Source: Candidatus Eiseniibacteriota bacterium (lineage in GTDB: Bacteria; Eisenbacteria; RBG-16-71-46). Taken from it: a stretch of 64,000 nt of DNA. This document shows positions 1 to 64,000 of this stretch, piece by piece; positions within the stretch are counted from its first letter, which is position 1, and each line of letters starts with the position of its first letter. The stretch spans positions 3,616,001 through 3,680,000 of the forward strand of contig OY970342.1 in NCBI GenBank assembly GCA_963717505.1, read 5' to 3'. Under the pieces are notes generated by a model, which worked only from the letters and a program-made list of their open reading frames with translations, was not told the origin of the DNA and did no database searches. The position numbers and the translations under genes were made by a program.

Positions 1-257
1 CGGCCCGCCAGGTCCGCGGGAACCACCGGCGCGTTCTCGACCCAGATTACCGAGCCATCGGCGGAGACTCGCGCCGGTTGCAACAAGCCGCCGGCCGCGG
101 CGAGCACTGATGTCGAGTGGAGACTCGCGGCGAACAGCACCGACAGCAGGGCCACGGCAGCCCCGGTGCCGAGGCGCCCGGTTCGCCCGTTGGCGGGTCG
201 GGTCAATACACCCAGGGAACCGGGTTCGGCGAGGGAGTCCTCAGGAGTGGAGTTCAT
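1..257 (-). CDS. Partial (N-terminal) putative exported protein, runs off the window
   Basis: ATG at 257 overlaps the guaA stop (ATGA). Manual translation MNSTPEDSLAEPG...AAVALLSVLFAASLHSTSVLAAAGG shows a hydrophobic signal-like stretch, and the frame is open to position 1. Confidence 0.55.
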   Translation of the reverse strand, partial: MNSTPEDSLAEPGSLGVLTRPANGRTGRLGTGAAVALLSVLFAASLHSTSVLAAAGGLLQPARVSADGSVIWVENAPVVPADLAG

Positions 258-1858
258 TCCCATTCGATCGTCGCCGGAGGCTTGCTGGTACAGTCGAAAA
301 CGACGCGGTTCACGCCGCGGATTTCGTTCGCGATCCGCCCGGCGGCCCGGGCCAGCAGCGACGCCGGCAGGCGCGTCCAGTCGGCGGTCATCCCATCCTC
401 GCTGTTGACCGCCCGGAGCGCGATGACTTTCTCGTACGAGCGCTCATCACCCTTGACTCCGACCGTGTGCACCGGCAGCAACACCGCGAACGCCTGCCAG
501 GTTCGGTCGTACCACTTCGCCCGGCGCAGCTCTTCGATGAAGATCGCGTCGGCGCGGCGCAGGATTTCGAGGTCGCCGTCGTTCACCGGACCGAGGATGC
601 GCACCGCCAGCCCGGGACCGGGGAACGGATGCCGGCCGATCAGGTGCGCCGGCAGCTCCAGCTCGCGGCCGAGGGTTCGCACCTCGTCCTTGAACAACCA
701 GCGCAGCGGCTCGACCAGTTTCAAGTGCATGCGTTCTGGCAGGCCCCCGACGTTGTGGTGCGTCTTGATGACCTGGGCGCCCCACCCCGCCGAGGCGCTC
801 TCGATCACGTCCGGATACAACGTTCCCTGAGCCAGGAACTCGACCGGACCGATCCGCCGCGCCTCCTCTTCGAACACCGCGATGAACTCGTTGCCGATGA
901 TCTTTCGTTTCCGCTCCGGGTCCTCGACCCCGGCCAACCGGTCGAGAAAGCGCCGTCGCGCATCGACCACGATCACGTGCAGGCCTCGGCGAGCACCCAG
1001 CTCGTAGGCGACCTCCTCGGCCTCCCCCGCACGCAACAGACCATGGTCGACCAGCACGCAGGTCAGTCGCCGCCCGACCGCGCGATGACACAGTGTCGCG
1101 ACCACCGTGCTGTCGACGCCGCCCGACAGCCCGCAGAGAATGTGCCCGTCGGGACCCACCTGCCGGCGAATCGCGGTCACCGCCTCGCGCAGAAAACCCT
1201 TCATGGTCCAGCCGCCTTTGAGCCGCGCGACCCCGAACAGGAAGTTGTGGAGCACGCGGCGGCCGTGGGGCGAGTGGACGACCTCGGGGTGGAACTGGAT
1301 CAGGTGGAACGGGAGCTCCTCATGCCGCGCGCCGGCGAATGCGCAGTTCGACGTGTGCGCGACCCGCACCCAGCCGGCCGGCAACTGCTGCACTTCGTCG
1401 CCGTGGCTCATCCACGCCCGGAATCGCTTTGGCAGTCCGGCGAACAGCGGCGAGCGGCCGTCCTGAACGAAGGTCGCGTGCCCGTATTCGGCGCGCTCGG
1501 CCTTGGCGACCACGCCGCCCAGGAGTTGAGCCGTGGCCTGGAAGCCGTAGCAGATGCCGAGCAGCGGCTTGCCCATCGCGTAGATCGCGGGGTCGGGCAG
1601 CGGCGACTCGGCGCGATAGCCGCTCGCCGGCGAACCCGAAAGGATCAGGGCACGCGGACGACGCCGGGCGATGTCGGCGGCCGGCGTCGTTCCCGGCAGG
1701 ATCTCGGAGAAGACCCCCAGCTCACGCACGCGCCGCGCGATCAGCTGCGTGTATTGCGAGCCGAAGTCCAGGATCAGGACCAGCTCGCGCGCGGTGCGCG
1801 CGGGTGCGACGTCGGGCTTCATGGTCTCGGTTTCGGCCAGGGTCGCCTCGGGGCTCAC
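254..1858 (-). CDS. guaA: GMP synthase (glutamine-hydrolysing)
   Basis: ILDFGSQYTQLIARR, GICYG, QFHPEV, SGGVDS, QGTLYPDVIES, KTHHNVGG, C-terminal KPPATIEWE. True start may be the ATG near 1822. Confidence 0.98.
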   Translation of the reverse strand: MSPEATLAETETMKPDVAPARTARELVLILDFGSQYTQLIARRVRELGVFSEILPGTTPAADIARRRPRALILSGSPASGYRAESPLPDPAIYAMGKPLLGICYGFQATAQLLGGVVAKAERAEYGHATFVQDGRSPLFAGLPKRFRAWMSHGDEVQQLPAGWVRVAHTSNCAFAGARHEELPFHLIQFHPEVVHSPHGRRVLHNFLFGVARLKGGWTMKGFLREAVTAIRRQVGPDGHILCGLSGGVDSTVVATLCHRAVGRRLTCVLVDHGLLRAGEAEEVAYELGARRGLHVIVVDARRRFLDRLAGVEDPERKRKIIGNEFIAVFEEEARRIGPVEFLAQGTLYPDVIESASAGWGAQVIKTHHNVGGLPERMHLKLVEPLRWLFKDEVRTLGRELELPAHLIGRHPFPGPGLAVRILGPVNDGDLEILRRADAIFIEELRRAKWYDRTWQAFAVLLPVHTVGVKGDERSYEKVIALRAVNSEDGMTADWTRLPASLLARAAGRIANEIRGVNRVVFDCTSKPPATIEWE

Positions 1859-1928
1859 GAATCCCTCCAGAGTCCGGGTCGGGCGGCGTGCGAGCCGGCC
1901 CGTTCGACCGTTCCTCGCCGCAAGGTCG

Positions 1929-2330
1929 TCATTCGAGGATCACATGATACTCGGTCTCGGAGCGATCGAAGTGCCCGTTGGACAGTGAAACCACTTCGAC
2001 CCGCCCCTCGCCCGCATTCTTGAACGCGTGCAGCGTCCGCGGCTCGATGCGCACCAGGAATCCGCCGGGTCCTTCGCGCCGCTCGTGCCGGAGCTCCGAA
2101 TCCGGCGACGTCCGCCACGCGACCTCGACCGCATCGTCGTGGCGCAGGAACACGACCTCCCGCCGATCGCGGTGCAAGTGATTGCCGCGCACCTTGCCCG
2201 GCGCGATCGCGACCACGTGGATCTCGACGATGTTCCCGAGCCAGGCGAGGGTTTCCGAATCGAAGAAGAACGCCGAGCCGCGACCGTCGTTGCGGTCGTC
2301 GAGTGGCAGGATTGCGAAGGGCCCGGACAT
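1929..2330 (-). CDS. Small cupin protein (WxcM/FdtA-like sugar isomerase/epimerase fold)
   Basis: DGRG, RGNHLH...E and HAFKN cupin motifs. Confidence 0.75.
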   Translation of the reverse strand: MSGPFAILPLDDRNDGRGSAFFFDSETLAWLGNIVEIHVVAIAPGKVRGNHLHRDRREVVFLRHDDAVEVAWRTSPDSELRHERREGPGGFLVRIEPRTLHAFKNAGEGRVEVVSLSNGHFDRSETEYHVILE

Positions 2331-2349
2331 TCCGTGTCCTCGTGGGTGG

Positions 2350-3888
2350 TCAGTGCCGGAACGTGCGCCGGTCGGTGAACATCATGGTCATGCCGTGTTT
2401 GTCGCACGCCGCGATCACCTCGCCGTCGCGCATCGAGCCGCCGGGCTGGACCACCGCGGCGACCCCGGCCTGGGCCGCGTGCTCGATGTTGTCGGCGAAC
2501 GGGAAGAAGCCGTCGCTCGCGAGCGCGGAGCCTTGCAGGTCGTGTCCGCCGCGCCGCGCCTTCATCAGCGCGACGTCGACCGCGTCGACCCGGCTGGTCT
2601 GACCCGAACCGAGGCCGATCAACTGGGTGCCGCGCGCGATCGCGATCGCATTCGAGCGTGCGGCGGAGGCGACCTCCCACGCGAAACCCAGCGCGAGAAG
2701 CTCGGCTGCTGACGGTGCGCGGCGGGTGACGCATTTCCACGCGGGGGACGGGCCGTCGGGTTCTCGTTGCAAGAGCGCCCACGCGCCCAAGGTTCTCAGG
2801 CTCCAGCCCTCTGGGGTCGCAAGATCCTCAGCGGCAATGGATACCAGGCGCAGGTTCTTCTTGGACTTGAACAGGGCCTCGGCCGCCGGGTCGAACGCCG
2901 GCGCGCTCACGCACTCGACGAACTGCTGGCCGAGGACCTCGGCCGCCCGGCCCTCGATGGGTCGGTTGCAGGCGACCACCCCGCCGTAGGCCGACAGCGA
3001 GTCGGAAGCGAGCGCCGAGACGCACGCCGCCGTCAGGTCGGACGCGCAGGCCGCACCGCAGGGCTGTCCGTGCTTGACGATCACGCATGCCGGCTCGGCA
3101 AAGCGCAGCGCCAGCCCGACCGCGGCCTCGAGGTCGAGCAGGTTGTTGTACGAAAGCTCCTTCCCCTCCCGCCACGCGGCCAGTTTCGCCGCCTGGCCGG
3201 CGCGCGCGTAGAGGGCCGCTTCCTGATGCGGGTTCTCGCCGTAGCGCAGGCCGCGCGCCCGCTCGAGCGCCAGCAGGAACACCGGCGGCGGCGACTCGCC
3301 GCTGCGACGGGCCAGCTCGGCGGCAATCGCCGCGTCGTAGCGCGCCGTGCGCGCGAATGCGCGCACCGCCCATTCGCGGCGCTCGGCGGCGGTCACCCCA
3401 CGTTCCAGCGCTTCGAGTGCTGCTCCGTATTGCGCCGGATCATGCAGGACAATGACGTCGTCGTGGTTCTTGGCCGCGGCGCGCAGCAGGGCGACGCCGC
3501 CGATATCGATCTCCTCGATCGCCCCGGCATCATCGAGCGCGGCGGCGTGCTCCTCGAATGGATAGAGCGTCACCGCGACCAGATCGATCGGCTCGAGGCC
3601 GCGCTCGGCCAGAGCCACCATGTCATCGGGCTTCGAGCGACGCGCGAGGATCGGCGCGTGCACGTGCGGGTGCAGCGTCTTGACCCGGCCGCCGAGCAGC
3701 TCGGTGAACCCGGTCAGGCTCTCGACGGCGGCCACCTCGACTCCGGCTTCGGAGAGATGTCGTGCCGTGCCGCCCGACGCCACGATGCGCGTGCCGCGCG
3801 CCGCGAGTGTCTGGGCGAGGTCGGCGGAGCCACGCTTGTCGGAGAGCGAGAGCAGCGCCGTGCGCGGCCAGCCGGGCGGAGCGGTCAT
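2350..3888 (-). CDS. purH: Bifunctional AICAR transformylase/IMP cyclohydrolase
   Basis: ALLSLSDK, GGRVKTLHP, IDIGG, LRYGENPHQ, SYNNLLD, GQTSRVDA, ASDGFFPFAD, QPGGS, RTFRH. Confidence 0.97.
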   Translation of the reverse strand: MTAPPGWPRTALLSLSDKRGSADLAQTLAARGTRIVASGGTARHLSEAGVEVAAVESLTGFTELLGGRVKTLHPHVHAPILARRSKPDDMVALAERGLEPIDLVAVTLYPFEEHAAALDDAGAIEEIDIGGVALLRAAAKNHDDVIVLHDPAQYGAALEALERGVTAAERREWAVRAFARTARYDAAIAAELARRSGESPPPVFLLALERARGLRYGENPHQEAALYARAGQAAKLAAWREGKELSYNNLLDLEAAVGLALRFAEPACVIVKHGQPCGAACASDLTAACVSALASDSLSAYGGVVACNRPIEGRAAEVLGQQFVECVSAPAFDPAAEALFKSKKNLRLVSIAAEDLATPEGWSLRTLGAWALLQREPDGPSPAWKCVTRRAPSAAELLALGFAWEVASAARSNAIAIARGTQLIGLGSGQTSRVDAVDVALMKARRGGHDLQGSALASDGFFPFADNIEHAAQAGVAAVVQPGGSMRDGEVIAACDKHGMTMMFTDRRTFRH

Positions 3889-3928
3889 GATCTCCCCCGG
3901 TTCGCCCTTCGAAGCTGCCCGCGAACCG

Positions 3929-4882
3929 TCACAGGCCCTTCCCCATCAACCGGCGCATCGCCTCGAGATATCGCTCGCGGGTCTTGGCGACCACCTCCGC
4001 CGGCAGCGCCGGCGCCGGCGGCTCGTGGTTCCAGCCGCTCTGATCGAGCCAGTCGCGCACGAACTGCTTGTCGAACGACAGCAGGCGACCGGCCTCGTAC
4101 TCGGCACGATCCCAGTAGCGCGACGAATCCGGAGACAGGATCTCGTCGATCAAGGTCAGTGTCCCGTCGACCATGCCGAACTCGAACTTGGTGTCGGCGA
4201 GGACCAGGCCCACCCCCCACGCGCGCTGCCGCGCCTCCTCATAGATGGCGAGGCTGCGCTCGCGCAGCGCCGCTGCCGTATCGCGCCCGATGCGACTCGC
4301 GACCTCGTCGAAGGAGACGTTCTGATCGTGCCCTTCATCCTCCTTGGTCGCCGGGGTGAAGATCGCGGGCTCGAGCTTGGAGCCGTCGTGGAGCCCGGGC
4401 GGTAACGCGATGCCGCACACGGCGCCCGTCTGCCGGTATTCCTTCCAGCCCGAGCCGGTCAGGTAGCCACGCACCACGCACTCGATGTCGATGCGCTCGG
4501 CGCGGCGCACCAGATGGCTCCGGCCGCGCAGCAACTCGGCATGCTGGGCGAAGGGCTCCGGAAACTGCGCAGGGTCGTCGCTCACCAGGTGATGGGGTGC
4601 GGCGCTGCTCAACGTGCGCATCCAGTAGCCGGTGAGGGCGGTCAGGATACGGCCCTTGTCGGTGATCGGAGTCGGCAGCACGCTGTCGTAGGCCGAGAGC
4701 CGGTCGGTGGCGACCACCACCAGGTGACGAGCGCCGGCTTCGTACACGACGCGGACTTTGCCGCGACGCCACGGCGTGAGTCCCGGGATCGCGACGTCGT
4801 AGACGCCGGCGCCGTGCGCGGCGGTCTCGGATCCGGCGGGCGCGCACCGCCAGGTCGCGTGGGAAGTCCGCGAAGTGATCAT
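3929..4882 (-). CDS. purC: SAICAR synthetase
   Basis: GKVR, TDRLSAYD, ECVVRGYLTGSGW, FTPATK, DTKFEFG, DEILSPDSSRYW, SFDKQFVRDWL. Confidence 0.97.
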   Translation of the reverse strand: MITSRTSHATWRCAPAGSETAAHGAGVYDVAIPGLTPWRRGKVRVVYEAGARHLVVVATDRLSAYDSVLPTPITDKGRILTALTGYWMRTLSSAAPHHLVSDDPAQFPEPFAQHAELLRGRSHLVRRAERIDIECVVRGYLTGSGWKEYRQTGAVCGIALPPGLHDGSKLEPAIFTPATKEDEGHDQNVSFDEVASRIGRDTAAALRERSLAIYEEARQRAWGVGLVLADTKFEFGMVDGTLTLIDEILSPDSSRYWDRAEYEAGRLLSFDKQFVRDWLDQSGWNHEPPAPALPAEVVAKTRERYLEAMRRLMGKGL

Positions 4883-5673
4883 GCGAGGAAGTCCTCCATC
4901 GTTGGGGTGGCGCCCGCGACGCGAGGCGCGGGCAGAGTTCGATGTTCACGAATCCAGGCCGGCAACGCCGAGATGTGCGGAATGGCGGCGACCCCCGCCG
5001 GCGCGTAGTCCCCATAAGGATCGAGGAGCACGGGAGTCAAACCGGCGCGGCGCGCACCGACCACGTCGACCGAGACGATGTCGCCCACGTAGATGGTGCG
5101 CTCGGCGCCGATCCCCATGCGCTCGAGCGCCAGACGGAAGATCGCTGGGTCCGGCTTCTCGATCCCCACGACGTGCGAGTCGATGACGCACTCGATGCCG
5201 TCGAGCACGTCGCAATCGCGCAGATGCTGTTCCGCGCGACCGTCGGAGTTCGAAACCACGCCGACCCGCAAGCCCATCGCGCGCACCGCGTCGACCGTCG
5301 CGCGCGCGCCTTCGGCGGGCCGGCCCCACATTCGGGCCGAGGCGCTGCGCTCGGCGATCCGCTCGCCCGCCGTCGCCAGCAGATGCTCGGGCACTCCGGC
5401 GGTCACCAGCATGCCTGCGAAGTAGGTGCGGTTGTCACCGTGGGCGCCGAGCGGCGCCGGCAGCTCGCCCGCGGGCGGCACGGGACCGGGACTGCTCGCG
5501 TCGTAGCGGCGTCGGCCCTCGACTTCGCACCGCCTCAGTCGGTGCGCCGGAACCGCGACGCCGAGGGCGGCGAGCGTTTCCGACAGCCATTCGAAGTCCA
5601 GGCGCACCAGTGTTCCGCCGGCGTCGAACAGGACGGCGTCGAGCGGCGCAGCCGAATCGCGCCGACTACGCAC
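4879..5673 (-). CDS. HAD-superfamily hydrolase (subfamily IA)
   Basis: Motif I FDAGGTL, VVSNSD, GIEKPDPAIF, YVGD...D. Probable GTG start at 5673 overlaps the purN end. Confidence 0.9.
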   Translation of the reverse strand: MRSRRDSAAPLDAVLFDAGGTLVRLDFEWLSETLAALGVAVPAHRLRRCEVEGRRRYDASSPGPVPPAGELPAPLGAHGDNRTYFAGMLVTAGVPEHLLATAGERIAERSASARMWGRPAEGARATVDAVRAMGLRVGVVSNSDGRAEQHLRDCDVLDGIECVIDSHVVGIEKPDPAIFRLALERMGIGAERTIYVGDIVSVDVVGARRAGLTPVLLDPYGDYAPAGVAAIPHISALPAWIREHRTLPAPRVAGATPTMEDFLA

Positions 5674-6319
5674 GGCCCATGCTCGCAGCGCCGAACACGA
5701 CGCGACGGCCCTCGACGCGCCACGCCTCGTGCAGGAACCGATCGGCGCACGCCGGATAGAGCCGGTGCTCGGCCTCGTGAAGCCGCTGTTCGAGACTCGC
5801 ACGCGTGTCGTGGTCGTTCACCTCGACCGCCTCCTGCCCCAGAATCGGTCCGCCGTCGACTTCGTCGCGCACCAGGTGGACCGTGCACCCGGTGACCCGC
5901 ACGCCGTGCTGCCACGCGCGCTCGATGGCATCGAGCCCGGGGAACGCCGGCAGCAACGACGGATGAATGTTGAGGATCCGGTCGGCAAAGGCATCGAGCA
6001 ACGTGCCGTGGAGCCGGCGCATGAAACCGGCGAGCAGGACCAGGCGAACGTCGCGCGACCGCAAGTGGTCGACCCAGGGATTCTCGTTCTCGATGCGCGT
6101 CCGGTAGCGGCCGACCGGCAGGACGACCGACTCGATCCCCAGTCGCGCCGCACGCGCGAGCGCCCCGGCGCCGGGCTGGTCCGAGACCAAAGTGACGATA
6201 CGCGCGCGCAACCCGCCCTGACGGGCGGCATGAACCAGGGCTTCGAAGTTGGAGCCGGCGCCCGACGCGAGGACCGCAATGGCCGGAGCGGAATCGGGAA
6301 GCACGCCGCAATGTAACAA
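5666..6319 (-). CDS. purN: Phosphoribosylglycinamide formyltransferase
   Basis: VLASGAGSN, LAGFMRRL, NIHPSLLPAFPG, GCTVHLV, DGGPI. Confidence 0.96.
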   Translation of the reverse strand: MLHCGVLPDSAPAIAVLASGAGSNFEALVHAARQGGLRARIVTLVSDQPGAGALARAARLGIESVVLPVGRYRTRIENENPWVDHLRSRDVRLVLLAGFMRRLHGTLLDAFADRILNIHPSLLPAFPGLDAIERAWQHGVRVTGCTVHLVRDEVDGGPILGQEAVEVNDHDTRASLEQRLHEAEHRLYPACADRFLHEAWRVEGRRVVFGAASMGRA

Positions 6320-6346
6320 CCCGCGTGGAAGCGCGGCAAGCGTCGT

Positions 6347-8752
6347 TCAGCGTTGGGGCAGCGGACCGCGAACCGTCGTTTCCTTCGCCTCCCGGACTCG
6401 GTGCTCGCGGCCTCGCCAATCCACTCGTCGCACTCCCCGGCCGTCGAGCGCGAACCACAGGGCGCCCTCGCGATCGGTGCGCGCGACCCGCACGCCGGCC
6501 GCCGCCAGTCGCGCCAGCACGCCGGCGTCGGGGTGACCGTAGCGATTGCGCGCCCCGCACGAGATCGCCGCGAACCCGGGACGGGTTCGCGCCAGCAGCT
6601 CGGCGCTGGTCGACGATCGCGATCCGTGATGCGCCACCTTGATCAGATCGGCGCTTCCGACCTGGAGCAGCGTCTCCGCTGCCGCGTCCACGTCCGCGAG
6701 CAGCAGCACGGCCCCGCCGGAGGTACGCAGGGCCAGGACCAGCGAACGATGGTTGCGCCCCGGCCGTTCGGGCAGCGAATCCTGAGCCGGCGGCCACAAC
6801 ACGACGGCACCGCCGCAGGAGAACAACGTGTCGCCGCGCAACACCGACCGCCAGCGCACATCGCCACCGACCGCCCGCGCCGCCTCATCGGGAAACGGGG
6901 TCGCAGCCACTGCGGCCGGAACCTCGCGCAGCACCGAGGCGACGCCGCCGGCGTGGTCTCGATCCGCGTGCGTGAGCACCACCCCACTCAATCGACGCAC
7001 CGCCGCCCAGCGGAGAAACGGCAGCACGCGCGAAGCGCCGGCATCCCCGCGCGGGTATCCGGGCCCGGTGTCGACCAAGCACCAACCTCGCGCGGAGCCG
7101 ATCGCGATGGCGTCGCCCTGGCCGACGTCGAGCACCACCACCCACGTGGTTTCCGCCGGCGGTGCGAGCGGGCGCATTCCGGCCGCCGAGATGATCGTCG
7201 CCAACAGCATCGTGCCCCCGATCAACGCCGCGCCGAGAACCCAGAGCGGAGTCTCGATTCTGCGTGCCTCGAGGGTTCGCCCCTGGAGTGCGGCGGCCAG
7301 CATCAGCACCGCGCTGCAAGCAGAAACCCACCCCAATGCCGCTCCCGATCCGGTGGCAACGAAGGCATGCGGAATCGCCGCTCCCCAGTCGCTGGCGTAT
7401 CGCAGCGCACGCGCCAGCGCCTCGCACGCGGCGAACCAGACGCGTCCGGTTCCCGGGAGCGCCAGCTCCCAAAGCGCCGCCACCCACGCGGCCGCGAGCA
7501 GCATCGCGGAAAGCGGTACTGCGACCAGGTTCGTGACCGGCGCCACCCACGCGACACCATGGAGACGCGACAGCAGGAGTGGTGCCGCGGCAATTTGAGC
7601 GCCGAGAGTGCCCGACAGTCCGTGAACCAGTCCGCGCCCTTTCGGCAGGTGGCGAACCGCGTGAAAGCCGCCGATCAGCCCGGCGGTCGCCGCGCACGAC
7701 AACTGAAAGCCCAGGTCTCGCGACCAGCCCGGCGCCACGATCAACAGACCCAGCGCACTCACGGCCAGCGCCTGCACCCCGTCCAGCGCGCGGCCGCTGA
7801 ATCGAGCCAGCGTGGCGAGTGATTCCGTGACGGCAGCGCGGGCCAGGGACGGCAGGGCGCCTGCGATCCCCACATAAAGGAGGGCGCACAGGGCTCCCGC
7901 CGCGGCGCGCACGCGAAGTCCGCCGCCGAGTGCCGCGGCGCCGACCCGCACGGCGGCGGCGAGGCCGCTCACGTGGAGCCCGGAGAGCGCGATGACGTGA
8001 ACGATCCCGGCCGCCCGCAAGCTGGCGCTGAGCTCGCTCGACATCGCGGTGCGATCACCCGTGACCAACGGTGCGATCAGCTCGTGAGCTTCGGGCGTCA
8101 GCCCGGCCGACAGTGCGCGCTCGATCGATCGCCGCCCCTGCACCACCGTCGCCCTCGACCACGACCCAATTCTCGAAGACCCGTGCGGGGCGGCCGCGAG
8201 CCCCTGGCCCTGAGCGACGACCGCCGAGGCGTCGGCGATGCCACGCGGATCGACGCCGCCCGGGTTGCGCGCCGGCCCCGGCGTCTCGAGCCGCGCCACA
8301 ATCTCGACCGAGTCCCCCCACTCGGCTCGGGTGCCGGCCGGCAACCACAGGCGCAGTCGCGAGCCACGAGGTAAGGGCGGCGTTGCGTCCGCCACGATCA
8401 CGCTCGCGAGCGGAGATTCGGACTCGCGCGCCGGGTGGCCGTCGATCGTGCCGCGAATTCGGTAGAGAGATCCTGCATCCACCGAGCGACGCTGAACCTC
8501 GAGCACCGCGACGTGGGCGGCGTATCGGCCGGCGCCGGCGAGTGCGATGGCGACCATAAGCGCCAAGTCGGCGGCGCGACCCGAGCGCAGGCAACCGCCG
8601 ATCGCGAACGGCAACGCGATCGCGAGCCACACGGCTGCGGCGGCCGGCGCCACGCCACCCAGCAGCATGCCGAGCCACATCGCGACGGCCACCGGAACCG
8701 CGCAACGTCCACCCATGCTTCGGCGCGCCGGGAAGAAGCGTGCCGGCGCCAA
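6347..8752 (-). CDS. comEC: DNA-uptake competence protein ComEC/Rec2
   Basis: Multi-TM competence domain (GIVHVIALSGLH, GFQLS) plus metallo-beta-lactamase domain (DVGQGDA, THADRDHAGG, KVAHHGS, NRYGHP). Confidence 0.95.
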   Translation of the reverse strand: MAPARFFPARRSMGGRCAVPVAVAMWLGMLLGGVAPAAAAVWLAIALPFAIGGCLRSGRAADLALMVAIALAGAGRYAAHVAVLEVQRRSVDAGSLYRIRGTIDGHPARESESPLASVIVADATPPLPRGSRLRLWLPAGTRAEWGDSVEIVARLETPGPARNPGGVDPRGIADASAVVAQGQGLAAAPHGSSRIGSWSRATVVQGRRSIERALSAGLTPEAHELIAPLVTGDRTAMSSELSASLRAAGIVHVIALSGLHVSGLAAAVRVGAAALGGGLRVRAAAGALCALLYVGIAGALPSLARAAVTESLATLARFSGRALDGVQALAVSALGLLIVAPGWSRDLGFQLSCAATAGLIGGFHAVRHLPKGRGLVHGLSGTLGAQIAAAPLLLSRLHGVAWVAPVTNLVAVPLSAMLLAAAWVAALWELALPGTGRVWFAACEALARALRYASDWGAAIPHAFVATGSGAALGWVSACSAVLMLAAALQGRTLEARRIETPLWVLGAALIGGTMLLATIISAAGMRPLAPPAETTWVVVLDVGQGDAIAIGSARGWCLVDTGPGYPRGDAGASRVLPFLRWAAVRRLSGVVLTHADRDHAGGVASVLREVPAAVAATPFPDEAARAVGGDVRWRSVLRGDTLFSCGGAVVLWPPAQDSLPERPGRNHRSLVLALRTSGGAVLLLADVDAAAETLLQVGSADLIKVAHHGSRSSTSAELLARTRPGFAAISCGARNRYGHPDAGVLARLAAAGVRVARTDREGALWFALDGRGVRRVDWRGREHRVREAKETTVRGPLPQR

Positions 8753-8868
8753 CCACCAAGGTCACGCCATCGCAGTTGGATCGTGGATTCCGTGCGCAGC
8801 CGCGCAGCGGCCCAATCGCCTCGCGCGAGCGGCACCCTCCCGCGACCGCGCCAACGTGGTCGGACTGC

Positions 8869-11079
8869 CTACGGCGTGTCCGGCTCCGACTCTTCGGCGG
8901 TCTTCTCGGGCGCCGGCTTGGCGCGGACGATCCGGCGCGCCCCGAACAGCTCGGTGAAGAACTCGTCGCCGACCGGGGTCATGGCACTCACGTAGTAGGT
9001 CGCGTACCCCTGCTCGTCGATCAACGCGATCGGGAACACGGTGGAGCCGAGCAACGCGCCGGATGCGCGACGCAGTTCCATCGGGAATCGGCGCCAGATG
9101 CCCTCCGGGGTCCGCACGTGCAGCCACATCTCGCGAATGTCGCTTTCGGTCATGCCCGAGAGCGCGACCGCGAGGATGGTCGGCAGATCGCGCGACATCG
9201 GTCCGGTGGGCGAGATCCGCGTCAGCCGTGGAGCTTCGGCCCCAGCGCCGAGCACGAAGTCGGCGAATCGCTGGTTGCCGCCCGGCAAGTCGATCACCTG
9301 AACCGCGGGCTCGTCGCCCGCATGCGAGACCCGGATGCTGTGCGGCCCGCGCGGCAGTTCGAGCTCGAACGGAGTCCGGCCTCGGAACTCGCCGTCGACG
9401 TACACGCTCGCACCCTGGATCGGCTCGCCTTCGGGATCGCCCGCACGGGTCGCGCGCACGACCAGGACGCCGTTCGCCGGAACCTGGAACGGCTGGGTCA
9501 TGATCTCGCGCTCCTCGCCGATTCCGAGCTGGAATGTCTCGGTCCACGGCTCGAGCCCCGGAGCCCGGAACCGAAGCTCGTGCGGTCCGGGTGACACTTC
9601 ATCGATGGTGACCGGCGCGTAGCCGTGTTCGGTACCGTCGAGCGTGACCGTCACCGGAACGCGGGCGTCGGTCGAGACGACGCGCACGGTCCCGGAGAGG
9701 ATCGCCATGATGTTGCCGCGTTCGCCGGACACCGCCCGCACTTCGTAGTCGGCGGATCCGAGACCCGGCAAGCGCAGGGTGACGCGATGGTCGCCGGGCG
9801 CGAGGGCGAGTGTCGCCGGAGTCCGCTGCCCGGTCTCGCGCCCATCGACCACGATCTCCGCGGACCCGGGCGTGCTATCGATCGTGAACTGCACGCGCCC
9901 GCCGAACCCCGCGAACGGCGACGGAGCGCGCGCGGGTTGCGGACGCAGGGTCAGCCAACCTGCAACCGCCAGCACCAGGGTGGCGACTGCCGCCCACGCC
10001 CAGGGCCGGCGCCACAGAGGGCGCGCCGCGAGTTCGCGGGCCGAAGGCCACGCCGGGCGCATCGGGATCGCCGGGGCGCGCCACGAGCCGGAGTCGCCCG
10101 CCGCGGGCGCCGGCGGCGGGATCGCCTTCGCGGGCTGGACCAGCACGTAGTTCGACGCCGGCTCGACCTCGCCGGCCGGGATTTGTGCACGCGCGTTGGA
10201 TCCTGCATCCACCCCCCCGGAGTCGGGGGCACTCCACCCGGGAGCCGCGTTGAAATCCCCGGCACTCCAGCCTGGTACCTCTTCGCTGGGTGGGGCCTCG
10301 GCCACGCGGGCGACCTGCTCCTCGGCCTGGACGACGTCGCTCGCCCGGGCCCTCGATTCCTCGACCGGCGGCGCGACGATCGCTCGAACCGAATCTCCCA
10401 TCGCGGCGCGCGTCAGCCATTCCGGCTCGGGGGTCGGAGGAATCTCGTCGGGAATCGCAGGTGGTTCGCCGCCGAACCGCGCGGCAATCATCCGCTCCAG
10501 AGCCGCCTGAGCTTCAGCAGGATCGTCGGACCATCCGTGCCACGCGTCGGCCGGCCCGCGAGCGACATCGATCAGCACCGATGGCGAATTCGGATCGGTG
10601 CTGCCCACCGGCCAAGAGAACACCATCTCGGCCGACGCCTGGATCGGGAACACGCAGGCGTGCGCCTCGCGTCCGGAGCCGTCGCGCAGGCGAATCCACG
10701 ACGGACCCGTATCCTCGCCCACGATCAGGTGTTCGAACCGCCCTGCCCAACCCAGCGCGACGTCGTGGCCATCGTCGAAAACCACCAGTGCTGCTTCCGC
10801 GCCGTCTTCGCCCGCGAGTGGTCCGGTCACGAGTCGGGCGAGCACCTGGTGGAGCAGAGGCGGAACGATGCTCGGAGTCGTGACGCGCTGCGCCGCAGCT
10901 CGCGAGTCGCGTGCGAGGTGGGCGAGCAGCAGGTCGAGCCTCGCGCCACTCGTCCCTCCCGGCGCGCCGACCACCACCATGAGGAGGTCGGCCTCGGCAT
11001 GGCGACCGACCAAGACTTCGCCGGTGGGCCGGGTGGAAATCTGCCACCGTCCTGCCTGAACGATGCCCGCTGAAGTCAA
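8869..11079 (-). CDS. Membrane-anchored PEGA-domain protein with a long cytoplasmic N-terminus
   Basis: Pro/Ala/Glu-rich linker, one TM helix (WAWAAVATLVLAVAGWL), three PEGA-like repeats (IDSTPGSAEIVVDG..TP; VTLDG..APV; GASVYVDGEFRGRTP). Confidence 0.8.
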   Translation of the reverse strand: MTSAGIVQAGRWQISTRPTGEVLVGRHAEADLLMVVVGAPGGTSGARLDLLLAHLARDSRAAAQRVTTPSIVPPLLHQVLARLVTGPLAGEDGAEAALVVFDDGHDVALGWAGRFEHLIVGEDTGPSWIRLRDGSGREAHACVFPIQASAEMVFSWPVGSTDPNSPSVLIDVARGPADAWHGWSDDPAEAQAALERMIAARFGGEPPAIPDEIPPTPEPEWLTRAAMGDSVRAIVAPPVEESRARASDVVQAEEQVARVAEAPPSEEVPGWSAGDFNAAPGWSAPDSGGVDAGSNARAQIPAGEVEPASNYVLVQPAKAIPPPAPAAGDSGSWRAPAIPMRPAWPSARELAARPLWRRPWAWAAVATLVLAVAGWLTLRPQPARAPSPFAGFGGRVQFTIDSTPGSAEIVVDGRETGQRTPATLALAPGDHRVTLRLPGLGSADYEVRAVSGERGNIMAILSGTVRVVSTDARVPVTVTLDGTEHGYAPVTIDEVSPGPHELRFRAPGLEPWTETFQLGIGEEREIMTQPFQVPANGVLVVRATRAGDPEGEPIQGASVYVDGEFRGRTPFELELPRGPHSIRVSHAGDEPAVQVIDLPGGNQRFADFVLGAGAEAPRLTRISPTGPMSRDLPTILAVALSGMTESDIREMWLHVRTPEGIWRRFPMELRRASGALLGSTVFPIALIDEQGYATYYVSAMTPVGDEFFTELFGARRIVRAKPAPEKTAEESEPDTP

Positions 11080-11160
11080 CGAACGAATCCCTTCATGCGC
11101 GTCGGGTCCTCCCGTGACGGCTGCCTGACCAATGCAACGCTAGGCCTGACGCGTAGTTGC

Positions 11161-11175
11161 TGGCACATGACTTGC
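11161..11175 (+). promoter_or_regulatory. Sigma-54 (-24/-12) promoter candidate upstream of the mltD-like gene
   Basis: TGGCAC-ATGAC-TTGC is an exact match to TGGCAC-N5-TTGC. A second weaker site, GGGCCCGACGGTTGCA, lies at 11246-11261. Confidence 0.65.
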
Positions 11176-11355
11176 GCGTACCTAGCCTTTCGGCCGGCTT
11201 TTCAGGCAACTTGACGATTCCCTGTTCACGTTGACGGGCAATGTCGGGCCCGACGGTTGCATCCTGCATGCCGGAACCACTAGCCTCCCGCCCCTTGAAC
11301 GACATCAGGGCGTGGAAGCGGCTCTCCAGCGAGGTCGAATTTGCGGCACGGATTC

Positions 11356-13185
11356 ATGAAAGGTCTGGTTTTGCTCGGCGCTGTCAGTCTGGCTGGCGCC
11401 GCTTCGGCGTTCGAGCTGGCGGCGGTCCCGGCGCCGGAAACCGACGCTTCGATTGAGTCGCCTGCGTTCGCGGACTCGGCGCGCGCCGCGTACCAGGCCG
11501 CGTGGGCCAACCGCCAGGCGGGTAACTTCGATCTCGCGGTCGAAGTCGCCGACTTCTGGCTGGAGCGCATCCGTCAGGAACTGGATCGCGGCCCCGACAT
11601 GTCGACCCGCCATTACCTGAACGACCTGCACGGCCGACTCGGCGGGCTGCGCGACGCCGCACGCAAGGACCTGCGCGACGCCGAGCAGGAGCGCGCGCGC
11701 GGCGAGAACCCGGACGCGCCGGAAATGATGGCGCCGGGCATTGGCCAGATCGAGCTCCAGACCAACCCTCAGGTCGAGCGCTACATCGAGTTCTTCACCG
11801 GCGCCGGCCGCTCCACGTTCGAGCGCTGGCTGCAAGCGCTCGGGCCGCTACATGGAGCTGTTCCGCGCGGTGCTGCAGAAGGAGGGCCTGCCGCCCGACC
11901 TGGTGCACCTGGTGTTCGTCGAGAGCGGCTTCAACGTGAACGCGCGCTCGGTCTCGGCGGCGGTCGGCCCGTGGCAGTTCCTGCGCTCGCACCGGCCGCT
12001 TGTTCGGCCTGACCGTCAATCAGTGGGTGGACGAGCGCAAGGATCCCGAGAAGTCGACGGTCGCGGCGGCGCGCTACCTCAAGCACCTCTACGCGATCTT
12101 CGGCGACTGGCCGCTGGCGCTGGCGTCGTACAACGCCGGCGAGGGCACCGTGCTGCGCGCGATCAAGCGCCAGGGCACCACCAACTACTGGGACCTGAAG
12201 CTGCCGCGGCAGACCGAGGACTACGTGCCGCAGTTCATGGCGGTGCTCGCGATCTCGCGCGATCCCGGCACGTACGGCTTCGACGCGGTCGAGCTGGACG
12301 ATCCGATGGAGTTCGACGAGGTCGCGCTTCACGGGCGCGGTCGACCTGCGCGCGCTCGCCAAGCTCGCCGACTGCAGCGTACGAGGAGCTCAAGGAGCTG
12401 AACCCGGCGGTGCTGCACCACGCGGCACCGGGCCGCGACGGCGTCACCATCGGTGCGCGTGCCCGCCGGCAAGGGCGAGATCCTGATGGAGAAGCTGCAG
12501 GGCGGCGCCGACGCTGCCGGCGGTCAACCTGACGGTCAAGCACCGCGTGCGCCGCGGCGAGACGCTGCAGTGCGATCGCCGAGCCAGTACCACGTCAGCG
12601 CCAAGCCGACTCGCGTCGCGCAACGGCATCGGCGCGCAAGCGCCCGCTGCAGCGCGGCATGGTGCTGACCGTTCCGGCCAGCATCGCCGTCCCCGACCCT
12701 GCTGACTCGAGCCGAGCGATCCGCGCGCCTCGACCGCCTACGTTCCGGCGCGCACCCGTGCGGCTCCGGCGTCGCTCGAGGCCAAGTCCGACCGCCGACG
12801 GCCGCATGACCCACACGGTGCGCCGCGGCGAGACGCTGGGCGCGATCGCCGGCCGCTACGGCGTCACTGTCAGCCGACCTCAAGCGCTGGAACCGGCTCA
12901 GCAGCAACTCGGTTCGCCGCGGCACGCGCCTCAAGATCCGCACCGGCGAAGCGCGATGACAGCCGCCGCGCTGGCGACCGCGTCGCCGGTCGCACTCGAC
13001 CCGGTCAGCGCGAGAACTCGAGCCGCCAAGACAGCGCCGCCGCAAGACCATCGTGGTTCAGCCCGGCGACACGCTGACCGGGATCGCCGAGCGACACGGC
13101 GTCACCGTCCGCGACCTCAAGACGCCTGAACGGGCTGCGGTCGTCGCGGATCATGTCGGGCCAGCGGCTCAGGCTTCCCGGCTAG
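11356..13185 (+). CDS. MltD-like lytic transglycosylase with LysM repeats (several frameshifts, probably assembly errors)
   Basis: Signal peptide. Fragments across frames: [50 protein letters not shown], and LysM motifs [13 protein letters not shown] and [11 protein letters not shown]. Confidence 0.88.
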
Positions 13186-13254
13186 AGCGAAACTCGGCCG
13201 GCGAACTCGGCCTGAGACGCCGGCGAGCGTCGACGTTTCACCGCAGGGTCCGCG

Positions 13255-14548
13255 CTAGTGCATCGACTCCGGCCCGTCCACCACGCCGCCGGCCGGCACG
13301 TCGCGGTGAAGTCGCGCTCGGTCACGAAGGCGCCGATGCGCGCGTTGCGGCCGATGCGTGAGCCCTCCGGCAGGTGCGCGCCCTTGCCGACCACGCGTCA
13401 GCCCGCTCGACAGGTGCTCGGGGCAGGCGCGGTTCGGCGACGCGTCGTCGCCGTGGCCGACCCTGCGCCCCGTCCCCGACCTCGCACCTCCTTGTCGAGG
13501 ATCGCGCGATCGAGGACCGCGCCGCGCCGAACGACGTGTCGTGCATGACGATGCTGTCGCGCACCACGGCCCCGCGCGGCACGCTGACGCCCGGGGAACA
13601 GCACCGAGCGCACCACCTCGCCCGCCGATCACGCAGCCGTTCGCGATCAGGCTGCGCTCGCCACGCGGCCGCCGGGCTCGAACCGCACCGGCGGCCGGTC
13701 GGCGCTCTGCGTGTGGATCACCCAGTCGGGATCGGCGAGATCGATCGGCGGCCGGTCGGCGAGCAGCGCGCAGGTTGGACTCGTAGTAGGAGTCGAGCGT
13801 GCCGACGTCCTGCCAGTAGTCGGGGAAGCGGTAGGCGAACACGCGCCTCGCCGCGCGCGACCAGCCGCGGCAGCAGGTCCTTGCCGAAGTCGTGGCGTCG
13901 AGTCCGGCATCGCGGCGTCCTCGACCAGCCAGCGGATCAGCGCGTCGCGGTCGAACAGGTAGACGCCCATCGACGCCAGCCGCGAGCGCGCCTGCTTGCG
14001 GCTTCTCCTGGAAGCCGACGACGCGGCCCGTCTGCGTCGGTCTCGAGGATGCCGAAGCTGATGCGTCATGTCGGCCGGCACCTCGGTGACCGCGACCGTG
14101 ACCGACGCGCCGGTTGCGCGACGTGGAACGCGTAGAGGACGTTGTAGTCCATCTTGTAGACGTGGTCGCCCGACAGCACCAGCACCTGCTCGGTGCGGCG
14201 GCGCCGCAGGTGGATCAGGTTGCGGTAGATCGCGTCGGCGGTGCCCTGGTACCAGTCGCTCTCGACGCGTGCCGAGCGAGGGCTGGAGGATCTGGATGCC
14301 GCCGCGCGTGCGGTCGAGGTCCCACGGACGCCCGGTGCCGATGTGCCGGTTGAGCGAGGTCGGCCGGTACTGGGTCAGCACGCCGACGTCGTAGATGCCC
14401 GGAGTTCACGCAGTTGGACAGCGTGAAGTCGATGATCCGGTACTTGCCGCCGAACGGCACCGCCGGCTTGGCGCGCCGCTCGGACAGCAGGCACAGCCGG
14501 CGTGCCGACGCCGCCCGCCAGGATGAACGCGTAGCGCGAGCCGTTCAC
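13255..14548 (-). CDS. glgC: Glucose-1-phosphate adenylyltransferase, canonical copy (frameshifted)
   Basis: [59 protein letters not shown] pieced together across frames. GTG start overlaps the upstream stop. Confidence 0.9.
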
Positions 14549-15828
14549 CGCCGAGTCCTCGGTGCGCGACGCGGCTCGCGCGATCCACGATCGCCCGGCA
14601 GCTGAGCGCCGCTCGCCGCTCGGAAGTCCCGGGCACGAGCGCCGACGCCGATCACCGCCGGCGCGATCGACGCGCGCGCCGTCGGGAATCGTCGCGTCCT
14701 TGCCGACCAGCGTCAGCCCCGTCGAGCCACGCGCAGCGTGCGGATCGCCGGACCTCGCCGCCGCCGATCTGCGCGCCGCTCGCCGACCTGCGACGTACTT
14801 GTCGAGGATCGCCCCGGTCGACCCGCGCGCCGGCGCCGATCCGGCGTGTCGGACATGACCACCGAGTCGACGATCTCGGCGCCGGGCGCGACCACCACGC
14901 CCGGAGAACAGCACCGAGCGTCGCACGCTGCCCGCGATCCGGCAGCCGTTCGCGATCAGGCTGCTCCTCGACCGCGGCCGAGGCCTCGATGCAGCACCGG
15001 CGGACGCTCCTCGTCGCGCGTCAGGATCGGCCAGCGCGGCTCGTGGAGCGTGAAACGCGGCTCGGGCGCGACCAGCTCGAGGTTGGCGCGATAGTAGGTC
15101 GACAACGTGCCGACGTCCTCCCAGTAGCCGTCGAACTCGTGCGCGAAGACGCGCACGCCGCGCTCGACCATCGGCACGCATCACGTCGAGCACCAGGTCC
15201 ACCGGACGCGCCCGCAGCAGCTCCCCGAGCACCTCGAAGTCGAACAGGTAGATGCCCATCGAGGCGAACGGTCGCGGTCGCTGCGCTCCGGCTTCTCCTC
15301 GAGCGCACGCACGCGCCCCTCGCCGTCGAACGTCGACCATGCCGAAGCGGTGCGACTGGTCGGCCGGGACGCGCGTCACCGCCAGCGTCGCGCTCGCGCG
15401 CCGGTCGCTCGTGGGTCTGCGCCAGCGCGCGATAGTCCATGCGATAGACATGGTCGCCGGAGAGCACCAGCACGCGGTCGGGACGGCGCTCTTCGATCAC
15501 GTCCCAGTTCTGCGCCATGGCGTCCGCGGTGCCGCGATACCAGCCGGCATGGCTCCGGGTCTGGTAGGGCTGCAGGATCTCGATGCCGCCGGCGCGCCGG
15601 TCGAGATCCCAGGCGCGTCCCGAGCCGATGTGGTCGTGCAGCGAGGTCGGCGCGTGCTGGGTGACCAACGCGACGTGCTCGACGTCGCGAGTGGCAGCAG
15701 TTGCTGAGCACGAAGTCGATGATGCGGTACTTGCCGCCGAAGGGTACGGCGCTGACCGCGCGCTCGGCGGTCAGGACGCTCAGACGTTCGCCGCCGCCGC
15801 CCGCCAGCACCACCGCCATGTCGGCCAT
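14545..15828 (-). CDS. Second glucose-1-phosphate adenylyltransferase-family protein, GlgD-like (frameshifted)
   Basis: [64 protein letters not shown]. Confidence 0.85.
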
Positions 15829-15845
15829 GGGCGCGCCGTGCGGGG

Positions 15846-16961
15846 CTACCAGCTCACGCTGAGCGACACCAGATGCGTGGCGTCGAGGTTCTGATCCTCG
15901 GGGAAGTCGTCCTCGTCGGAGGCGAAGAAGCGATTGAGGTTCGCGGCGTAGTCGGCGCCGAAGTGCTTGTAGCGGACACCGGCGCCGAAGGCGAGATCCT
16001 TGCCGGCGGCCCCGCTGCGCAACGCGAGCGTGTTTCGATACCAGTACTCGAGCCCGGTGCGAACGTCCCAGGTCTGACCACCGAGCGAGATCTGGCTGTC
16101 GAGGCTGCGGCGCTCGAATCCCCACGCCAGGTCGAAGCCCCAGGTCAGCGCGTGGCGCTCGGCCGGATAGAAGTTGAACGCGACGCCGGTGTCGATCGTC
16201 GGCACCACCAGCTCGCGCGTGCCGTTCGACCAGGACAGGTAGGTGGTGGTGAGGTCGTGGACCACGACGCCGATGGTCACGGCGTCGGTGGGCATGTAGA
16301 CGCCTCCGATGTCGAGCCCGGCACCGAACGAGGTGACGTGATCGCCGGGGATCGTGTCGGGAATGCTCTGGTGGACGAACTTGAGGTTGCCGCCGAACGC
16401 CCAGCGCTTGCTCGGCTGGCGCGCGAACGACAGGAGCACGGCAAGGTCGCTGGCGCTGGCGTAGAACAGGTCGTCGCCGGTGAGCAGTAGCCGCTCACCC
16501 CGATCCCACACGCCGTTCCCCTGCCCGTTGCCCGGCGTGGTTTCGTTGTTGTCGGTGCCGAAGTCGAGGAAGTCGCGACCGGCCGTCAGCCCGCCGGGAC
16601 GCGGCGTCACCGGAATGTCGTCGGTGGCCAGGCGAATCATCGAGATGCCCAGCGCCGAATGCTTGCCCTTGAGGTCGCCGAGCGGGATCACCGCCGACAC
16701 GTAGTCGTGATTGAGCAGGCTCCCGAACTTTTCCTGGTGCTGGAACAGGACCTCGCGGTAAGGCAGGTAGACCATGCCGGCGGGATTCCAGTACGAGGCG
16801 GTTGCGTCGTCGGAGATGGCGGCGAATGCGCCGCCCATGCCCATGGCGCGGGGGCCCACGGGGATCTTGAGGAATTCGCCTGCGTACTTGGTGGCTCCGG
16901 CGGGTGATGCCGCGAGCCCCAAGGCACAGACGACGAGGACGGCAAAATGGGTGGTTTTCAT
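15846..16961 (-). CDS. PorV/PorQ-family (FadL-like) outer-membrane barrel
   Basis: Signal peptide then [34 protein letters not shown], amphipathic beta-strands, terminal VSLSVSW. Confidence 0.85.
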
Positions 16962-17032
16962 GTCGTTTCGGAGGCGTCGTCCGGCCTGGTCGGAACGGCC
17001 GCAGTGAGGGTCGAGCCTAGAGGGCGGCTCGA

Positions 17033-17578
17033 TCAACTGTCAACCCGCAGCGGCACCGGACGGCTCTCGAGAATCCCCGCTTCGCTGAGCGGATGGAGCA
17101 CGCGGTACTCGCCACGGATGCGGAGCAGATCGGTCGAGACTGAAAGCGATCGCTCCTCGCGATTGCCACGCGGGCGGAATCGCACCCGGTAGGTCGCGGA
17201 GACATGGTCCTCGTCGATCGGGATGAAGCGCAGATGCTCGATCGTGAAGGCACGCGTCGCCGGGAGTCCCCACTGCATGCCGGGGAACGGCAGGTCGCGA
17301 GGGGGTCCGGCAGAACAAGCCCAAATGCCTTCGACGTCGTGATTCATCAGCGCCTCCCAGTAGGTCGCGAGGGCGGTCCCCGGGGAGCGCAGTGCCGGAT
17401 CTACCTCGCATCGCTCACCGTGGAAACCCAGGCAGCCTGCCACGAGGAGCACGACGATGATCCGACCCGACGCGCCCAGCCGTGCGTGGTCATGGGCTGA
17501 TACCCCGGAAGGCGCATCGTTCGTTCCCGGAAACGTGGTCCCGGGACTTGGAGCAGGAGGCACGAGATGGAGCCGCAA
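17033..17578 (-). CDS. Hypothetical putative lipoprotein
   Basis: IIVVLLVAGC lipobox-like segment. Co-oriented with neighbours; start uncertain. Confidence 0.55.
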   Translation of the reverse strand: MRLHLVPPAPSPGTTFPGTNDAPSGVSAHDHARLGASGRIIVVLLVAGCLGFHGERCEVDPALRSPGTALATYWEALMNHDVEGIWACSAGPPRDLPFPGMQWGLPATRAFTIEHLRFIPIDEDHVSATYRVRFRPRGNREERSLSVSTDLLRIRGEYRVLHPLSEAGILESRPVPLRVDS

Positions 17579-17866
17579 GGCGAAGTGCGGGCCTCTGAGC
17601 TTGGGAAACCCAGGCCTCCCTGGCCGCCGGAGGGAAAGTCCGGAACGATTAGTCTGCGGCCCTGTTGCGCATGAATTGTTCCCGCAGCCTCAGCAGTGGC
17701 GAGCGCAGCCACGACCTCGACGATCCTCGGAAGTGAGACCGGCATGAGGTTGGGAGACAACGACCTGGGAGATCGCGTCCTGGCGCGTCGCGCAGCGACG
17801 TCAGCCTGTGGAAATCGCGCGAGGAAGTGACCGGCTTCGGATCTGGGCGATCCAACGCACTTCAAA

Positions 17867-19635
17867 CTACGGCCGAGGTCTTTTCCCCCGCGGCTTCGGG
17901 CCGCGCCAGGGCGAGGTCGAGCCGCGCGTCGCGCCGCGAGCCGGGGGTCGCGACGGCCTTCGAGCGGGACCACGCGACGGCCCGAACGAGGGACCACGTG
18001 AAGGACCACGTGACGGAGCCACGTGAGGGCCCACGTGAAGGTCCGCGAGAAGATTCCCGAGCGGGGCCGCCCGACATACCACGTGACGGTCCACGGGGCG
18101 GCCCGAACGATGGGCGGCGCGAAGGTCCGCGGGACGGTCCCGCTGCCGAGTTCCGCGGCATGCTACGTGCCGGTCCACGCGAGGGTCCGCGAGTCGGCCC
18201 GAACGACGGGCGGCGCGAAGGACCGCGGGACGGTCCCGCTGCCGAGTCCCGCGGCATGCCACGGGCCGGCCCACGCGAGGGTCCACGAGTCGGCCCGAAC
18301 GACGGGCGGCGCGAGGGTCCGCGGGACGGCACCGCTGCCGAGTCCCGCGGCATGCCACGGGCCGGCCCACGCGAAGGTCCGCGAGTCGGTCCGAACGACG
18401 GGCGGCGCGAGGGTCCGCGAGACGGTCCCGCTGCCGAGTCCCGCGGCATGCCACGTGCCGGCCCACGCGAAGGTCCGCGAGTCGGTCCGAACGACGGACG
18501 GCGCGAGGGTCCGCGAGACGGTCCGCGGCTCGGTCCGCGACTCGGTCCGCGACTCGGTCCGCGAGACGGCCCACGAGACTCGTCGCGGGTGCGCACGCGA
18601 TCCGGCCGGCCAGCCGCGGGTCGGCCTTCGGCGCGATCTCGGAATCGCGGGCGCTCCCCTTCCGGCCGCGCGCGTCCCGTGGCGCTCGGAGTGGGACGCC
18701 AGGTTCGCGGGGCGCCGGGACGTTCGCGCCGACCTCGGGCTCCGGTGGGCCGGCGCGACTCATCGTGCGTCGCGGGCGCGACCTTCGCACGCTCGGCGTC
18801 GCGCTGCCGGCGATCGAAGCGCGACAACCGGGCCGCTCCCGCGGGCAGCGGGCGCGGCCGCGCCGACGCCGTACGCAGGCGCTCGACCTCCTCGGCCGAC
18901 AACTCGCGCCACATTCCGCGCTCGATCGGCCCCAGTCGCACCGGACCGTAGCCCGAGCGGTGGAGCTTGAGCACGTTGAGCCCGACCGCCTCGCACATCC
19001 GACGCACCTGCCGGTAGCGACCCTCGTGGATCGACAGGCCCAGAACCGCGCTGTCGTCGTCACGCGCGACCACGCGCACGCGCGCCGGAGCGCTCATCGC
19101 GTCCCGGCTCGAACTCACACCGGTTTCCAGCCGGCGCAGCTGTCCCTCGTTGGGCTCGCGGTCGACCCGCACCCGGTAGATGCTTCTCCACGCCGTAGCG
19201 CGGATGCATGAGGTGGTGCGCGAGCTCGCCGTCGTTGGTGAGGATCAGGAGTCCGCTGGTGTCGGCGTCGAGGCGCCCGACCGGGAACACGCGCGGGCCG
19301 GGGGGCAGGAACTCGCGAATCGTCCGCCGGCCCTGCGGGTCACTCAACGTCGTGATCACGCCGACCGGCTTGTTGAGCACGAAGTAGCGTGGCGTGGCGG
19401 CGCCGGGCAGCAGCCGGCCCTGCACCTCGACGCGGTCGCGATCCGGTTCGACCAGCGTGCCCGGCTCGCGCACGATCACGCCGTTGACGCGCACGACGCC
19501 CGACTCGATCAGGGCATCGCAGGCCCGGCGTGAGCCGAGACCCCGGCGCGCGAGCAGCTTGTTGAGTCTCAGACCCGCGCCCGCGGGCGGCGTGTTACTC
19601 ACGCTCGCGGCCCGGAACCGCCGGGGCCGGCTCAT
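17867..19635 (-). CDS. rluB: 23S rRNA pseudouridine synthase RluB-family with a very long basic low-complexity C-tail (frameshifts near 19185 and 18015)
   Basis: S4 domain RLNKLLA..GSRR, NKPVG, VGRLDADTSGLLILTNDGE, EGRYRQVRRM. Conserved position after scpAB. The tail ends ...KPRGKRPRP* at 17867. Confidence 0.88.
17965..18580. repeat. Coding tandem repeat: 96-bp units built from 12-bp subunits (RGPS tetrapeptide)
   Basis: GCCGAGTYCCGCGGCATG recurs at 18145, 18241, 18337 and 18433 (period 96). The unit encodes GPSRGPSRRPSFGPTRGPSRGPARGMPRDSAA and is flanked by pure (RGPS)n. Confidence 0.92.
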
Positions 19636-20418
19636 CCTCGAGGTCCTCGTCGTCGAAGTCCTCTTCGTCTTCGTCGTCCTCGCCCTCGAACTCCTCTTCC
19701 TCTTCGCCGTCGTCCTCGTCCTCGAACTCGTCCTCGATGTCCCCTTCGCTCGCCGGTTCGGCGTCGAGCGGCAGCACTTCGTGGCGCACGAGGTCGCCCT
19801 CGCCCGCAGCTTCAGCGGCCGCCAGATCGGAGGCGACCTGCGAGACCACTTCCAGCTCCATCATCTCGAGCTGTTCCGGCTCGCGCGCCGCGACCAGCGC
19901 GCGCAGTTCCTCGGGACGCGGCAGCTCGGTCAGGTCCTTGAGTCCGAAGTAGTCGAGGAACTCGGGGGTGGTGCCGTAGAGCAGCGGCCGGCCCACGACC
20001 TTCGAGCGGCCGCGGATCGTGACCAGGTTGCGCTCGAGCAGCGTCGCCAGCACGCCGCTCGAGTCGACACCGCGGATCGCCTCGACCTCGGACTTCGTGA
20101 CCGGCTGCTTGTACGCGATGATCGCCATGGTCTCGAGCGCGGCGCGCGACAGGCGCATGCGCTTCTTGCCGCGCAGCAGGCGGCCGACCCACTCGGACTG
20201 CTCGGCGGTGGTCACCAGCATCCAGCCGCCCGCGATCTCGCGCAGCTCGACGCCGGCACTCGCGCGTCGGCGTAGGTCTCGCCCAGCGTCTTGCAGCGCC
20301 GCGAGCGACCTCGTCGGGCGGCGTTCGAGCGACTCGCACGAGCAGCGCTCAGCGGCAGCGGCTGATCCGACGAGAACAGCAGCGCTTCAATCGCCGCTTG
20401 CAGGTCGGACGGGGGCAT
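19595..20418 (-). CDS. scpB: SMC-Scp complex subunit ScpB with acidic tail (frameshifted N-terminus)
   Basis: [57 protein letters not shown]. Confidence 0.93.
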
Positions 20419-21296
20419 CGGGTCGCTTCCTTCTCGGAGCGCGGCGACGATCGTGATGTCGCCGAAGTTCTCGTTCTGAACGACGCGTCGCCTGCCCGAG
20501 CTTGATCAGCTCGAGCAGCGCGATGAAGGTCACGATCATCTCGGCGCGCGCCCGGCACTGCAGCAGCAGCTCGGTGAACGACGACCGCGCCGCGGCTCGG
20601 CGAGCAGGCTCGCGATCAGGGCGCGATCTTGTCCTCGACGTCGAACGCCTCGGCCTGCGACCTCGTAGACCGACTTGCTCGGGCACCCGCGCCATCACGC
20701 GGTTGAGCGCGTCGAGCAGGTCGAACAGCGTCGCCGGCGCGAGCGGCAGCGGCCCGGCTTCGTCCTCGCCCGGCACCATGCCGCGCTCGAACAGCAGGCG
20801 GCGCTCGTCCTCGCGCAGCTTGAGCGTCCCCGCCGCCTCCTTGAACTGTCGGTACTCGACCAGGCGCTGGACCAGCTCCTCGCGCGGATCGCCCTCCTCC
20901 TCCTCCTCGCCGACCGCGGGCAGCGGCAGCAGCATCTTGGCCTTGATGCGCATCAGCGTCGCGGCCATGACCAGGAACTCGCCGGCCACCTCGAGGTCGA
21001 GCGCGCGCATCAGCTCGAGGTACGCGAGGTACTGCTGCGGTGATGTGCGCGATCGGAATGTCGTAGATGTCGATCTCGTCGCGCTTGATCAGGTGGAGCA
21101 GCAGGTCGAGCGGGCCCTCGAAGCGCTCGAGCTTGATGGTCACCATCCGCACGCGCTGCGGCGGGCCCGCCGCCAGGGACTCGGCCGCTTCGGCGCGCTC
21201 GGCGATCGCGGCGGCATCGAGCGGCGGATCCACCGGCACCTCGATGCTCGGCGCGTCGAGGTCGGTGGCGCCGGGCGGGCGGCGATCGTCGTTCAT
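20387..21296 (-). CDS. scpA: Segregation and condensation protein ScpA (frameshifted)
   Basis: [52 protein letters not shown]. The 3' end is approximate. Confidence 0.92.
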
Positions 21297-22360
21297 CGCG
21301 GCACCGCGGCGGCGGGCGACTTGAGGCCCATGCGCCGAGCGCACGGCATCCATGGTCTGCTCGGCGACCGCGCGCGCGCGCTGGTCGCCGTCCGCGATCA
21401 CGTCGCGCACCGCGTCGGGATCGCGCCGCAGCCGCTCGCGGCGCTCGCGCACCGGGGCCAGCGTGTCGGCCAGGATCTGCGCCAGGTGCTTCTTGTCGGG
21501 CACGCAGGCCAGCTGCCGGCGCGGCAGCGCGCGCGCGATTCGTCGGCGCCTCGCGGGATTGAACTTGCGGTGGTACTCCCACACCACGCAGCCCGGGTGA
21601 CCGTCGGTCGGGATCGGCCTCGGGGCGGCCGGGATCGTTGGCGCGCATCTTCTTGGGGTCGGTGTAGGCCTGCTTCACCTTGGCCGCGATCTCCTCGGGC
21701 GAATCCGCGAGCAGGATCGTGTTGCCCATCGACTTGCTCATGCGGCCGCCGTCGAGACCGCGCAGACGCGGGAACTGCGGTGAGCATGCGCCTCGGGCTC
21801 CGGGAACACCGGGGTCGCGGTCCTGGCAGTAGAGGAAGTTGAAGCGGCGCGCGATCTCGCGCGTCAGCTCGACGTGCGGCACCTGGTCCTCGCCCACCGG
21901 CACGTGGGTCGCCCGGTAGAGCAGGATGTCGGCGGCCTGGAGCACCGAGTAGCCGAGGTGGCCGTAGCGAGATCGTCTGCTCGTCGAGGTGCAGGTCGCG
22001 GATCTGCTCCTTGAGGGTCGGGATGCGCTCGAGCCGCGCCTTGCTCACCAGCATCGAGAGCAGCAGGTGCAGCTCGGCGTGCTCCTTCACGTCGGACTGC
22101 ACGAAGATCACGCTCTTCTGCGGATCGAGTCCGGCCGCCAGCCAGTCGACGCACCATGTCGAACGGTGTCGGACTGCAGGCGGGACGTGTCCTCGAAGCC
22201 GGTCGTGAGCATGTGCCAGTCGGCCACCATGTGGAAGTTGTCCCAGCCCTCGTTCTGCAGCCGCACCCAGTTCTCGAGCGCGCCCGACGTAGTTGCCGAG
22301 GTGGAGGCGCCCGGTCGGGCGCATGCCGGAGAGGATGCGGCCACGGCGGGCTTGAACCAC
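21293..22360 (-). CDS. trpS: Tryptophan--tRNA ligase (frameshifted)
   Basis: [61 protein letters not shown] lies upstream of the GTG at 22360. Confidence 0.95.
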
Positions 22361-22482
22361 GCGATCGCGCACCTCCACAAAGCACCTCCCGTGGCCCACT
22401 CATGGATCCGCCCGGACGTGCTCACGGGCATCCGGCCATCGATTCCGAGCGCGATTCGGGCGGCCCAGGATGACCGTGTCGC

Positions 22483-22512
22483 ACACTATCGAGAATGCGC
22501 GCCGGGGGTCAA
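22483..22512 (-). promoter_or_regulatory. Sigma-70-type promoter candidate for the trpS operon
   Basis: Minus strand TTGACC-N18-TAGTGT. Confidence 0.4.
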
Positions 22513-22562
22513 GGCTCGAAGCTTAAGGTAATGCATGAAGCCCAGTTCGGGTTTCGTCTGCA

Positions 22563-22591
22563 TTGCCAGTGTCGGGGTGCGCGGCTACTTT
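22563..22591 (+). promoter_or_regulatory. Sigma-70-type promoter, probably leaderless, for the peroxiredoxin
   Basis: TTGCCA-N17-TACTTT ends 6 nt before ATG 22598, and no SD is visible. Confidence 0.55.
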
Positions 22592-22597
22592 GCCCCC

Positions 22598-23095
22598 ATG
22601 GACACACCGCCGCGTCCAGAGGATCTCGTTGGCCAGCCCGCTCCCGACCTTTCGCTCACCGACACCAACGGCACTCCCTTCCGACTGCACCAGTACATGG
22701 GCCGCTGCCCGCTCGTCCTGTTCTTCATCATTCGCAGCGGCACCCCCGGCTGAGTACGTGAGGTACGCGAGTTTCGCGTACATCACGAAGCGTTCCGCAA
22801 CGAAGGCATCGCACTCGCCGGGGTCAGCCGCGACCCACCCGAGAGGAACCGCACCTGGACCGAGCGGCTGGAGATCCCCTACCCCATGCTGTCCGACGCC
22901 GACGGCCAGGTCGGGCGGGCTCTCGGAATCGTGACCCGGGTCGGCATCGGGACCTGGCACCTGGAATTCTTCCGGCGCACGACGTTCCTGATCGATGCGC
23001 GGGGGATCATTTCGGCGGCGTGGGGCAAGGTGCGCGTACGCGGCCACGCCCAGGAGGTGTTGTCGGTGGCGAAGGTGGCGCGAACCCTGAAGTAG
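22598..23095 (+). CDS. BCP/PrxQ-type peroxiredoxin, probable selenoprotein (in-frame TGA at 22751-22753)
   Basis: ORF pieces 22535-22753 and 22886-23095 are in the same frame: VGQPAPDLSL..LVLFF..GTPG[TGA]VREVREFR..LAGVSRD..YPMLSDADG..RTTFLID. The TGA replaces the peroxidatic Cys of TPGC. Confidence 0.85.
22757..22787 (+). promoter_or_regulatory. Putative bacterial SECIS element
   Basis: Hairpin CGTGA-G-GTACGCGA-[GTT]-TCGCGTAC-A-TCACG begins 4 nt after the UGA, and the apical loop G lies 18 nt downstream. Confidence 0.75.
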
Positions 23096-23105
23096 CCGAC
23101 CCCGC

Positions 23106-24947
23106 TCAGGCCGATTCGCCGGTCACCTTGAGGACCACCAGCGTCAAGTCGTCGCTCGGTCCGTGATCGCCGCACCACTCGATGACCGAAGCCACGATGC
23201 CATCGAGAATCTCCGTGGCGCTGCGATCCGCGAGCCGTGTGACGCACTCCTCCACCCGGCCGCTGCCGAAGTGCTCTCGGTTCGCGGACTCGGCCTCGGT
23301 GACGCCGTCGGTGTACAGCACGCAGCACGTCGCCCTGGCGCAGCGCGCATCGGCCGCTCTTCGTAGTGCGCGTCGGGCAGCACGCCGAGCGCGACGCCGC
23401 CCTCTTCGAGGTATTCCACGCGGGCCGTCGCGCCGCCACAGGATCGGCGGATTGTGTCCGGCGTTGGAGAAGATGAGGACGCGGTTCCGGATGTCGAGCA
23501 ACCCGTAGAACGCGGTGACGAACTTGCCGCGGTCGGTGCTCTCGTGAAGCAGGGAGTTCACCTTGCGCATGATCGCGCGGATCGCGAACTCGTTGCGGAT
23601 CTCGGCGAGCAGGCTCATGCGAAACCCGGCCATGATCAGCGCCGCGGGGATGCCCTTGCCCGAGACGTCGGCGATCGCCAGGCCCAGGCGGGTGTCGCGA
23701 GACGCGGATGAAGTCGTAGTAGTCGCCGCCGACCTCGTCGTGCGGACGCGTCGTGCCCGCCAGGTCGAAGCCGGCGATCGCGGGCGCGCGGCCGGCAGGA
23801 ACGAGTTCTGGATGTCGCGCGCGATCGCCAGCTCCTTCTCGAGCCGGCGCGCTCGAGCAGCTCGCGCGTCAGTCGCGCGCGCTCGACCGCCACCGCGGCC
23901 TGTGCCGCGAACGCGCGCACGCATCTCGAGATGGCCCTCGTGGTAGGCGTCCTCGAGATCGCTCTCGAGGTTGAACACGCCGATCGTGCGGCCCTCGACC
24001 ACCAGCGGAGCCGCCAGCTCGCTGCGGGTCTCGACGCGCGCGACCACGTAGCGCGGGTCGCGCGCGACGTCGGGCACGATCACCGGCTCGCCGGTCTTCG
24101 CCACCCAGCCGACGATCCCCTGGCCGACCTGAAGGCGGAACGCGTCCTCCGAGCCCGCGGGGTAGCCGATCTCGCTCACCAGCTCGAGTGCTCGCGTGCT
24201 CTCGGCTCACCAGGTAGATCGCCGCGGCGTCGTAGTCGACCACCTGGCGCAGCGAGCGCAGGATGGCCTCGATGACCTCGTCCAGCTCGAGCGGCGCCGA
24301 CAGAGCGTCCGGCTGATCTCGAGCAGCACTTCCTTCTCGAGCGCGCGGCGCTCGGTCTCCTCGTAGCAGCAGCGCGTTGTCGAGCGCGAACGCGATGTGC
24401 TCCGAGGCGCGACCTCGAGCCGGTCGAAGTCGGCGTCCGTGAAGTCGCCGCCGTCACGCGTGTCGAGGCACTCGATCGCCGCCGAACGCCTGCGCCGCGC
24501 CGGAACAGCGGCACGACCAGCGCCGACGCGGAACTCGCGGCACCGCGACCGCTCAACGCCGGCCGCGCGTCGCCGGCGCCGAGGCGCAGCGGCTGCTCCG
24601 GTGGTCATCGCCCAGCCGGCCAGACCCTGACCCCGGCCGATACGAAGGTCGCGATGACCGTCGCCGCCGGCGGCGAACTCGCGCGACACCAGGCGGCTGC
24701 CGCCGCGGCGCGACGATCCAGATGCGCACGACTCGACGCCTGCACCAGCTTGCTGAGCGTGGCGGCGCGCCGCCCGCAGCAGATCGTCAAGTCGTTGAGC
24801 GTGGAGCTGCGTCGGATGTCGGGGCTCGAGCGGCGTGCGATCCAGAGGCGTCCGATCGAGCGAGACGTCCGGCGGCACCGCGGTGCCGGAGGCCGCGGCC
24901 GTAGCACGGCGCGAAATCGACGTTCGCTTGCGCGTTGCATCGACCAT
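23106..24947 (-). CDS. GAF-domain SpoIIE/RsbU-family PP2C phosphatase (frameshifted)
   Basis: Two GAF segments (GQGLAGW, GQGIVGWVAKTGEP), IADVSGKGIPAAL, FVTAFYG, SNAGHNPP, LYTDGVTEA, DDLTLVV. Start uncertain. Confidence 0.85.
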
Positions 24948-25039
24948 GGCCCGCACCCGTAACACACGACTGAATCTCGCCCGGCCGACTCGCCGATACA
25001 TCAGGAGTTCGCCCGCATACCCACCGGCTGGAGACGGCG

Positions 25040-27040
25040 ATGGCCAAGGACCACAAACGCCTCGGCGACCTGCTCATCGAGGCGAAGCTCATCACCGCCG
25101 CACGAGCTCGACAAGGCGCGATCCTCGAGCAGAAGAAGTCGGGACGCCTGCTCGGCTCGACCCTGGTCTCGCATGGGCTTCGTCAGCGAGCACGAGATGC
25201 TGCAGGTGCTCCAGCGTCAGCTCGGCCCTGCCCCTGGTCGATCTCACCGAAGTCGCCGTGGACGAGCAGGCGCTGACCAAGGTCCAGCGAGGACCTGGCC
25301 AAGAAGTACATGGCGCTGCCGCTCGAGGTCGAAGGCCGCCGCACCCTGGTGGTGGCGATGGCCGATCCGCTCAACGTCGCCGCCCTCGAGGACCTGCGCT
25401 TCCACGAGCGGCATGTTCATCCAGCCGGTGCTCGCGCTCCCGCGCCAGATCCTCGAGGCGATCGAGCGCTACTACCACATCGACACCTCGATGAACGAGG
25501 TGATCCGCAACATCGTGACGAAGGCCGACGACGATCGTCGTCAATCAGCTGTCCGACGACGACGAGAACGCCAAGCATCGACGAGCTGCTGGCGCGAAGT
25601 CGAGGGCCGCCCGATCGTCCGGCTCACGAACTGGCTGCTGCACCGCGCGGTCGAGGATGCGCGCGAGCGACATCCACATCGAGCCTCAGGACAAGCGACC
25701 TGGTGGTGCGCTTGCGCATCGACGGCCTGCTCCAGGAGCTGCAGCGCCTGCCCAAGTGGACCCAGAGCGCGCTGGTGTCGCGCATCAAGGTGCTCTCGAA
25801 CCTCGACATCGCCGAGAAGCGCCAGCCGCAGGACGGCCGGCTGGTGGTCGAGATCGGCGGACGCCGCGTCGACATGCGCGTCTCGACCCTGCCGATCACC
25901 AACGGCGAGAAGGTCGTGATCCGCGTCGTCGATCAGCGCAGCTCGATCGCTCAGGCTCGAGGACATCGGCTTCGCCGACGACGACCTGGCGCGCGTTCAA
26001 GCGCGTTCCTCGACCGCCCGCAGGGCATCGTGCTGGTCACCGGTCCGACCGGCTCCGGCAAGTCGACGCTGCTCTACGCCGGGCTGCGCTACATCCAGCA
26101 CGTGACCAAGAACATCGTGACCGTCGAGGACCCGGTCGAGTGCCAGATGCCGGGGCATCAACCAGGTCCAGGTCGACGAGAAGGCCAAGAAGACTTTCGC
26201 CAGCCGCGCTGCGCGCCATCCTGCGCCAGGACCCCGACGTGATCATGATCGGCGAGATCCGCGACACGCGAGACCGCGCAGATCGCGTTCCGCGCCTCGG
26301 TCACCGGACACCTGGTGCTGACGCACGGTGCACACCAACGACGCCGCCAGCGCCGTGACGCGCCTGATCGACCTCGGCCTCGAGCCGTTCATGGTCGCCT
26401 CCTCGCTGATCGGCGTGGTCAGCATGCGCCTGGTGCGCACGCTGTGCCCGCAATGCCGCGAGCCCTACGAGGCCGACGCCGCCACCCTCAACCGCTTCAG
26501 CTGGGCCGCGAACGCCGAGGGCACGGTGACGCTCTACCGCGGCCGCGGCTGCTCCCACTGCCACGACACCGGCTATCGGGGTCGCACCGGCATCTTCGAG
26601 GTGCTCGACGTCGACGACACGTGCGCGCGCTGGTCGCAGAACGCGCGCCAACGACACGGCGATCCGCCAGGCGGCGCTCGAGAACGGCATGCACTCGATC
26701 GGCGAGGACGGCCTGCAGCAAGGTGCTCGCCGGCATGCACCACGCTCGACGAGGTCACGCGCGTGGTCTACCTGGCCGAGCAGGCCGGCAAGGTGTGCCC
26801 GTCGTGCAGCGACGGTGCTGAACCAGGAGTTCGAGTACTGCCCGAGCTGCGGCGACTTCGTCGGCGAGCACTGCCGAGCGCTGCCGCCGGCGCATGAGCG
26901 CGGCGTGGACGTTCTGCCCCCACTGCGGCATGGAGTCACGCCCCGAGGAGTCGAGCGGTGGGTCGGGCGGGGAACCCGCCACGAAGCTCGAGCGCCGCGG
27001 TCGCTCGCGGGGCGACGAGGATCTGCGCAAGGCCTCCTGA
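25040..27040 (+). CDS. PilB/GspE-family secretion ATPase with N-terminal MshEN motif and C-terminal double zinc ribbon (frameshifted)
   Basis: RLGDLLIEAKLIT, ASDIHIEP, DIAEKRQPQDGR, GPTGSGKST, TVEDPVE, LRQDPDVIMIGEIRD, HTNDA, GYRGRTGIFE, CPSC..CPSC..CPHC. Confidence 0.9.
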
Positions 27041-27094
27041 CGGCTTGCCGCAGCCCGGCTTCCGGGCGGCGCGCGCACCCCTTAGTATCCGGTC

Positions 27095-27910
27095 GTGAAG
27101 CGGATCGCCATCGCGGCAGCCTTGCTCGTGGTCGCGGTTCTCGTTTGGCGCAGCCAGCTCGTTCACGTGAGCGGGTCCGAGCCGAAACCACTCGCCACCA
27201 TCCCGGCCCGCGAGCGCGCGCCGGTCGCGTTCGACGTGGCGCTGCCGGCGGTGCCGGTGGGTGTCGCCCGCGTCCGCGGCGGCCAAGGTGCGGTGCTCAT
27301 CCACTACTGGGCGCCGTGGGAGCCGAACGCGCGGGAGCAGATCCGCCACCTCGACTCGCTCGCCCGCGCGTTCGACTCGGATTCTCTCGAGGTGGTCGTG
27401 GTGTGCTTCGACCCCTACCCTTCGGTGGCGCGCTTCGTCGCGCGGCAACGCATCCGGACGCGGGTGCTGCTCGACCACCAGCGGGTACTCGCGGCAGTCC
27501 TGCCCTGCCCTGTGCTGCCGTTCACTTACGTGATCGATGCCGCAGGACGCGTGGCGGCGTCTCAGCCGGGCCCGGTCGACTGGCTCGCCGCTCCGACGCG
27601 GGACGCGCTCCAGGAGTTGCTGCGCGAGACTCCTGCCGAGCGGCTACGGACTCCCGGGCCGAGCCCCACCGACCCCGTGAGCGCGCAACCAGGTCGCGAG
27701 CGCGACGTCGTACGCCGCCCAATCCACGTTGGCCGACTCGACGTGGCCGGCGGACGGGACGCGATGGAGCGTGAACCGGTCGGGTCGCGCGGCCGCGAAA
27801 CGCTCGCTGACCTCGATCGGCACCGTCTCGTCGGCATCGCCATGAATGAGCAGCATCGGCGTCGTGAAGCGGTCGGCGTAGCGAACCTGAACCAGATCTT
27901 CCCAACGTAG
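27095..27910 (+). CDS. TlpA/ResA-like thioredoxin-fold protein lacking CxxC
   Basis: N-terminal anchor, VLIHYWAPWEPNAREQ, LPFTYVIDAAGRV. The 3' part overlaps the convergent hydrolase gene, so the true end is uncertain. Confidence 0.7.
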   Translation: MKRIAIAAALLVVAVLVWRSQLVHVSGSEPKPLATIPARERAPVAFDVALPAVPVGVARVRGGQGAVLIHYWAPWEPNAREQIRHLDSLARAFDSDSLEVVVVCFDPYPSVARFVARQRIRTRVLLDHQRVLAAVLPCPVLPFTYVIDAAGRVAASQPGPVDWLAAPTRDALQELLRETPAERLRTPGPSPTDPVSAQPGRERDVVRRPIHVGRLDVAGGRDAMEREPVGSRGRETLADLDRHRLVGIAMNEQHRRREAVGVANLNQIFPT

Positions 27911-28768
27911 CCCGCTGCGCAGGGACGCCACCGTCTTCCCCCATTCGGTGATCACCGGCGGAACGCCGCGCTGTTCGCCGGCCAAGGCGAGGACCGCGTT
28001 CCAGTCGAGCGCGGGTGCGTCGAGCACCGCGGCGCACGCCAGGTCGCGGATCTCGGATCGGCGCAGGAACTGGGCGACGATGCCCCCGCCCATGCTGCAG
28101 CCGACCAGGACCACGCGTTTCGCTCCGTGGTCGCGCGCGAACCGCACCGCGTCTTCCAAGTCGAGCCACTCGGTCGCTCCCAGGCGGTAGCGGCCGCCCG
28201 CCACCTGCGGCGCTCCCTCGTCGTTCCGATAGGAGACGATCAGGCACGGCAGACCGAGCGAGAGGTAGGTCGGAAGCATGCGCAGCACTTCGGCGCGCGT
28301 CGCTCCGCGTCCGTGAAAGAAGAGCGCCCAGGTCGAGTCGGTCCCGGGGATCCGCCACGCCGGCAGTCGACCGACCCGCGAGGGAACCTCGACCTCCTCG
28401 AAGTCGACGCCGAGCCAGTGGCGCGGATCGGCGTCGCGCGCGAATCCGGCGAGTCTCGCGAACGAGTCGGGCGGCGTGCCGAAGCGCAGGCGGAATCGAG
28501 TGACGACTTGGGCGTCGGCGACCGTGATCAGCGGACCGATCGCGCCGTAGCCGCCGTCCCACTCGATCGCCCAGTCCCCCGGGCGTCGGGCTTTATCGGT
28601 CGGCGCGAGCACGATCGTCGAATCCGTGACGCCGAGCACGACCTGGCTGTTGCGTGCCGGCTGCGTATCGGGTCCGAGGATCTCGTTCGAGTAGTGCCAG
28701 CCCACTCCCGACGCCGCGATCAGCAGCAGAACCGTCAGGATCAAGAGCACAACACGTAAACGTCGCAT
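27644..28768 (-). CDS. Exported alpha/beta-fold hydrolase
   Basis: N-terminal TM, HGRG, SYRND, nucleophile GCSMGG, HGDADETVP, AGHV. Confidence 0.88.
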   Translation of the reverse strand: MRRLRVVLLILTVLLLIAASGVGWHYSNEILGPDTQPARNSQVVLGVTDSTIVLAPTDKARRPGDWAIEWDGGYGAIGPLITVADAQVVTRFRLRFGTPPDSFARLAGFARDADPRHWLGVDFEEVEVPSRVGRLPAWRIPGTDSTWALFFHGRGATRAEVLRMLPTYLSLGLPCLIVSYRNDEGAPQVAGGRYRLGATEWLDLEDAVRFARDHGAKRVVLVGCSMGGGIVAQFLRRSEIRDLACAAVLDAPALDWNAVLALAGEQRGVPPVITEWGKTVASLRSGLRWEDLVQVRYADRFTTPMLLIHGDADETVPIEVSERFAAARPDRFTLHRVPSAGHVESANVDWAAYDVALATWLRAHGVGGARPGSP

Positions 28769-28956
28769 CACGACCCCCCGGTGACGCCGCCAGCATACCG
28801 ACATGGGTGCAGGACGCACGACCGACTCGGGGACCGGGGGAAAACCGGGGTACTTCCCCCAATCACAGAAGTCCGCGCCCCCCGGCCGAATCGCGCCGGG
28901 GATCCGAAGACTCCAAAGGCCATGCATTCCGTGCCGCAGCATGGGAGTTCGGAAAG

Positions 28957-29460
28957 ATGGACTGGGGAGCCGTGTTGGCGTGGGCCGGCGGCATCGCCTC
29001 GACGGTGATGGTTCTGCTGCTGCGGGCGCACATCGAAGCCCGCAAGGAGGAGCGTCGGACGCGACGAACGTCGAGCTTCATGGATCGGCAGCGGCGCATC
29101 GACACCGATCGCGCGATCTACCAGCGACGGCTCACCACGCTCGTGCGCTCGAATCTGGCGGCGTACATTCGCACGGGAAGCTGGCGCGTACACGAAGCCA
29201 ACCTGGTGCAGAACCTCGAGCATGGAGCCTACGAGGACTTCGTCGACCCCGAGGTCAACGCGGCGTGGCTGCTGCTGATCGCCAAGAGCGTCGAGCTCGC
29301 CAGGAAGCGAAAGGCCGGGACCATCGGCCCGGCGGACATCGAGGACTACAACGTCGTGTACCGATCGTGGGAGGATGCCGCCCATCGGTCGTTCGGACCG
29401 TTGCCGGAAACGGGACACGCGGAACACGGGAACCAGTCCGAGCGTTCGGATGTCGCATGA
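28957..29460 (+). CDS. Hypothetical protein with N-terminal membrane anchor
   Basis: MDWGAVLAWAGGIASTVMVLLL followed by a charged helical region; typical codon usage. Confidence 0.65.
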   Translation: MDWGAVLAWAGGIASTVMVLLLRAHIEARKEERRTRRTSSFMDRQRRIDTDRAIYQRRLTTLVRSNLAAYIRTGSWRVHEANLVQNLEHGAYEDFVDPEVNAAWLLLIAKSVELARKRKAGTIGPADIEDYNVVYRSWEDAAHRSFGPLPETGHAEHGNQSERSDVA

Positions 29461-29491
29461 GCCCGGAGTCGGGCCTTCCAAAGGAGGGAAC

Positions 29492-30034
29492 ATGGATACG
29501 GCTGGCGGACCGACTCCGATCGGTGGCACCAAACCCTGCCCCGCCTGCGGCGAAGCCATTCAGGCGAACGCGCTCAAGTGCCGCTTCTGCGGTGAGGACA
29601 TCGAGGCGTTCGTCGCCAAACGCAGGAGCGAAGTCGAGCAATCGTTGTTCGCCGGCCACCCGGCGGCGCTCTACTCGGTCGGGCGCTGGGCCCTGACCCT
29701 CGTGACGCTCGGAATCGCCGGGCTGTTCTACTGGATCGCCAGCCGTTCGACCCGGTTCGAAATCACCACTCAGCGGGTGCGGATCGAGCGCGGGCTGTTC
29801 TCGCGCTCCCGGCAGGACACCGAGCTCTACCGGATCGACGACATCGTGCTCGAGCAGCCGTTCGGCATGCGATTGCTCGGCCACGCGATCCTCTACCTGC
29901 GTTCGACCGATCGCAGCACGCCCGACGTCCGGCTCTACGGCGTTCCAGGCCTCGGAACGATCGGCGACACGCTGCGCGAGTGCTCGCTTCGGGAGCGGGA
30001 ACGTCGCGGCGTCCGGGTGTGGACCAAGGCCTGA
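29492..30034 (+). CDS. Zinc-ribbon plus bacterial PH (bPH_2) membrane protein
   Basis: GGAGGG SD; CPACGE..KCRFCG; TM; FEITTQRVRIERGLFSR..ELYRIDD..RLLG. Confidence 0.85.
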   Translation: MDTAGGPTPIGGTKPCPACGEAIQANALKCRFCGEDIEAFVAKRRSEVEQSLFAGHPAALYSVGRWALTLVTLGIAGLFYWIASRSTRFEITTQRVRIERGLFSRSRQDTELYRIDDIVLEQPFGMRLLGHAILYLRSTDRSTPDVRLYGVPGLGTIGDTLRECSLRERERRGVRVWTKA

Positions 30035-30045
30035 ACCCATTCGAT

Positions 30046-30073
30046 CGGGGCGGCCCCCGGAGGAGCCGCCCCG
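30046..30073. terminator. GC-rich hairpin between convergent genes
   Basis: CGGGGCGGC-N10-GCCGCCCCG with no strong U-tract. Confidence 0.5.
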
Positions 30074-30127
30074 CTGGTGTGTGACTTCGCCCTAGATGCT
30101 CTTCGCTTCGCTAGCAACTGCCGCGAA

Positions 30128-30766
30128 TCAACCCTTTCGGACGGCAACGCTCTCGCTGATTACGAACTTCATGACCGTCCCGTTCTCGAGCACCACCTGA
30201 TATCCCTTGGACGCGGCCACGGCGCCGGCGCCGATCGCGCCGCCGATCACCGCGCCGGTGCCCGGCTTGTCGTCGATCGCCTCGCCGAGGATCGCGCCCG
30301 CAGCCGCGCCACCTGCAATTGCGCCAAGGTTGCGCGCGCGCGGGGAGCCGGCAATGACTGGCTGGGCACTCGCGTGCAGCGAGGTCTTGTGGTCGCCAAC
30401 CCGAATCGACCTCACCCCGAGTTCCAGCCGTGCCCGGCTCCCGCGCTGCGCCTCTTCGGTCGCCACGACGACGCCTTCGACGATCGCGCCTTGTGGGATG
30501 GCCTCCTCCCCATCGATCACCACCGGGTTCACGACGACGCCTTGCCACCCGTCGCCGCGTCGCGCGGTTTCGGACGACAGCGTTTCGTCCAACCGCACGC
30601 TCAGCGACGCGCCGACCGGCACCTGGACGTGCGCCCCGGCGAACAGCCCCAGGAATCCTCGTTTCCCGCTATTCGACGCTGGACTATCGTCGGTTGCTCG
30701 GCAGCCCACGGCGGCGAGGACAACCAGCGCCAGGGCGGTCAGGCAATGCCAACGGATTCGTCTCAT
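30128..30766 (-). CDS. Glycine-zipper lipoprotein
   Basis: AGGAG SD, lipobox AAVGC, VPVGASLSVRLDETLSS, GAIAGGAAAGAILG..GAVIGGAIGAG. Confidence 0.85.
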   Translation of the reverse strand: MRRIRWHCLTALALVVLAAVGCRATDDSPASNSGKRGFLGLFAGAHVQVPVGASLSVRLDETLSSETARRGDGWQGVVVNPVVIDGEEAIPQGAIVEGVVVATEEAQRGSRARLELGVRSIRVGDHKTSLHASAQPVIAGSPRARNLGAIAGGAAAGAILGEAIDDKPGTGAVIGGAIGAGAVAASKGYQVVLENGTVMKFVISESVAVRKG

Positions 30767-30860
30767 GTCGTTCTCCTTTCGAGGGGTCGGTTGCGCGCTC
30801 GCACGCTCGACTCGCAGTCGCCAACCCTCTCGCGAGCGCGCAACCTCAGTGGCGGCCGGT

Positions 30861-30875
30861 GCACTGGACGTGCCA
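30861..30875 (-). promoter_or_regulatory. Sigma-54 promoter candidate
   Basis: Minus strand TGGCACGTCCAGTGC (GG-N10-GC), about 95 bp upstream of the lipoprotein ATG. Confidence 0.55.
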
Positions 30876-31047
30876 GCGCCAAGTCGTTGAAAGAACGTGG
30901 CGCGAGCGAGCGGAGATTCCCCAGAGTTGTAAGAGCTGGATCGATGGCGTGTAGCGGGTACAAAAGGGCAGCCTCGGGAGGTCCATGGATGGCCCCGGCT
31001 CCACCGAATTCGGGCGCTCGACGAACGAGCGGGCAAGGAGCGCTGGA

Positions 31048-31365
31048 GTGAGATCACGCAACGCGACCGCGTGGCACGTCTACATGGTCCGGACTCGCGA
31101 CGGCGACCTCTACACCGGGATCGCCACCGATGTCGCGCGGCGCCTGGCCGAGCATCGAGCCGGCAAGGGCCGGGGATCTCGCTTCTTGCGCGGCCGTGCG
31201 CCGCTGGAGGTCGTCTACGTCCGCAAGCTCGGAGAGCGCGGCCTCGCACTGCGCGTCGAGTGGCGCCTCAAGCGGCGCCCGCGGCCCGAAAAACAGGCGA
31301 TCGCCGAGGGTCGATGGACCAAGCGCTCCCTGCTTCGAAGGTTGGGAATTCCCGGGTCGCGGTGA
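31048..31365 (+). CDS. GIY-YIG nuclease family protein (UPF0213/YhbQ-like)
   Basis: WHVYMVRTRDGDLYTGIATDVARRLAEHRAGKG..ALRVEWRLK. Confidence 0.92.
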   Translation: MRSRNATAWHVYMVRTRDGDLYTGIATDVARRLAEHRAGKGRGSRFLRGRAPLEVVYVRKLGERGLALRVEWRLKRRPRPEKQAIAEGRWTKRSLLRRLGIPGSR

Positions 31366-31371
31366 AGGACG

Positions 31372-32346
31372 TCAGCGGGCGGCCGCCGAGAACTTCACCG
31401 CACCACTCTCGGGGGCGTCCGGCTGGACCACGACCGCGCACTGGATGCGCGCCGGGTCGCCGAGCACCAGCGGCGGCAGCTGGCGCATGATCGTGGCCGC
31501 GATCGCGTTGGCGGCATCGGCGCTGCGCGCGGTGATCGCGACCCGGATCGGGCGGGTCGGCTCCACCGACTGATTGAGCCAGGTCGCAACCTCGCTCACC
31601 GCGGGAGCCGGCGCGGACGCAGGGATGGAGCCGATCGCGGCCGGGCTGGACGGCGGCGCCAGCATCGCACCCGAGCAGACCAGCACCGGGCCCGCGGGCG
31701 TAGTCATGCGGTAGGCGTTGAGCTGGAATCCCTCGCCGACGAAGTTTCGCTTGTTGCCGGCGCGATCGAAGGCTTCGAAAACGTACGAGTAACGCAGGCC
31801 CGGCGTCGCCGGCTCGCCCTGTGCCGAGCGTCCGTCCCAGACGATCTCTTTCGGCGGGTCGCCCTTTCCCTGGAACGTGGTCAACGCTTCGCCGCGCGCG
31901 TTGGCCACGATGAGCTTCCAGCGTTCGACGCCTTCGACCTGGGGCCGAAAGCGGGCGACCGCGCCGGGTACGAACTCGCCGAGCCACGGCCGGGCGACGA
32001 ACGGGCTCGACTCGCGGGCCGACTGCGACACGAAGGGCGCGACGAAATCCGGCACCGAGCGGTCGAGCACATCACGCGCACTTCCCCACTCGAGCCCGGG
32101 GGCCTTCTCCGGATCCAGATCCAGCTCGATCGGCGGGCGCTCGAACTCGATGCGGATGCGGTCCTCCCCCTCGATGGTCAGGGATTTGAACACCGTGCCT
32201 TCCCGGTCGGCCTTGAGCGTCATGCCGGTATCGGGGGCCGCGGCGCGGACCGACTTCGGACTCGGCGCGGGACGCGGCGGCGTGGCCGTCGCCGGCGGAA
32301 GCGCTCCGGCGGCGACGGCGAGCAGGATCAGGTAGTGAGGGGCCAT
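31372..32346 (-). CDS. Exported protein with FlgD-Ig-like domain
   Basis: Signal peptide, WKLIVAN..FQGKGDPPKEIVWDGR..G..YSYVFEAFDRAGN, AGGAGG SD. Confidence 0.75.
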   Translation of the reverse strand: MAPHYLILLAVAAGALPPATATPPRPAPSPKSVRAAAPDTGMTLKADREGTVFKSLTIEGEDRIRIEFERPPIELDLDPEKAPGLEWGSARDVLDRSVPDFVAPFVSQSARESSPFVARPWLGEFVPGAVARFRPQVEGVERWKLIVANARGEALTTFQGKGDPPKEIVWDGRSAQGEPATPGLRYSYVFEAFDRAGNKRNFVGEGFQLNAYRMTTPAGPVLVCSGAMLAPPSSPAAIGSIPASAPAPAVSEVATWLNQSVEPTRPIRVAITARSADAANAIAATIMRQLPPLVLGDPARIQCAVVVQPDAPESGAVKFSAAAR

Positions 32347-32358
32347 GGTGTGATCCTC

Positions 32359-33324
32359 CTAGTCGGTGCCCTGGAGCCGGAATCGGAACGTGATCGTGCC
32401 CCACTGTTCGCCGATGCGGCCGCCGCGCAGGGGCTCGAAGCGCCAGTTCCGCAGTGCGGCGCGCGCGTTCTCGTCGAAGTCCTCGAAGCCCGCGGTCTTC
32501 TGCACCAGGACGTTTTCCTTCACCATCCCGTCGGGGCGAACCACGAAGTACAAGGTGACGGAGCCTTCGACCGCCTCGCGTTTGGCCCAATCGGGATAGA
32601 CGGGCCGTGTGTGCGAGATCACGGCGCGATCGGTGATGGGCCCGGCCATCGAGGCGCCCGCCAGCGTCCGCTGCGTCGCGACCTCGCCGGGCGGAGCCGG
32701 CGCCGGCGCCATCGTGCGCTCCCCGCGCACCTGCGCGGGCGCCATCGTGGCCCCCGAGGCCAGGCTCGCTCCATTCGCGGGACTGAGCGCGGGCTGGTCG
32801 GGGCCCTCACGGGTCAAGGCCATCGGGGATCCGCCTCGCCCGGCACTACTCGAGGCAACGACCGCGGGCGCGGTCAGGAGGGCGGACGGCACGGGAGCGA
32901 CGGAGGTGCCGGCGACCGTCGTCGACTTCCGGTTGCGCATCTCGCTCAGTCGCGCGTTCAGTTGGTCCGCGAACGCCAGATCGGTCTGAGGCTGAGGGGC
33001 GATGTCTCCACGCGACTGAGTGCGGCGGAACGCGGCGTCCTGTTCGACGGCCCGTGTCACGCCCTTCACCGAGACCGCCCCCGCGGCCGCGGGCGTCGAG
33101 GCTGCAGCCGCCGCCGGTTCCAGATCGCTCGGATCGATCAGAACGATCTGGGTGAGCACCGGAGCCTTCGACTCCACGACGCGATAGGACACCACCGACA
33201 TCAGGAGCAGCAAATGGAAGAGCACGCTGATGCCCATGGTGTACCGGATGCGCTTCCGGCTCTGCTCGACGTCGCGCTCGAGCGCGCCCCAGGTGGCGAC
33301 AGTCGTGCTCATGGATGTGCTCAT
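32359..33324 (-). CDS. tonB: TonB family energy transducer
   Basis: TM with SVLFH (SxxxH), Ala/Pro linker, C-terminal PVYPDWAKREAVEGSVTLYFVVRPDG..FDENARAALRNWRFEP. Confidence 0.92.
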   Translation of the reverse strand: MSTSMSTTVATWGALERDVEQSRKRIRYTMGISVLFHLLLLMSVVSYRVVESKAPVLTQIVLIDPSDLEPAAAAASTPAAAGAVSVKGVTRAVEQDAAFRRTQSRGDIAPQPQTDLAFADQLNARLSEMRNRKSTTVAGTSVAPVPSALLTAPAVVASSSAGRGGSPMALTREGPDQPALSPANGASLASGATMAPAQVRGERTMAPAPAPPGEVATQRTLAGASMAGPITDRAVISHTRPVYPDWAKREAVEGSVTLYFVVRPDGMVKENVLVQKTAGFEDFDENARAALRNWRFEPLRGGRIGEQWGTITFRFRLQGTD

Positions 33325-33746
33325 GGCTGGCCCTCGGGCTTTTGGCGGGTCGCGATCGCCATGCGCCTGGCACCGGCGGCGCGCGCCTCGCTCATCAACC
33401 GCTCGACGTCGGCATAGGGCGTGCTCGAGTCCGCGCGCAGCACGACCAGAACGTTCTGGTTGCGCGGCTCGGCCAGCCGCCGGGCCAGCGCCTCCTGGAA
33501 CTGCGTCGCCGCCACCCGTTCATCGTCCACCGCCAGCACGCCGTTCGCGCCCAAGGTGATGCTCAAGTTGCTCTCGTCCTCGGCCTCGCGGGTCGTGGCC
33601 TTCGGCAGATCCACCGGCAGATCCGAGATCGGCAGCAGGGGTGCGGTCACCAGGAGGATGATCACCAGCACCAGGGCCACGTCGATGATCGGCGTGACGT
33701 TCACCTTGGTGATGAGTTCACTCTGGTTTACGGGGGACTTGCGCAC
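33321..33746 (-). CDS. exbD: ExbD/TolR family protein
   Basis: VNVTPIIDVALVLVIILLVTAP, VDLPKA, LRADSSTPY. Confidence 0.93.
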   Translation of the reverse strand: MRKSPVNQSELITKVNVTPIIDVALVLVIILLVTAPLLPISDLPVDLPKATTREAEDESNLSITLGANGVLAVDDERVAATQFQEALARRLAEPRNQNVLVVLRADSSTPYADVERLMSEARAAGARRMAIATRQKPEGQP

Positions 33747-33748
33747 GC

Positions 33749-34162
33749 CTACCTCCCGACCACGCCGATGTGGCCGGCGCCGGCGCTGCGCACTTCGTCG
33801 AGCACGGATACGAAGTCACCATGCGCAACCGCCGGATCGCAGCGCACGATCACCAGTCGGGTCGCGCTCTTTGCGATGAGCGGGCGCACCGCCGCCGCCA
33901 GCGACGCGCGCGGCACGCGCTCGCGGTTCACGTCGATCATGCCATCGGCGCGGATGTCGAGCTCGATGCGTTCGCTGGGACCGCGCTCCAGCGCCTTCCG
34001 GGCGCTGCCCGCGGCATTATGGACCGCGATGCTCGATTGGAACGCCATCGGCGTGGCGACCATCAGGATGACGACCAGCACCAACGAGACGTCGATCAGC
34101 GGCGTCATGTTGACGTCGTGGATGCCTTCCGTCTTGCGGTTCGTGTCGCTCCGATTCTGCAC
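33749..34162 (-). CDS. exbD: ExbD/TolR family protein (second copy)
   Basis: VNMTPLIDVSLVLVVILMVATP, RCDPAVAHG..VLD. GTG start at 34162. Confidence 0.92.
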   Translation of the reverse strand: MQNRSDTNRKTEGIHDVNMTPLIDVSLVLVVILMVATPMAFQSSIAVHNAAGSARKALERGPSERIELDIRADGMIDVNRERVPRASLAAAVRPLIAKSATRLVIVRCDPAVAHGDFVSVLDEVRSAGAGHIGVVGR

Positions 34163-34172
34163 GCCGGACTCC

Positions 34173-34895
34173 TTAGGCCACGCGGGCCAGGGCCCGCTCC
34201 TCGGACTCGCGCGGACGCGACTTGTGCGGACGCTCGTCACGGCTCGCGTGAGCAGGCTCGTCCTCGATCGCGTTCGCCGGCGCTTCCTCCAGAGTCAGAC
34301 GTAGGTTGCGCGCCTGATTCTCGGCCACCGTCAACATGACCGAGATGCGGCGCATGAAGTGGTTGAACAGCATGACCGCGGGCACCGTGATCAGGAGTCC
34401 GGCCGCCGTGGTGAACAGCGCCTCGGCGACGCCCGCCGCCACCACCGACGGCCCGGCCGAGCCGGTCCGCGCCATGTCGTGGAAGGCGCGCATGATGCCC
34501 CACACCGTGCCGAGCAGGCCGATGAGCGGCGCCGTATTGCCCATGGTTCCGATCAGGCCCAGGTTGCGTTCGAGCAACAGTCGCTGCTCGCTGAGCGCGA
34601 TCATCATCTTTTCTTCCCGGGCGGCCGGCGACAGGTGTGCGTTCAGCAGCAGGGCGGCCGCCACCGGTCCCGCCGGGTGTGGTGAGCTCTGGCACAACCA
34701 GGCCGCTTCCCGCACGCGCCCGGCCCGCACGTGCTCGGCCGCCTGCGCGATCAGCGCGGCCGGGTTCGCGCGACGCTTCCAGTAGTACATGCCACGCTCG
34801 ATGGCGAACCCGAGCGTGAGGACGCTACAGGCGAGAATCACGAGCATCACCGGGCTCGTGCGCATCGCCGTGATCCAATCGAAGTTCTCGAACAT
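34173..34895 (-). CDS. exbB: MotA/TolQ/ExbB proton-channel protein
   Basis: APLIGLLGTVWGIMRAF, GVAEALFTTAAGL..VPA. Confidence 0.94.
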   Translation of the reverse strand: MFENFDWITAMRTSPVMLVILACSVLTLGFAIERGMYYWKRRANPAALIAQAAEHVRAGRVREAAWLCQSSPHPAGPVAAALLLNAHLSPAAREEKMMIALSEQRLLLERNLGLIGTMGNTAPLIGLLGTVWGIMRAFHDMARTGSAGPSVVAAGVAEALFTTAAGLLITVPAVMLFNHFMRRISVMLTVAENQARNLRLTLEEAPANAIEDEPAHASRDERPHKSRPRESEERALARVA

Positions 34896-34925
34896 CGAGG
34901 GCCTCCTTGAGTGGCGAGCGGCCGG

Positions 34926-37900
34926 CTAGCGCCGGGCCGTGTGAGCCTCGAGCTGAGAGGCCCGTCCCGACGCCGCCGCCACCAGTTCCTGATCCTTCGA
35001 ATGGCGCGCGATGTCGCGATACGCAGTCACGGCACGCGGGTAGTCGCGATTGGCTTCGTACAGCGCGGCGCACCGTGCAACGGCGGAAAGGCGATAAGGG
35101 TTTGCTTTCTCGGGGTAGGTCGAAGCTTGCTGGTAGGCGCGCAGGGCCGCGGCCGCCTCCCCCGATTGTTCGCGGCACCGGCCGAGTCGGAACTGGAGCT
35201 CCACCGCCAGGGCCGCCTTGGGTGACGCGGCGAGCGCCGACTGGTAGTGCTCGACCGCTTCGGGGAACTTGCCCGCGACCTCGTCCAGATCACCCAGTTG
35301 GTATTCCACGTCCGCCGAACGCGCGTCGCCCCGGAATTCCCCCAGGTAGCGTTCGAGCTCGGCCCGCGCGGCCTCGGTGTCACCCAGCAGCCGGTTGCAC
35401 AGGGCCAGGTTGTAGCGCGAGGCCGAGCGCACCTCGGTGGTCGTGCTCTCTTCGAGCACGCGGGTGAATGCGACCGCGGCTTGCATCGGATTCTCGCCTT
35501 CGAAGTGCAGCAGTCCGAGGCGGAAGCTGACCATGGCGCTCAGCTCGCTCGACGGGAAGAAGCCGACGAACTGCTCGTAGGCGCGGAGCGCCTCGTCGCG
35601 CTGGCCCGCCTGCGCATAGGCGTCGGCGAGCAGGAACTGCGCCTGGTCGGCGCCCGAGTATCCGGGGAACTGGCTGACCACGCGGCGGAAGCCCTCCGCG
35701 GCTTCGGTGTAGCGCTGCTCCTGATAGGCGCGGCGGGCGATCTGGAACAAGGCGTCGGCCGCGAACGCGCTGCCCGGGTACTGCTCGACCAATTGCGCGA
35801 GCAGCTGCGAGCCCTTGGCGCTCTGGCTCAGGCGGTAGAGGGCGCGCTCGGTGCCGCGCGCCGCTTCGCGCGCCGCCGGCGTTTCCGGATACTGCTGGGC
35901 GGTGTGCGCAAAACCCTGGATCGCATCGGCGTCACGGCCGGCGTTGTAGTCGCACTGGGCGAGCCGCAGGCTGGCGAGCGAGGCCGCCGAGCTGCCGGCG
36001 AAGTGCTCGAGCAGTCCGCGGTAGCAGCGCTTGGCTTCGTCGTAGCGCTCGGCCTGGAAATAGACGTCGCCGGTGCGGGCCCAGGCGCGCTCGGCGAGCG
36101 GCGCCGTCGCGCTGTCCCTCAGCATCGCCTCCCAGCGATCCACGGCATCGCCCGCGCGGTCCAGCCGCAGGTAGCAGAGGCCGGACTGGTAGAGCGCCAC
36201 GAAGCGCCGCGGATGTTTGGGGTAGCGCCGCAGGAAGTCCTCGTAGGCGCCGGCGGCTTCTTTGTAGCGCCGCTGGTTGAAGCGGTCATGGGCGATGTCG
36301 AGCAGGGCGCCGCTGACCACCTCGGGGCTGCCGTGGACACCGCGTGCGAGCAGACGTTCCTCGGTCGCGATCGCCAGACTGTCGCGTCCCTGACGGGCGT
36401 AGGTCCACGCCAACAGACGCGAGGCCGACGTGCTGACGGCGTCGTCGGGATGGTCGCGCATGAGCTGCTCCAGCGACGCCTGCGCTTCGGGGTAGCGGGC
36501 TTGTGCCGCCATGGCGTCGGCGTCGATCAGCAGCGCGTACGCGCGCCACGGCGAACGGCTCGGCGGCATGCGGCTCAACAGCAGATGCGGGGCACCCGAG
36601 AGCTGGCCCAGGTCCCCCGAGCGGTGATAGGCGTACTCGAGCAGGCAGAGCGCCGATTCGACCAGCTCGCGATGCTCGGACGAAGCGAACACGACCAGGC
36701 CCGAGCTGTCGCGACGCGAGGCGTAGCGGTCGAGCACCAGCTGGAAGTACGGTGCGGCGGCCATCGGCTTGCTTAGGGCGATCAATCCGACGCCGGCCAG
36801 ATACGCGGCCGCCGGCGCTTCCGGCTCGAGGGGGTAGCCCCGGACCACCGCCTGGTAGGTTCCAGTCGCGTCGGCGCGCCGTCCGAGCGCATCGAGACAC
36901 CGGCCGACGCGGTACTGCGCGCTGGCTGCCACCGAGTGCTGGAAGTACGAGGTCAGAACCCGGTTGTATTCGACGATCGCCTCGGCGTACTGCCCGCGGG
37001 CAAGCAGCGCTTCGCCGAGCAGGAACTGGGCGCGCGCACCGATGTCGTTGCCGGCGTTGCGTGCGACCACGCCCTGGAGAATCGTGAACGCGGAATCCTT
37101 GGCCCCGGTCAGGAACAGAGCACCCGCACCGCGCAGTTCGGCCTCGGCTTTGATCCCGGGGTCGCGAACGCGCCGAACCACACGATCGAACTCTTCGGCG
37201 GCGCTGCGGAAGTCGCCGGTCGACAGGAAGGTGTTGGCCTTGGCCAGCAACGCCGCGTCGCGCAGCGGGGAATCCGGATGGCGCTCGGCCACGTCCTGGA
37301 GCAGGGCGGCCGACTTCAGCCGATCCCCACGGCGGGCGAGGCACAGCGCGCGCAAGTAGGTCGCGGGCGCACCCGGGGGGCGAGGCCCCAGGATCGCCAG
37401 TGCCGCGGCCGCATCGCCCTGCAAATAGGCGACTGTGGCGCGCGCCAGCGAAACGCGGGCGTCGGAAGCCGTCCATGGGAACGCGGCCGACAGCGCCTTC
37501 ATCCGCTTGGCGGCCTCGTCCACGTCGCCGCGCCGTACGGCATTCCACACGGCGCGCAGCCGCGCCTCGGAGCGCAGCGGACTGTGCGGGAAGCGCTTCT
37601 CCCAGCGCAGCCATTCGCGGTCGGCCTCGTCATCACTTCCCGATGCTTCGAGCGCTTCGATCCTGGCGAAAGCGGCGTCGGCGGCGAAATCCTTCGCGCC
37701 GAACTCGTCCGCCGCCCGCTGGTACGACTCGGCCGCGCCGCGGTAGTCCCCGCGTTCGAAGCGGATCTCTCCCGCTAGGAACCTTGCAGCCGCGCGTTCG
37801 TCGGCTGCACCCTGCTTGAGCACCGATTCCACCGATGGCTCGAGCCGTTCCAGGGCTTCGAGTCGCTGGGCCCGTGGCAGCCAACGATCGATCTCGAACT

Positions 37901-38072
37901 CGCGGCCGACGTCCTTGATTCGGAGGGGCGCGGTCTCCTGCGATGGCTTCCCGGCCGAAGTCGGCGTCGCCGCGACCACGGCGATCAGGGTCGCGCAGGC
38001 GAACGAAGTTGCGATCGCGGCGCGACGCATGGCCGACCTCGAAGGGCGAAGGTTCCGAAGCGCGCGATTCAT
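34926..38072 (-). CDS. Large periplasmic tetratricopeptide-repeat protein (about 1050 aa; BamD/CpoB-type TPRs)
   Basis: Signal peptide and many YP.S..A..A TPR units. ATG at 38072 overlaps the upstream stop (ATGA). Confidence 0.9.
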   Translation of the reverse strand: MNRALRNLRPSRSAMRRAAIATSFACATLIAVVAATPTSAGKPSQETAPLRIKDVGREFEIDRWLPRAQRLEALERLEPSVESVLKQGAADERAAARFLAGEIRFERGDYRGAAESYQRAADEFGAKDFAADAAFARIEALEASGSDDEADREWLRWEKRFPHSPLRSEARLRAVWNAVRRGDVDEAAKRMKALSAAFPWTASDARVSLARATVAYLQGDAAAALAILGPRPPGAPATYLRALCLARRGDRLKSAALLQDVAERHPDSPLRDAALLAKANTFLSTGDFRSAAEEFDRVVRRVRDPGIKAEAELRGAGALFLTGAKDSAFTILQGVVARNAGNDIGARAQFLLGEALLARGQYAEAIVEYNRVLTSYFQHSVAASAQYRVGRCLDALGRRADATGTYQAVVRGYPLEPEAPAAAYLAGVGLIALSKPMAAAPYFQLVLDRYASRRDSSGLVVFASSEHRELVESALCLLEYAYHRSGDLGQLSGAPHLLLSRMPPSRSPWRAYALLIDADAMAAQARYPEAQASLEQLMRDHPDDAVSTSASRLLAWTYARQGRDSLAIATEERLLARGVHGSPEVVSGALLDIAHDRFNQRRYKEAAGAYEDFLRRYPKHPRRFVALYQSGLCYLRLDRAGDAVDRWEAMLRDSATAPLAERAWARTGDVYFQAERYDEAKRCYRGLLEHFAGSSAASLASLRLAQCDYNAGRDADAIQGFAHTAQQYPETPAAREAARGTERALYRLSQSAKGSQLLAQLVEQYPGSAFAADALFQIARRAYQEQRYTEAAEGFRRVVSQFPGYSGADQAQFLLADAYAQAGQRDEALRAYEQFVGFFPSSELSAMVSFRLGLLHFEGENPMQAAVAFTRVLEESTTTEVRSASRYNLALCNRLLGDTEAARAELERYLGEFRGDARSADVEYQLGDLDEVAGKFPEAVEHYQSALAASPKAALAVELQFRLGRCREQSGEAAAALRAYQQASTYPEKANPYRLSAVARCAALYEANRDYPRAVTAYRDIARHSKDQELVAAASGRASQLEAHTARR

Positions 38073-39328
38073 GGCGCCGGGACCAGAGGGACCGAACCCT
38101 GCGGTCCACCCGTCGAGATCTCGACCGTGTGGGTCGAACCGGCAATCGTCCGTCCGTGCTGATCGTGCACTTCGAGCGTGTAGCGGTACGTGCCGTCGGG
38201 TAGCGGCATCCCGGCCTCGTCCTTGCCGTCCCACAGGATGTGCGCGGGCGGCTGGCCGGCACCGCCGAAGCGGCGCACGACCTGGTCCGACTTGTTGAGG
38301 ATGGCGAGCGTCCAGTCGCGCGGCTGCGCCTTGGTGCGGGAGTTGAGGGCGATCTTGGTCACCGCGTGCTCACCGGTCGGCGAGAACACCGGAGGATCGG
38401 CCTGCGAGCTGGCGAAGAAGCCGCCGAACCGATAGGACAAACCGACGCGATGCGTGAGTCCGAGCGGGTGGTCGGCGACGCCGTAGTCGAGCTGGTAGGT
38501 CGAGGCGAGGCGGCAGGTGAACCCGCCAGCGGCACGATCCTGGTCGAAGCCGAGCCGCAGCGCGATCGTCGGCTGGATCCAGTACTCGGTACCGGCGCGC
38601 AGCTGCGTCCCCGGACCCGAGGCTTGATCGACCTCGGCGGTGATCAGCGCGCGGCCACCCAGCATCTGGTACGCGATGCCGCCGCGGAAGCCGGTCGGAT
38701 AGGTCTCTTCCTCGGTGCGTAGCGTGAGACTCGGGCCGCCCAGGTTCATCACCGCGCCACCCACGCGCAGTTCGGGCGTGAGCATCCACTGCCCGCCCAG
38801 GTCGAAGCCCACACCCTGAGCGCTGAAGTCCTCGATCTGCTGCTGGATGAGCTTGACGGTGCCGCCGACCGCGATCCGTTTCGACACGGCCTTCGAGGCG
38901 GAGAACAGGTACGCGGTCTCCCCCTGACTGAACGTGCCGAGCGGATCGTTCAGGTCGTTGGTCCGCTCGAACTCTCCCGAGCGCAACGCGAGGATGTTGA
39001 GCGCGAACGACGGCAACCGGTTTCCGGGAACCGCGAAGCCGAAGCTGTGGATCGCGGTGCCCTCGTAGAGCTGAGCGGTTTCGAACGCAAGGACGTTGCG
39101 GTCCATGCTCGACAGGCCCGCTGGATTCCACAGCACGCCCAGCGGCTCGTCCGCGGTGGCCACGAAGGCGCCACCCAATCCGAGCGCGCGTGCATTCGTG
39201 TAGCTGGTCAGCCACTCCCCGGGCGAACCGCCGGTGGCTTCCTGGGAACGCGCCGGGCCGGCCACCACCGTGGCGAAGATCAAGGCGAAACCCGCCAGGC
39301 GGCGCGAATGGTCAAGCGTTCGGTTCAT
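38069..39328 (-). CDS. PorV/PorQ-family outer-membrane barrel fused to a C-terminal FlgD-Ig-like domain
   Basis: ARALGLGGAFVATADEPLGVLWNPAGL, beta-strands to THRVGLSYRF, then FSPTG..WTLAI..ILWDGKDEAG..LPDGTYRYTL. GAGGAGG SD. Confidence 0.85.
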   Translation of the reverse strand: MNRTLDHSRRLAGFALIFATVVAGPARSQEATGGSPGEWLTSYTNARALGLGGAFVATADEPLGVLWNPAGLSSMDRNVLAFETAQLYEGTAIHSFGFAVPGNRLPSFALNILALRSGEFERTNDLNDPLGTFSQGETAYLFSASKAVSKRIAVGGTVKLIQQQIEDFSAQGVGFDLGGQWMLTPELRVGGAVMNLGGPSLTLRTEEETYPTGFRGGIAYQMLGGRALITAEVDQASGPGTQLRAGTEYWIQPTIALRLGFDQDRAAGGFTCRLASTYQLDYGVADHPLGLTHRVGLSYRFGGFFASSQADPPVFSPTGEHAVTKIALNSRTKAQPRDWTLAILNKSDQVVRRFGGAGQPPAHILWDGKDEAGMPLPDGTYRYTLEVHDQHGRTIAGSTHTVEISTGGPQGSVPLVPAP

Positions 39329-39475
39329 GGGGATCCTCCTCAGCGAACGACCGCGATTCAGCGACGCATCACGCGCAACGTGGCTCCGTGTTGAAATCGT
39401 TCCATGGGCGCACGGAGGCCCAGCCCGGTTCCATCGATCCGGCCTGGTGCACAGTTCTCAGCGCGACCCGCCAAG

Positions 39476-39490
39476 GCAGCTTGTGTGCCG
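39476..39490 (-). promoter_or_regulatory. Sigma-54 promoter candidate for the PorV/TonB operon
   Basis: Minus strand CGGCACACAAGCTGC (GG-N10-GC). An AT-rich tract at about 39580-39600 and a palindrome GCAATTGGAATTGC at 39646-39659 lie upstream. Confidence 0.45.
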
Positions 39491-39821
39491 AGCAGGATTG
39501 CGCGGTGCATCGCGCAGAGTGCGAACGCCGGAGAACATTGGAGCTTCAGAGGGCTACGCCTTCGCACTCTGCAATCGAACTGGAATTTGGTTTTTTCCCC
39601 AACTCGAACCCGGCTTGCGAGCGCTGCCGGAGCGCGATCGTGCGTGCAATTGGAATTGCGCGACGACGCAAAACGCGCGTTCATGTGTGTTCGGAATCGG
39701 GATCTTTCAGTAGAAGGTCCAGCGATCGTTCACACCAAGTTCACGACACCGTCGCCCTTCGCCCGGCGGCGCGATCTCCGCTAGAGTGCCGCCCCATGTC
39801 CAGCGCTTGGAATCCAGTCTG

Positions 39822-42488
39822 ATGAGCGGATCGACGCCGCTGCCCACCCGCATCGGGCCTTATCCCATCGAGCGCGAAGTCGGGCGCGGCGGCATGGGCA
39901 TCGTCTACCTGGGGCGCGACACGCGGCTCGACCGCCCGGTGGCGATCAAGGTGCTGCCCGCGGCGTTCGCCAGCGACCCCGAGCGTCTGGCGCGATTCGA
40001 GCGCGAAGCCCGGCTCCTGGCCTCGCTCCACCATCCCAACGTCGCCGGGATCTTCGGGCTCGAGGAGTCGGGCGGACACCGCTTCCTGGTGCTCGAATAC
40101 GTCGAGGGCGAAACCCTGGCGCAGCGCATCTCCCGGGGCCCGCTGCCGGTGGACGAGGCCGTGGACGTCTGCCGGCAGATCGCGGCGGCACTCGAGGCAG
40201 CCCACGAAGGCGGAGTCATCCACCGCGACCTGAAACCCGGCAACGTCAAGCTGACGCCGAGCGGAGAGGTCAAGGTTCTCGACTTCGGCCTCGCCAAGGG
40301 CGGAGCGGGATCGGGCGCGAGTTCGGATCCCTCGCTCAGCGGCTCGCCGACCATCGCCCTGTCGCAAGCGACGGGCGTCGGAGTGATCCTCGGCACCGCC
40401 GCGTACATGAGCCCGGAACAGGCGCGCGGGCGTTCCGTGGATCGCCGCACCGACATCTGGTCGTTCGGCTGCGTGCTCTACGAATGCCTGACCGGGCGCC
40501 AGGCGTTCGCGGGCGAGACGATTTCGGATGTCATCGCCCTCATCCTACAGGGCACGCCTGATTGGAAGGCCCTGCCCGCGAATCTGCCGCAACGGCTGCG
40601 CGACCTGATGACACGCTGCCTGACCAAGGACGCGAAGCAACGCCTGCGTGACATCGGTGAAGCGCGCCTGATCCTCGAGGGCGGCGACGTGTCCTCGATG
40701 TCGGGCGTCGCCGCATCAGCCGCCGGTACCGCCCAAGCGCGACCGGCGCCGCGTCTCGCATACGCGCTGGCAGCGGCGTTCGCGCTCAGCACCCTCGGGC
40801 TCGCGGCGCTGTTGTTCCTGCGCCCCCCGAAGTCCGAGCCGGTTCTCAGGCTGACCCTGTCCGCGCCAACCACGACCTATTCCAGTCGCGACCCGTCCCT
40901 TGCCGCGATTTCCCCTGACGGCAGGATGGTCGTGATCGCCGCGGCCGATTCCGCGGGCAGCTCCGCCTTGTGGCTGAGGGCACTCGACGGCACCGACGGG
41001 CGCACTCTCCCGGGCACCGAGGATGGCGCGCTCCCGTTCTGGTCCCCGGACGGCCGACACGTGGTATTCGCCACTCAGGACAAGCTCAAGAAGCTCGACA
41101 TCCGGGGCGGAACTCCGGAGGTGCTGTGCTCGGTCGCGAGCTACGGGCGCGGGGGAAGCTGGGGATCGCAGGACGTCATCGTGTTCGCCGCCGGATCGGA
41201 AGGGTCACTGTTCAGCGTGTCGAAAGACGGTGGCACGCCGAAACCGGTCACCGTTCTCGACTCCACCGAAACCGGACATCGCTTCCCCCGCTTCCTCCCC
41301 GATGGCCGGCACTTCCTATTCGCGTCGATGCCAGCGCGCGGACTCCAGTTCGACATCTTCGTGGGTTCGATCGATTCGCCGCTGCGCGAGAAGCTCATGA
41401 TCGCCGACGGCACGCCGGTGTACGTGGAGCCGGGCTACCTGCTCTATGTGCGGAATGGACGGGTCGTCGCCCATCGCTTCGACCCCCGCTCCCGCAAACT
41501 GATCGGAGAGCCCGTGGCGCTGGTGGATGAGCCCCATCGGACCGAGTTCCTCGGATCGCCTGTGGTGATCGCGGCGCCGCACGGCCCGCTCCTTTACTAC
41601 AGGCACGTACCAGTTCAGACCAAGATCGTCTGGCTTGACCGATCGGGGCGCGAATCAGAACGACTGCCGCTGCCCCCCGGGCCCTACCAGAGCGTCTACC
41701 TGTCGCCCGATGGCGAACGGGCGGTTGTCGTACGGAGATCCTCGCCCAGTGAATCCGACCTTTGGCTGGTGGACCTCGAGGGCATGGCCATGACCCGGCT
41801 CACCCATGGCTCCGGTCTCGTGGACCGTCCAACTTGGTCTCCGGACGGGTCACGCATCGCGTTCGCGACCGATCGCGATGGACACTGGGACATCTACGAG
41901 AAGGCCGTGGATGGATCGGGTGCCGAGCAGCCGATTCTCCAGGGAGGGTCGCTCCTCAAATACCCGGGCGGCTGGTCTCCCGACGGCCACACGCTCGTGT
42001 TCGAGCAAATCAGCGAGAAGAATGGATGGGATATCTGGATGATGTCCACCCAGGGCGACCGTACTCCCCGCCCACTGCTCGCGACCTCGTTCGACGAGCA
42101 ATGGGCGGAGGTCTCGCCAGACGGTCGTTGGCTCGCCTATTCCTCGAACGAATCCGGCCGCCCCGAGGTCTACCTCCAGGCCTTTCCTGGTATGGGCCAC
42201 AAACACCAGATCTCCACGTCCGGCGGGTTTGCACCCAAATGGCGTTCGGACGGTCGCGAAATTGTCTTCGCCAGCAGTGCGGGTGCGGCGTTCCTCGAGA
42301 TCAGCCCCGACCGAGGACAGGGAATCGGAAATTCTCGCACGTTGGAGTTCGCTGACGAGATCGTCTGGGCGGATCTGACGCCAGACTTCAGCCGCCTGAT
42401 CGGCCTCGCGGGAGTGGCGTCGTCTCGCCCGACCGACGACCTCACGGTCGTGCTCAACTGGAGATCCGAGCTGGGCCGTCGCGAGTGA
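39822..42488 (+). CDS. Ser/Thr protein kinase with TM and TolB-like (PD40) beta-propellers
   Basis: GRGGMGIVY, VAIK, HRDLKPGN, DFGLAK, GTAAYMSPEQ, TM, repeated WSPDG. Confidence 0.95.
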   Translation: MSGSTPLPTRIGPYPIEREVGRGGMGIVYLGRDTRLDRPVAIKVLPAAFASDPERLARFEREARLLASLHHPNVAGIFGLEESGGHRFLVLEYVEGETLAQRISRGPLPVDEAVDVCRQIAAALEAAHEGGVIHRDLKPGNVKLTPSGEVKVLDFGLAKGGAGSGASSDPSLSGSPTIALSQATGVGVILGTAAYMSPEQARGRSVDRRTDIWSFGCVLYECLTGRQAFAGETISDVIALILQGTPDWKALPANLPQRLRDLMTRCLTKDAKQRLRDIGEARLILEGGDVSSMSGVAASAAGTAQARPAPRLAYALAAAFALSTLGLAALLFLRPPKSEPVLRLTLSAPTTTYSSRDPSLAAISPDGRMVVIAAADSAGSSALWLRALDGTDGRTLPGTEDGALPFWSPDGRHVVFATQDKLKKLDIRGGTPEVLCSVASYGRGGSWGSQDVIVFAAGSEGSLFSVSKDGGTPKPVTVLDSTETGHRFPRFLPDGRHFLFASMPARGLQFDIFVGSIDSPLREKLMIADGTPVYVEPGYLLYVRNGRVVAHRFDPRSRKLIGEPVALVDEPHRTEFLGSPVVIAAPHGPLLYYRHVPVQTKIVWLDRSGRESERLPLPPGPYQSVYLSPDGERAVVVRRSSPSESDLWLVDLEGMAMTRLTHGSGLVDRPTWSPDGSRIAFATDRDGHWDIYEKAVDGSGAEQPILQGGSLLKYPGGWSPDGHTLVFEQISEKNGWDIWMMSTQGDRTPRPLLATSFDEQWAEVSPDGRWLAYSSNESGRPEVYLQAFPGMGHKHQISTSGGFAPKWRSDGREIVFASSAGAAFLEISPDRGQGIGNSRTLEFADEIVWADLTPDFSRLIGLAGVASSRPTDDLTVVLNWRSELGRRE

Positions 42489-43018
42489 GCGCCGCCAAGG
42501 AAACCCACGACCCGGGATCGATCGCTTTTCTCGAGCACGAGGGATTCGAGGGTTTTCGCACCGTGGCGCAATTGCACGCCGGCGGCTGCATGGAGATCCC
42601 GAACCTCCGGGGCATCTACGCGATGGTGCGTGAGTCGCTCGAACCGCCGGTGTTCCTGCCGAAAAGCCCGGCGGCGCGGTTTCGCGACACCGATCCGACC
42701 GTTCCGGTCGACGAGCTGAAGAAGCTCTGGGTGCCAGGCGCCCAGGTTCTCTACTTCGGTCGCGCCCGCGGACCCGGCGTGCGCACGCTGCTCAGGCAGC
42801 GCGTGAAGCGTTACCTGCGCTTCGGCTACGGGCGGCACGTCGCCCACTGGGATGGCAGGGCGATCTGGCAGCTGAGCGACCGCTCAGCCCTGCGGGTCGC
42901 GTGGATGCCGACGCCGGACGACGACCCGGCCCGCGCCGAGGAGGAGTACGAGGCCGGCTTCGAACGGCACTATGGCGCGTTGCCCTTCGCCAACCTGAAG
43001 CACGGGCGCGAGGACTGA
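42485..43018 (+). CDS. GIY-YIG-like hypothetical protein
   Basis: RGIYAM...VLYFGRA..LRQRVKRY..E..LPFAN. GTGA overlap with the kinase stop. Confidence 0.65.
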   Translation: MSAAKETHDPGSIAFLEHEGFEGFRTVAQLHAGGCMEIPNLRGIYAMVRESLEPPVFLPKSPAARFRDTDPTVPVDELKKLWVPGAQVLYFGRARGPGVRTLLRQRVKRYLRFGYGRHVAHWDGRAIWQLSDRSALRVAWMPTPDDDPARAEEEYEAGFERHYGALPFANLKHGRED

Positions 43019-43223
43019 GTGCGCGACGCGGTGCGCGCTGCCGCCGCGGCTGGGGATCGACGATCGGCGATGACGATCCTGCAGGTGCGATGTGCCAGCC
43101 CGTCAGATGCATGACCGAATGGCAGAGTGGCAGGCTCAGGTTTCGTTCCTCGGGGCGCCATCAGCCACTCTTCATGCGCCACATTGCGGGTACCCGGACT
43201 TGGTCATATGGTCGTCGGGACTC

Positions 43224-43238
43224 TGGCTCGCAAGTTGC
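43224..43238 (+). promoter_or_regulatory. Sigma-54 promoter candidate upstream of cytochrome c
   Basis: TGGCTC-GCAAG-TTGC. Confidence 0.6.
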
Positions 43239-43291
43239 CTGAGTTTGGCAAGCGCTGGTGACGGTGTCGGCCCTAGATGAAAGGGAGCGTC

Positions 43292-44074
43292 ATGAACATC
43301 GTGAGGCTGACCAGCTTTGCGTTGTTGCTTTGGGGACTCGCCGGAGTCGTGGTCGCGTGCCAGACCCGGCAATCAAAGACTGAGAGCCAGGTCGCTTCGA
43401 GTTCGGCGCAGCCCGTGTACACCGAGGCCGGACAGCAGGCGTACCTCGCGAATTGCGCCGTGTGCCACGGGGAGTGGGGCGAAGGAGATGGGCCCCTCGC
43501 CCCGGATCTCGTGAAGTTCTCGGCCGTGGCGCCCGCGCAGCTCAACAACGTGGCACGACTCCAGGAGTTGGGCCGTGACCAGTTGGTGAGCATCATCACG
43601 CTGGGCGGAGGCGGCACCCATCGCTCCAACCTGATGCCGCCGTGGGGCAACCGCCTCAAGTCCGAGGTCATCGGCGAGATCGCCGACTATGTCATGGCAC
43701 TTCCCAGCCTCAAGCCCGGGATCCCGAGAGCCACGATAGAAAAGTATCTCCAGGCCGAGCCCGGCACGCCTGCCGAGGGCCGCAAGCTCTTCGTGTTCTA
43801 CTGCACGATGTGTCACGGCCCATACGGTGAAGGGAACGGGTTCCTGGCCGACAGCCTGTGGGCGCGCTACAACGTCCGGCCCAGGGACCTGACCGACAGT
43901 CTCTACTTCGCCAACAAGTCGGATCAGGAGATGTACGTGACGATCGCGCACGGCGGAGGATACACGCGCCATTCTTTCGTCATGCCCGCGTGGTCCGTGA
44001 CGCTCGCGCCGGACAAGATCAAGGACCTGGTGAGCTACGTCCGTTCGATCTCGAGGACGAAGTCACGTCCTTAG
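43292..44074 (+). CDS. Dihaem c-type cytochrome lipoprotein
   Basis: Lipobox VVAC, haem motifs CAVCH and CTMCH, each followed by an MPxW distal-ligand motif; internal duplication. Confidence 0.92.
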   Translation: MNIVRLTSFALLLWGLAGVVVACQTRQSKTESQVASSSAQPVYTEAGQQAYLANCAVCHGEWGEGDGPLAPDLVKFSAVAPAQLNNVARLQELGRDQLVSIITLGGGGTHRSNLMPPWGNRLKSEVIGEIADYVMALPSLKPGIPRATIEKYLQAEPGTPAEGRKLFVFYCTMCHGPYGEGNGFLADSLWARYNVRPRDLTDSLYFANKSDQEMYVTIAHGGGYTRHSFVMPAWSVTLAPDKIKDLVSYVRSISRTKSRP

Positions 44075-44082
44075 TGCCGCTC

Positions 44083-44967
44083 TCAGTGTGGCGGGATTGC
44101 ATGACTGAGCACCATCCCGGTCACGCGAATCGGGATGACTTCGGCCTTCGCCTCGCCTCGGCAGCGGATTGTGGCGAGCCAGAGGTTCGCGTCACGACGA
44201 CCGACGATGAGCCCGCTCAGGACCTCCCAACGTCCTGTCCCCGACGCACCGGGCGGCAGCACGAACAGGGTCGGGCGGTCGGAGTCGCCTATCGAACAGT
44301 CCTCGTGCTTCCAGTCCAGGACCAGCGTCGAATCCCACTCCTCGGCCTCTTCCCGCAGGGCGTCCAGCCACGCGAACCGCGCGGACGATCGAGCGGCCGA
44401 GACCGAGTCGGCAAACGAGCCTAGGCGTATCGAGTAGAGCAACGCGGTCGAATCGTGTTCGAGGCCCGTGAAAAGAGTGATAACAGACTCAGGAGGCGCG
44501 GGCCGGCTGCGGTCGAATACCGGTCCCGGCCGAAGCGGCCCGCGCGGTGTCATTGCCAGATGAATTGGCGACTTCGTCAGAAGCTCCGCCAGCCCCGTGT
44601 CCGCGTCGATTCGCTTCTGGCATGCCACCGCCATCGCCAGGCCATGGGCCATCGCGTCCCACATTGCTCGGAGATCGGCCGCGTAGAGGGAGTCGACGGC
44701 CGGCGTCCGCGGGAACGATCCTGGGACCGGATACACATCGTTGTAGATGAACCACAGTTCACTCGACTTGGCCTCGAATAGGTTCTCGCAAGACGCGGAG
44801 GTTGGCTGAGGAAGGGCCATCGTCATGGCCATGGCGAGGATCACGAGAACCGGCTTCGCTAGCGTGCTGGGCTCGGGATTCCTGTCGCGCAACCCGGATC
44901 GACGTCCAGGACGCGCGATGGGCCGGACGTCGTTCGAGCCTCGACACGGCAGTAATCGACTGCGCAT
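44083..44967 (-). CDS. Hypothetical exported protein
   Basis: Hydrophobic VLVILAMAMTMAL segment, fills the gap between genes. True start probably near 44832-44870. Confidence 0.5.
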   Translation of the reverse strand: MRSRLLPCRGSNDVRPIARPGRRSGLRDRNPEPSTLAKPVLVILAMAMTMALPQPTSASCENLFEAKSSELWFIYNDVYPVPGSFPRTPAVDSLYAADLRAMWDAMAHGLAMAVACQKRIDADTGLAELLTKSPIHLAMTPRGPLRPGPVFDRSRPAPPESVITLFTGLEHDSTALLYSIRLGSFADSVSAARSSARFAWLDALREEAEEWDSTLVLDWKHEDCSIGDSDRPTLFVLPPGASGTGRWEVLSGLIVGRRDANLWLATIRCRGEAKAEVIPIRVTGMVLSHAIPPH

Positions 44968-45179
44968 TGAGCCAAGCCCTTCTGCTTCGTGGGGGTTTGC
45001 TTCGACCGGCGCACGAGCCTGTTGCTCCGCCGCTGCGCAGGAGTATAGTTCCGAATCTCAACGGATTCCGATCGCAGCTGAGCTGCGCGGACCCGGATCG
45101 CGCCGGAGTTGCGGGCGCACGGCCGACCTCCCGACATCCGCCCGTGGCGTGCACGCCACGCCCACCTCCGGAGGGTCGC

Positions 45180-46904
45180 ATGGCCGCCCCTGTACGTCGC
45201 CTGCTGTTTGCCGTCGCTTGCATCACCGCCGCGCTTTGCCTCGGATGCAGCAGTGACGAGAGCAACCCCATGGCCCCGGGCTCGTACGACGATTCGTCGC
45301 TGCGGGCCGCGGACAGCCTGCTCGCACTTGCCATCGCCGCCGAGATGGACTCCGATCCGCAACGACCCTCCGACATCGATCTGAACGTGCCCTACGCGGC
45401 GTACAGCACGGCACTCGCCTCCCCCAACCTCTCCCCTTCGAATCGCCTGCGCGCCCGCTTTGGGGTCGCGGTGTTGTCGATGATGATCCTCGCCACTGAC
45501 ACCGAGGTGAACGCCGCCTTCGACGAATGGTCCGCTTACCTGGAAAACCGGATCCCATTCGAAGCGCCTGGGTCCATCAGCTCCTTCGGCATTCCCTCGG
45601 GTCTCGCGGGCGGGCGGCGCGCGCTCGGCCTGCCGTTCGATGTCGTGCCGCGGTCGATCGTCGCGCAGGTCCATTTGACGCTGGGAGCGCCCGATCCGCA
45701 GATCAGCCGGATTCAGGCGATCCTGCGCGACCGCGTGCTGCCGCGACTCACGGAAGTGGTGAACCACCTGAATATCGTCACGGCCGATCCGGCCTTCCAA
45801 TTCATCGTCACCCCCGAGATGCAGGGGGATCCTCTGGCCTCTCCGATCGAGATCGACCGCACCGATGCACTCGCGCTGCGTGCTGCGAGCCGGCTGCTCG
45901 CGGCCATGTGCCACGTGGCGGTTGCCTATGAACTCAACTTCCCGGCCTACGACCAGGCCAGCCTGCTCGAGGCGATCGAGCCCGGAAGCGACTGGCTGGC
46001 CCTGCTCGGGAACGGCGCGTCACACATGCAGGGGGCGCACGGCGACCTGGTCGGATCGGTCGACGACGTGGGGCTGGCGATCCAGTCGCTTCTGGCCGAG
46101 TCCGACGATCAGGACGACGACGTGATCCGCGTCGGCCCCAGCGACCTCTCCCAGGCCTCGCTCGACTCGATCCAGACCCGGCTCGCACAGGTGCGGCAGG
46201 GGCTCACCAGCGGCTTCACGCTCACCGACGACTGGGACGGCAACGCGGGGACGCCCGATGTTCCGCTGACGATCAACGTGCGCGGGCTGTTCGACACACC
46301 CGTCCAGGACTGGAAGGCACTGCTCCCGCCGTACACGGGATCGGTAGTCGAGCGTCCGTTCGACCACAGTACGGTCTTCACCTACGAGCCGCAGCAGGTG
46401 CAGTTCACGGTCCCGTCGACCGCGTCCTACAACGGCTACTACACCCTCAACGTCTCGGGAGGAAACGTTCAGGAGTACTCCGGGGGCAGCGCCGAGATCG
46501 TGGATCCACTCAGGGCCATGATCCAGGCCCGCTACGCGAACGTCGTGGCACAACCCGAATGGGCGGGCGACTACGCCGGCTCGTCGTCGTTCTTCGGCAA
46601 CCTGACCGCAGGGAGCCAGCAGGCTTCGGTCGACGTCTCAGAGTACTACTCGATCGCGACCCACTTCGTATACGTCCCCGTGATCACGTGGGATGCGACC
46701 CAGTACTCGGAGTGGCAGTTCCCCGACCCGACCTTCAGCGGGCTGCTGCCGGGATTCACGAGCACGGACGATCTGCTCTCGACGTTCGGCTACGACCCCG
46801 CGACCTGGGAGCAAGTCGTGGTGCTCGATTGGACCGGCGGCGGTTCACCGGCCGCTCACGCCGCCCTTCGGCCGGCACGCCGGCTCGCGGTCCGCGCGCG
46901 GTGA
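45180..46904 (+). CDS. Large acidic hypothetical lipoprotein
   Basis: GGAGGG SD, lipobox LCLGC, helical N-terminal half and aromatic beta-rich C-terminal half. Confidence 0.8.
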   Translation: MAAPVRRLLFAVACITAALCLGCSSDESNPMAPGSYDDSSLRAADSLLALAIAAEMDSDPQRPSDIDLNVPYAAYSTALASPNLSPSNRLRARFGVAVLSMMILATDTEVNAAFDEWSAYLENRIPFEAPGSISSFGIPSGLAGGRRALGLPFDVVPRSIVAQVHLTLGAPDPQISRIQAILRDRVLPRLTEVVNHLNIVTADPAFQFIVTPEMQGDPLASPIEIDRTDALALRAASRLLAAMCHVAVAYELNFPAYDQASLLEAIEPGSDWLALLGNGASHMQGAHGDLVGSVDDVGLAIQSLLAESDDQDDDVIRVGPSDLSQASLDSIQTRLAQVRQGLTSGFTLTDDWDGNAGTPDVPLTINVRGLFDTPVQDWKALLPPYTGSVVERPFDHSTVFTYEPQQVQFTVPSTASYNGYYTLNVSGGNVQEYSGGSAEIVDPLRAMIQARYANVVAQPEWAGDYAGSSSFFGNLTAGSQQASVDVSEYYSIATHFVYVPVITWDATQYSEWQFPDPTFSGLLPGFTSTDDLLSTFGYDPATWEQVVVLDWTGGGSPAAHAALRPARRLAVRAR

Positions 46905-48415
46905 GATTCGCGGCGCTGTTCGGGGCGGTACTCGCCCTCGCGATCACGCCGAGCCTGGCCCGGGCGAACCCCGGTGCGGCGGGCGAGTTCAGCGGTCTGC
47001 TGCGCCCCGGGAGTCGTCTGGACCTGGGCCTGGGTGGGGACCCGTTCCGTTCACCGCTCGACGACCAGTGCGGATGGTGGGGGAACCCGGGCTTCACCGC
47101 GGTGTCCGGCGTCCGAACCTGGTCGCGCGCGAGCGAGCCGGTCTCGCCGAACGCGGGAGGCGGCAGCCGGCTGAGCACGGGCGAAGTCTCGTGGCGCATC
47201 GACGGGGTCCGGCGCTTCGCCGACAGGACGATCTGGTTCTCGGGCGGGATGTCGCAGCCTCGCTGGAACGGGGCGCTCGATCTCCCGGACGGCGGCGTTC
47301 AACTCGTCGGCGATCGAACGAGGACAGTGGCGGCGCTCCGGATCGGCGACCTCCTGCCGGGACTCGACGCTCAAGCAACCACGCCGCTCTGGAACGAGTC
47401 CGGCATGCCGGGATCTGCGGACGCGGGCGCGGGACTCCGCTATCGGCCCATGCGCGGACTCCGGGCGCAGGCATCGTGGTCGCTGGCCCGATTGCCAGAG
47501 ATTCTAGAGTCCGATATCTACGAACAGGCCCTATCCGCCCCGATCAACCTGCGCTCCCATCGCATGAACGCGGACGTGAGAATCGGCCCGGTGCGGCGTC
47601 TGGACCTCGAAGCCTCGATCGGCCGCTCGCGCTTCAACCCCGACACGCCGAGGAGCGATGCGTTCCAGTATCAGATCGAGCCCGCAGGGCGGACGGAGGT
47701 GGACCAGGTCTCCCTCGAATGGGCCGCCCGCCGCGGGCTGCGTCTGCTGGCGCGCGGAACGCGCGACGCGCTGGACATCGAGAGCGATGTGTCGTGGGGC
47801 GGCGAGCGTTTCGGTCGCCTCGACTACGCAAAGGCCGAGCTGCGCTCGATGCTGATCGCGATGGACGCCCGACTCCCCTCGGGCGGCCGGATCGTGCTCG
47901 ACGTCGAGCGCGTGAGCGCCAAAGCCCGCGCGCGGGGAACGCTCGAAACCTGGCCGTTCACCTCGACGGAATTGGATCTGCTGGGCCTGCGGTTCCTGGG
48001 CCGGGCCGAGGGACGCGCGCGCTGGGATCGTGTCCATACCGGAATCGAGAGGCCGCTCGGTGGCGCGGGCCGATTCGCGCTCGGCGTCAACGGGTACGAC
48101 ATGCACATCGACGGCTTCATCGAGACCTGGCGGCCGCTGTTCCTGGTGTTCGGCCGCACGGATGTCCAAACCGTACGCCCCGGGTTCGACCGGGCGCAGC
48201 TCGCCGCACTGTCACTCGGGTGGTCTCGGCCGATCGCGGGGCTCGAACTCGGTGTCGCGCTCGAGCAGTTCGTGTTCGCGAAGACGTACGGCTCACCCGC
48301 GGGCGATGACGCGCCGGAAATCGAGTCGGCCCCTCCTGCTCCCGGGCGACCTGAAGCCAAACGCGGCTGGCCTGGAGGCACGAGCCTCGAGATCCACATC
48401 GGCCATCGGTTCTGA
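46901..48415 (+). CDS. Putative outer-membrane beta-barrel protein
   Basis: GTG overlaps the upstream stop, signal peptide (..SLARA), alternating amphipathic strands, terminal IHIGHRF. Confidence 0.75.
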   Translation: MRFAALFGAVLALAITPSLARANPGAAGEFSGLLRPGSRLDLGLGGDPFRSPLDDQCGWWGNPGFTAVSGVRTWSRASEPVSPNAGGGSRLSTGEVSWRIDGVRRFADRTIWFSGGMSQPRWNGALDLPDGGVQLVGDRTRTVAALRIGDLLPGLDAQATTPLWNESGMPGSADAGAGLRYRPMRGLRAQASWSLARLPEILESDIYEQALSAPINLRSHRMNADVRIGPVRRLDLEASIGRSRFNPDTPRSDAFQYQIEPAGRTEVDQVSLEWAARRGLRLLARGTRDALDIESDVSWGGERFGRLDYAKAELRSMLIAMDARLPSGGRIVLDVERVSAKARARGTLETWPFTSTELDLLGLRFLGRAEGRARWDRVHTGIERPLGGAGRFALGVNGYDMHIDGFIETWRPLFLVFGRTDVQTVRPGFDRAQLAALSLGWSRPIAGLELGVALEQFVFAKTYGSPAGDDAPEIESAPPAPGRPEAKRGWPGGTSLEIHIGHRF

Positions 48416-48440
48416 AACCGTGCTGGCGTGACTGCGCGCC

Positions 48441-50675
48441 TCAGGAGGGGTCCGGCACCGCCGGATAGAGGCGCTCGAATTCCGGCTCGCCGTGCAACGA
48501 CTGAAGGTCGGGATCACGTCGCGCCCAGATGGGATCACGATATCCAGCCTTCCAGGCCTTGCTCATCGCGTCCAGGGCCTCGGCCTTCCGGTTGAGCAGG
48601 CAGAACGTGCACGCGGCGTTGTAGTGCACCATCGCCTCGTCGGGTCTCAGCACCATGGCCAGCCTCGCCTCGCGCAGGGCATCGTCGGCGCGGTCCATCA
48701 TCGCGTAGTAGGCGGCCAGCAGGGTACGGGCGCGCGCATCCTCGGGCATCTCCTTCAAATGGCTCTCGAGCGCGAGCATGGCCCTTTGCCTCACGTTCCG
48801 GAGCGCTTCCTCTTTGCCCAGCGTGTTGAGGGCGTTCATGATCGGCACGTAGACGTTGTAGTCCGTGCCACTCGCTTCCAACGCGGCATCCGCCATCGCC
48901 ACGACCTCGTGATGACGGCCCGCCGAGAACAGGGCGCGCAAGATGAGATAGTAGGCACCCTCGCAATCGCTCTTTCGCTCGATGGCGAGGCGGGCGCAGC
49001 GAATCGATTCCTCGACCCTGGCGCTCGCATAGTGGATCCAGCCCTGGGCGACCTGCACCTCCGGCAGCTCCGGCTGCAGCGTCACAGCCCGTTCGCACGC
49101 CGCCTGCGCCCGATCGATCCACGCGAGTTCGCGATCGTATAGGTAGTAGTAGCTCGCGCAGACGTTGGCGATTGCCGCAAAGGCGAGCGCGAACAGCGGA
49201 TCCTGAGCGACGGCGCTCTCGAACATTTGCAGCGCGAAGTCGGCGTCGTGCCGGGTCAGGCGGCGGGCGTAGCTCTTGCCGCGCAAATAGAGATCGTACG
49301 CCTGCAGATTCTCCGTGGGTTTGGCGGCCAGCGCCTCCTGCTCCTGAGGCGAGAGCGTGATCCGCAGGGCCTCGGCGATCTTGCGCGCGATCTCGTCCTG
49401 GACCTCGAAAACGTCCTTCATCTCGCGATCGTAACGCTCCGACCAGAGCGGGAAGTCGGTCTGCGTGTCGACCAGCTGGGCATTGATCCGCAGACGCGCG
49501 CCGGCACGGCGCAGGCTGCCTGCGAGCACGTAAGCCGCCTTGAGCTGCTGGCCGATCTGCGCCGGGGTCACCTGCTTGTCCCGATAGGCAAGCACGGTGG
49601 GACGCGAAAAGATGTTGAGCCCACGGATCTTGGAAAGCTCGGTGATGATGTCCTCCGTGATTCCGTCGCGGAAATACTCGTCCTCTTTGACCCCGCTCAA
49701 GTTCTCGAAGTAGAGGACGGCGATCGACTTCTCAGCCTGCTTGCGCGCCCCGCCGCGTGACTCACCCGCGTCCGCTGCTCGGCGTCCACCCGACTCCAGG
49801 TCGCGCTTGAGGCGGATCAGATCGGTCTTGAGCTCGGTGGCGGTCTGATACCGCATGTTGCGATCCTTCTCCAGTGCCTTCTCCAGGATCCTGCCCAGGG
49901 CCGGCGGCAGTGCGGGATTGATCGCATCGAGGGCAGGCGGGTCGCGGTTGAGGATCGCCTCGTAGATGACCGCAGAGGTCTCGCCCTCGAACGGCAGGAC
50001 GCCGGTGGCCATCTGGTAGAGCACAGTGCCGAAGGAAAACAGGTCGGTGCGCGCGTCGGTGAGTTGCCCGCGCGCCTGCTCCGGCGACATATAGGAGACG
50101 GTTCCCAGCGTAGTGCCGGGCATCGTGAGTTCGTCCCGCGGACCGACGGTTTCGAGCTGCGAGGCCACGGCGGCACTCGGCACCGCGCGCCGCTCGCCGC
50201 CGACTTTGGCCAGGCCAAAGTCCAGGATCTTTGCTTGAGCGCGGCCGGTCACGAAGATGTTGGCGGGCTTGATGTCCCGATGCACGATCCCCTTGGCATG
50301 CGCGGATTCGAGCGCATCGGCAATCTGAATCCCCAGGGCCACCGTCTCGTCCAGCGGAATCGGCCGGCCGGCCATCTTCTGGGCCAGGGTCTGGCCGTCG
50401 AGCAACTCCATCACGATGAAGTGCTGTTGCTCGTGCTGCTCGATCGCGAAGATCGTGCAGATTCCCGGGTGATTGAGCGCTGAGGACGCACGAGCCTCAC
50501 GTTGAAAACGCTCGAGTGATGCGGCGTCCTGCTTCATTTCGGGGCTCAGGAACTTGAGCGCCACCCGTCGGCCGAGCTTGGCGTCCTCGGCCTCGTAAAC
50601 CACACCCATTCCCCCGCTGCCCAACTGACGGACGATGGTGTAGTGACGAACGGTGTTGCCGATCAGGGGCTCCAT
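48441..50675 (-). CDS. Ser/Thr protein kinase with TolB-N/FlgO-like domain and TPRs
   Basis: [52 protein letters not shown], TPRs ending YNAAC..DPDL. Confidence 0.95.
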
Positions 50676-50763
50676 GAGAGACGCGATGCTAGGGGTCGGA
50701 GTTCCTGCGGTCAAGACATCGCCCCGCTCGGTCGCGCAACGCCAGGGTGGCTCTCTCCAAGGC

Positions 50764-53001
50764 CTAGCCGGGCAAACCCATCGAGAGGACGAGACGGATG
50801 CTTCGTGGCGCCTGAGGATGGGTGTGCACGTCGGCAATCCCTTGCACCGGTTCACGGGGAAGCCGCGACGTGTAGTAGTAGTCCACGTCGCTCACCGCGC
50901 GATCGAGCAGATTGAACACCTGAAGTCCGACCGCCCAGCGGCTGTGTGCGCGATAGCCGAGTTGCATGTTCAGAACCGTCGATGGACGGGAACGTATCGA
51001 GTTGTCCTCGACCAGGGGCCGTGGCCCGAAGTACCGCACGCGCAATCCTGCGAACCCGCCCGCGGGATTCTCGTACTCGACGCCGGCCGAGGCCACGCCT
51101 TCCACCGCCCCGGGGATGCGATCGCCAGCCGGATCGGGGTCGCGGAATCGCGCCCGTGAATACGCAAGATCGGCGTCCATGTGCACATAGCCAACCGGAC
51201 GACATTCGCCCGACAGCTCGATGCCGGTCCGGCGGCTCGGACGACTCTGCGCAGTCAGCCCGGCGTCACCGACGAAGACGGTCTCCGAGGTGATATCGAG
51301 ACCCCAAATCGAAGTGGTGGCCGACCACCCGGGACCGCCAGCGAGCCGCGCACCGACCTCGGCGCCCTGGGTCCGAACGAGCATAGAACTGTTCTCGACG
51401 GGCGGCCCGCCCGGTACCGGAAAGTGTGTTGGCGCCGCTTGAATGCCCTGGGAGGCGCCACTCGAGCTGAAGCGCGCCCCGCGCGCGTCGGTCGAATGGA
51501 AGCCGTAACCCCAGTTCGCATAGAGATCGAGCGGCCCCCAGGGTCCTAGAATGAGGGAGGCTTTGGGAGACACGAGCCCAGTGATGTCATCACCTGAGAA
51601 GGGGGCGTAACTCGACGCCACACTGAATCGATATCCCTCGGCCCGAACCCCGAGCACCGTCCGCAGGCGCGACCTCCATCGTATGTCGGCCTGCACGAAC
51701 GGCGACACGCTCGACTCGAGGACATGGTCTTCCCGAGTCAGGGCGAGCCGACGCCGTGCCTCGGTATGATAGAGGCCAACGTGCGCAATGTTGTCATGAC
51801 GGATGTCGACGCCGATCGTCTGCTGCATTCCGGGATCGCCCGAAACGTGGGAGAGGCGGAGCCCGGTTACGACCCGTTCGTCCGCCTGCTCGATCTGGTC
51901 GCCGTGCAGCGTGTCGTCGAGGAAGTAGGTGAAGTTCGAGAACAAGTTCATTCGATACGCGATGATGTAGGCGCTCGCCTTGGTAGACGACTGAGCCCCG
52001 ATTCGCTGAAGTTGCGCCGAGAGACTGTATCGATACGTCGTCCCTCCGTCCGTCGGATCGATGGCGTCGAATCGGGAGATCACGCCAGAGGCTACCGCCC
52101 GTTCAGGGATCTGGTCGGTCGCGTTCCATCGACCGTCGTAGCCGATCGCGGTGACGCTCAGGCCACGCTCCGGCGTGCCGAGGCTGTAGCGAACCAGCCC
52201 ATTGATCTTCCGGTATTCGTCCGGATGAACCCACGGGCCATCGTTCCGGACCAGCTCGATGGCCCCGAGCACAGTGCCGGATGCCAGGCGTGGCGAAGCG
52301 CCCACCAGCAGCCGAAGATAGCCATCATCTCCCGGTGTGAGTGAAACGATCGGGCCCGGGAGCGCGTTCCGATAGGAGATGTTGGCCGAGCCGGCGCTCG
52401 AGAAGTCTCCGTCCTCCACCGAATAGGTGCCCTTCCGGTATTGAACTCCGCTCACCAATTCGGGGATGGCGAAGCCGAGATCGGTGTAGCCCTGCCCGTG
52501 AGCGTGGGTCGGCATGTTCATCGGCACACCCGCGATCGTCGTCGCGAAGTCGGTGCCGTGGTCGAGGTTGAAGCCGCGCAGATAGTACTGGTTCGCCTTG
52601 CCCTCGCCGCTGTGCTGGCTGATCAGCACGCCGGGAATGCTCTCCAGGACATCCCCGGCGCGGAGCGACGGCCGGAGCGCGAGTTGTTTCGCCGTCACCA
52701 GACCTTGGGATGCGGCCGACCGCGGTGCGAGCGAACCCTCGTATGAACCAACCACTTCGACCGTCGGGAGGACGTATTTCACCTTGATGCTATCAGCCTC
52801 GGTCACCCTCGCGGTCGAATCGGACGCCGCACCGGGCGGCTCATTGGCACGGACCGCCGGCGATCGGGTCAGGAGAGCGCCGGTCAAGCTCACCAGGAAG
52901 ACGGCAACGGTCCGGACCCTACCCACACGCACCCGACGCCCAGGTTCAGCGATCACGTGATGAGTCCTTCCACTGCCAGGGCGACCGCAAACGCTATCCA
53001 T
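50764..53001 (-). CDS. TonB-dependent receptor (probably metal uptake)
   Basis: Plug [34 protein letters not shown], barrel, C-terminal FNLLD..DVHTHP..PRS. Confidence 0.92.
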
Positions 53002-53050
53002 CGTCGCGTGCCGGCGGCGATCCGGGCTCCCGGACCGCCGCCTGCCTGCC

Positions 53051-55273
53051 TCAGAACTTCGCGGTGACCCGCACGGTCACGTTACGGCCGGGGGCTTCCG
53101 CGTACGTCTTGTAGCGGCTCATGAAATCCCGATAGGACTCGTCGAACAGATTGCGCACGGTCAGGTCGACGTCCACATTGCGATCCCCGGCCGGGATTTG
53201 CACTCCGGCCTCGAGGTGCGCCAAAGCGTATCCGTCGGTCGCGGTGTCGAACGGGTCGAGCCGTGTCTGCTCGGCCACGAACTCGCCGCGCATCCCCACG
53301 TGGCTCTCGATCCGACCGAACGCCTCCGGCTCCCAGCGCACGCCGAGTTGCCCGCGAAACGGCGGAATCCATGGCAGCGGCACGTCCGACGTGGTGTTGT
53401 CGCCGACCACGTGCTCGGCGGTCGCCATCAGATGGACCTGTGCGATCGGGTGCAGCTCGCCCGAAAACTCGAAGCCGGAGAGCAGGGCGTCGCCCTGGAC
53501 GACCTGGAAGATCTCGAAGCCGGAGCCGGGATCGATGTTGCCCGTCGGCTGCGAATAAATGAAGTCCTGGATCGAGTTCACGAAGCCGCTGATCTCGGCT
53601 CGCGCCCGAGACCCCTGGAATCGAATCGCGAGGTCGCCGTTGAGCGACTGCTCGACGTCGAGACCCGGATCGCCGACCTCGAACGCCACGGTGCCCTCGT
53701 GCACGCCGTTCGCGAACAGGTCGAAGCTCGAAGGCGCGCGGAAACCGCGGCCCAGGTTGGCGACCACCGCCGTATTCTCCCCGATCCGGTAGAGCGCGCC
53801 CAGGTTGCCGGTGACCGCGTCCCAGGTTCGCGTCTGTGCGGTCACGCCGAGATCGACGTCGTCCTCGGCTTCGAGCTCACGATGGTCGTAGCGCACACCG
53901 AACGACCAATGCCAGGCGTCGCGATCGATCTGCTCGAACGCAAACAGGGCGGCGTCCCACGCCGAAGAATTAGGGATCAGCGACTCCTCTCCCGACTTCT
54001 CGAAGTCCTGGTTGAAGAACGACGCGCCGACGATGCCTTCGAGCGGGCCCAGGGCTCGATGCGTGTATTGGGCGTCGGCGGTGGCAGTGGTCGCCTCGAG
54101 TCCGAGCGCGACGTTGGGGTCGTCCGCGGCCTCGAACTCGCGCCGGAAGTTGCGCTCGTATGCGCCGCGAACCTGGATGCGCTGGCCGCTTCCAATCGGC
54201 AGGAGCAGCCGCGCATTGCCGGCGTCGTCGATGATCTTCTGGTAGGGCGTTGCGGTCGGATCCTCGGCCGGATCCTCGTGGATCTGGATCTCTTCGTTGC
54301 GATGGGTGTAGCCGCCGTCCACCGAGCCCCAGCCACCGCGCCAGCCGACTGCGCCACTGCCGGTCAAGGCTTCGTTTCCGCTGTTGAACAGGTCCTCCGA
54401 GGGGGTGCTGATGTCGTCGCTCTCCCGCGTGACGAAGCCGCCCCGCCAGCCGAAACCCTGGACCCCGCCCTCGAGCATCGCACCGCCCTCGAGGTTGTCG
54501 TCGACCGAGCCAGCCGCGCCGAATACCGATCCACGCACGATCGGCCCGCGGTCGAACGCGGTCGGCAGCTCGCGATGGATGACGTTGACCACCCCACCCA
54601 GCGCGTCCGAACCGTAGAGCACGCTCGCCGGTCCGCGGATCACCTCGATGCGTTCGATGCTCGCGGTCTCGACTTGAGGACCGTGCTCGTCGCCCCATTG
54701 CTGGTTCTCGATCCGCTGCCCTTCGTTGACCATCACCACCCGGTCGGAGCGGAGCCCGCGGATGCTGGGCTTGCCGACGCCGCTGCCGGTGCTCCAGTTG
54801 CGGACCCCGGGCAAGAGCTCGAGTGTCGCCCCGAGCGAGGGCTGGAGCGCCGAGTGCAGCTGCTCCCCGCTGAGCACGCTGGTCGGCTGCGGGGAGGTCA
54901 GGGCTTCGGTCGGACTGGGGCTGGCCGTGACCTGGGCGCCGGGGACCTCGATCATGGACTCGCGCAGCGTCACGTCGAGCGGCGCCTGACTGGTGAACAC
55001 GAAATGGCGAACCTCGGTCGCGTAGCCGATGCGCTGGAACGACACGTGGTAGGTACCGAACGGAACCGCGGGGATCGTGTAGCGGCCGTCGGCGCCGCTG
55101 GCGGTGCCGCGGCGCAGCTCGACAACGCTGACCTGGACCTCGGGGACGCCATTCCCCGCCGCGTCGAGAACGTGGCCGGAGAGCGCTGCCGACCGGGCTT
55201 CCGCAGCAACCTGTGCGCTGGCCGGCCTCGGCGCCGAGAGCAGCAGCAAGACAAGAACTCCAAGGATCCGCAT
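53051..55273 (-). CDS. TonB-dependent receptor with N-terminal carboxypeptidase-regulatory-like domain (ZnuD-like plug)
   Basis: KPSIRGL..QQWGDEHG..ERIEVIRGPASVLYGSDALGGVVN, ANGVHEGT, NLFDESY..PGRN..KF. Confidence 0.95.
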   Translation of the reverse strand: MRILGVLVLLLLSAPRPASAQVAAEARSAALSGHVLDAAGNGVPEVQVSVVELRRGTASGADGRYTIPAVPFGTYHVSFQRIGYATEVRHFVFTSQAPLDVTLRESMIEVPGAQVTASPSPTEALTSPQPTSVLSGEQLHSALQPSLGATLELLPGVRNWSTGSGVGKPSIRGLRSDRVVMVNEGQRIENQQWGDEHGPQVETASIERIEVIRGPASVLYGSDALGGVVNVIHRELPTAFDRGPIVRGSVFGAAGSVDDNLEGGAMLEGGVQGFGWRGGFVTRESDDISTPSEDLFNSGNEALTGSGAVGWRGGWGSVDGGYTHRNEEIQIHEDPAEDPTATPYQKIIDDAGNARLLLPIGSGQRIQVRGAYERNFRREFEAADDPNVALGLEATTATADAQYTHRALGPLEGIVGASFFNQDFEKSGEESLIPNSSAWDAALFAFEQIDRDAWHWSFGVRYDHRELEAEDDVDLGVTAQTRTWDAVTGNLGALYRIGENTAVVANLGRGFRAPSSFDLFANGVHEGTVAFEVGDPGLDVEQSLNGDLAIRFQGSRARAEISGFVNSIQDFIYSQPTGNIDPGSGFEIFQVVQGDALLSGFEFSGELHPIAQVHLMATAEHVVGDNTTSDVPLPWIPPFRGQLGVRWEPEAFGRIESHVGMRGEFVAEQTRLDPFDTATDGYALAHLEAGVQIPAGDRNVDVDLTVRNLFDESYRDFMSRYKTYAEAPGRNVTVRVTAKF

Positions 55274-55384
55274 GGTCACCTCGAAATGGCGGCGTCCTCC
55301 GCGCGCGTGGGCGGGCGGAAACTGCCGCGACTTGATGGACTGCAGGAGGTGCGCGGGCCGGAGGGCCCGCGAGGTCACCGCGAA

Positions 55385-55699
55385 TCAGGAAATCGGCGGA
55401 GCGCGCGGGAAGCCGGCGGGAGCGTGAACCTGCGGCTTCGCGATTGCGGGACAACCGGGGCGGGGGTCTTCGGCGGCAGGCAGCGGCGGTGGGCCGACGT
55501 CGCCATCCTCGACCACTGCGGCGGCATGAAGCGACGAGCACGCGGTGCACGGATGCAGTCCGCCGCGCTCGTTCTCGCACGCCGGGTCACTCAGGTGGTG
55601 CCAGACGTGTGCGGCCGATCCGAGCACCAACACGGCGAGCGCGACGTAGGACAGCGGGCGCAGCCACGCCAGTGTTCGAAGTCGATCGGATCGGGACAT
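55385..55699 (-). CDS. DUF2946/CruR-like leader protein with His/CxxC motif and C-terminal RAPP arrest motif
   Basis: Hydrophobic N-terminal segment, HVWHH..C..HPCTAC..H, Pro-rich linker, terminal FPRAPPIS*. Directly upstream of the TonB-dependent receptors. Confidence 0.85.
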   Translation of the reverse strand: MSRSDRLRTLAWLRPLSYVALAVLVLGSAAHVWHHLSDPACENERGGLHPCTACSSLHAAAVVEDGDVGPPPLPAAEDPRPGCPAIAKPQVHAPAGFPRAPPIS

Positions 55700-55757
55700 C
55701 GCGCCGGGATTCAACCACGCAAGACCCGGAGCCCGCAATGCGCCTTGATCGCCACGT

Positions 55758-55806
55758 AAGATGGTGGAGCTGAACGGGATCGAACCGTCGACCTCTTGAC
55801 TGCCAG
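55758..55806 (-). repeat. Displaced 3' fragment of tRNA-Ala (att-site direct repeat)
   Basis: 49 bp identical to 57993-58041: AAGATGGTGGAGCTGAACGGGATCGAACCGTCGACCTCTTGACTGCCAG. Confidence 0.93.
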
Positions 55807-56179
55807 ACCTTCACCGCCGCCAGCACGAAGCGACAGTCGCGCAATGTATTGCCAAGATCCACAAGGGATTCCGTGCGCCCCACAGCTGGGCCTCGCGGGC
55901 ATCCAAAGGCAGCGAAAGCCCCCCGGAGGAACAGCGAACGGGACGGATTGTCCCGTTTATCCTCTTGGCCTCCGGCTAGCAAGGCGAATAGGCTGGGCCG
56001 GACTGCTGGGCCGGCGACCCGCGGATGCTGTCTGGAGGGCAAGGATGCCGCAAGAATGCAAGACTTGCTCGACCCCAATCGGTTTGAGATCGACCGCCTG
56101 GTCGCCGAGGGTGCGGCAATGTGACGCGCCGGCGCCGAAGCGGTAAGTATCCCCGCATGCACCGCCGGGGATTCAGCCC

Positions 56180-57904
56180 ATGAATGATTGGGTCGGCCGC
56201 ACCGTTTCCCACTTCAAGATTCTCGAGCGACTGGGAGGCGGGGGAATGGGCGAGGTCTATCTCGCTCAGGACACGACGCTCGGGCGGCTCGTGGCGCTCA
56301 AGTTCATCTCGGAATCCATCCAGGACAACCCGGTCGCAGCCGATCGGTTCATGCGAGAGGCGCGCGCCGTCGCGGCGCTCAACCATCCTCACATCTGCGC
56401 GATCTACGAGACGGGGGAATTCGAGCGACAGCCGTTTCTGGCTATGGAGTACCTGAAAGGAAAGACCCTCCGCGACGAGATCACAGCGCAACCCCTGGCT
56501 CCGGCTGACGTGACGAACATCGCCCTCCAGCTCGCCGATGCGCTGTCCGAGGCCCATACGAAGGGAATCCTGCATCGAGATCTCAAGCCTGAGAACGTCT
56601 TCCTCGTGAAGAAGCGGACGGTGAAACTCCTGGACTTCGGGCTGGCCAAGTCGTTTGGCGCTTCCGCCAATGCCACGGACGCCACGACGATCACCGAAGA
56701 TCGGACCCTGGAGATGCCGGCGCCGGCCCGCCCCGATCTGCCGACGATCACGCAGGTCGGCGCCCTGGTCGGAACCCTGAGGTACATGTCACCCGAGCAG
56801 CTCCGCGGAGAGCGGCTGGATGCGCGCTCCGACCTATTCTCATTGGGAATTGTCCTCTACGAGGCAATCATCGGGAAAGCGCCGTTCGCTGGCACCATGG
56901 CTCACGAAGTGTGCCTGTCCATCCTGAACGAGACGCCGCCGCCCCCGCGATCGCTCCGCGGCGATGTCCCGGAGCCGTTGTCCAAGCTGATCGATCAACT
57001 ACTCGAGAAAGATCCGGACCGTCGCTTCGAGTCGGCCGCCAAGCTGAGCGATGCGCTGATGGGCGCGACGCCGAGCGCACCCTCGAACGTCGTCGCGGAG
57101 GGACCCGCGGTTGCTCTGCCCTCGCTCGGCGTCAAGCGATCCAGCCTGCACGTCTGGGTTTTCACGGTGGGCTTCATTGCGATCCTGGAATGGTTGCTCC
57201 TGACCATGGTCTTCAAGCGATCGCCGAGCGGCGTGGTCGGCTGGATGGGTCTCGGGGGAGCAATCTGCATCGCGATCAGTCCCGTCGTCTGGGGGCTCTC
57301 GCTCATGAGGAGGCAACGCGAAGGCGCGGCGCGTGTGGTTCGCCTCCAGGCACCGCCCGATTCACGCGGGAGGATCCGGCTGACGTGGTGGGCCGTGGTC
57401 TCTTTCACCGTGCTGTCCAGCCTGGGTCTTGTTTTTCTCGTCATCGTCTGGCTGCTGCCGACTTCGGGACCCGCGAAGACCGCTCCCCCCACGGCGCCAT
57501 CCCTGATCCCCTTGGTAATCGCATACGTGCCCGTGACCGTGCTGTTTTGGACCATCCTCTTGCGATCGCGTGGCTGGCGCCATGGAACGCGAACGCGCTG
57601 GCATCGAACGATGGACCTCGAGGTGAACGGGACGTATCCGCAGGTCCTGGCGTGTTGCTCGCACGCCATGTCGGCCGTGGGAGCGCGGGTGACGGGGCTC
57701 GACTTGGATCGCGGACTGATCGACGCAAGGACGCCGGTGAGCCTTCTGAACTGGGGTGAAAGGCTCACGTTCCGGGTTCAGCGCAGTGGTGCTGAACGAT
57801 GTTCGATCGCGCTCGAAAGCGATTGCTTGAATCCCGTCATTCTCTCGGACTTCGGGAAGAATGCCGCCAACCTGAGAAAGATCGCCGAGACGATGGTGGT
57901 CTAG
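56180..57904 (+). CDS. Ser/Thr protein kinase with four C-terminal TM helices and a small terminal domain
   Basis: GGGGMGEVY, VALK, HRDLKPEN, DFGLAK, YMSPEQ, hydrophobic helices, then GLIDARTPVSLLNWGERLTFRV. Confidence 0.93.
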   Translation: MNDWVGRTVSHFKILERLGGGGMGEVYLAQDTTLGRLVALKFISESIQDNPVAADRFMREARAVAALNHPHICAIYETGEFERQPFLAMEYLKGKTLRDEITAQPLAPADVTNIALQLADALSEAHTKGILHRDLKPENVFLVKKRTVKLLDFGLAKSFGASANATDATTITEDRTLEMPAPARPDLPTITQVGALVGTLRYMSPEQLRGERLDARSDLFSLGIVLYEAIIGKAPFAGTMAHEVCLSILNETPPPPRSLRGDVPEPLSKLIDQLLEKDPDRRFESAAKLSDALMGATPSAPSNVVAEGPAVALPSLGVKRSSLHVWVFTVGFIAILEWLLLTMVFKRSPSGVVGWMGLGGAICIAISPVVWGLSLMRRQREGAARVVRLQAPPDSRGRIRLTWWAVVSFTVLSSLGLVFLVIVWLLPTSGPAKTAPPTAPSLIPLVIAYVPVTVLFWTILLRSRGWRHGTRTRWHRTMDLEVNGTYPQVLACCSHAMSAVGARVTGLDLDRGLIDARTPVSLLNWGERLTFRVQRSGAERCSIALESDCLNPVILSDFGKNAANLRKIAETMVV

Positions 57905-57996
57905 CGGCTCTCTGACGATCGATCCACCTCGACGTCGGTCTCTGTCGAGCCCCGGAGCGCGCGTCGGACTCCCCTCTCACATCTGCGAAGCCAAGA

Positions 57997-58072
57997 TGGT
58001 GGAGCTGAACGGGATCGAACCGTCGACCTCTTGACTGCCAGTCAAGCGCTCTCCCAACTGAGCTACAGCCCC
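57997..58072 (-). tRNA. tRNA-Ala(GGC)
   Basis: Reverse complement GGGGCTGTAGCTCAGTTGGGAGAGCGCTTGACTGGCAGTCAAGAGGTCGACGGTTCGATCCCGTTCAGCTCCACCA: G3.U70 pair, anticodon GGC, encoded CCA. Confidence 0.98.
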
Positions 58073-58285
58073 ACCTCGCGGACCCCCGTGTGTACACTAC
58101 CGCGGAAGCCGCGGTCAACGACGCGCCGCGAGAAGTCCGGCCGATGCACCCATCCCGACTACGGCGTGCAAGACGCACGATGAGCGGCTGGCCAAGCCCG
58201 TTCCGATCCACCATTTAGACCGGGCCCAACCCGTTTCCCTCCAACGTATTGGCCCATGACTCTCACATTCTGCATCACCACGGTA

Positions 58286-58300
58286 TGGCCCATGCGATGC
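58286..58300 (+). promoter_or_regulatory. Sigma-54 promoter candidate
   Basis: TGGCCCATGCGATGC (GG-N10-GC), about 80 bp upstream of the 58378 start. Confidence 0.4.
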
Positions 58301-58377
58301 CTTGGAGTGGGAGGTCCCCGCCTAGGGCGTGGACTACCTGATCACGCCGCTCGAAGCGGCACGCAAACGAGGAAGCC

Positions 58378-59118
58378 ATGTCGGACATCCGGAACCAGCC
58401 GAACGCTCGACCGCCCCTGGCGGTGATCGTCGGCGTGCCCGCCGCACTCGCGGTGGCGGCGATCGCTGCGTCGTGGCGCGGCGCTCCGGGGACCGACTTC
58501 TGGATCTGGTTCGCGGCCTGCCTCGCGGGCGAGTTGCTGTGGGTGCGACTGGCGCTCGGCGGCATCACCATGAACATGGCGCTCGCCTGCAACTTCGGCG
58601 CGCTGCTGCTGCTCTCCCGCGGCGAGGCCATGGTCGCGGCGGCGGCCTCGACGCTGATCGCCGAGATGGTGTTCCTGAGAAAGCCGCTGGTCCGTTGCGT
58701 CTTCAATAGCGCACAGAGCGCCCTCGCGGTCGGCGCCGCCTCACTCGCCATGGGGCTGATCTCGAGCGGCGCACGCCTGAGCGCCGAGGCCAACCCGGTG
58801 GTGCTGCTCGGCGCGGTCGGCGCCGCGGTCACCTACTTCGTGGTCAACAACGTCTCGGTCGCGCTCGCGGTCAGCGCCGCCGACGGAGTTCCGTTCGTCA
58901 AGGTGTGGGACACCAACTTCGGCTCGAAGTTCAACATGATGTCGAGCGGCGCCCTGTTCTCGCTGGGCGCCATGATGGCCGTCGCCTACGCTCTCGCCGG
59001 ACCGCTTTACTCGCTGCTCGGCGTCCTGCCGATCCTGATCACGTACGCGGCCTACCGCATGACGTACATGTCCGCGTCCAAGGACGCGCGACCCACCGAG
59101 TCGCGCTGGGCCGCGTAG
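58378..59118 (+). CDS. Multi-pass membrane protein resembling the TM sensor module of HD-GYP/GGDEF proteins, stand-alone
   Basis: About 7 hydrophobic helices, R.VFNSAQ..L and YFVVNN motifs, no cytoplasmic output domain. Confidence 0.75.
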   Translation: MSDIRNQPNARPPLAVIVGVPAALAVAAIAASWRGAPGTDFWIWFAACLAGELLWVRLALGGITMNMALACNFGALLLLSRGEAMVAAAASTLIAEMVFLRKPLVRCVFNSAQSALAVGAASLAMGLISSGARLSAEANPVVLLGAVGAAVTYFVVNNVSVALAVSAADGVPFVKVWDTNFGSKFNMMSSGALFSLGAMMAVAYALAGPLYSLLGVLPILITYAAYRMTYMSASKDARPTESRWAA

Positions 59119-59156
59119 GCCCGGCGCCGCGACCCCGCGGCGCACGTCGACCCCTC

Positions 59157-61251
59157 CTACTGCCGTAGCCCCTCGGGCGCGAGATCGCCGCCGGGCAACG
59201 CCGCCCGAATCCGCGCCACCCATTGCTCGGCCTCGGGATCGCCGCGCGTTGCCCGCGAGCTTGAAGTAACGCTCGAATGACGCCAGTGCTTCCAGGTAGC
59301 GCTGGCGCTGGGTCTGCACCATCGCCCAGCGGCGCCAGGCCACCGGGTCCTCCGGTGCCAGCAATCGCGCGGCGAGTGCCTCGATCGCACCGGCGGGATC
59401 GTCAGGATCGCGCACCAGGTAGAGGTCGGCGAGCAGGCCGTGGGCGGCCGGATCGAGCGCGTGCCGAAATACCGCATGGGTCATCACGGTCAGCGCGCCG
59501 CTCAAGTCACCGGCCGTGGACAGCTCGAGCGCGTGCGCACGTTCGGGCGCGGGGCCGACGTCGGCGACATAGCCGGCCCGTCCCAGTGCCGCGATCGCCG
59601 AGTCCCGATCGCCGGCCGCCAGGTGGCACCAGGCGATCCAGTAATTGGCGCGAATATCGCTCGGGTTCCGTTCCAGGTCGAGGCGCAGCGCGTCGCGCGC
59701 CCCGGGCGGCCACTCGCTCACCAGCATGCCGTACGCGATCTGTGCGTAGAGGTCGGGACCACCTTCTAATTCCACCAGGGAGTCGCCAGCCCCGATGAAG
59801 AAGAACAGCGGTCCACGTCGCGCCTTGTCGAGCGAGAAGTTGTTCAGGTAGTACGAGCGCAGGCTGGTGTCGCGGTAGGCCCAGCGCACGAACGGGCCGT
59901 CGGCGACCTGGAACGCGATGTTGCCGCGCAGCCCGGCGTAGAACAGGGTGCTGCGCGGGGGCAGCTCGGGCTTGAGCGCGCGCAGGTCCTCGAGGTAGAG
60001 CCCGCAGTAGCGGGTCGCGCGCTCGATGTAGAACTTGTTGATGTGCGAGGCCTCGGTCCACGGACTGCGCGGGGTCGCGAATTCGTCGACATGGCGTGCG
60101 CTGTTCGAGCCCCACGCCAAAAGCGCGAACGCCGCCATCGCCCACCCGCGCGGCAGTGCCGAGAGCGCAGCACCCAGCGCGATCGCCACGCCGCACATGG
60201 CGTACAAGTAGTAGTAGGCACTCCAGAGAATCGCGACCGCGATCACCGGCACCACCGCGAGCAGGGCCCAGGCGACGCCGGTAACCATGGCGTGGCGCCT
60301 CGCGGAAGCCTGGACGCGCACACCGCCCGCTTCGGGCTTCGCTGAAACGCCCGCCGGCTTTCTGCGCGACACGAGCCCTGCGTACCGCGCAGCGGCGCCC
60401 GCGCCGAACAGAGCGAGGAGCCCGAGCGCCAGCGACACCAGCGGTGGTCCCACCGTGGGCAGCCGGAACATTTCGCCCTTGCGAGCTTCGGCCCCGAGCA
60501 TCACCTGGATCAGGTGAACGTAGGTCGCGACCGGCCCCCAGGGATGCAGTTCGGCTTCGGTGCCCGCCGCCTGTCGCGTGTGCGGCGCGAACAGCCAGAC
60601 CGCCCCGTAGATCCCGACGCCGATCATCAGCGGCCACGCTCGCTTCGCCGCGGTGATGAGCGACTCCCCCGGCCGGCGGTCGGCGATCGCCGCGATCGCC
60701 GGGGTCAGCAGCACGACCTCTTTGGAAAGCGCCGCCAGCGCCATGGTCACGGTCGCCAATCCGCGACGCCCCGACAGGTGAAGCAGGATGGTGGCGAGCG
60801 CACCGCTCACCGACAGCAGTTCCTGACTGCCGCACGCCCAGCGGATCGGTACGTCGGCGGTGTAGTGCACGGCCATCAGCGCGGTCGCGAACGTTGCGGC
60901 GTAGTTCCCGGCTAGCCGACGCGCGACCAGGAACAGCAGCGACAGGAGTCCGACGTAGGCGATGAGCCCGGTGACGTGGAACGCCAGCTCGGATTCGTTG
61001 CTCACCCCGGCGACGCACCAGAAGTAGAGCTGCCGCGAGATCGGGCGGTAGAAGTTGCTCAGCGGATCGGGCGTGGCCAGCGCCTGGCCGAGGGTCTTGT
61101 CGCGGACCTGGTCGAGGAACAGGAAGTCGTCGGCGAAGAACGCGGTGTGGATCGCCGGCAAGTAGAGGGCAACGCACGCCGCCGCGACCAGAACGAACAG
61201 GAGCCAGGGGGACTGCAGCCACCCGGGCTCGCGTGGCGTCGCGCGACTCAG
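59157..61251 (-). CDS. GT-C-type (ArnT/PMT-like) membrane glycosyltransferase with C-terminal TPRs (one frameshift near 59260)
   Basis: FFADDFLFL, FYRPIS, FH..., ALSKE, many TM helices, TPR tail. Start approximate. Confidence 0.75.
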
Positions 61252-62792
61252 AACAGGCCCCGCCGCCGTGTGCGGCGGCGCGCCGCCGTTCCCAGCAGAG
61301 CGCCCATGACTCCGCGGAGGATCTGGGTGGTCGCGCGGCCCGCGATGGTCTTGGCCATCGGCGAGTTCAGCACGTCGCCGATCGACGGACCGTCGTCGAC
61401 ATCGGCGCTGCGCCCACGTCGCGCCGGCGCGTCGGGCGTCGACGGCGCCGTGGCGCCCGCGCGCTCGGCGAGCAGCTCGCGCGCGCTCTCGCGATCGACC
61501 GGCGTGGCGTAGTCGCGCACCTGTTCCGAAGCCGCGAGTCGGGCCGCCAACTCCCCCGGCGTGAGCGGCGACATGCGCGCCGCGGGCGGCACCAGCCGGG
61601 TGGCGAACGGCGGGGTCGGCACGCCTCGCGGCGACAACACCGTGATCAACGCCTCGCCGGTCCCGAGCGAGGTCAGGGTTTGCTGCACGTCGTAGAACTC
61701 GGTCTTCGGGTAGGTGCGCGCCGCCGAGCGCAGGGCCTTCTCGTCGTCGGGCGTGAAGGCGCGCAGCGCGTGCTGCACGCGGTGGCCGAGCTGACCCAGA
61801 ATATCGGCGGGAATGTCGCGCGGATTCTGGGTCACGAAAAAGATCCCGACGCCCTTCGAGCGCACCAGGCGCACGACCTTCTCGACCTCGGCCAGGAACG
61901 CCGGGCTCGCGCCGTCGAACAACAAATGCGCCTCGTCGAAGAAGAACACCAGCTTCGGGCGCTCGAGGTCGCCGACCTCGGGCAGCTCGGCGTAGAGCCG
62001 CGCCAGCATCCACATCATGAAGGTCGAGAACAGCGCCGGCTTGTCCTGGACGTCCTGCAGCTCGAGCACGCTGACCTGTCCGCGGCCGCCGTCGGTCTGC
62101 ATCAGGTCGTCGAGGTCGAACTCGGGCTCGCCGAAGAACCCTTCCGCTCCCTGGTGTTCCAGCTCGATCATCTCGCGCAGCAACACACCCACCGTGGCCT
62201 TCGACATGCCACCGTAGGCGGCGAGATCGCCGGCCCCGGGACCGGTGAGGTGCTGGAGCACCGCGCGTAGGTCGGCGAAATCGAGCAGCAGTAGCTTCCG
62301 ATCGTCGCAGTACTTGAAGACCATGGTCAGAACGCTGGTTTGGGTCTCGTTGAGTCCGAGAACCTTGGCGAGCAGCAGCGGCCCGAACGATGACACGGTC
62401 GCGCGCAACTGGGCGCCGAGTTTGCCCGACAGGCTGAGCAGCTCCATCGGGAACCCGGAAGCGTTCCACGCATAGCCGGTCTCTCGCGCCCGGGCGGCAA
62501 TGCGGTCGTTCGTTTCGCCCGGCTCGCTGATCCCCGAGACGTCGCCCTTGATGTCGGACAGGAACACGGGGACACCGGCGGCCGAGAGCTGCTCGGCCAC
62601 GAGCTGCAGCGTGCGCGTCTTGCCGGTGCCGGTGGCGCCGGCAATCAAACCGTGCCGGTTCATCATCGCGAGCGGGATCGACACCCGCGGTTCGGGATGG
62701 ACCTCGCCCCCGTGCATCGCGGCGCCGAGGGTGATCGCCGGGGGCCCGTCGGGATAGGTTGCCCGCAGCGATTCGACGAATTTGGGGTCCAT
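61248..62792 (-). CDS. HerA-like ATPase, DUF853/YjgR family
   Basis: NRHGLIAGATGTGKTRTLQ, DIKGDVSG, GPLLL, FFFDEAHLLF, RSKGVG, TQNP, VQHALRAFTP. Confidence 0.93.
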   Translation of the reverse strand: MDPKFVESLRATYPDGPPAITLGAAMHGGEVHPEPRVSIPLAMMNRHGLIAGATGTGKTRTLQLVAEQLSAAGVPVFLSDIKGDVSGISEPGETNDRIAARARETGYAWNASGFPMELLSLSGKLGAQLRATVSSFGPLLLAKVLGLNETQTSVLTMVFKYCDDRKLLLLDFADLRAVLQHLTGPGAGDLAAYGGMSKATVGVLLREMIELEHQGAEGFFGEPEFDLDDLMQTDGGRGQVSVLELQDVQDKPALFSTFMMWMLARLYAELPEVGDLERPKLVFFFDEAHLLFDGASPAFLAEVEKVVRLVRSKGVGIFFVTQNPRDIPADILGQLGHRVQHALRAFTPDDEKALRSAARTYPKTEFYDVQQTLTSLGTGEALITVLSPRGVPTPPFATRLVPPAARMSPLTPGELAARLAASEQVRDYATPVDRESARELLAERAGATAPSTPDAPARRGRSADVDDGPSIGDVLNSPMAKTIAGRATTQILRGVMGALLGTAARRRTRRRGLF

Positions 62793-62911
62793 GGACACTC
62801 CCGGGGTGGCGCTGCTCGCGGCGGAACTCGGAAACACTACTGGGCGTGCCGGCGTTGCGCCAGCCTCGCCCGCCTTTGCCCCGGCCCCGCCGGTGCCCCT
62901 AGAGTCGTGGA

Positions 62912-63313
62912 ATGGTGGTTCGCGCGTTCGCCCGCGGCATCCGCTCGCTCGCCGACCTGCATGCGTTCGTGCACGCGTTCTGCGACGAGCGGGGCATCGA
63001 CCGGGAGCGTGCGTTCGACCTGGACCTGGTGCTCGAGGAGCTGTTCACGAATCAGGTGAAGTACCATCCCGGGGGCCGCGAGATCGAGGTGGCGCTCGAG
63101 GGCGATGTTCGCGAGGTCACGATGACGGTGACCGACCGGGACGTCGAGCGCTTCGACCCGACCGCGGTGCCGGACCCCGCGCCGTTACACGATCAGGACC
63201 TGCTCGAAGGCGGTCGCGGACTGAGGCTGGTGCGCGCCCTGACCGACGAGCTGCGCTACGACTATCGGGAGCGGACCAGTCGGATCACGGCGGTCAAACG
63301 ATGGAGCCATTGA
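62912..63313 (+). CDS. RsbW-like anti-sigma factor (HATPase_c_2)
   Basis: LVLEELFTNQVKY, D..FDP, GGRGLRLVRALTDE. Confidence 0.88.
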   Translation: MVVRAFARGIRSLADLHAFVHAFCDERGIDRERAFDLDLVLEELFTNQVKYHPGGREIEVALEGDVREVTMTVTDRDVERFDPTAVPDPAPLHDQDLLEGGRGLRLVRALTDELRYDYRERTSRITAVKRWSH

Positions 63314-63597
63314 TGTTCGAGATCGAACTGGGAGCCGACGGCACCGTGCGCCTGGCCGGGCGGCTCGACGCCGCCGAAGCCGACGGTGCGCGCAACGTGT
63401 TTCGCACGCTGTCGGGCCCGGTGACCGTGGATTGCGAACGGCTCGAGTACATTTCGAGCGCCGGCCTGTCCGTGCTGGTCGAAGCCTTCAAGCGCTTGTC
63501 GGCGTCGGGCCACGGGCTGCGCCTGACCCGCCTGCAACCCCGGGTGCGCAACGTGTTCGCCTATTCGGGGCTCGACCGGATCCTCCGGATCGAGTAA
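63313..63597 (+). CDS. STAS-domain anti-sigma factor antagonist
   Basis: LAGRLDA, VDCERLEYISSAGLSVL, VRNVFAYSGL. TGATG coupling to the upstream gene. Confidence 0.9.
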   Translation: MFEIELGADGTVRLAGRLDAAEADGARNVFRTLSGPVTVDCERLEYISSAGLSVLVEAFKRLSASGHGLRLTRLQPRVRNVFAYSGLDRILRIE

Positions 63598-63684
63598 CCG
63601 CTTGCCCAGAGCCCCCATGGCCCGCCTGCCCGCCACCCGGTCCCAGCGCCCGACCCCCAACCTTTCGGGATCCCTCCTGTAGTT

Positions 63685-64000
63685 ATGGATGTTGGCGACG
63701 ACAACGGTCGGGTGCGGCGGTGCCTGGACGGCGATCCGGGAGCATTCGAGGAACTCGTGGTCGCCTACCAGGGCGTGCTATTCCATCTGGCACTGCGCAT
63801 GACCGGGAATCAGGAGGATGCGCGCGACCTGACGCAGAACGTGTTCCTCAAGGCGTACCGTGCCTTGTCGTCCTTCGACTACCAGCATCGGTTCTACAGC
63901 TGGATCTACAGGATCATGATGAATGAAGCCCTCAACTTTCTGGACCGGCGCAAGCCGCAGAGCGAGCTGGACGAGCAACTGCCGGATCGCAGCATGGGAC
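63685..64000 (+). CDS. ECF RNA polymerase sigma factor (partial, runs off the window)
   Basis: Manual translation MDVGDDNGRVRRCLDGDPGAFEELVVAYQ..DARDLTQNVFLKAYRAL..FYSWIYRIMMNEALN. Confidence 0.9.
   Translation, partial: MDVGDDNGRVRRCLDGDPGAFEELVVAYQGVLFHLALRMTGNQEDARDLTQNVFLKAYRALSSFDYQHRFYSWIYRIMMNEALNFLDRRKPQSELDEQLPDRSMG

Follow-up and report, generated by a model that had tools for sequence, protein, structure and literature searches.

A putative metal-sensing RAPP arrest leader of the CruR/CutF class ahead of two TonB-dependent receptor genes in a Candidatus Eiseniibacteriota genome

A 104-codon open reading frame in the window, by which we mean the whole 64,000-nucleotide stretch of DNA that was analysed, is best explained as a diverged metal-sensing arrest leader of the CruR/CutF class. 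It would govern the two TonB-dependent receptor genes that follow by way of the ribosomes that occupy its 3′ end, with Rho as an effector and an RNA helix over the receptor initiation region as an accessory. We estimate the probability of this reading at about 0.6.

The leader and the receptor genes behind it

The leader ORF lies on the minus strand at 55699-55385, from an ATG at 55699 to a TGA at 55387-55385. Its N-terminus is charged and then runs into an 18-residue hydrophobic stretch (residues 13-30, 55610..55663), both features being kept in alignment A1; judged from its sequence, this segment would be either a signal peptide or a membrane anchor. It is followed by an HVWHH motif (residues 31-35, 55595..55609) with His31, His34 and His35, by a third conserved cysteine, Cys41 (55577..55579), which is nearly invariant in A1, and by a CxxC motif, C51-T-A-C54 (55538..55549), of which both cysteines are nearly invariant in alignment A2. 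The RAPP codons CGC GCU CCG CCG (residues 99-102, 55394..55405), the presumed arrest site, come after a spacer of 44 residues, counted from CxxC to Arg99, and the translation ends RAPP-I-S-stop. By analogy with the arrest geometry given for RAPP in PMC10951233, the P site would presumably hold Pro101 and the A site Pro102. The sequence RAPP is rarer than expected in the genome (19 observed against 35.6 expected, in a rough gene set), and so is RGPP (6 against 26.2, same set), from which we conclude that its presence in the leader is not an accident of composition.

The leader heads a same-strand gene group that holds the two receptors. The first, of 740 residues (53051..55273, minus strand, ATG at 55273), has the Pfam domains CarboxypepD_reg, Plug and TonB_dep_Rec_b-barrel, and the second, of 745 residues (50764..53001, minus strand), has Plug and barrel domains. 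The original prediction had described this 104-codon ORF, with its signal-like start, HVWHH, CTAC and terminal RAPP-I-S-stop, and two tandem receptors about 110 nt further on; coordinates and letters were as described, and the gap from leader stop to receptor gene is 111 nt. Among solved structures the best relative of receptor 1 is ZnuD (E 3.9e-22), with OprC at 1e-13 and also Cir and PhuR, and no chain named CrtA was found among its 16 matches at E≤1e-10. Against NCBIfam, the hemin, ZnuD and copper receptor models scored best, all of them far below their cut-offs. A PepSY_TM gene is present in more than 75% of crtA loci (PMC12914433); none was found among the six ORFs scanned here, and a protein kinase gene follows the receptors instead. 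A search of this genome with one query for the porin-like partner of related leaders gave no match.

A search of the leader against NCBIfam gave no meaningful match, an Rfam scan of 54000-58000 at E≤1 returned just one chance miRNA match, and no promoter or terminator was found by a scan of 55150-56050. Four DNA sequencing runs yielded a few short contigs of low depth, identical to the window and free of variant letters. The same runs also gave tRNA-like pieces of other organisms.

The leader family and its relation to DUF2946

The closest relative of the leader, P0003, is of equal length and 64% identical over its full length; another close relative, P0060, shows 57% identity. P0003 was the only protein returned by a word-based search, and an exhaustive HMMER search was needed to reveal the family, which comprises 151 representatives at E≤1e-3. 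The PF11162 matches given for A2 were counted on 150 sequences, namely the window peptide and 149 family representatives. RAPP or RGPP occurs in 148 of 150 representatives, followed by exactly 2 residues in 122 of these 148, and the spacer measures exactly 44 residues in 127 of the 140 representatives that have the Cys motif. It is also 44 residues in 14 of 14 related loci, although related loci are kin and counts across them, here and below, overstate independence. HxxHH is found in 108 and HHH in 20 of 150 representatives, H34 and H35 being invariant in A1 and nearly invariant in A2.

Membership of the leader in DUF2946 (PF11162), for which the original prediction had suggested an HMM search, stood only in an indirect form. 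The window peptide gave no match to the PF11162 profile even at E≤10, and a genome-wide search with this profile did not pick up the locus. Relatives do match it: in A1, which has 15 sequences, 7 do so at E≤10, the best at 5.1e-5, and 37 of 150 in A2 at E≤0.01 (best 3.4e-7). Since the window peptide aligns over its full length with family members, PF11162-matching ones included, while missing the profile itself, its membership is transitive only. Together with CxxC, RAPP, the spacer and the receptor gene downstream, this homology supports the view, taken from sequence comparison, that it is a diverged sensor-arrest leader of CruR/CutF (DUF2946-related) type.

Metagenome scans gave 596 pattern matches for the window peptide and 595 for P0003, none of which was confirmed. 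A scan of a genome collection with A4 gave two loci, both set aside: L056 is a duplicate of the leader of L043, and L057, which contains no RAPP ORF, is spurious.

RNA pairing at the receptor start and candidate mechanisms

That the segment around the leader stop codon is complementary to the receptor SD and AUG, as originally predicted, was borne out by folding. In the fold of 55420-55250 on the minus strand (MFE −77.8 kcal/mol, z −2.91, 1 of 200 shuffles being as stable), a 5′ arm (55370..55390) that runs from the Ser104 codon through the UGA stop to 15 nt past it pairs with a 3′ arm (55259..55283) that holds the SD GAGGUGA (55282-55276), the AUG (55273-55271) and the first receptor codons. 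The pairs GAUUCGC:GCGGAUC, GGU:ACC, ACCUC:GAGGU and UUCC:GGAG are those of the arms proposed, they include the SD and the G of the AUG, and the SD:anti-SD duplex amounts to −9.1 kcal/mol. When all 25-nt windows across the 230 nt upstream were compared, the best complement of receptor positions −20 to +12 started 1 nt before the stop codon, with −30.0 kcal/mol; dinucleotide shuffles (n=200) gave −24.9 +/− 2.5 kcal/mol, and because 3 of the 200 reached the observed value, we take the modelled helix to be real and moderately better than chance. Predicted masking of an SD is by itself ordinary in this genome, whose GC content is 67.7%: for 150 other genes with a strong SD the mean P(unpaired) was 0.34, and 24% of them were at or below the 0.21 of the leader locus.

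Nested in the long-range helix is a GC-rich hairpin located after the stop (55352..55371, minus strand), with an 8-bp stem and a CUCC loop. The 45 nt that follow the stop fold with a dG of −23.9 (z −2.83). In 20 of 29 related loci a hairpin is predicted at this place too, its apical stem being 6 bp or longer, but against mononucleotide shuffles the mean z is just −1.0, with 7 of 29 loci below −1.5. A second anti-SD-like word, CACCUCCU, lies in the intergenic region (55344..55351, minus strand).

A ribosome holds about 15-16 nt downstream of the first base of its P site, which is the toeprint distance. The footprint of an arrest at RAPP then ends some 3-4 nt past the stop and covers the outer third of the 5′ arm only. 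By this geometry the arrested ribosome would melt the outer 9-10 bp, corresponding to receptor codons 2-6, and leave 12 bp in place, including ACCUC:GAGGU over the SD. The modelled P(unpaired) of the SD was 0.21 on free RNA. Blocking or removing positions −27 to +3 brought it to 0.23 and a wider footprint to 0.30, and values of 0.32-0.42 came from placing the ribosome at the stop codon, where it covers up to about +12. Once the first arm is masked in the model, the SD region pairs instead with CACCUCCU (in the fold from stop+13) and with an upstream segment. The proposal that a ribosome paused at RAPP covers the 5′ arm and frees the receptor RBS is not supported by these figures, and the SecM-like anti-SD switch built on it is supported in part only: the helix that sequesters SD and AUG is the predicted MFE structure, but the arrest footprint barely changes the modelled accessibility of the SD.

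Among relatives the pairing takes another form. The position of the helix is not conserved in the more distant ones, where the partner of the SD is usually the RAPP codons and not the post-stop segment. For the first Pro of RAPP, 23 of 32 loci use the codon CCU, compared with 16 of 260 for the other Pro codons of the same leaders and 5.1% genome-wide. The RNA analyses exclude L042, whose downstream start could not be set, and L041 and L045, for which the DNA on the downstream side is too short. In 16 of 29 loci the segment that best complements the downstream initiation region shares 8 nt or more with the arrest footprint, where about 22% would be expected for a uniformly placed window, in a hand count with a criterion set after seeing the data. 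One clade shows pairing between the PPxx codons and the SD in 90% of cells, and 3 of 10 pairs changed on both sides, the structure having been derived from the same sequences used to test it. The enrichment of complements around the arrest site, like the CCU bias, speaks for selection on SD pairing in the family. Two other comparisons weigh on the other side: complementarity between RAPP and SD was not significantly locus-specific (own −15.5 against cross −14.8 kcal/mol, permutation p 0.07), and under a synonymous-codon null just 11 of 29 loci had p<0.1, the leader locus being at 0.88. The leader locus has the Pro codons CCG CCG, without a CCUCC word, and its RAPP:SD duplex (−6.0 kcal/mol) is the weakest of the 29 loci. 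Modelled stalling raised SD accessibility by more than 0.2 in just 4 of 29 loci.

The mRNA of the leader's 3′ third and of most of the intergenic region is a C-rich, G-poor tract (55290..55502, minus strand), a possible loading region for Rho. In sliding 40-nt windows the excess of C over G extends from −115 to about +100, counted from the stop. In the intergenic region C-G is +0.117, compared with +0.031 +/− 0.073 for the 185 co-directional gaps of the genome, and in the family 29 of 29 intergenic regions have more C than G, with a mean C-G of +0.111, a level (0.11) that 10.8% of the 185 gaps reach. Part of the skew stems from coding that is rich in Pro and Ala, and the last 300 nt of the leader ORFs are also C-skewed (+0.083); Rho sites are predicted only weakly by such a skew. 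The genome has a rho gene (719 bits for a cut-off of 509). CruR itself acts via Rho-dependent termination, which the RAPP arrest prevents (PMC9426467). Since all 29 intergenic regions are C-rich and G-poor and rho is present, attenuation by Rho of the CruR type fits the leader locus at least as well as a SecM-like switch does.

The mechanism that we favour would then run as follows. At arrest the CxxC motif, just out of the exit tunnel, would bind metal, perhaps with the help of Cys41 and HxxHH, and the duration of the arrest would change. While metal is scarce, the arrested ribosome would keep Rho off the C-rich RNA, as in CruR, and the operon would be on. After release and termination the naked RNA would be open to Rho; the stop-proximal segment would pair with the receptor SD and AUG, and the receptor message, being untranslated, would further favour Rho. 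The helix would thus serve as an accessory lock rather than as a switch opened directly by the stalled ribosome. Copper is our default guess for the metal, only because it is the metal of the two family members studied; for the tuning to Ni, Zn or Co that the original prediction had suggested as a possibility, we see no support.

Three other explanations were weighed. A pure anti-SD switch of the SecM/CutF type, in which the RAPP-arrested ribosome melts the helix, metal-triggered release re-forms it and Rho plays no part, appears improbable to us. It would account for an MFE helix that pairs the SD and is rivalled in duplex energy by 3 of 200 shuffles, for the 9-10 bp within reach of the arrested ribosome, and for the relatives whose anti-SD sits in the RAPP codons, under that ribosome. 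The idea is not new in kind either, since it has been published for the DUF2946 protein CutF, in the model of which a stalled ribosome opens a stem-loop shielding the SD (PMC9973294; bioRxiv 10.1101/2025.02.05.636593). Against it, the 12 bp outside the footprint include ACCUC:GAGGU, SD accessibility goes on stalling from 0.21 to 0.23-0.30 at best, CACCUCCU (55351-55344) and the upstream segment replace the masked arm, few loci of the family gain accessibility, and the masking at this locus is ordinary for the genome. The same ordinariness, with a quarter or so (24%) of control SDs masked as much or more, would suit a helix that is chance complementarity in GC-rich RNA, the leader being then a plain small exported metal-binding protein or acting through Rho only; the shift of the helix among relatives and the several alternative partners of the SD point the same way. 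We consider this unlikely, in view of the shuffling result, of the complements enriched near the arrest site together with the CCU bias across the family, and of a spacer of exactly 44 residues and a constant 2 codons ahead of the stop, which are hard to explain for a protein that acts only after release.

The polarity might also be reversed, as in CutF (PMC9973294): metal would make the arrest, or the approach to the stop codon, last longer, a ribosome that has arrived there would transiently open the helix, and the receptors would be induced by metal or coupled to full translation of the leader. It is with a ribosome at the stop that modelled accessibility rises most, yet the gain is small, and it would make little sense physiologically for a metal to induce the receptor that takes it up. 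Moreover the polarity is the other way round in CruR, which is the member with a receptor as its target (PMC9426467). This is in our opinion the least probable of the explanations, and a very improbable one.

A wider reading joins these observations, and we offer it as a speculation that we ourselves doubt. The arrest codons of this lineage would have been shaped into an anti-SD, GCU-CCU-CCN giving CUCCUCC, a partner for the GGAGG of the following gene, so that the stall site would double as an RNA lock, released only under a seated ribosome. At the leader locus the lock would have shifted past the stop, some 20 nt further downstream, making a two-stage device that combines partial opening by the arrested ribosome with Rho; and the invariant HxxHH and the third Cys would mean that the subfamily senses a metal other than copper and gates passive porin-like channels as well as TonB receptors.

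Comparison with known systems

The leader is a further member of an already published kind of system, that of CruR and CutF. The locus would extend their principle, a nascent peptide that reads metal and sets the stall time of its own ribosome, to a lineage outside the proteobacteria of which little is known. With it comes a subfamily largely missed by the Pfam model, with its exact 44-residue spacer and added His/Cys motif, whose partners are mostly porin-like proteins in place of TonB receptors. The CCU bias is a testable hint that a stall site and the mask of an RBS can be one and the same RNA segment. Unannotated leaders of about 100 codons of this type mark outer-membrane uptake genes, probably regulated by metal after the start of transcription.

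CruR (Bp2923) of Bordetella pertussis, a DUF2946/PF11162 protein, leads the cruR-crtA(bfrG)-bp2921 operon (PMC9426467; PMC12914433). Like CruR, the leader is a small ORF upstream of its presumed target and begins with an export-like, hydrophobic segment near the N-terminus; its stop codon comes 2-3 codons after RAPP, the mRNA is C-rich near its 3′ end, a long GC-rich intergenic region follows (111 nt here, 162 nt for CruR) and a TonB-dependent receptor gene comes next. The CxxC-to-RAPP spacer of CruR is 45 residues and is described as kept within 1-2 across its family (PMC9426467). Differences are the 2 residues after RAPP, where CruR has 3, the failure of the window peptide to match the PF11162 model, the extra invariant HH (in HxxHH) and the third conserved Cys after the hydrophobic segment, the lack of a PepSY_TM gene behind the receptors, and a receptor that is not obviously CrtA-like, its best solved relative being ZnuD. 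The host lineage is non-proteobacterial, and a response to copper and a dependence on Rho are putative here. Upstream ORFs ending in RAPP before TonB receptor genes are a published class, such receptors being among the enriched downstream genes (PMC12992588).

With CutF, the DUF2946 leader of cutFOG in Rhodobacter capsulatus (PMC9973294; bioRxiv 10.1101/2025.02.05.636593), the leader shares an exported-type peptide, a Cys motif, a Pro-rich stalling motif at the C-terminus and an mRNA structure, here a predicted one, over the next SD. As described in these sources, CutF carries CxxxC together with a PPP-type motif, and its target is a multicopper oxidase that serves detoxification and is induced by copper, whereas here an uptake receptor follows. 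The masking helix also differs, in that it spans the whole 111-nt intergenic region and its core over the SD lies outside the expected arrest footprint.

In the SecM-secA system of Escherichia coli, arrest occurs near the 3′ end of the upstream ORF and a helix sequesters the downstream SD. The leader resembles SecM in the location of its putative arrest site and in its predicted SD-sequestering helix. The arrested ribosome of SecM sits on the masking arm; here it would reach the outer third only, and the signal sensed would be a metal and not export force alone. ApdA and ApdP (PMC10951233) likewise carry a C-terminal RAPP in a small exported or membrane protein upstream of the regulated gene, but they monitor protein export and precede genes of the Sec pathway, whereas the leader has metal-ligand motifs at a fixed distance from its RAPP.

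A leader peptide ahead of two receptor genes

The minus strand between 55100 and 55900 reads as the original prediction had it, and a leader ORF of 104 codons is present there, running from an ATG at 55699 to a TGA at 55387-55385. The translated peptide has a charged N-terminus followed by a hydrophobic stretch of 18 residues, carries HVWHH at residues 31-35, Cys41 and the pair C51-T-A-C54, and continues through a Pro/Ala-rich spacer to R99-A-P-P102, which is followed by Ile, Ser and the stop codon. The leader stop is separated by 111 nt from the ATG of receptor 1 (55273, minus strand), which is preceded by GAGGUGA. Receptor 1 is a TonB-dependent receptor of 740 aa with CarboxypepD_reg, Plug and TonB barrel domains, and a second TonB-dependent receptor gene comes next on the same strand (53001-50764). 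The best solved relative of receptor 1 was ZnuD (3.9e-22), aligned over the plug and a portion of the barrel, with Cir, PhuR and OprC next; compared with NCBIfam, every match of receptor 1 fell far under its cut-off.

The genome is a single contig of 4.16 Mb with 67.7% GC. The operon lies between two Ser/Thr protein kinase genes, one downstream of receptor 2 (48441-50855, minus strand), which has TPR repeats, and one on the other flank (56180-57904, plus strand). A perfect 49-nt direct repeat was found at 55758-55806 and 57993-58041. The upper copy forms the 3′ part of a tRNA-Ala(GGC) gene (57997-58072, minus strand), and the lower one is an orphan tRNA fragment whose end is 59 nt above the leader ATG. 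The 2.2 kb between the copies contain the plus-strand kinase gene, and no integrase was seen there. The repeat pair resembles a scar left when DNA inserted into the tRNA gene; such an event would have parted the leader operon from that gene. Elsewhere in the window, ARAGORN called a 91-nt tRNA at 7405-7495 (minus strand), with no type assigned and a two-base anticodon readout (gg).

A diverged branch of DUF2946

The original prediction had likened the leader to DUF2946 peptides and proposed an HMM search; in that search the window peptide itself had no match to Pfam DUF2946 (PF11162), the family of CruR and CutF, at E≤1 or even at E≤10. A word-based protein search returned one relative only, P0003, of the same length and with 64% identity. 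Clear homologues were obtained by six-frame searches of related genomes, and a profile search placed the leader in 49 of the 89 genomes of the same GTDB family. A copy identical to one of these related leaders, L043, was seen in another genome of that family. When 1.84 billion representatives were searched exhaustively with a profile, 151 proteins passed E≤1e-3, of which 96 also passed E≤1e-10; almost every one was 85-130 aa long.

Motifs were counted over 150 listed representatives of the family. RAPP was found near the C-terminus in 130 and RGPP in 18, with exactly two residues after the motif in 122 of the 148 motif-bearing sequences. A Cys motif (CxxC or CxC) was present in 140 representatives, and in 127 of these its last Cys was separated from the Arg by a spacer of exactly 44 residues; the same length was seen in all 14 loci translated, the spacer sequence itself being unconserved. 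In the family alignment P102 never varies, and H34, H35, C51, C54, R99 and P101 hardly do. Since PF11162 was matched at E≤0.01 by 37 of 150 scanned sequences (the window peptide plus 149 representatives; best 3.4e-7), the family is, as judged from sequence, a diverged DUF2946 branch mostly missed by the Pfam model. The window leader itself is very probably a CruR-type sensor-arrest leader. Both arrest motifs are rarer than expected in the proteins of this genome (RAPP, 19 observed vs 35.6 expected; RGPP, 6 vs 26.2), in agreement with the depletion reported in the survey of such motifs (PMC12992588).

Another CruR-like leader, of a different subtype, is encoded beyond the window in the same genome (G000:C1:3559719-3560012, minus strand), with HQHH, CAVC, again a 44-residue spacer, and RAPP-L-A-stop. 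It lies ~118 nt upstream of a gene for a ~375-aa secreted porin-like protein, and its RAPP codons include no CCU.

Among the 30 related loci whose downstream DNA was long enough, all had a good SD on the downstream gene, and a receptor followed the leader in only two, the window and L010+. Most others had a secreted porin-like protein of ~380 aa with no Pfam match, and a few an OmpL-like BBP2 porin. The ~380-aa protein (the usual one behind leaders L002-L009, L013 and L030-L051) has a conserved AGVxNPDISVIGQP start and falls near porin-like clusters in a protein atlas, where a minority of members match BBP2 or Porin_O_P. Possibly it is a passive channel under metal control. L010 (G022:C87) has two leaders of the same class back to back on opposite strands, ~500 nt apart, one 238 nt ahead of a TonB receptor and the other ahead of a BBP2-type porin.

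Predicted pairing at the receptor SD and the presumed arrested ribosome

The helix announced in the original prediction was recovered in the fold of 55420-55250 (minus strand; −77.8 kcal/mol, z −2.91), in which the stop region of the leader (55370-55390) is predicted to pair with the receptor SD, the G of AUG and codons 2-6 (55259-55283), a GC hairpin and local intergenic structure being nested within. Over all upstream windows, the best 25-nt complement of receptor positions −20 to +12 begins 1 nt before the leader stop codon (−30.0 kcal/mol); shuffles gave −24.9 ± 2.5 kcal/mol, and 3 of 200 reached the observed value. That the helix is chance complementarity thus appears improbable, even if 24% of 150 other strong-SD genes of the genome (mean P(unpaired SD) 0.34) are at or below the 0.21 modelled for the free window RNA.

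A RAPP-paused ribosome was proposed to cover the 5′ arm and free the receptor RBS, in the manner of SecM. If Pro101 sits in the P site, in keeping with the arrest geometry of PMC10951233, its codon has its first base at 55399. An arrested ribosome would hold the usual 15-16 nt of mRNA downstream of that base, so that its edge would be at ~55384-55383, 3-4 nt beyond the leader stop codon. UUCC:GGAG would then be opened along with part of GAUUCGC:GCGGAUC, and 12 pairs would stay outside the ribosome's footprint, including ACCUC:GAGGU over the SD. Modelled mean P(unpaired SD) rose from 0.21 to 0.23 when −27 to +3 was blocked, or when everything up to 3 nt past the stop was removed, to 0.30 with a wider footprint (−27 to +7), and to 0.32-0.42 with a ribosome at the stop codon. 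Masking of the first arm in the models let other partners take over the pairing, either a stretch of the leader ORF or a second anti-SD word (CACCUCCU, 55351-55344). Over 29 related loci the mean went from 0.26-0.28 free to 0.31-0.32 stalled, with a gain above 0.2 in only 4, the window not among them. These figures come from thermodynamic models of GC-rich RNA and are not decisive. On the footprint geometry and the modelled accessibility, release of the RBS by a paused ribosome is unsupported at the window locus.

In the relatives, the stall codons themselves resemble an anti-SD. The first Pro codon of RAPP was CCU in 23 of 32 loci, vs 16 of 260 other Pro codons of the same leaders and 5.1% genome-wide, and by genus labels in 10 of 14 genera; the Ala codon was GCU in 13 of 32, vs 5.6% genome-wide. 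In GCU-CCU-CCN these choices spell CUCCUCC, the complement of GGAGG. This codon bias across the family is the most interesting by-product of the analysis. In 16 of 29 loci, at least 8 nt of the arrest footprint were shared with the 25-nt segment best complementary to the downstream initiation region, vs ~22% expected if such segments were placed uniformly; the count was made by hand on kindred loci, with a threshold picked after seeing the data. Within a clade of six loci, PPxx codons were paired with the SD in 90% of cells (slid controls, 31-62%), 3 of 10 pairs had changed on both sides, and the covariation score was reached by 3 of 500 shuffles, the structure being derived from the very sequences tested. 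Against such a design, locus-specific RAPP:SD complementarity among the related loci was not significant (p 0.07), and only 11 of 29 did better than a synonymous-codon null at p<0.1. The window departs from the pattern, with CGC GCU CCG CCG as its RAPP codons, a complement located after the stop codon, and the weakest RAPP:SD duplex of the 29 loci (−6.0 kcal/mol).

Proposed coupling to the receptor, and known systems

Signs of Rho-type coupling were also found. C exceeded G in all 29 intergenic regions of the family, with a mean C−G of +0.111 that stems in part from Pro/Ala codons; the background over 185 co-directional gaps of the window genome was +0.031 ± 0.073, with 10.8% reaching 0.11. 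C is in excess over G in the window between ~115 nt before the leader stop and ~100 nt past it. A GC hairpin lies within 45 nt past the leader stop in 20 of 29 loci (the window stem has 8 bp), no intrinsic terminator was found at the leader locus, and the genome has a rho gene (719 bits vs a cut-off of 509). Weak predictors as they are, the C-rich tract, rho gene, post-stop hairpin and lack of an intrinsic terminator fit a rut-like tract that would be shielded by an arrested ribosome.

We favour, with a probability of about 0.6, a CruR-type leader whose most likely coupling is occupancy-based: a ribosome on the leader would protect the transcript of the receptor genes against Rho, and the stop-proximal helix would form after its departure as an accessory translational lock. 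The observations behind the original prediction stand, and its interpretation is supported in part: for the CruR-like leader, but not for a paused ribosome freeing the RBS. A pure anti-SD switch, for which the recovered helix speaks and the 12 pairs left outside the footprint do not, is unlikely. Reversed polarity as in CutF, where copper prolongs the stalling that opens the SD, is the least probable reading.

The leader class and both coupling mechanisms, Rho and anti-SD, are already published, because the papers on CruR, CutF and the RAPP survey describe them. CruR, encoded by an upstream ORF, belongs to DUF2946 and precedes a TonB-dependent transporter, with CXXC and RAPP 45 residues apart, a spacing kept to within 1-2 residues in >2000 proteins, and RAPP three residues before the end; copper sensed at CXXC relieves the arrest, upon which Rho terminates transcription between the leader and the receptor gene (Roy et al. 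2022, PMC9426467). In CutF, also a DUF2946 leader, copper-prolonged stalling melts a stem-loop shielding the cutO SD (PMC9973294; bioRxiv 10.1101/2025.02.05.636593). TonB-dependent receptor genes are enriched downstream of small exported RAPP/RGPP ORFs in Gram-negative phyla (Fujiwara et al. 2025, PMC12992588). As the CruR paper describes it, the DUF2946 logo has CXXC, RAPP and one semi-conserved Cys (PMC9426467), whereas HxxHH and a third Cys, absent from that description, are features of the subfamily of the window leader, which is a new member of the published class in a diverged subfamily.
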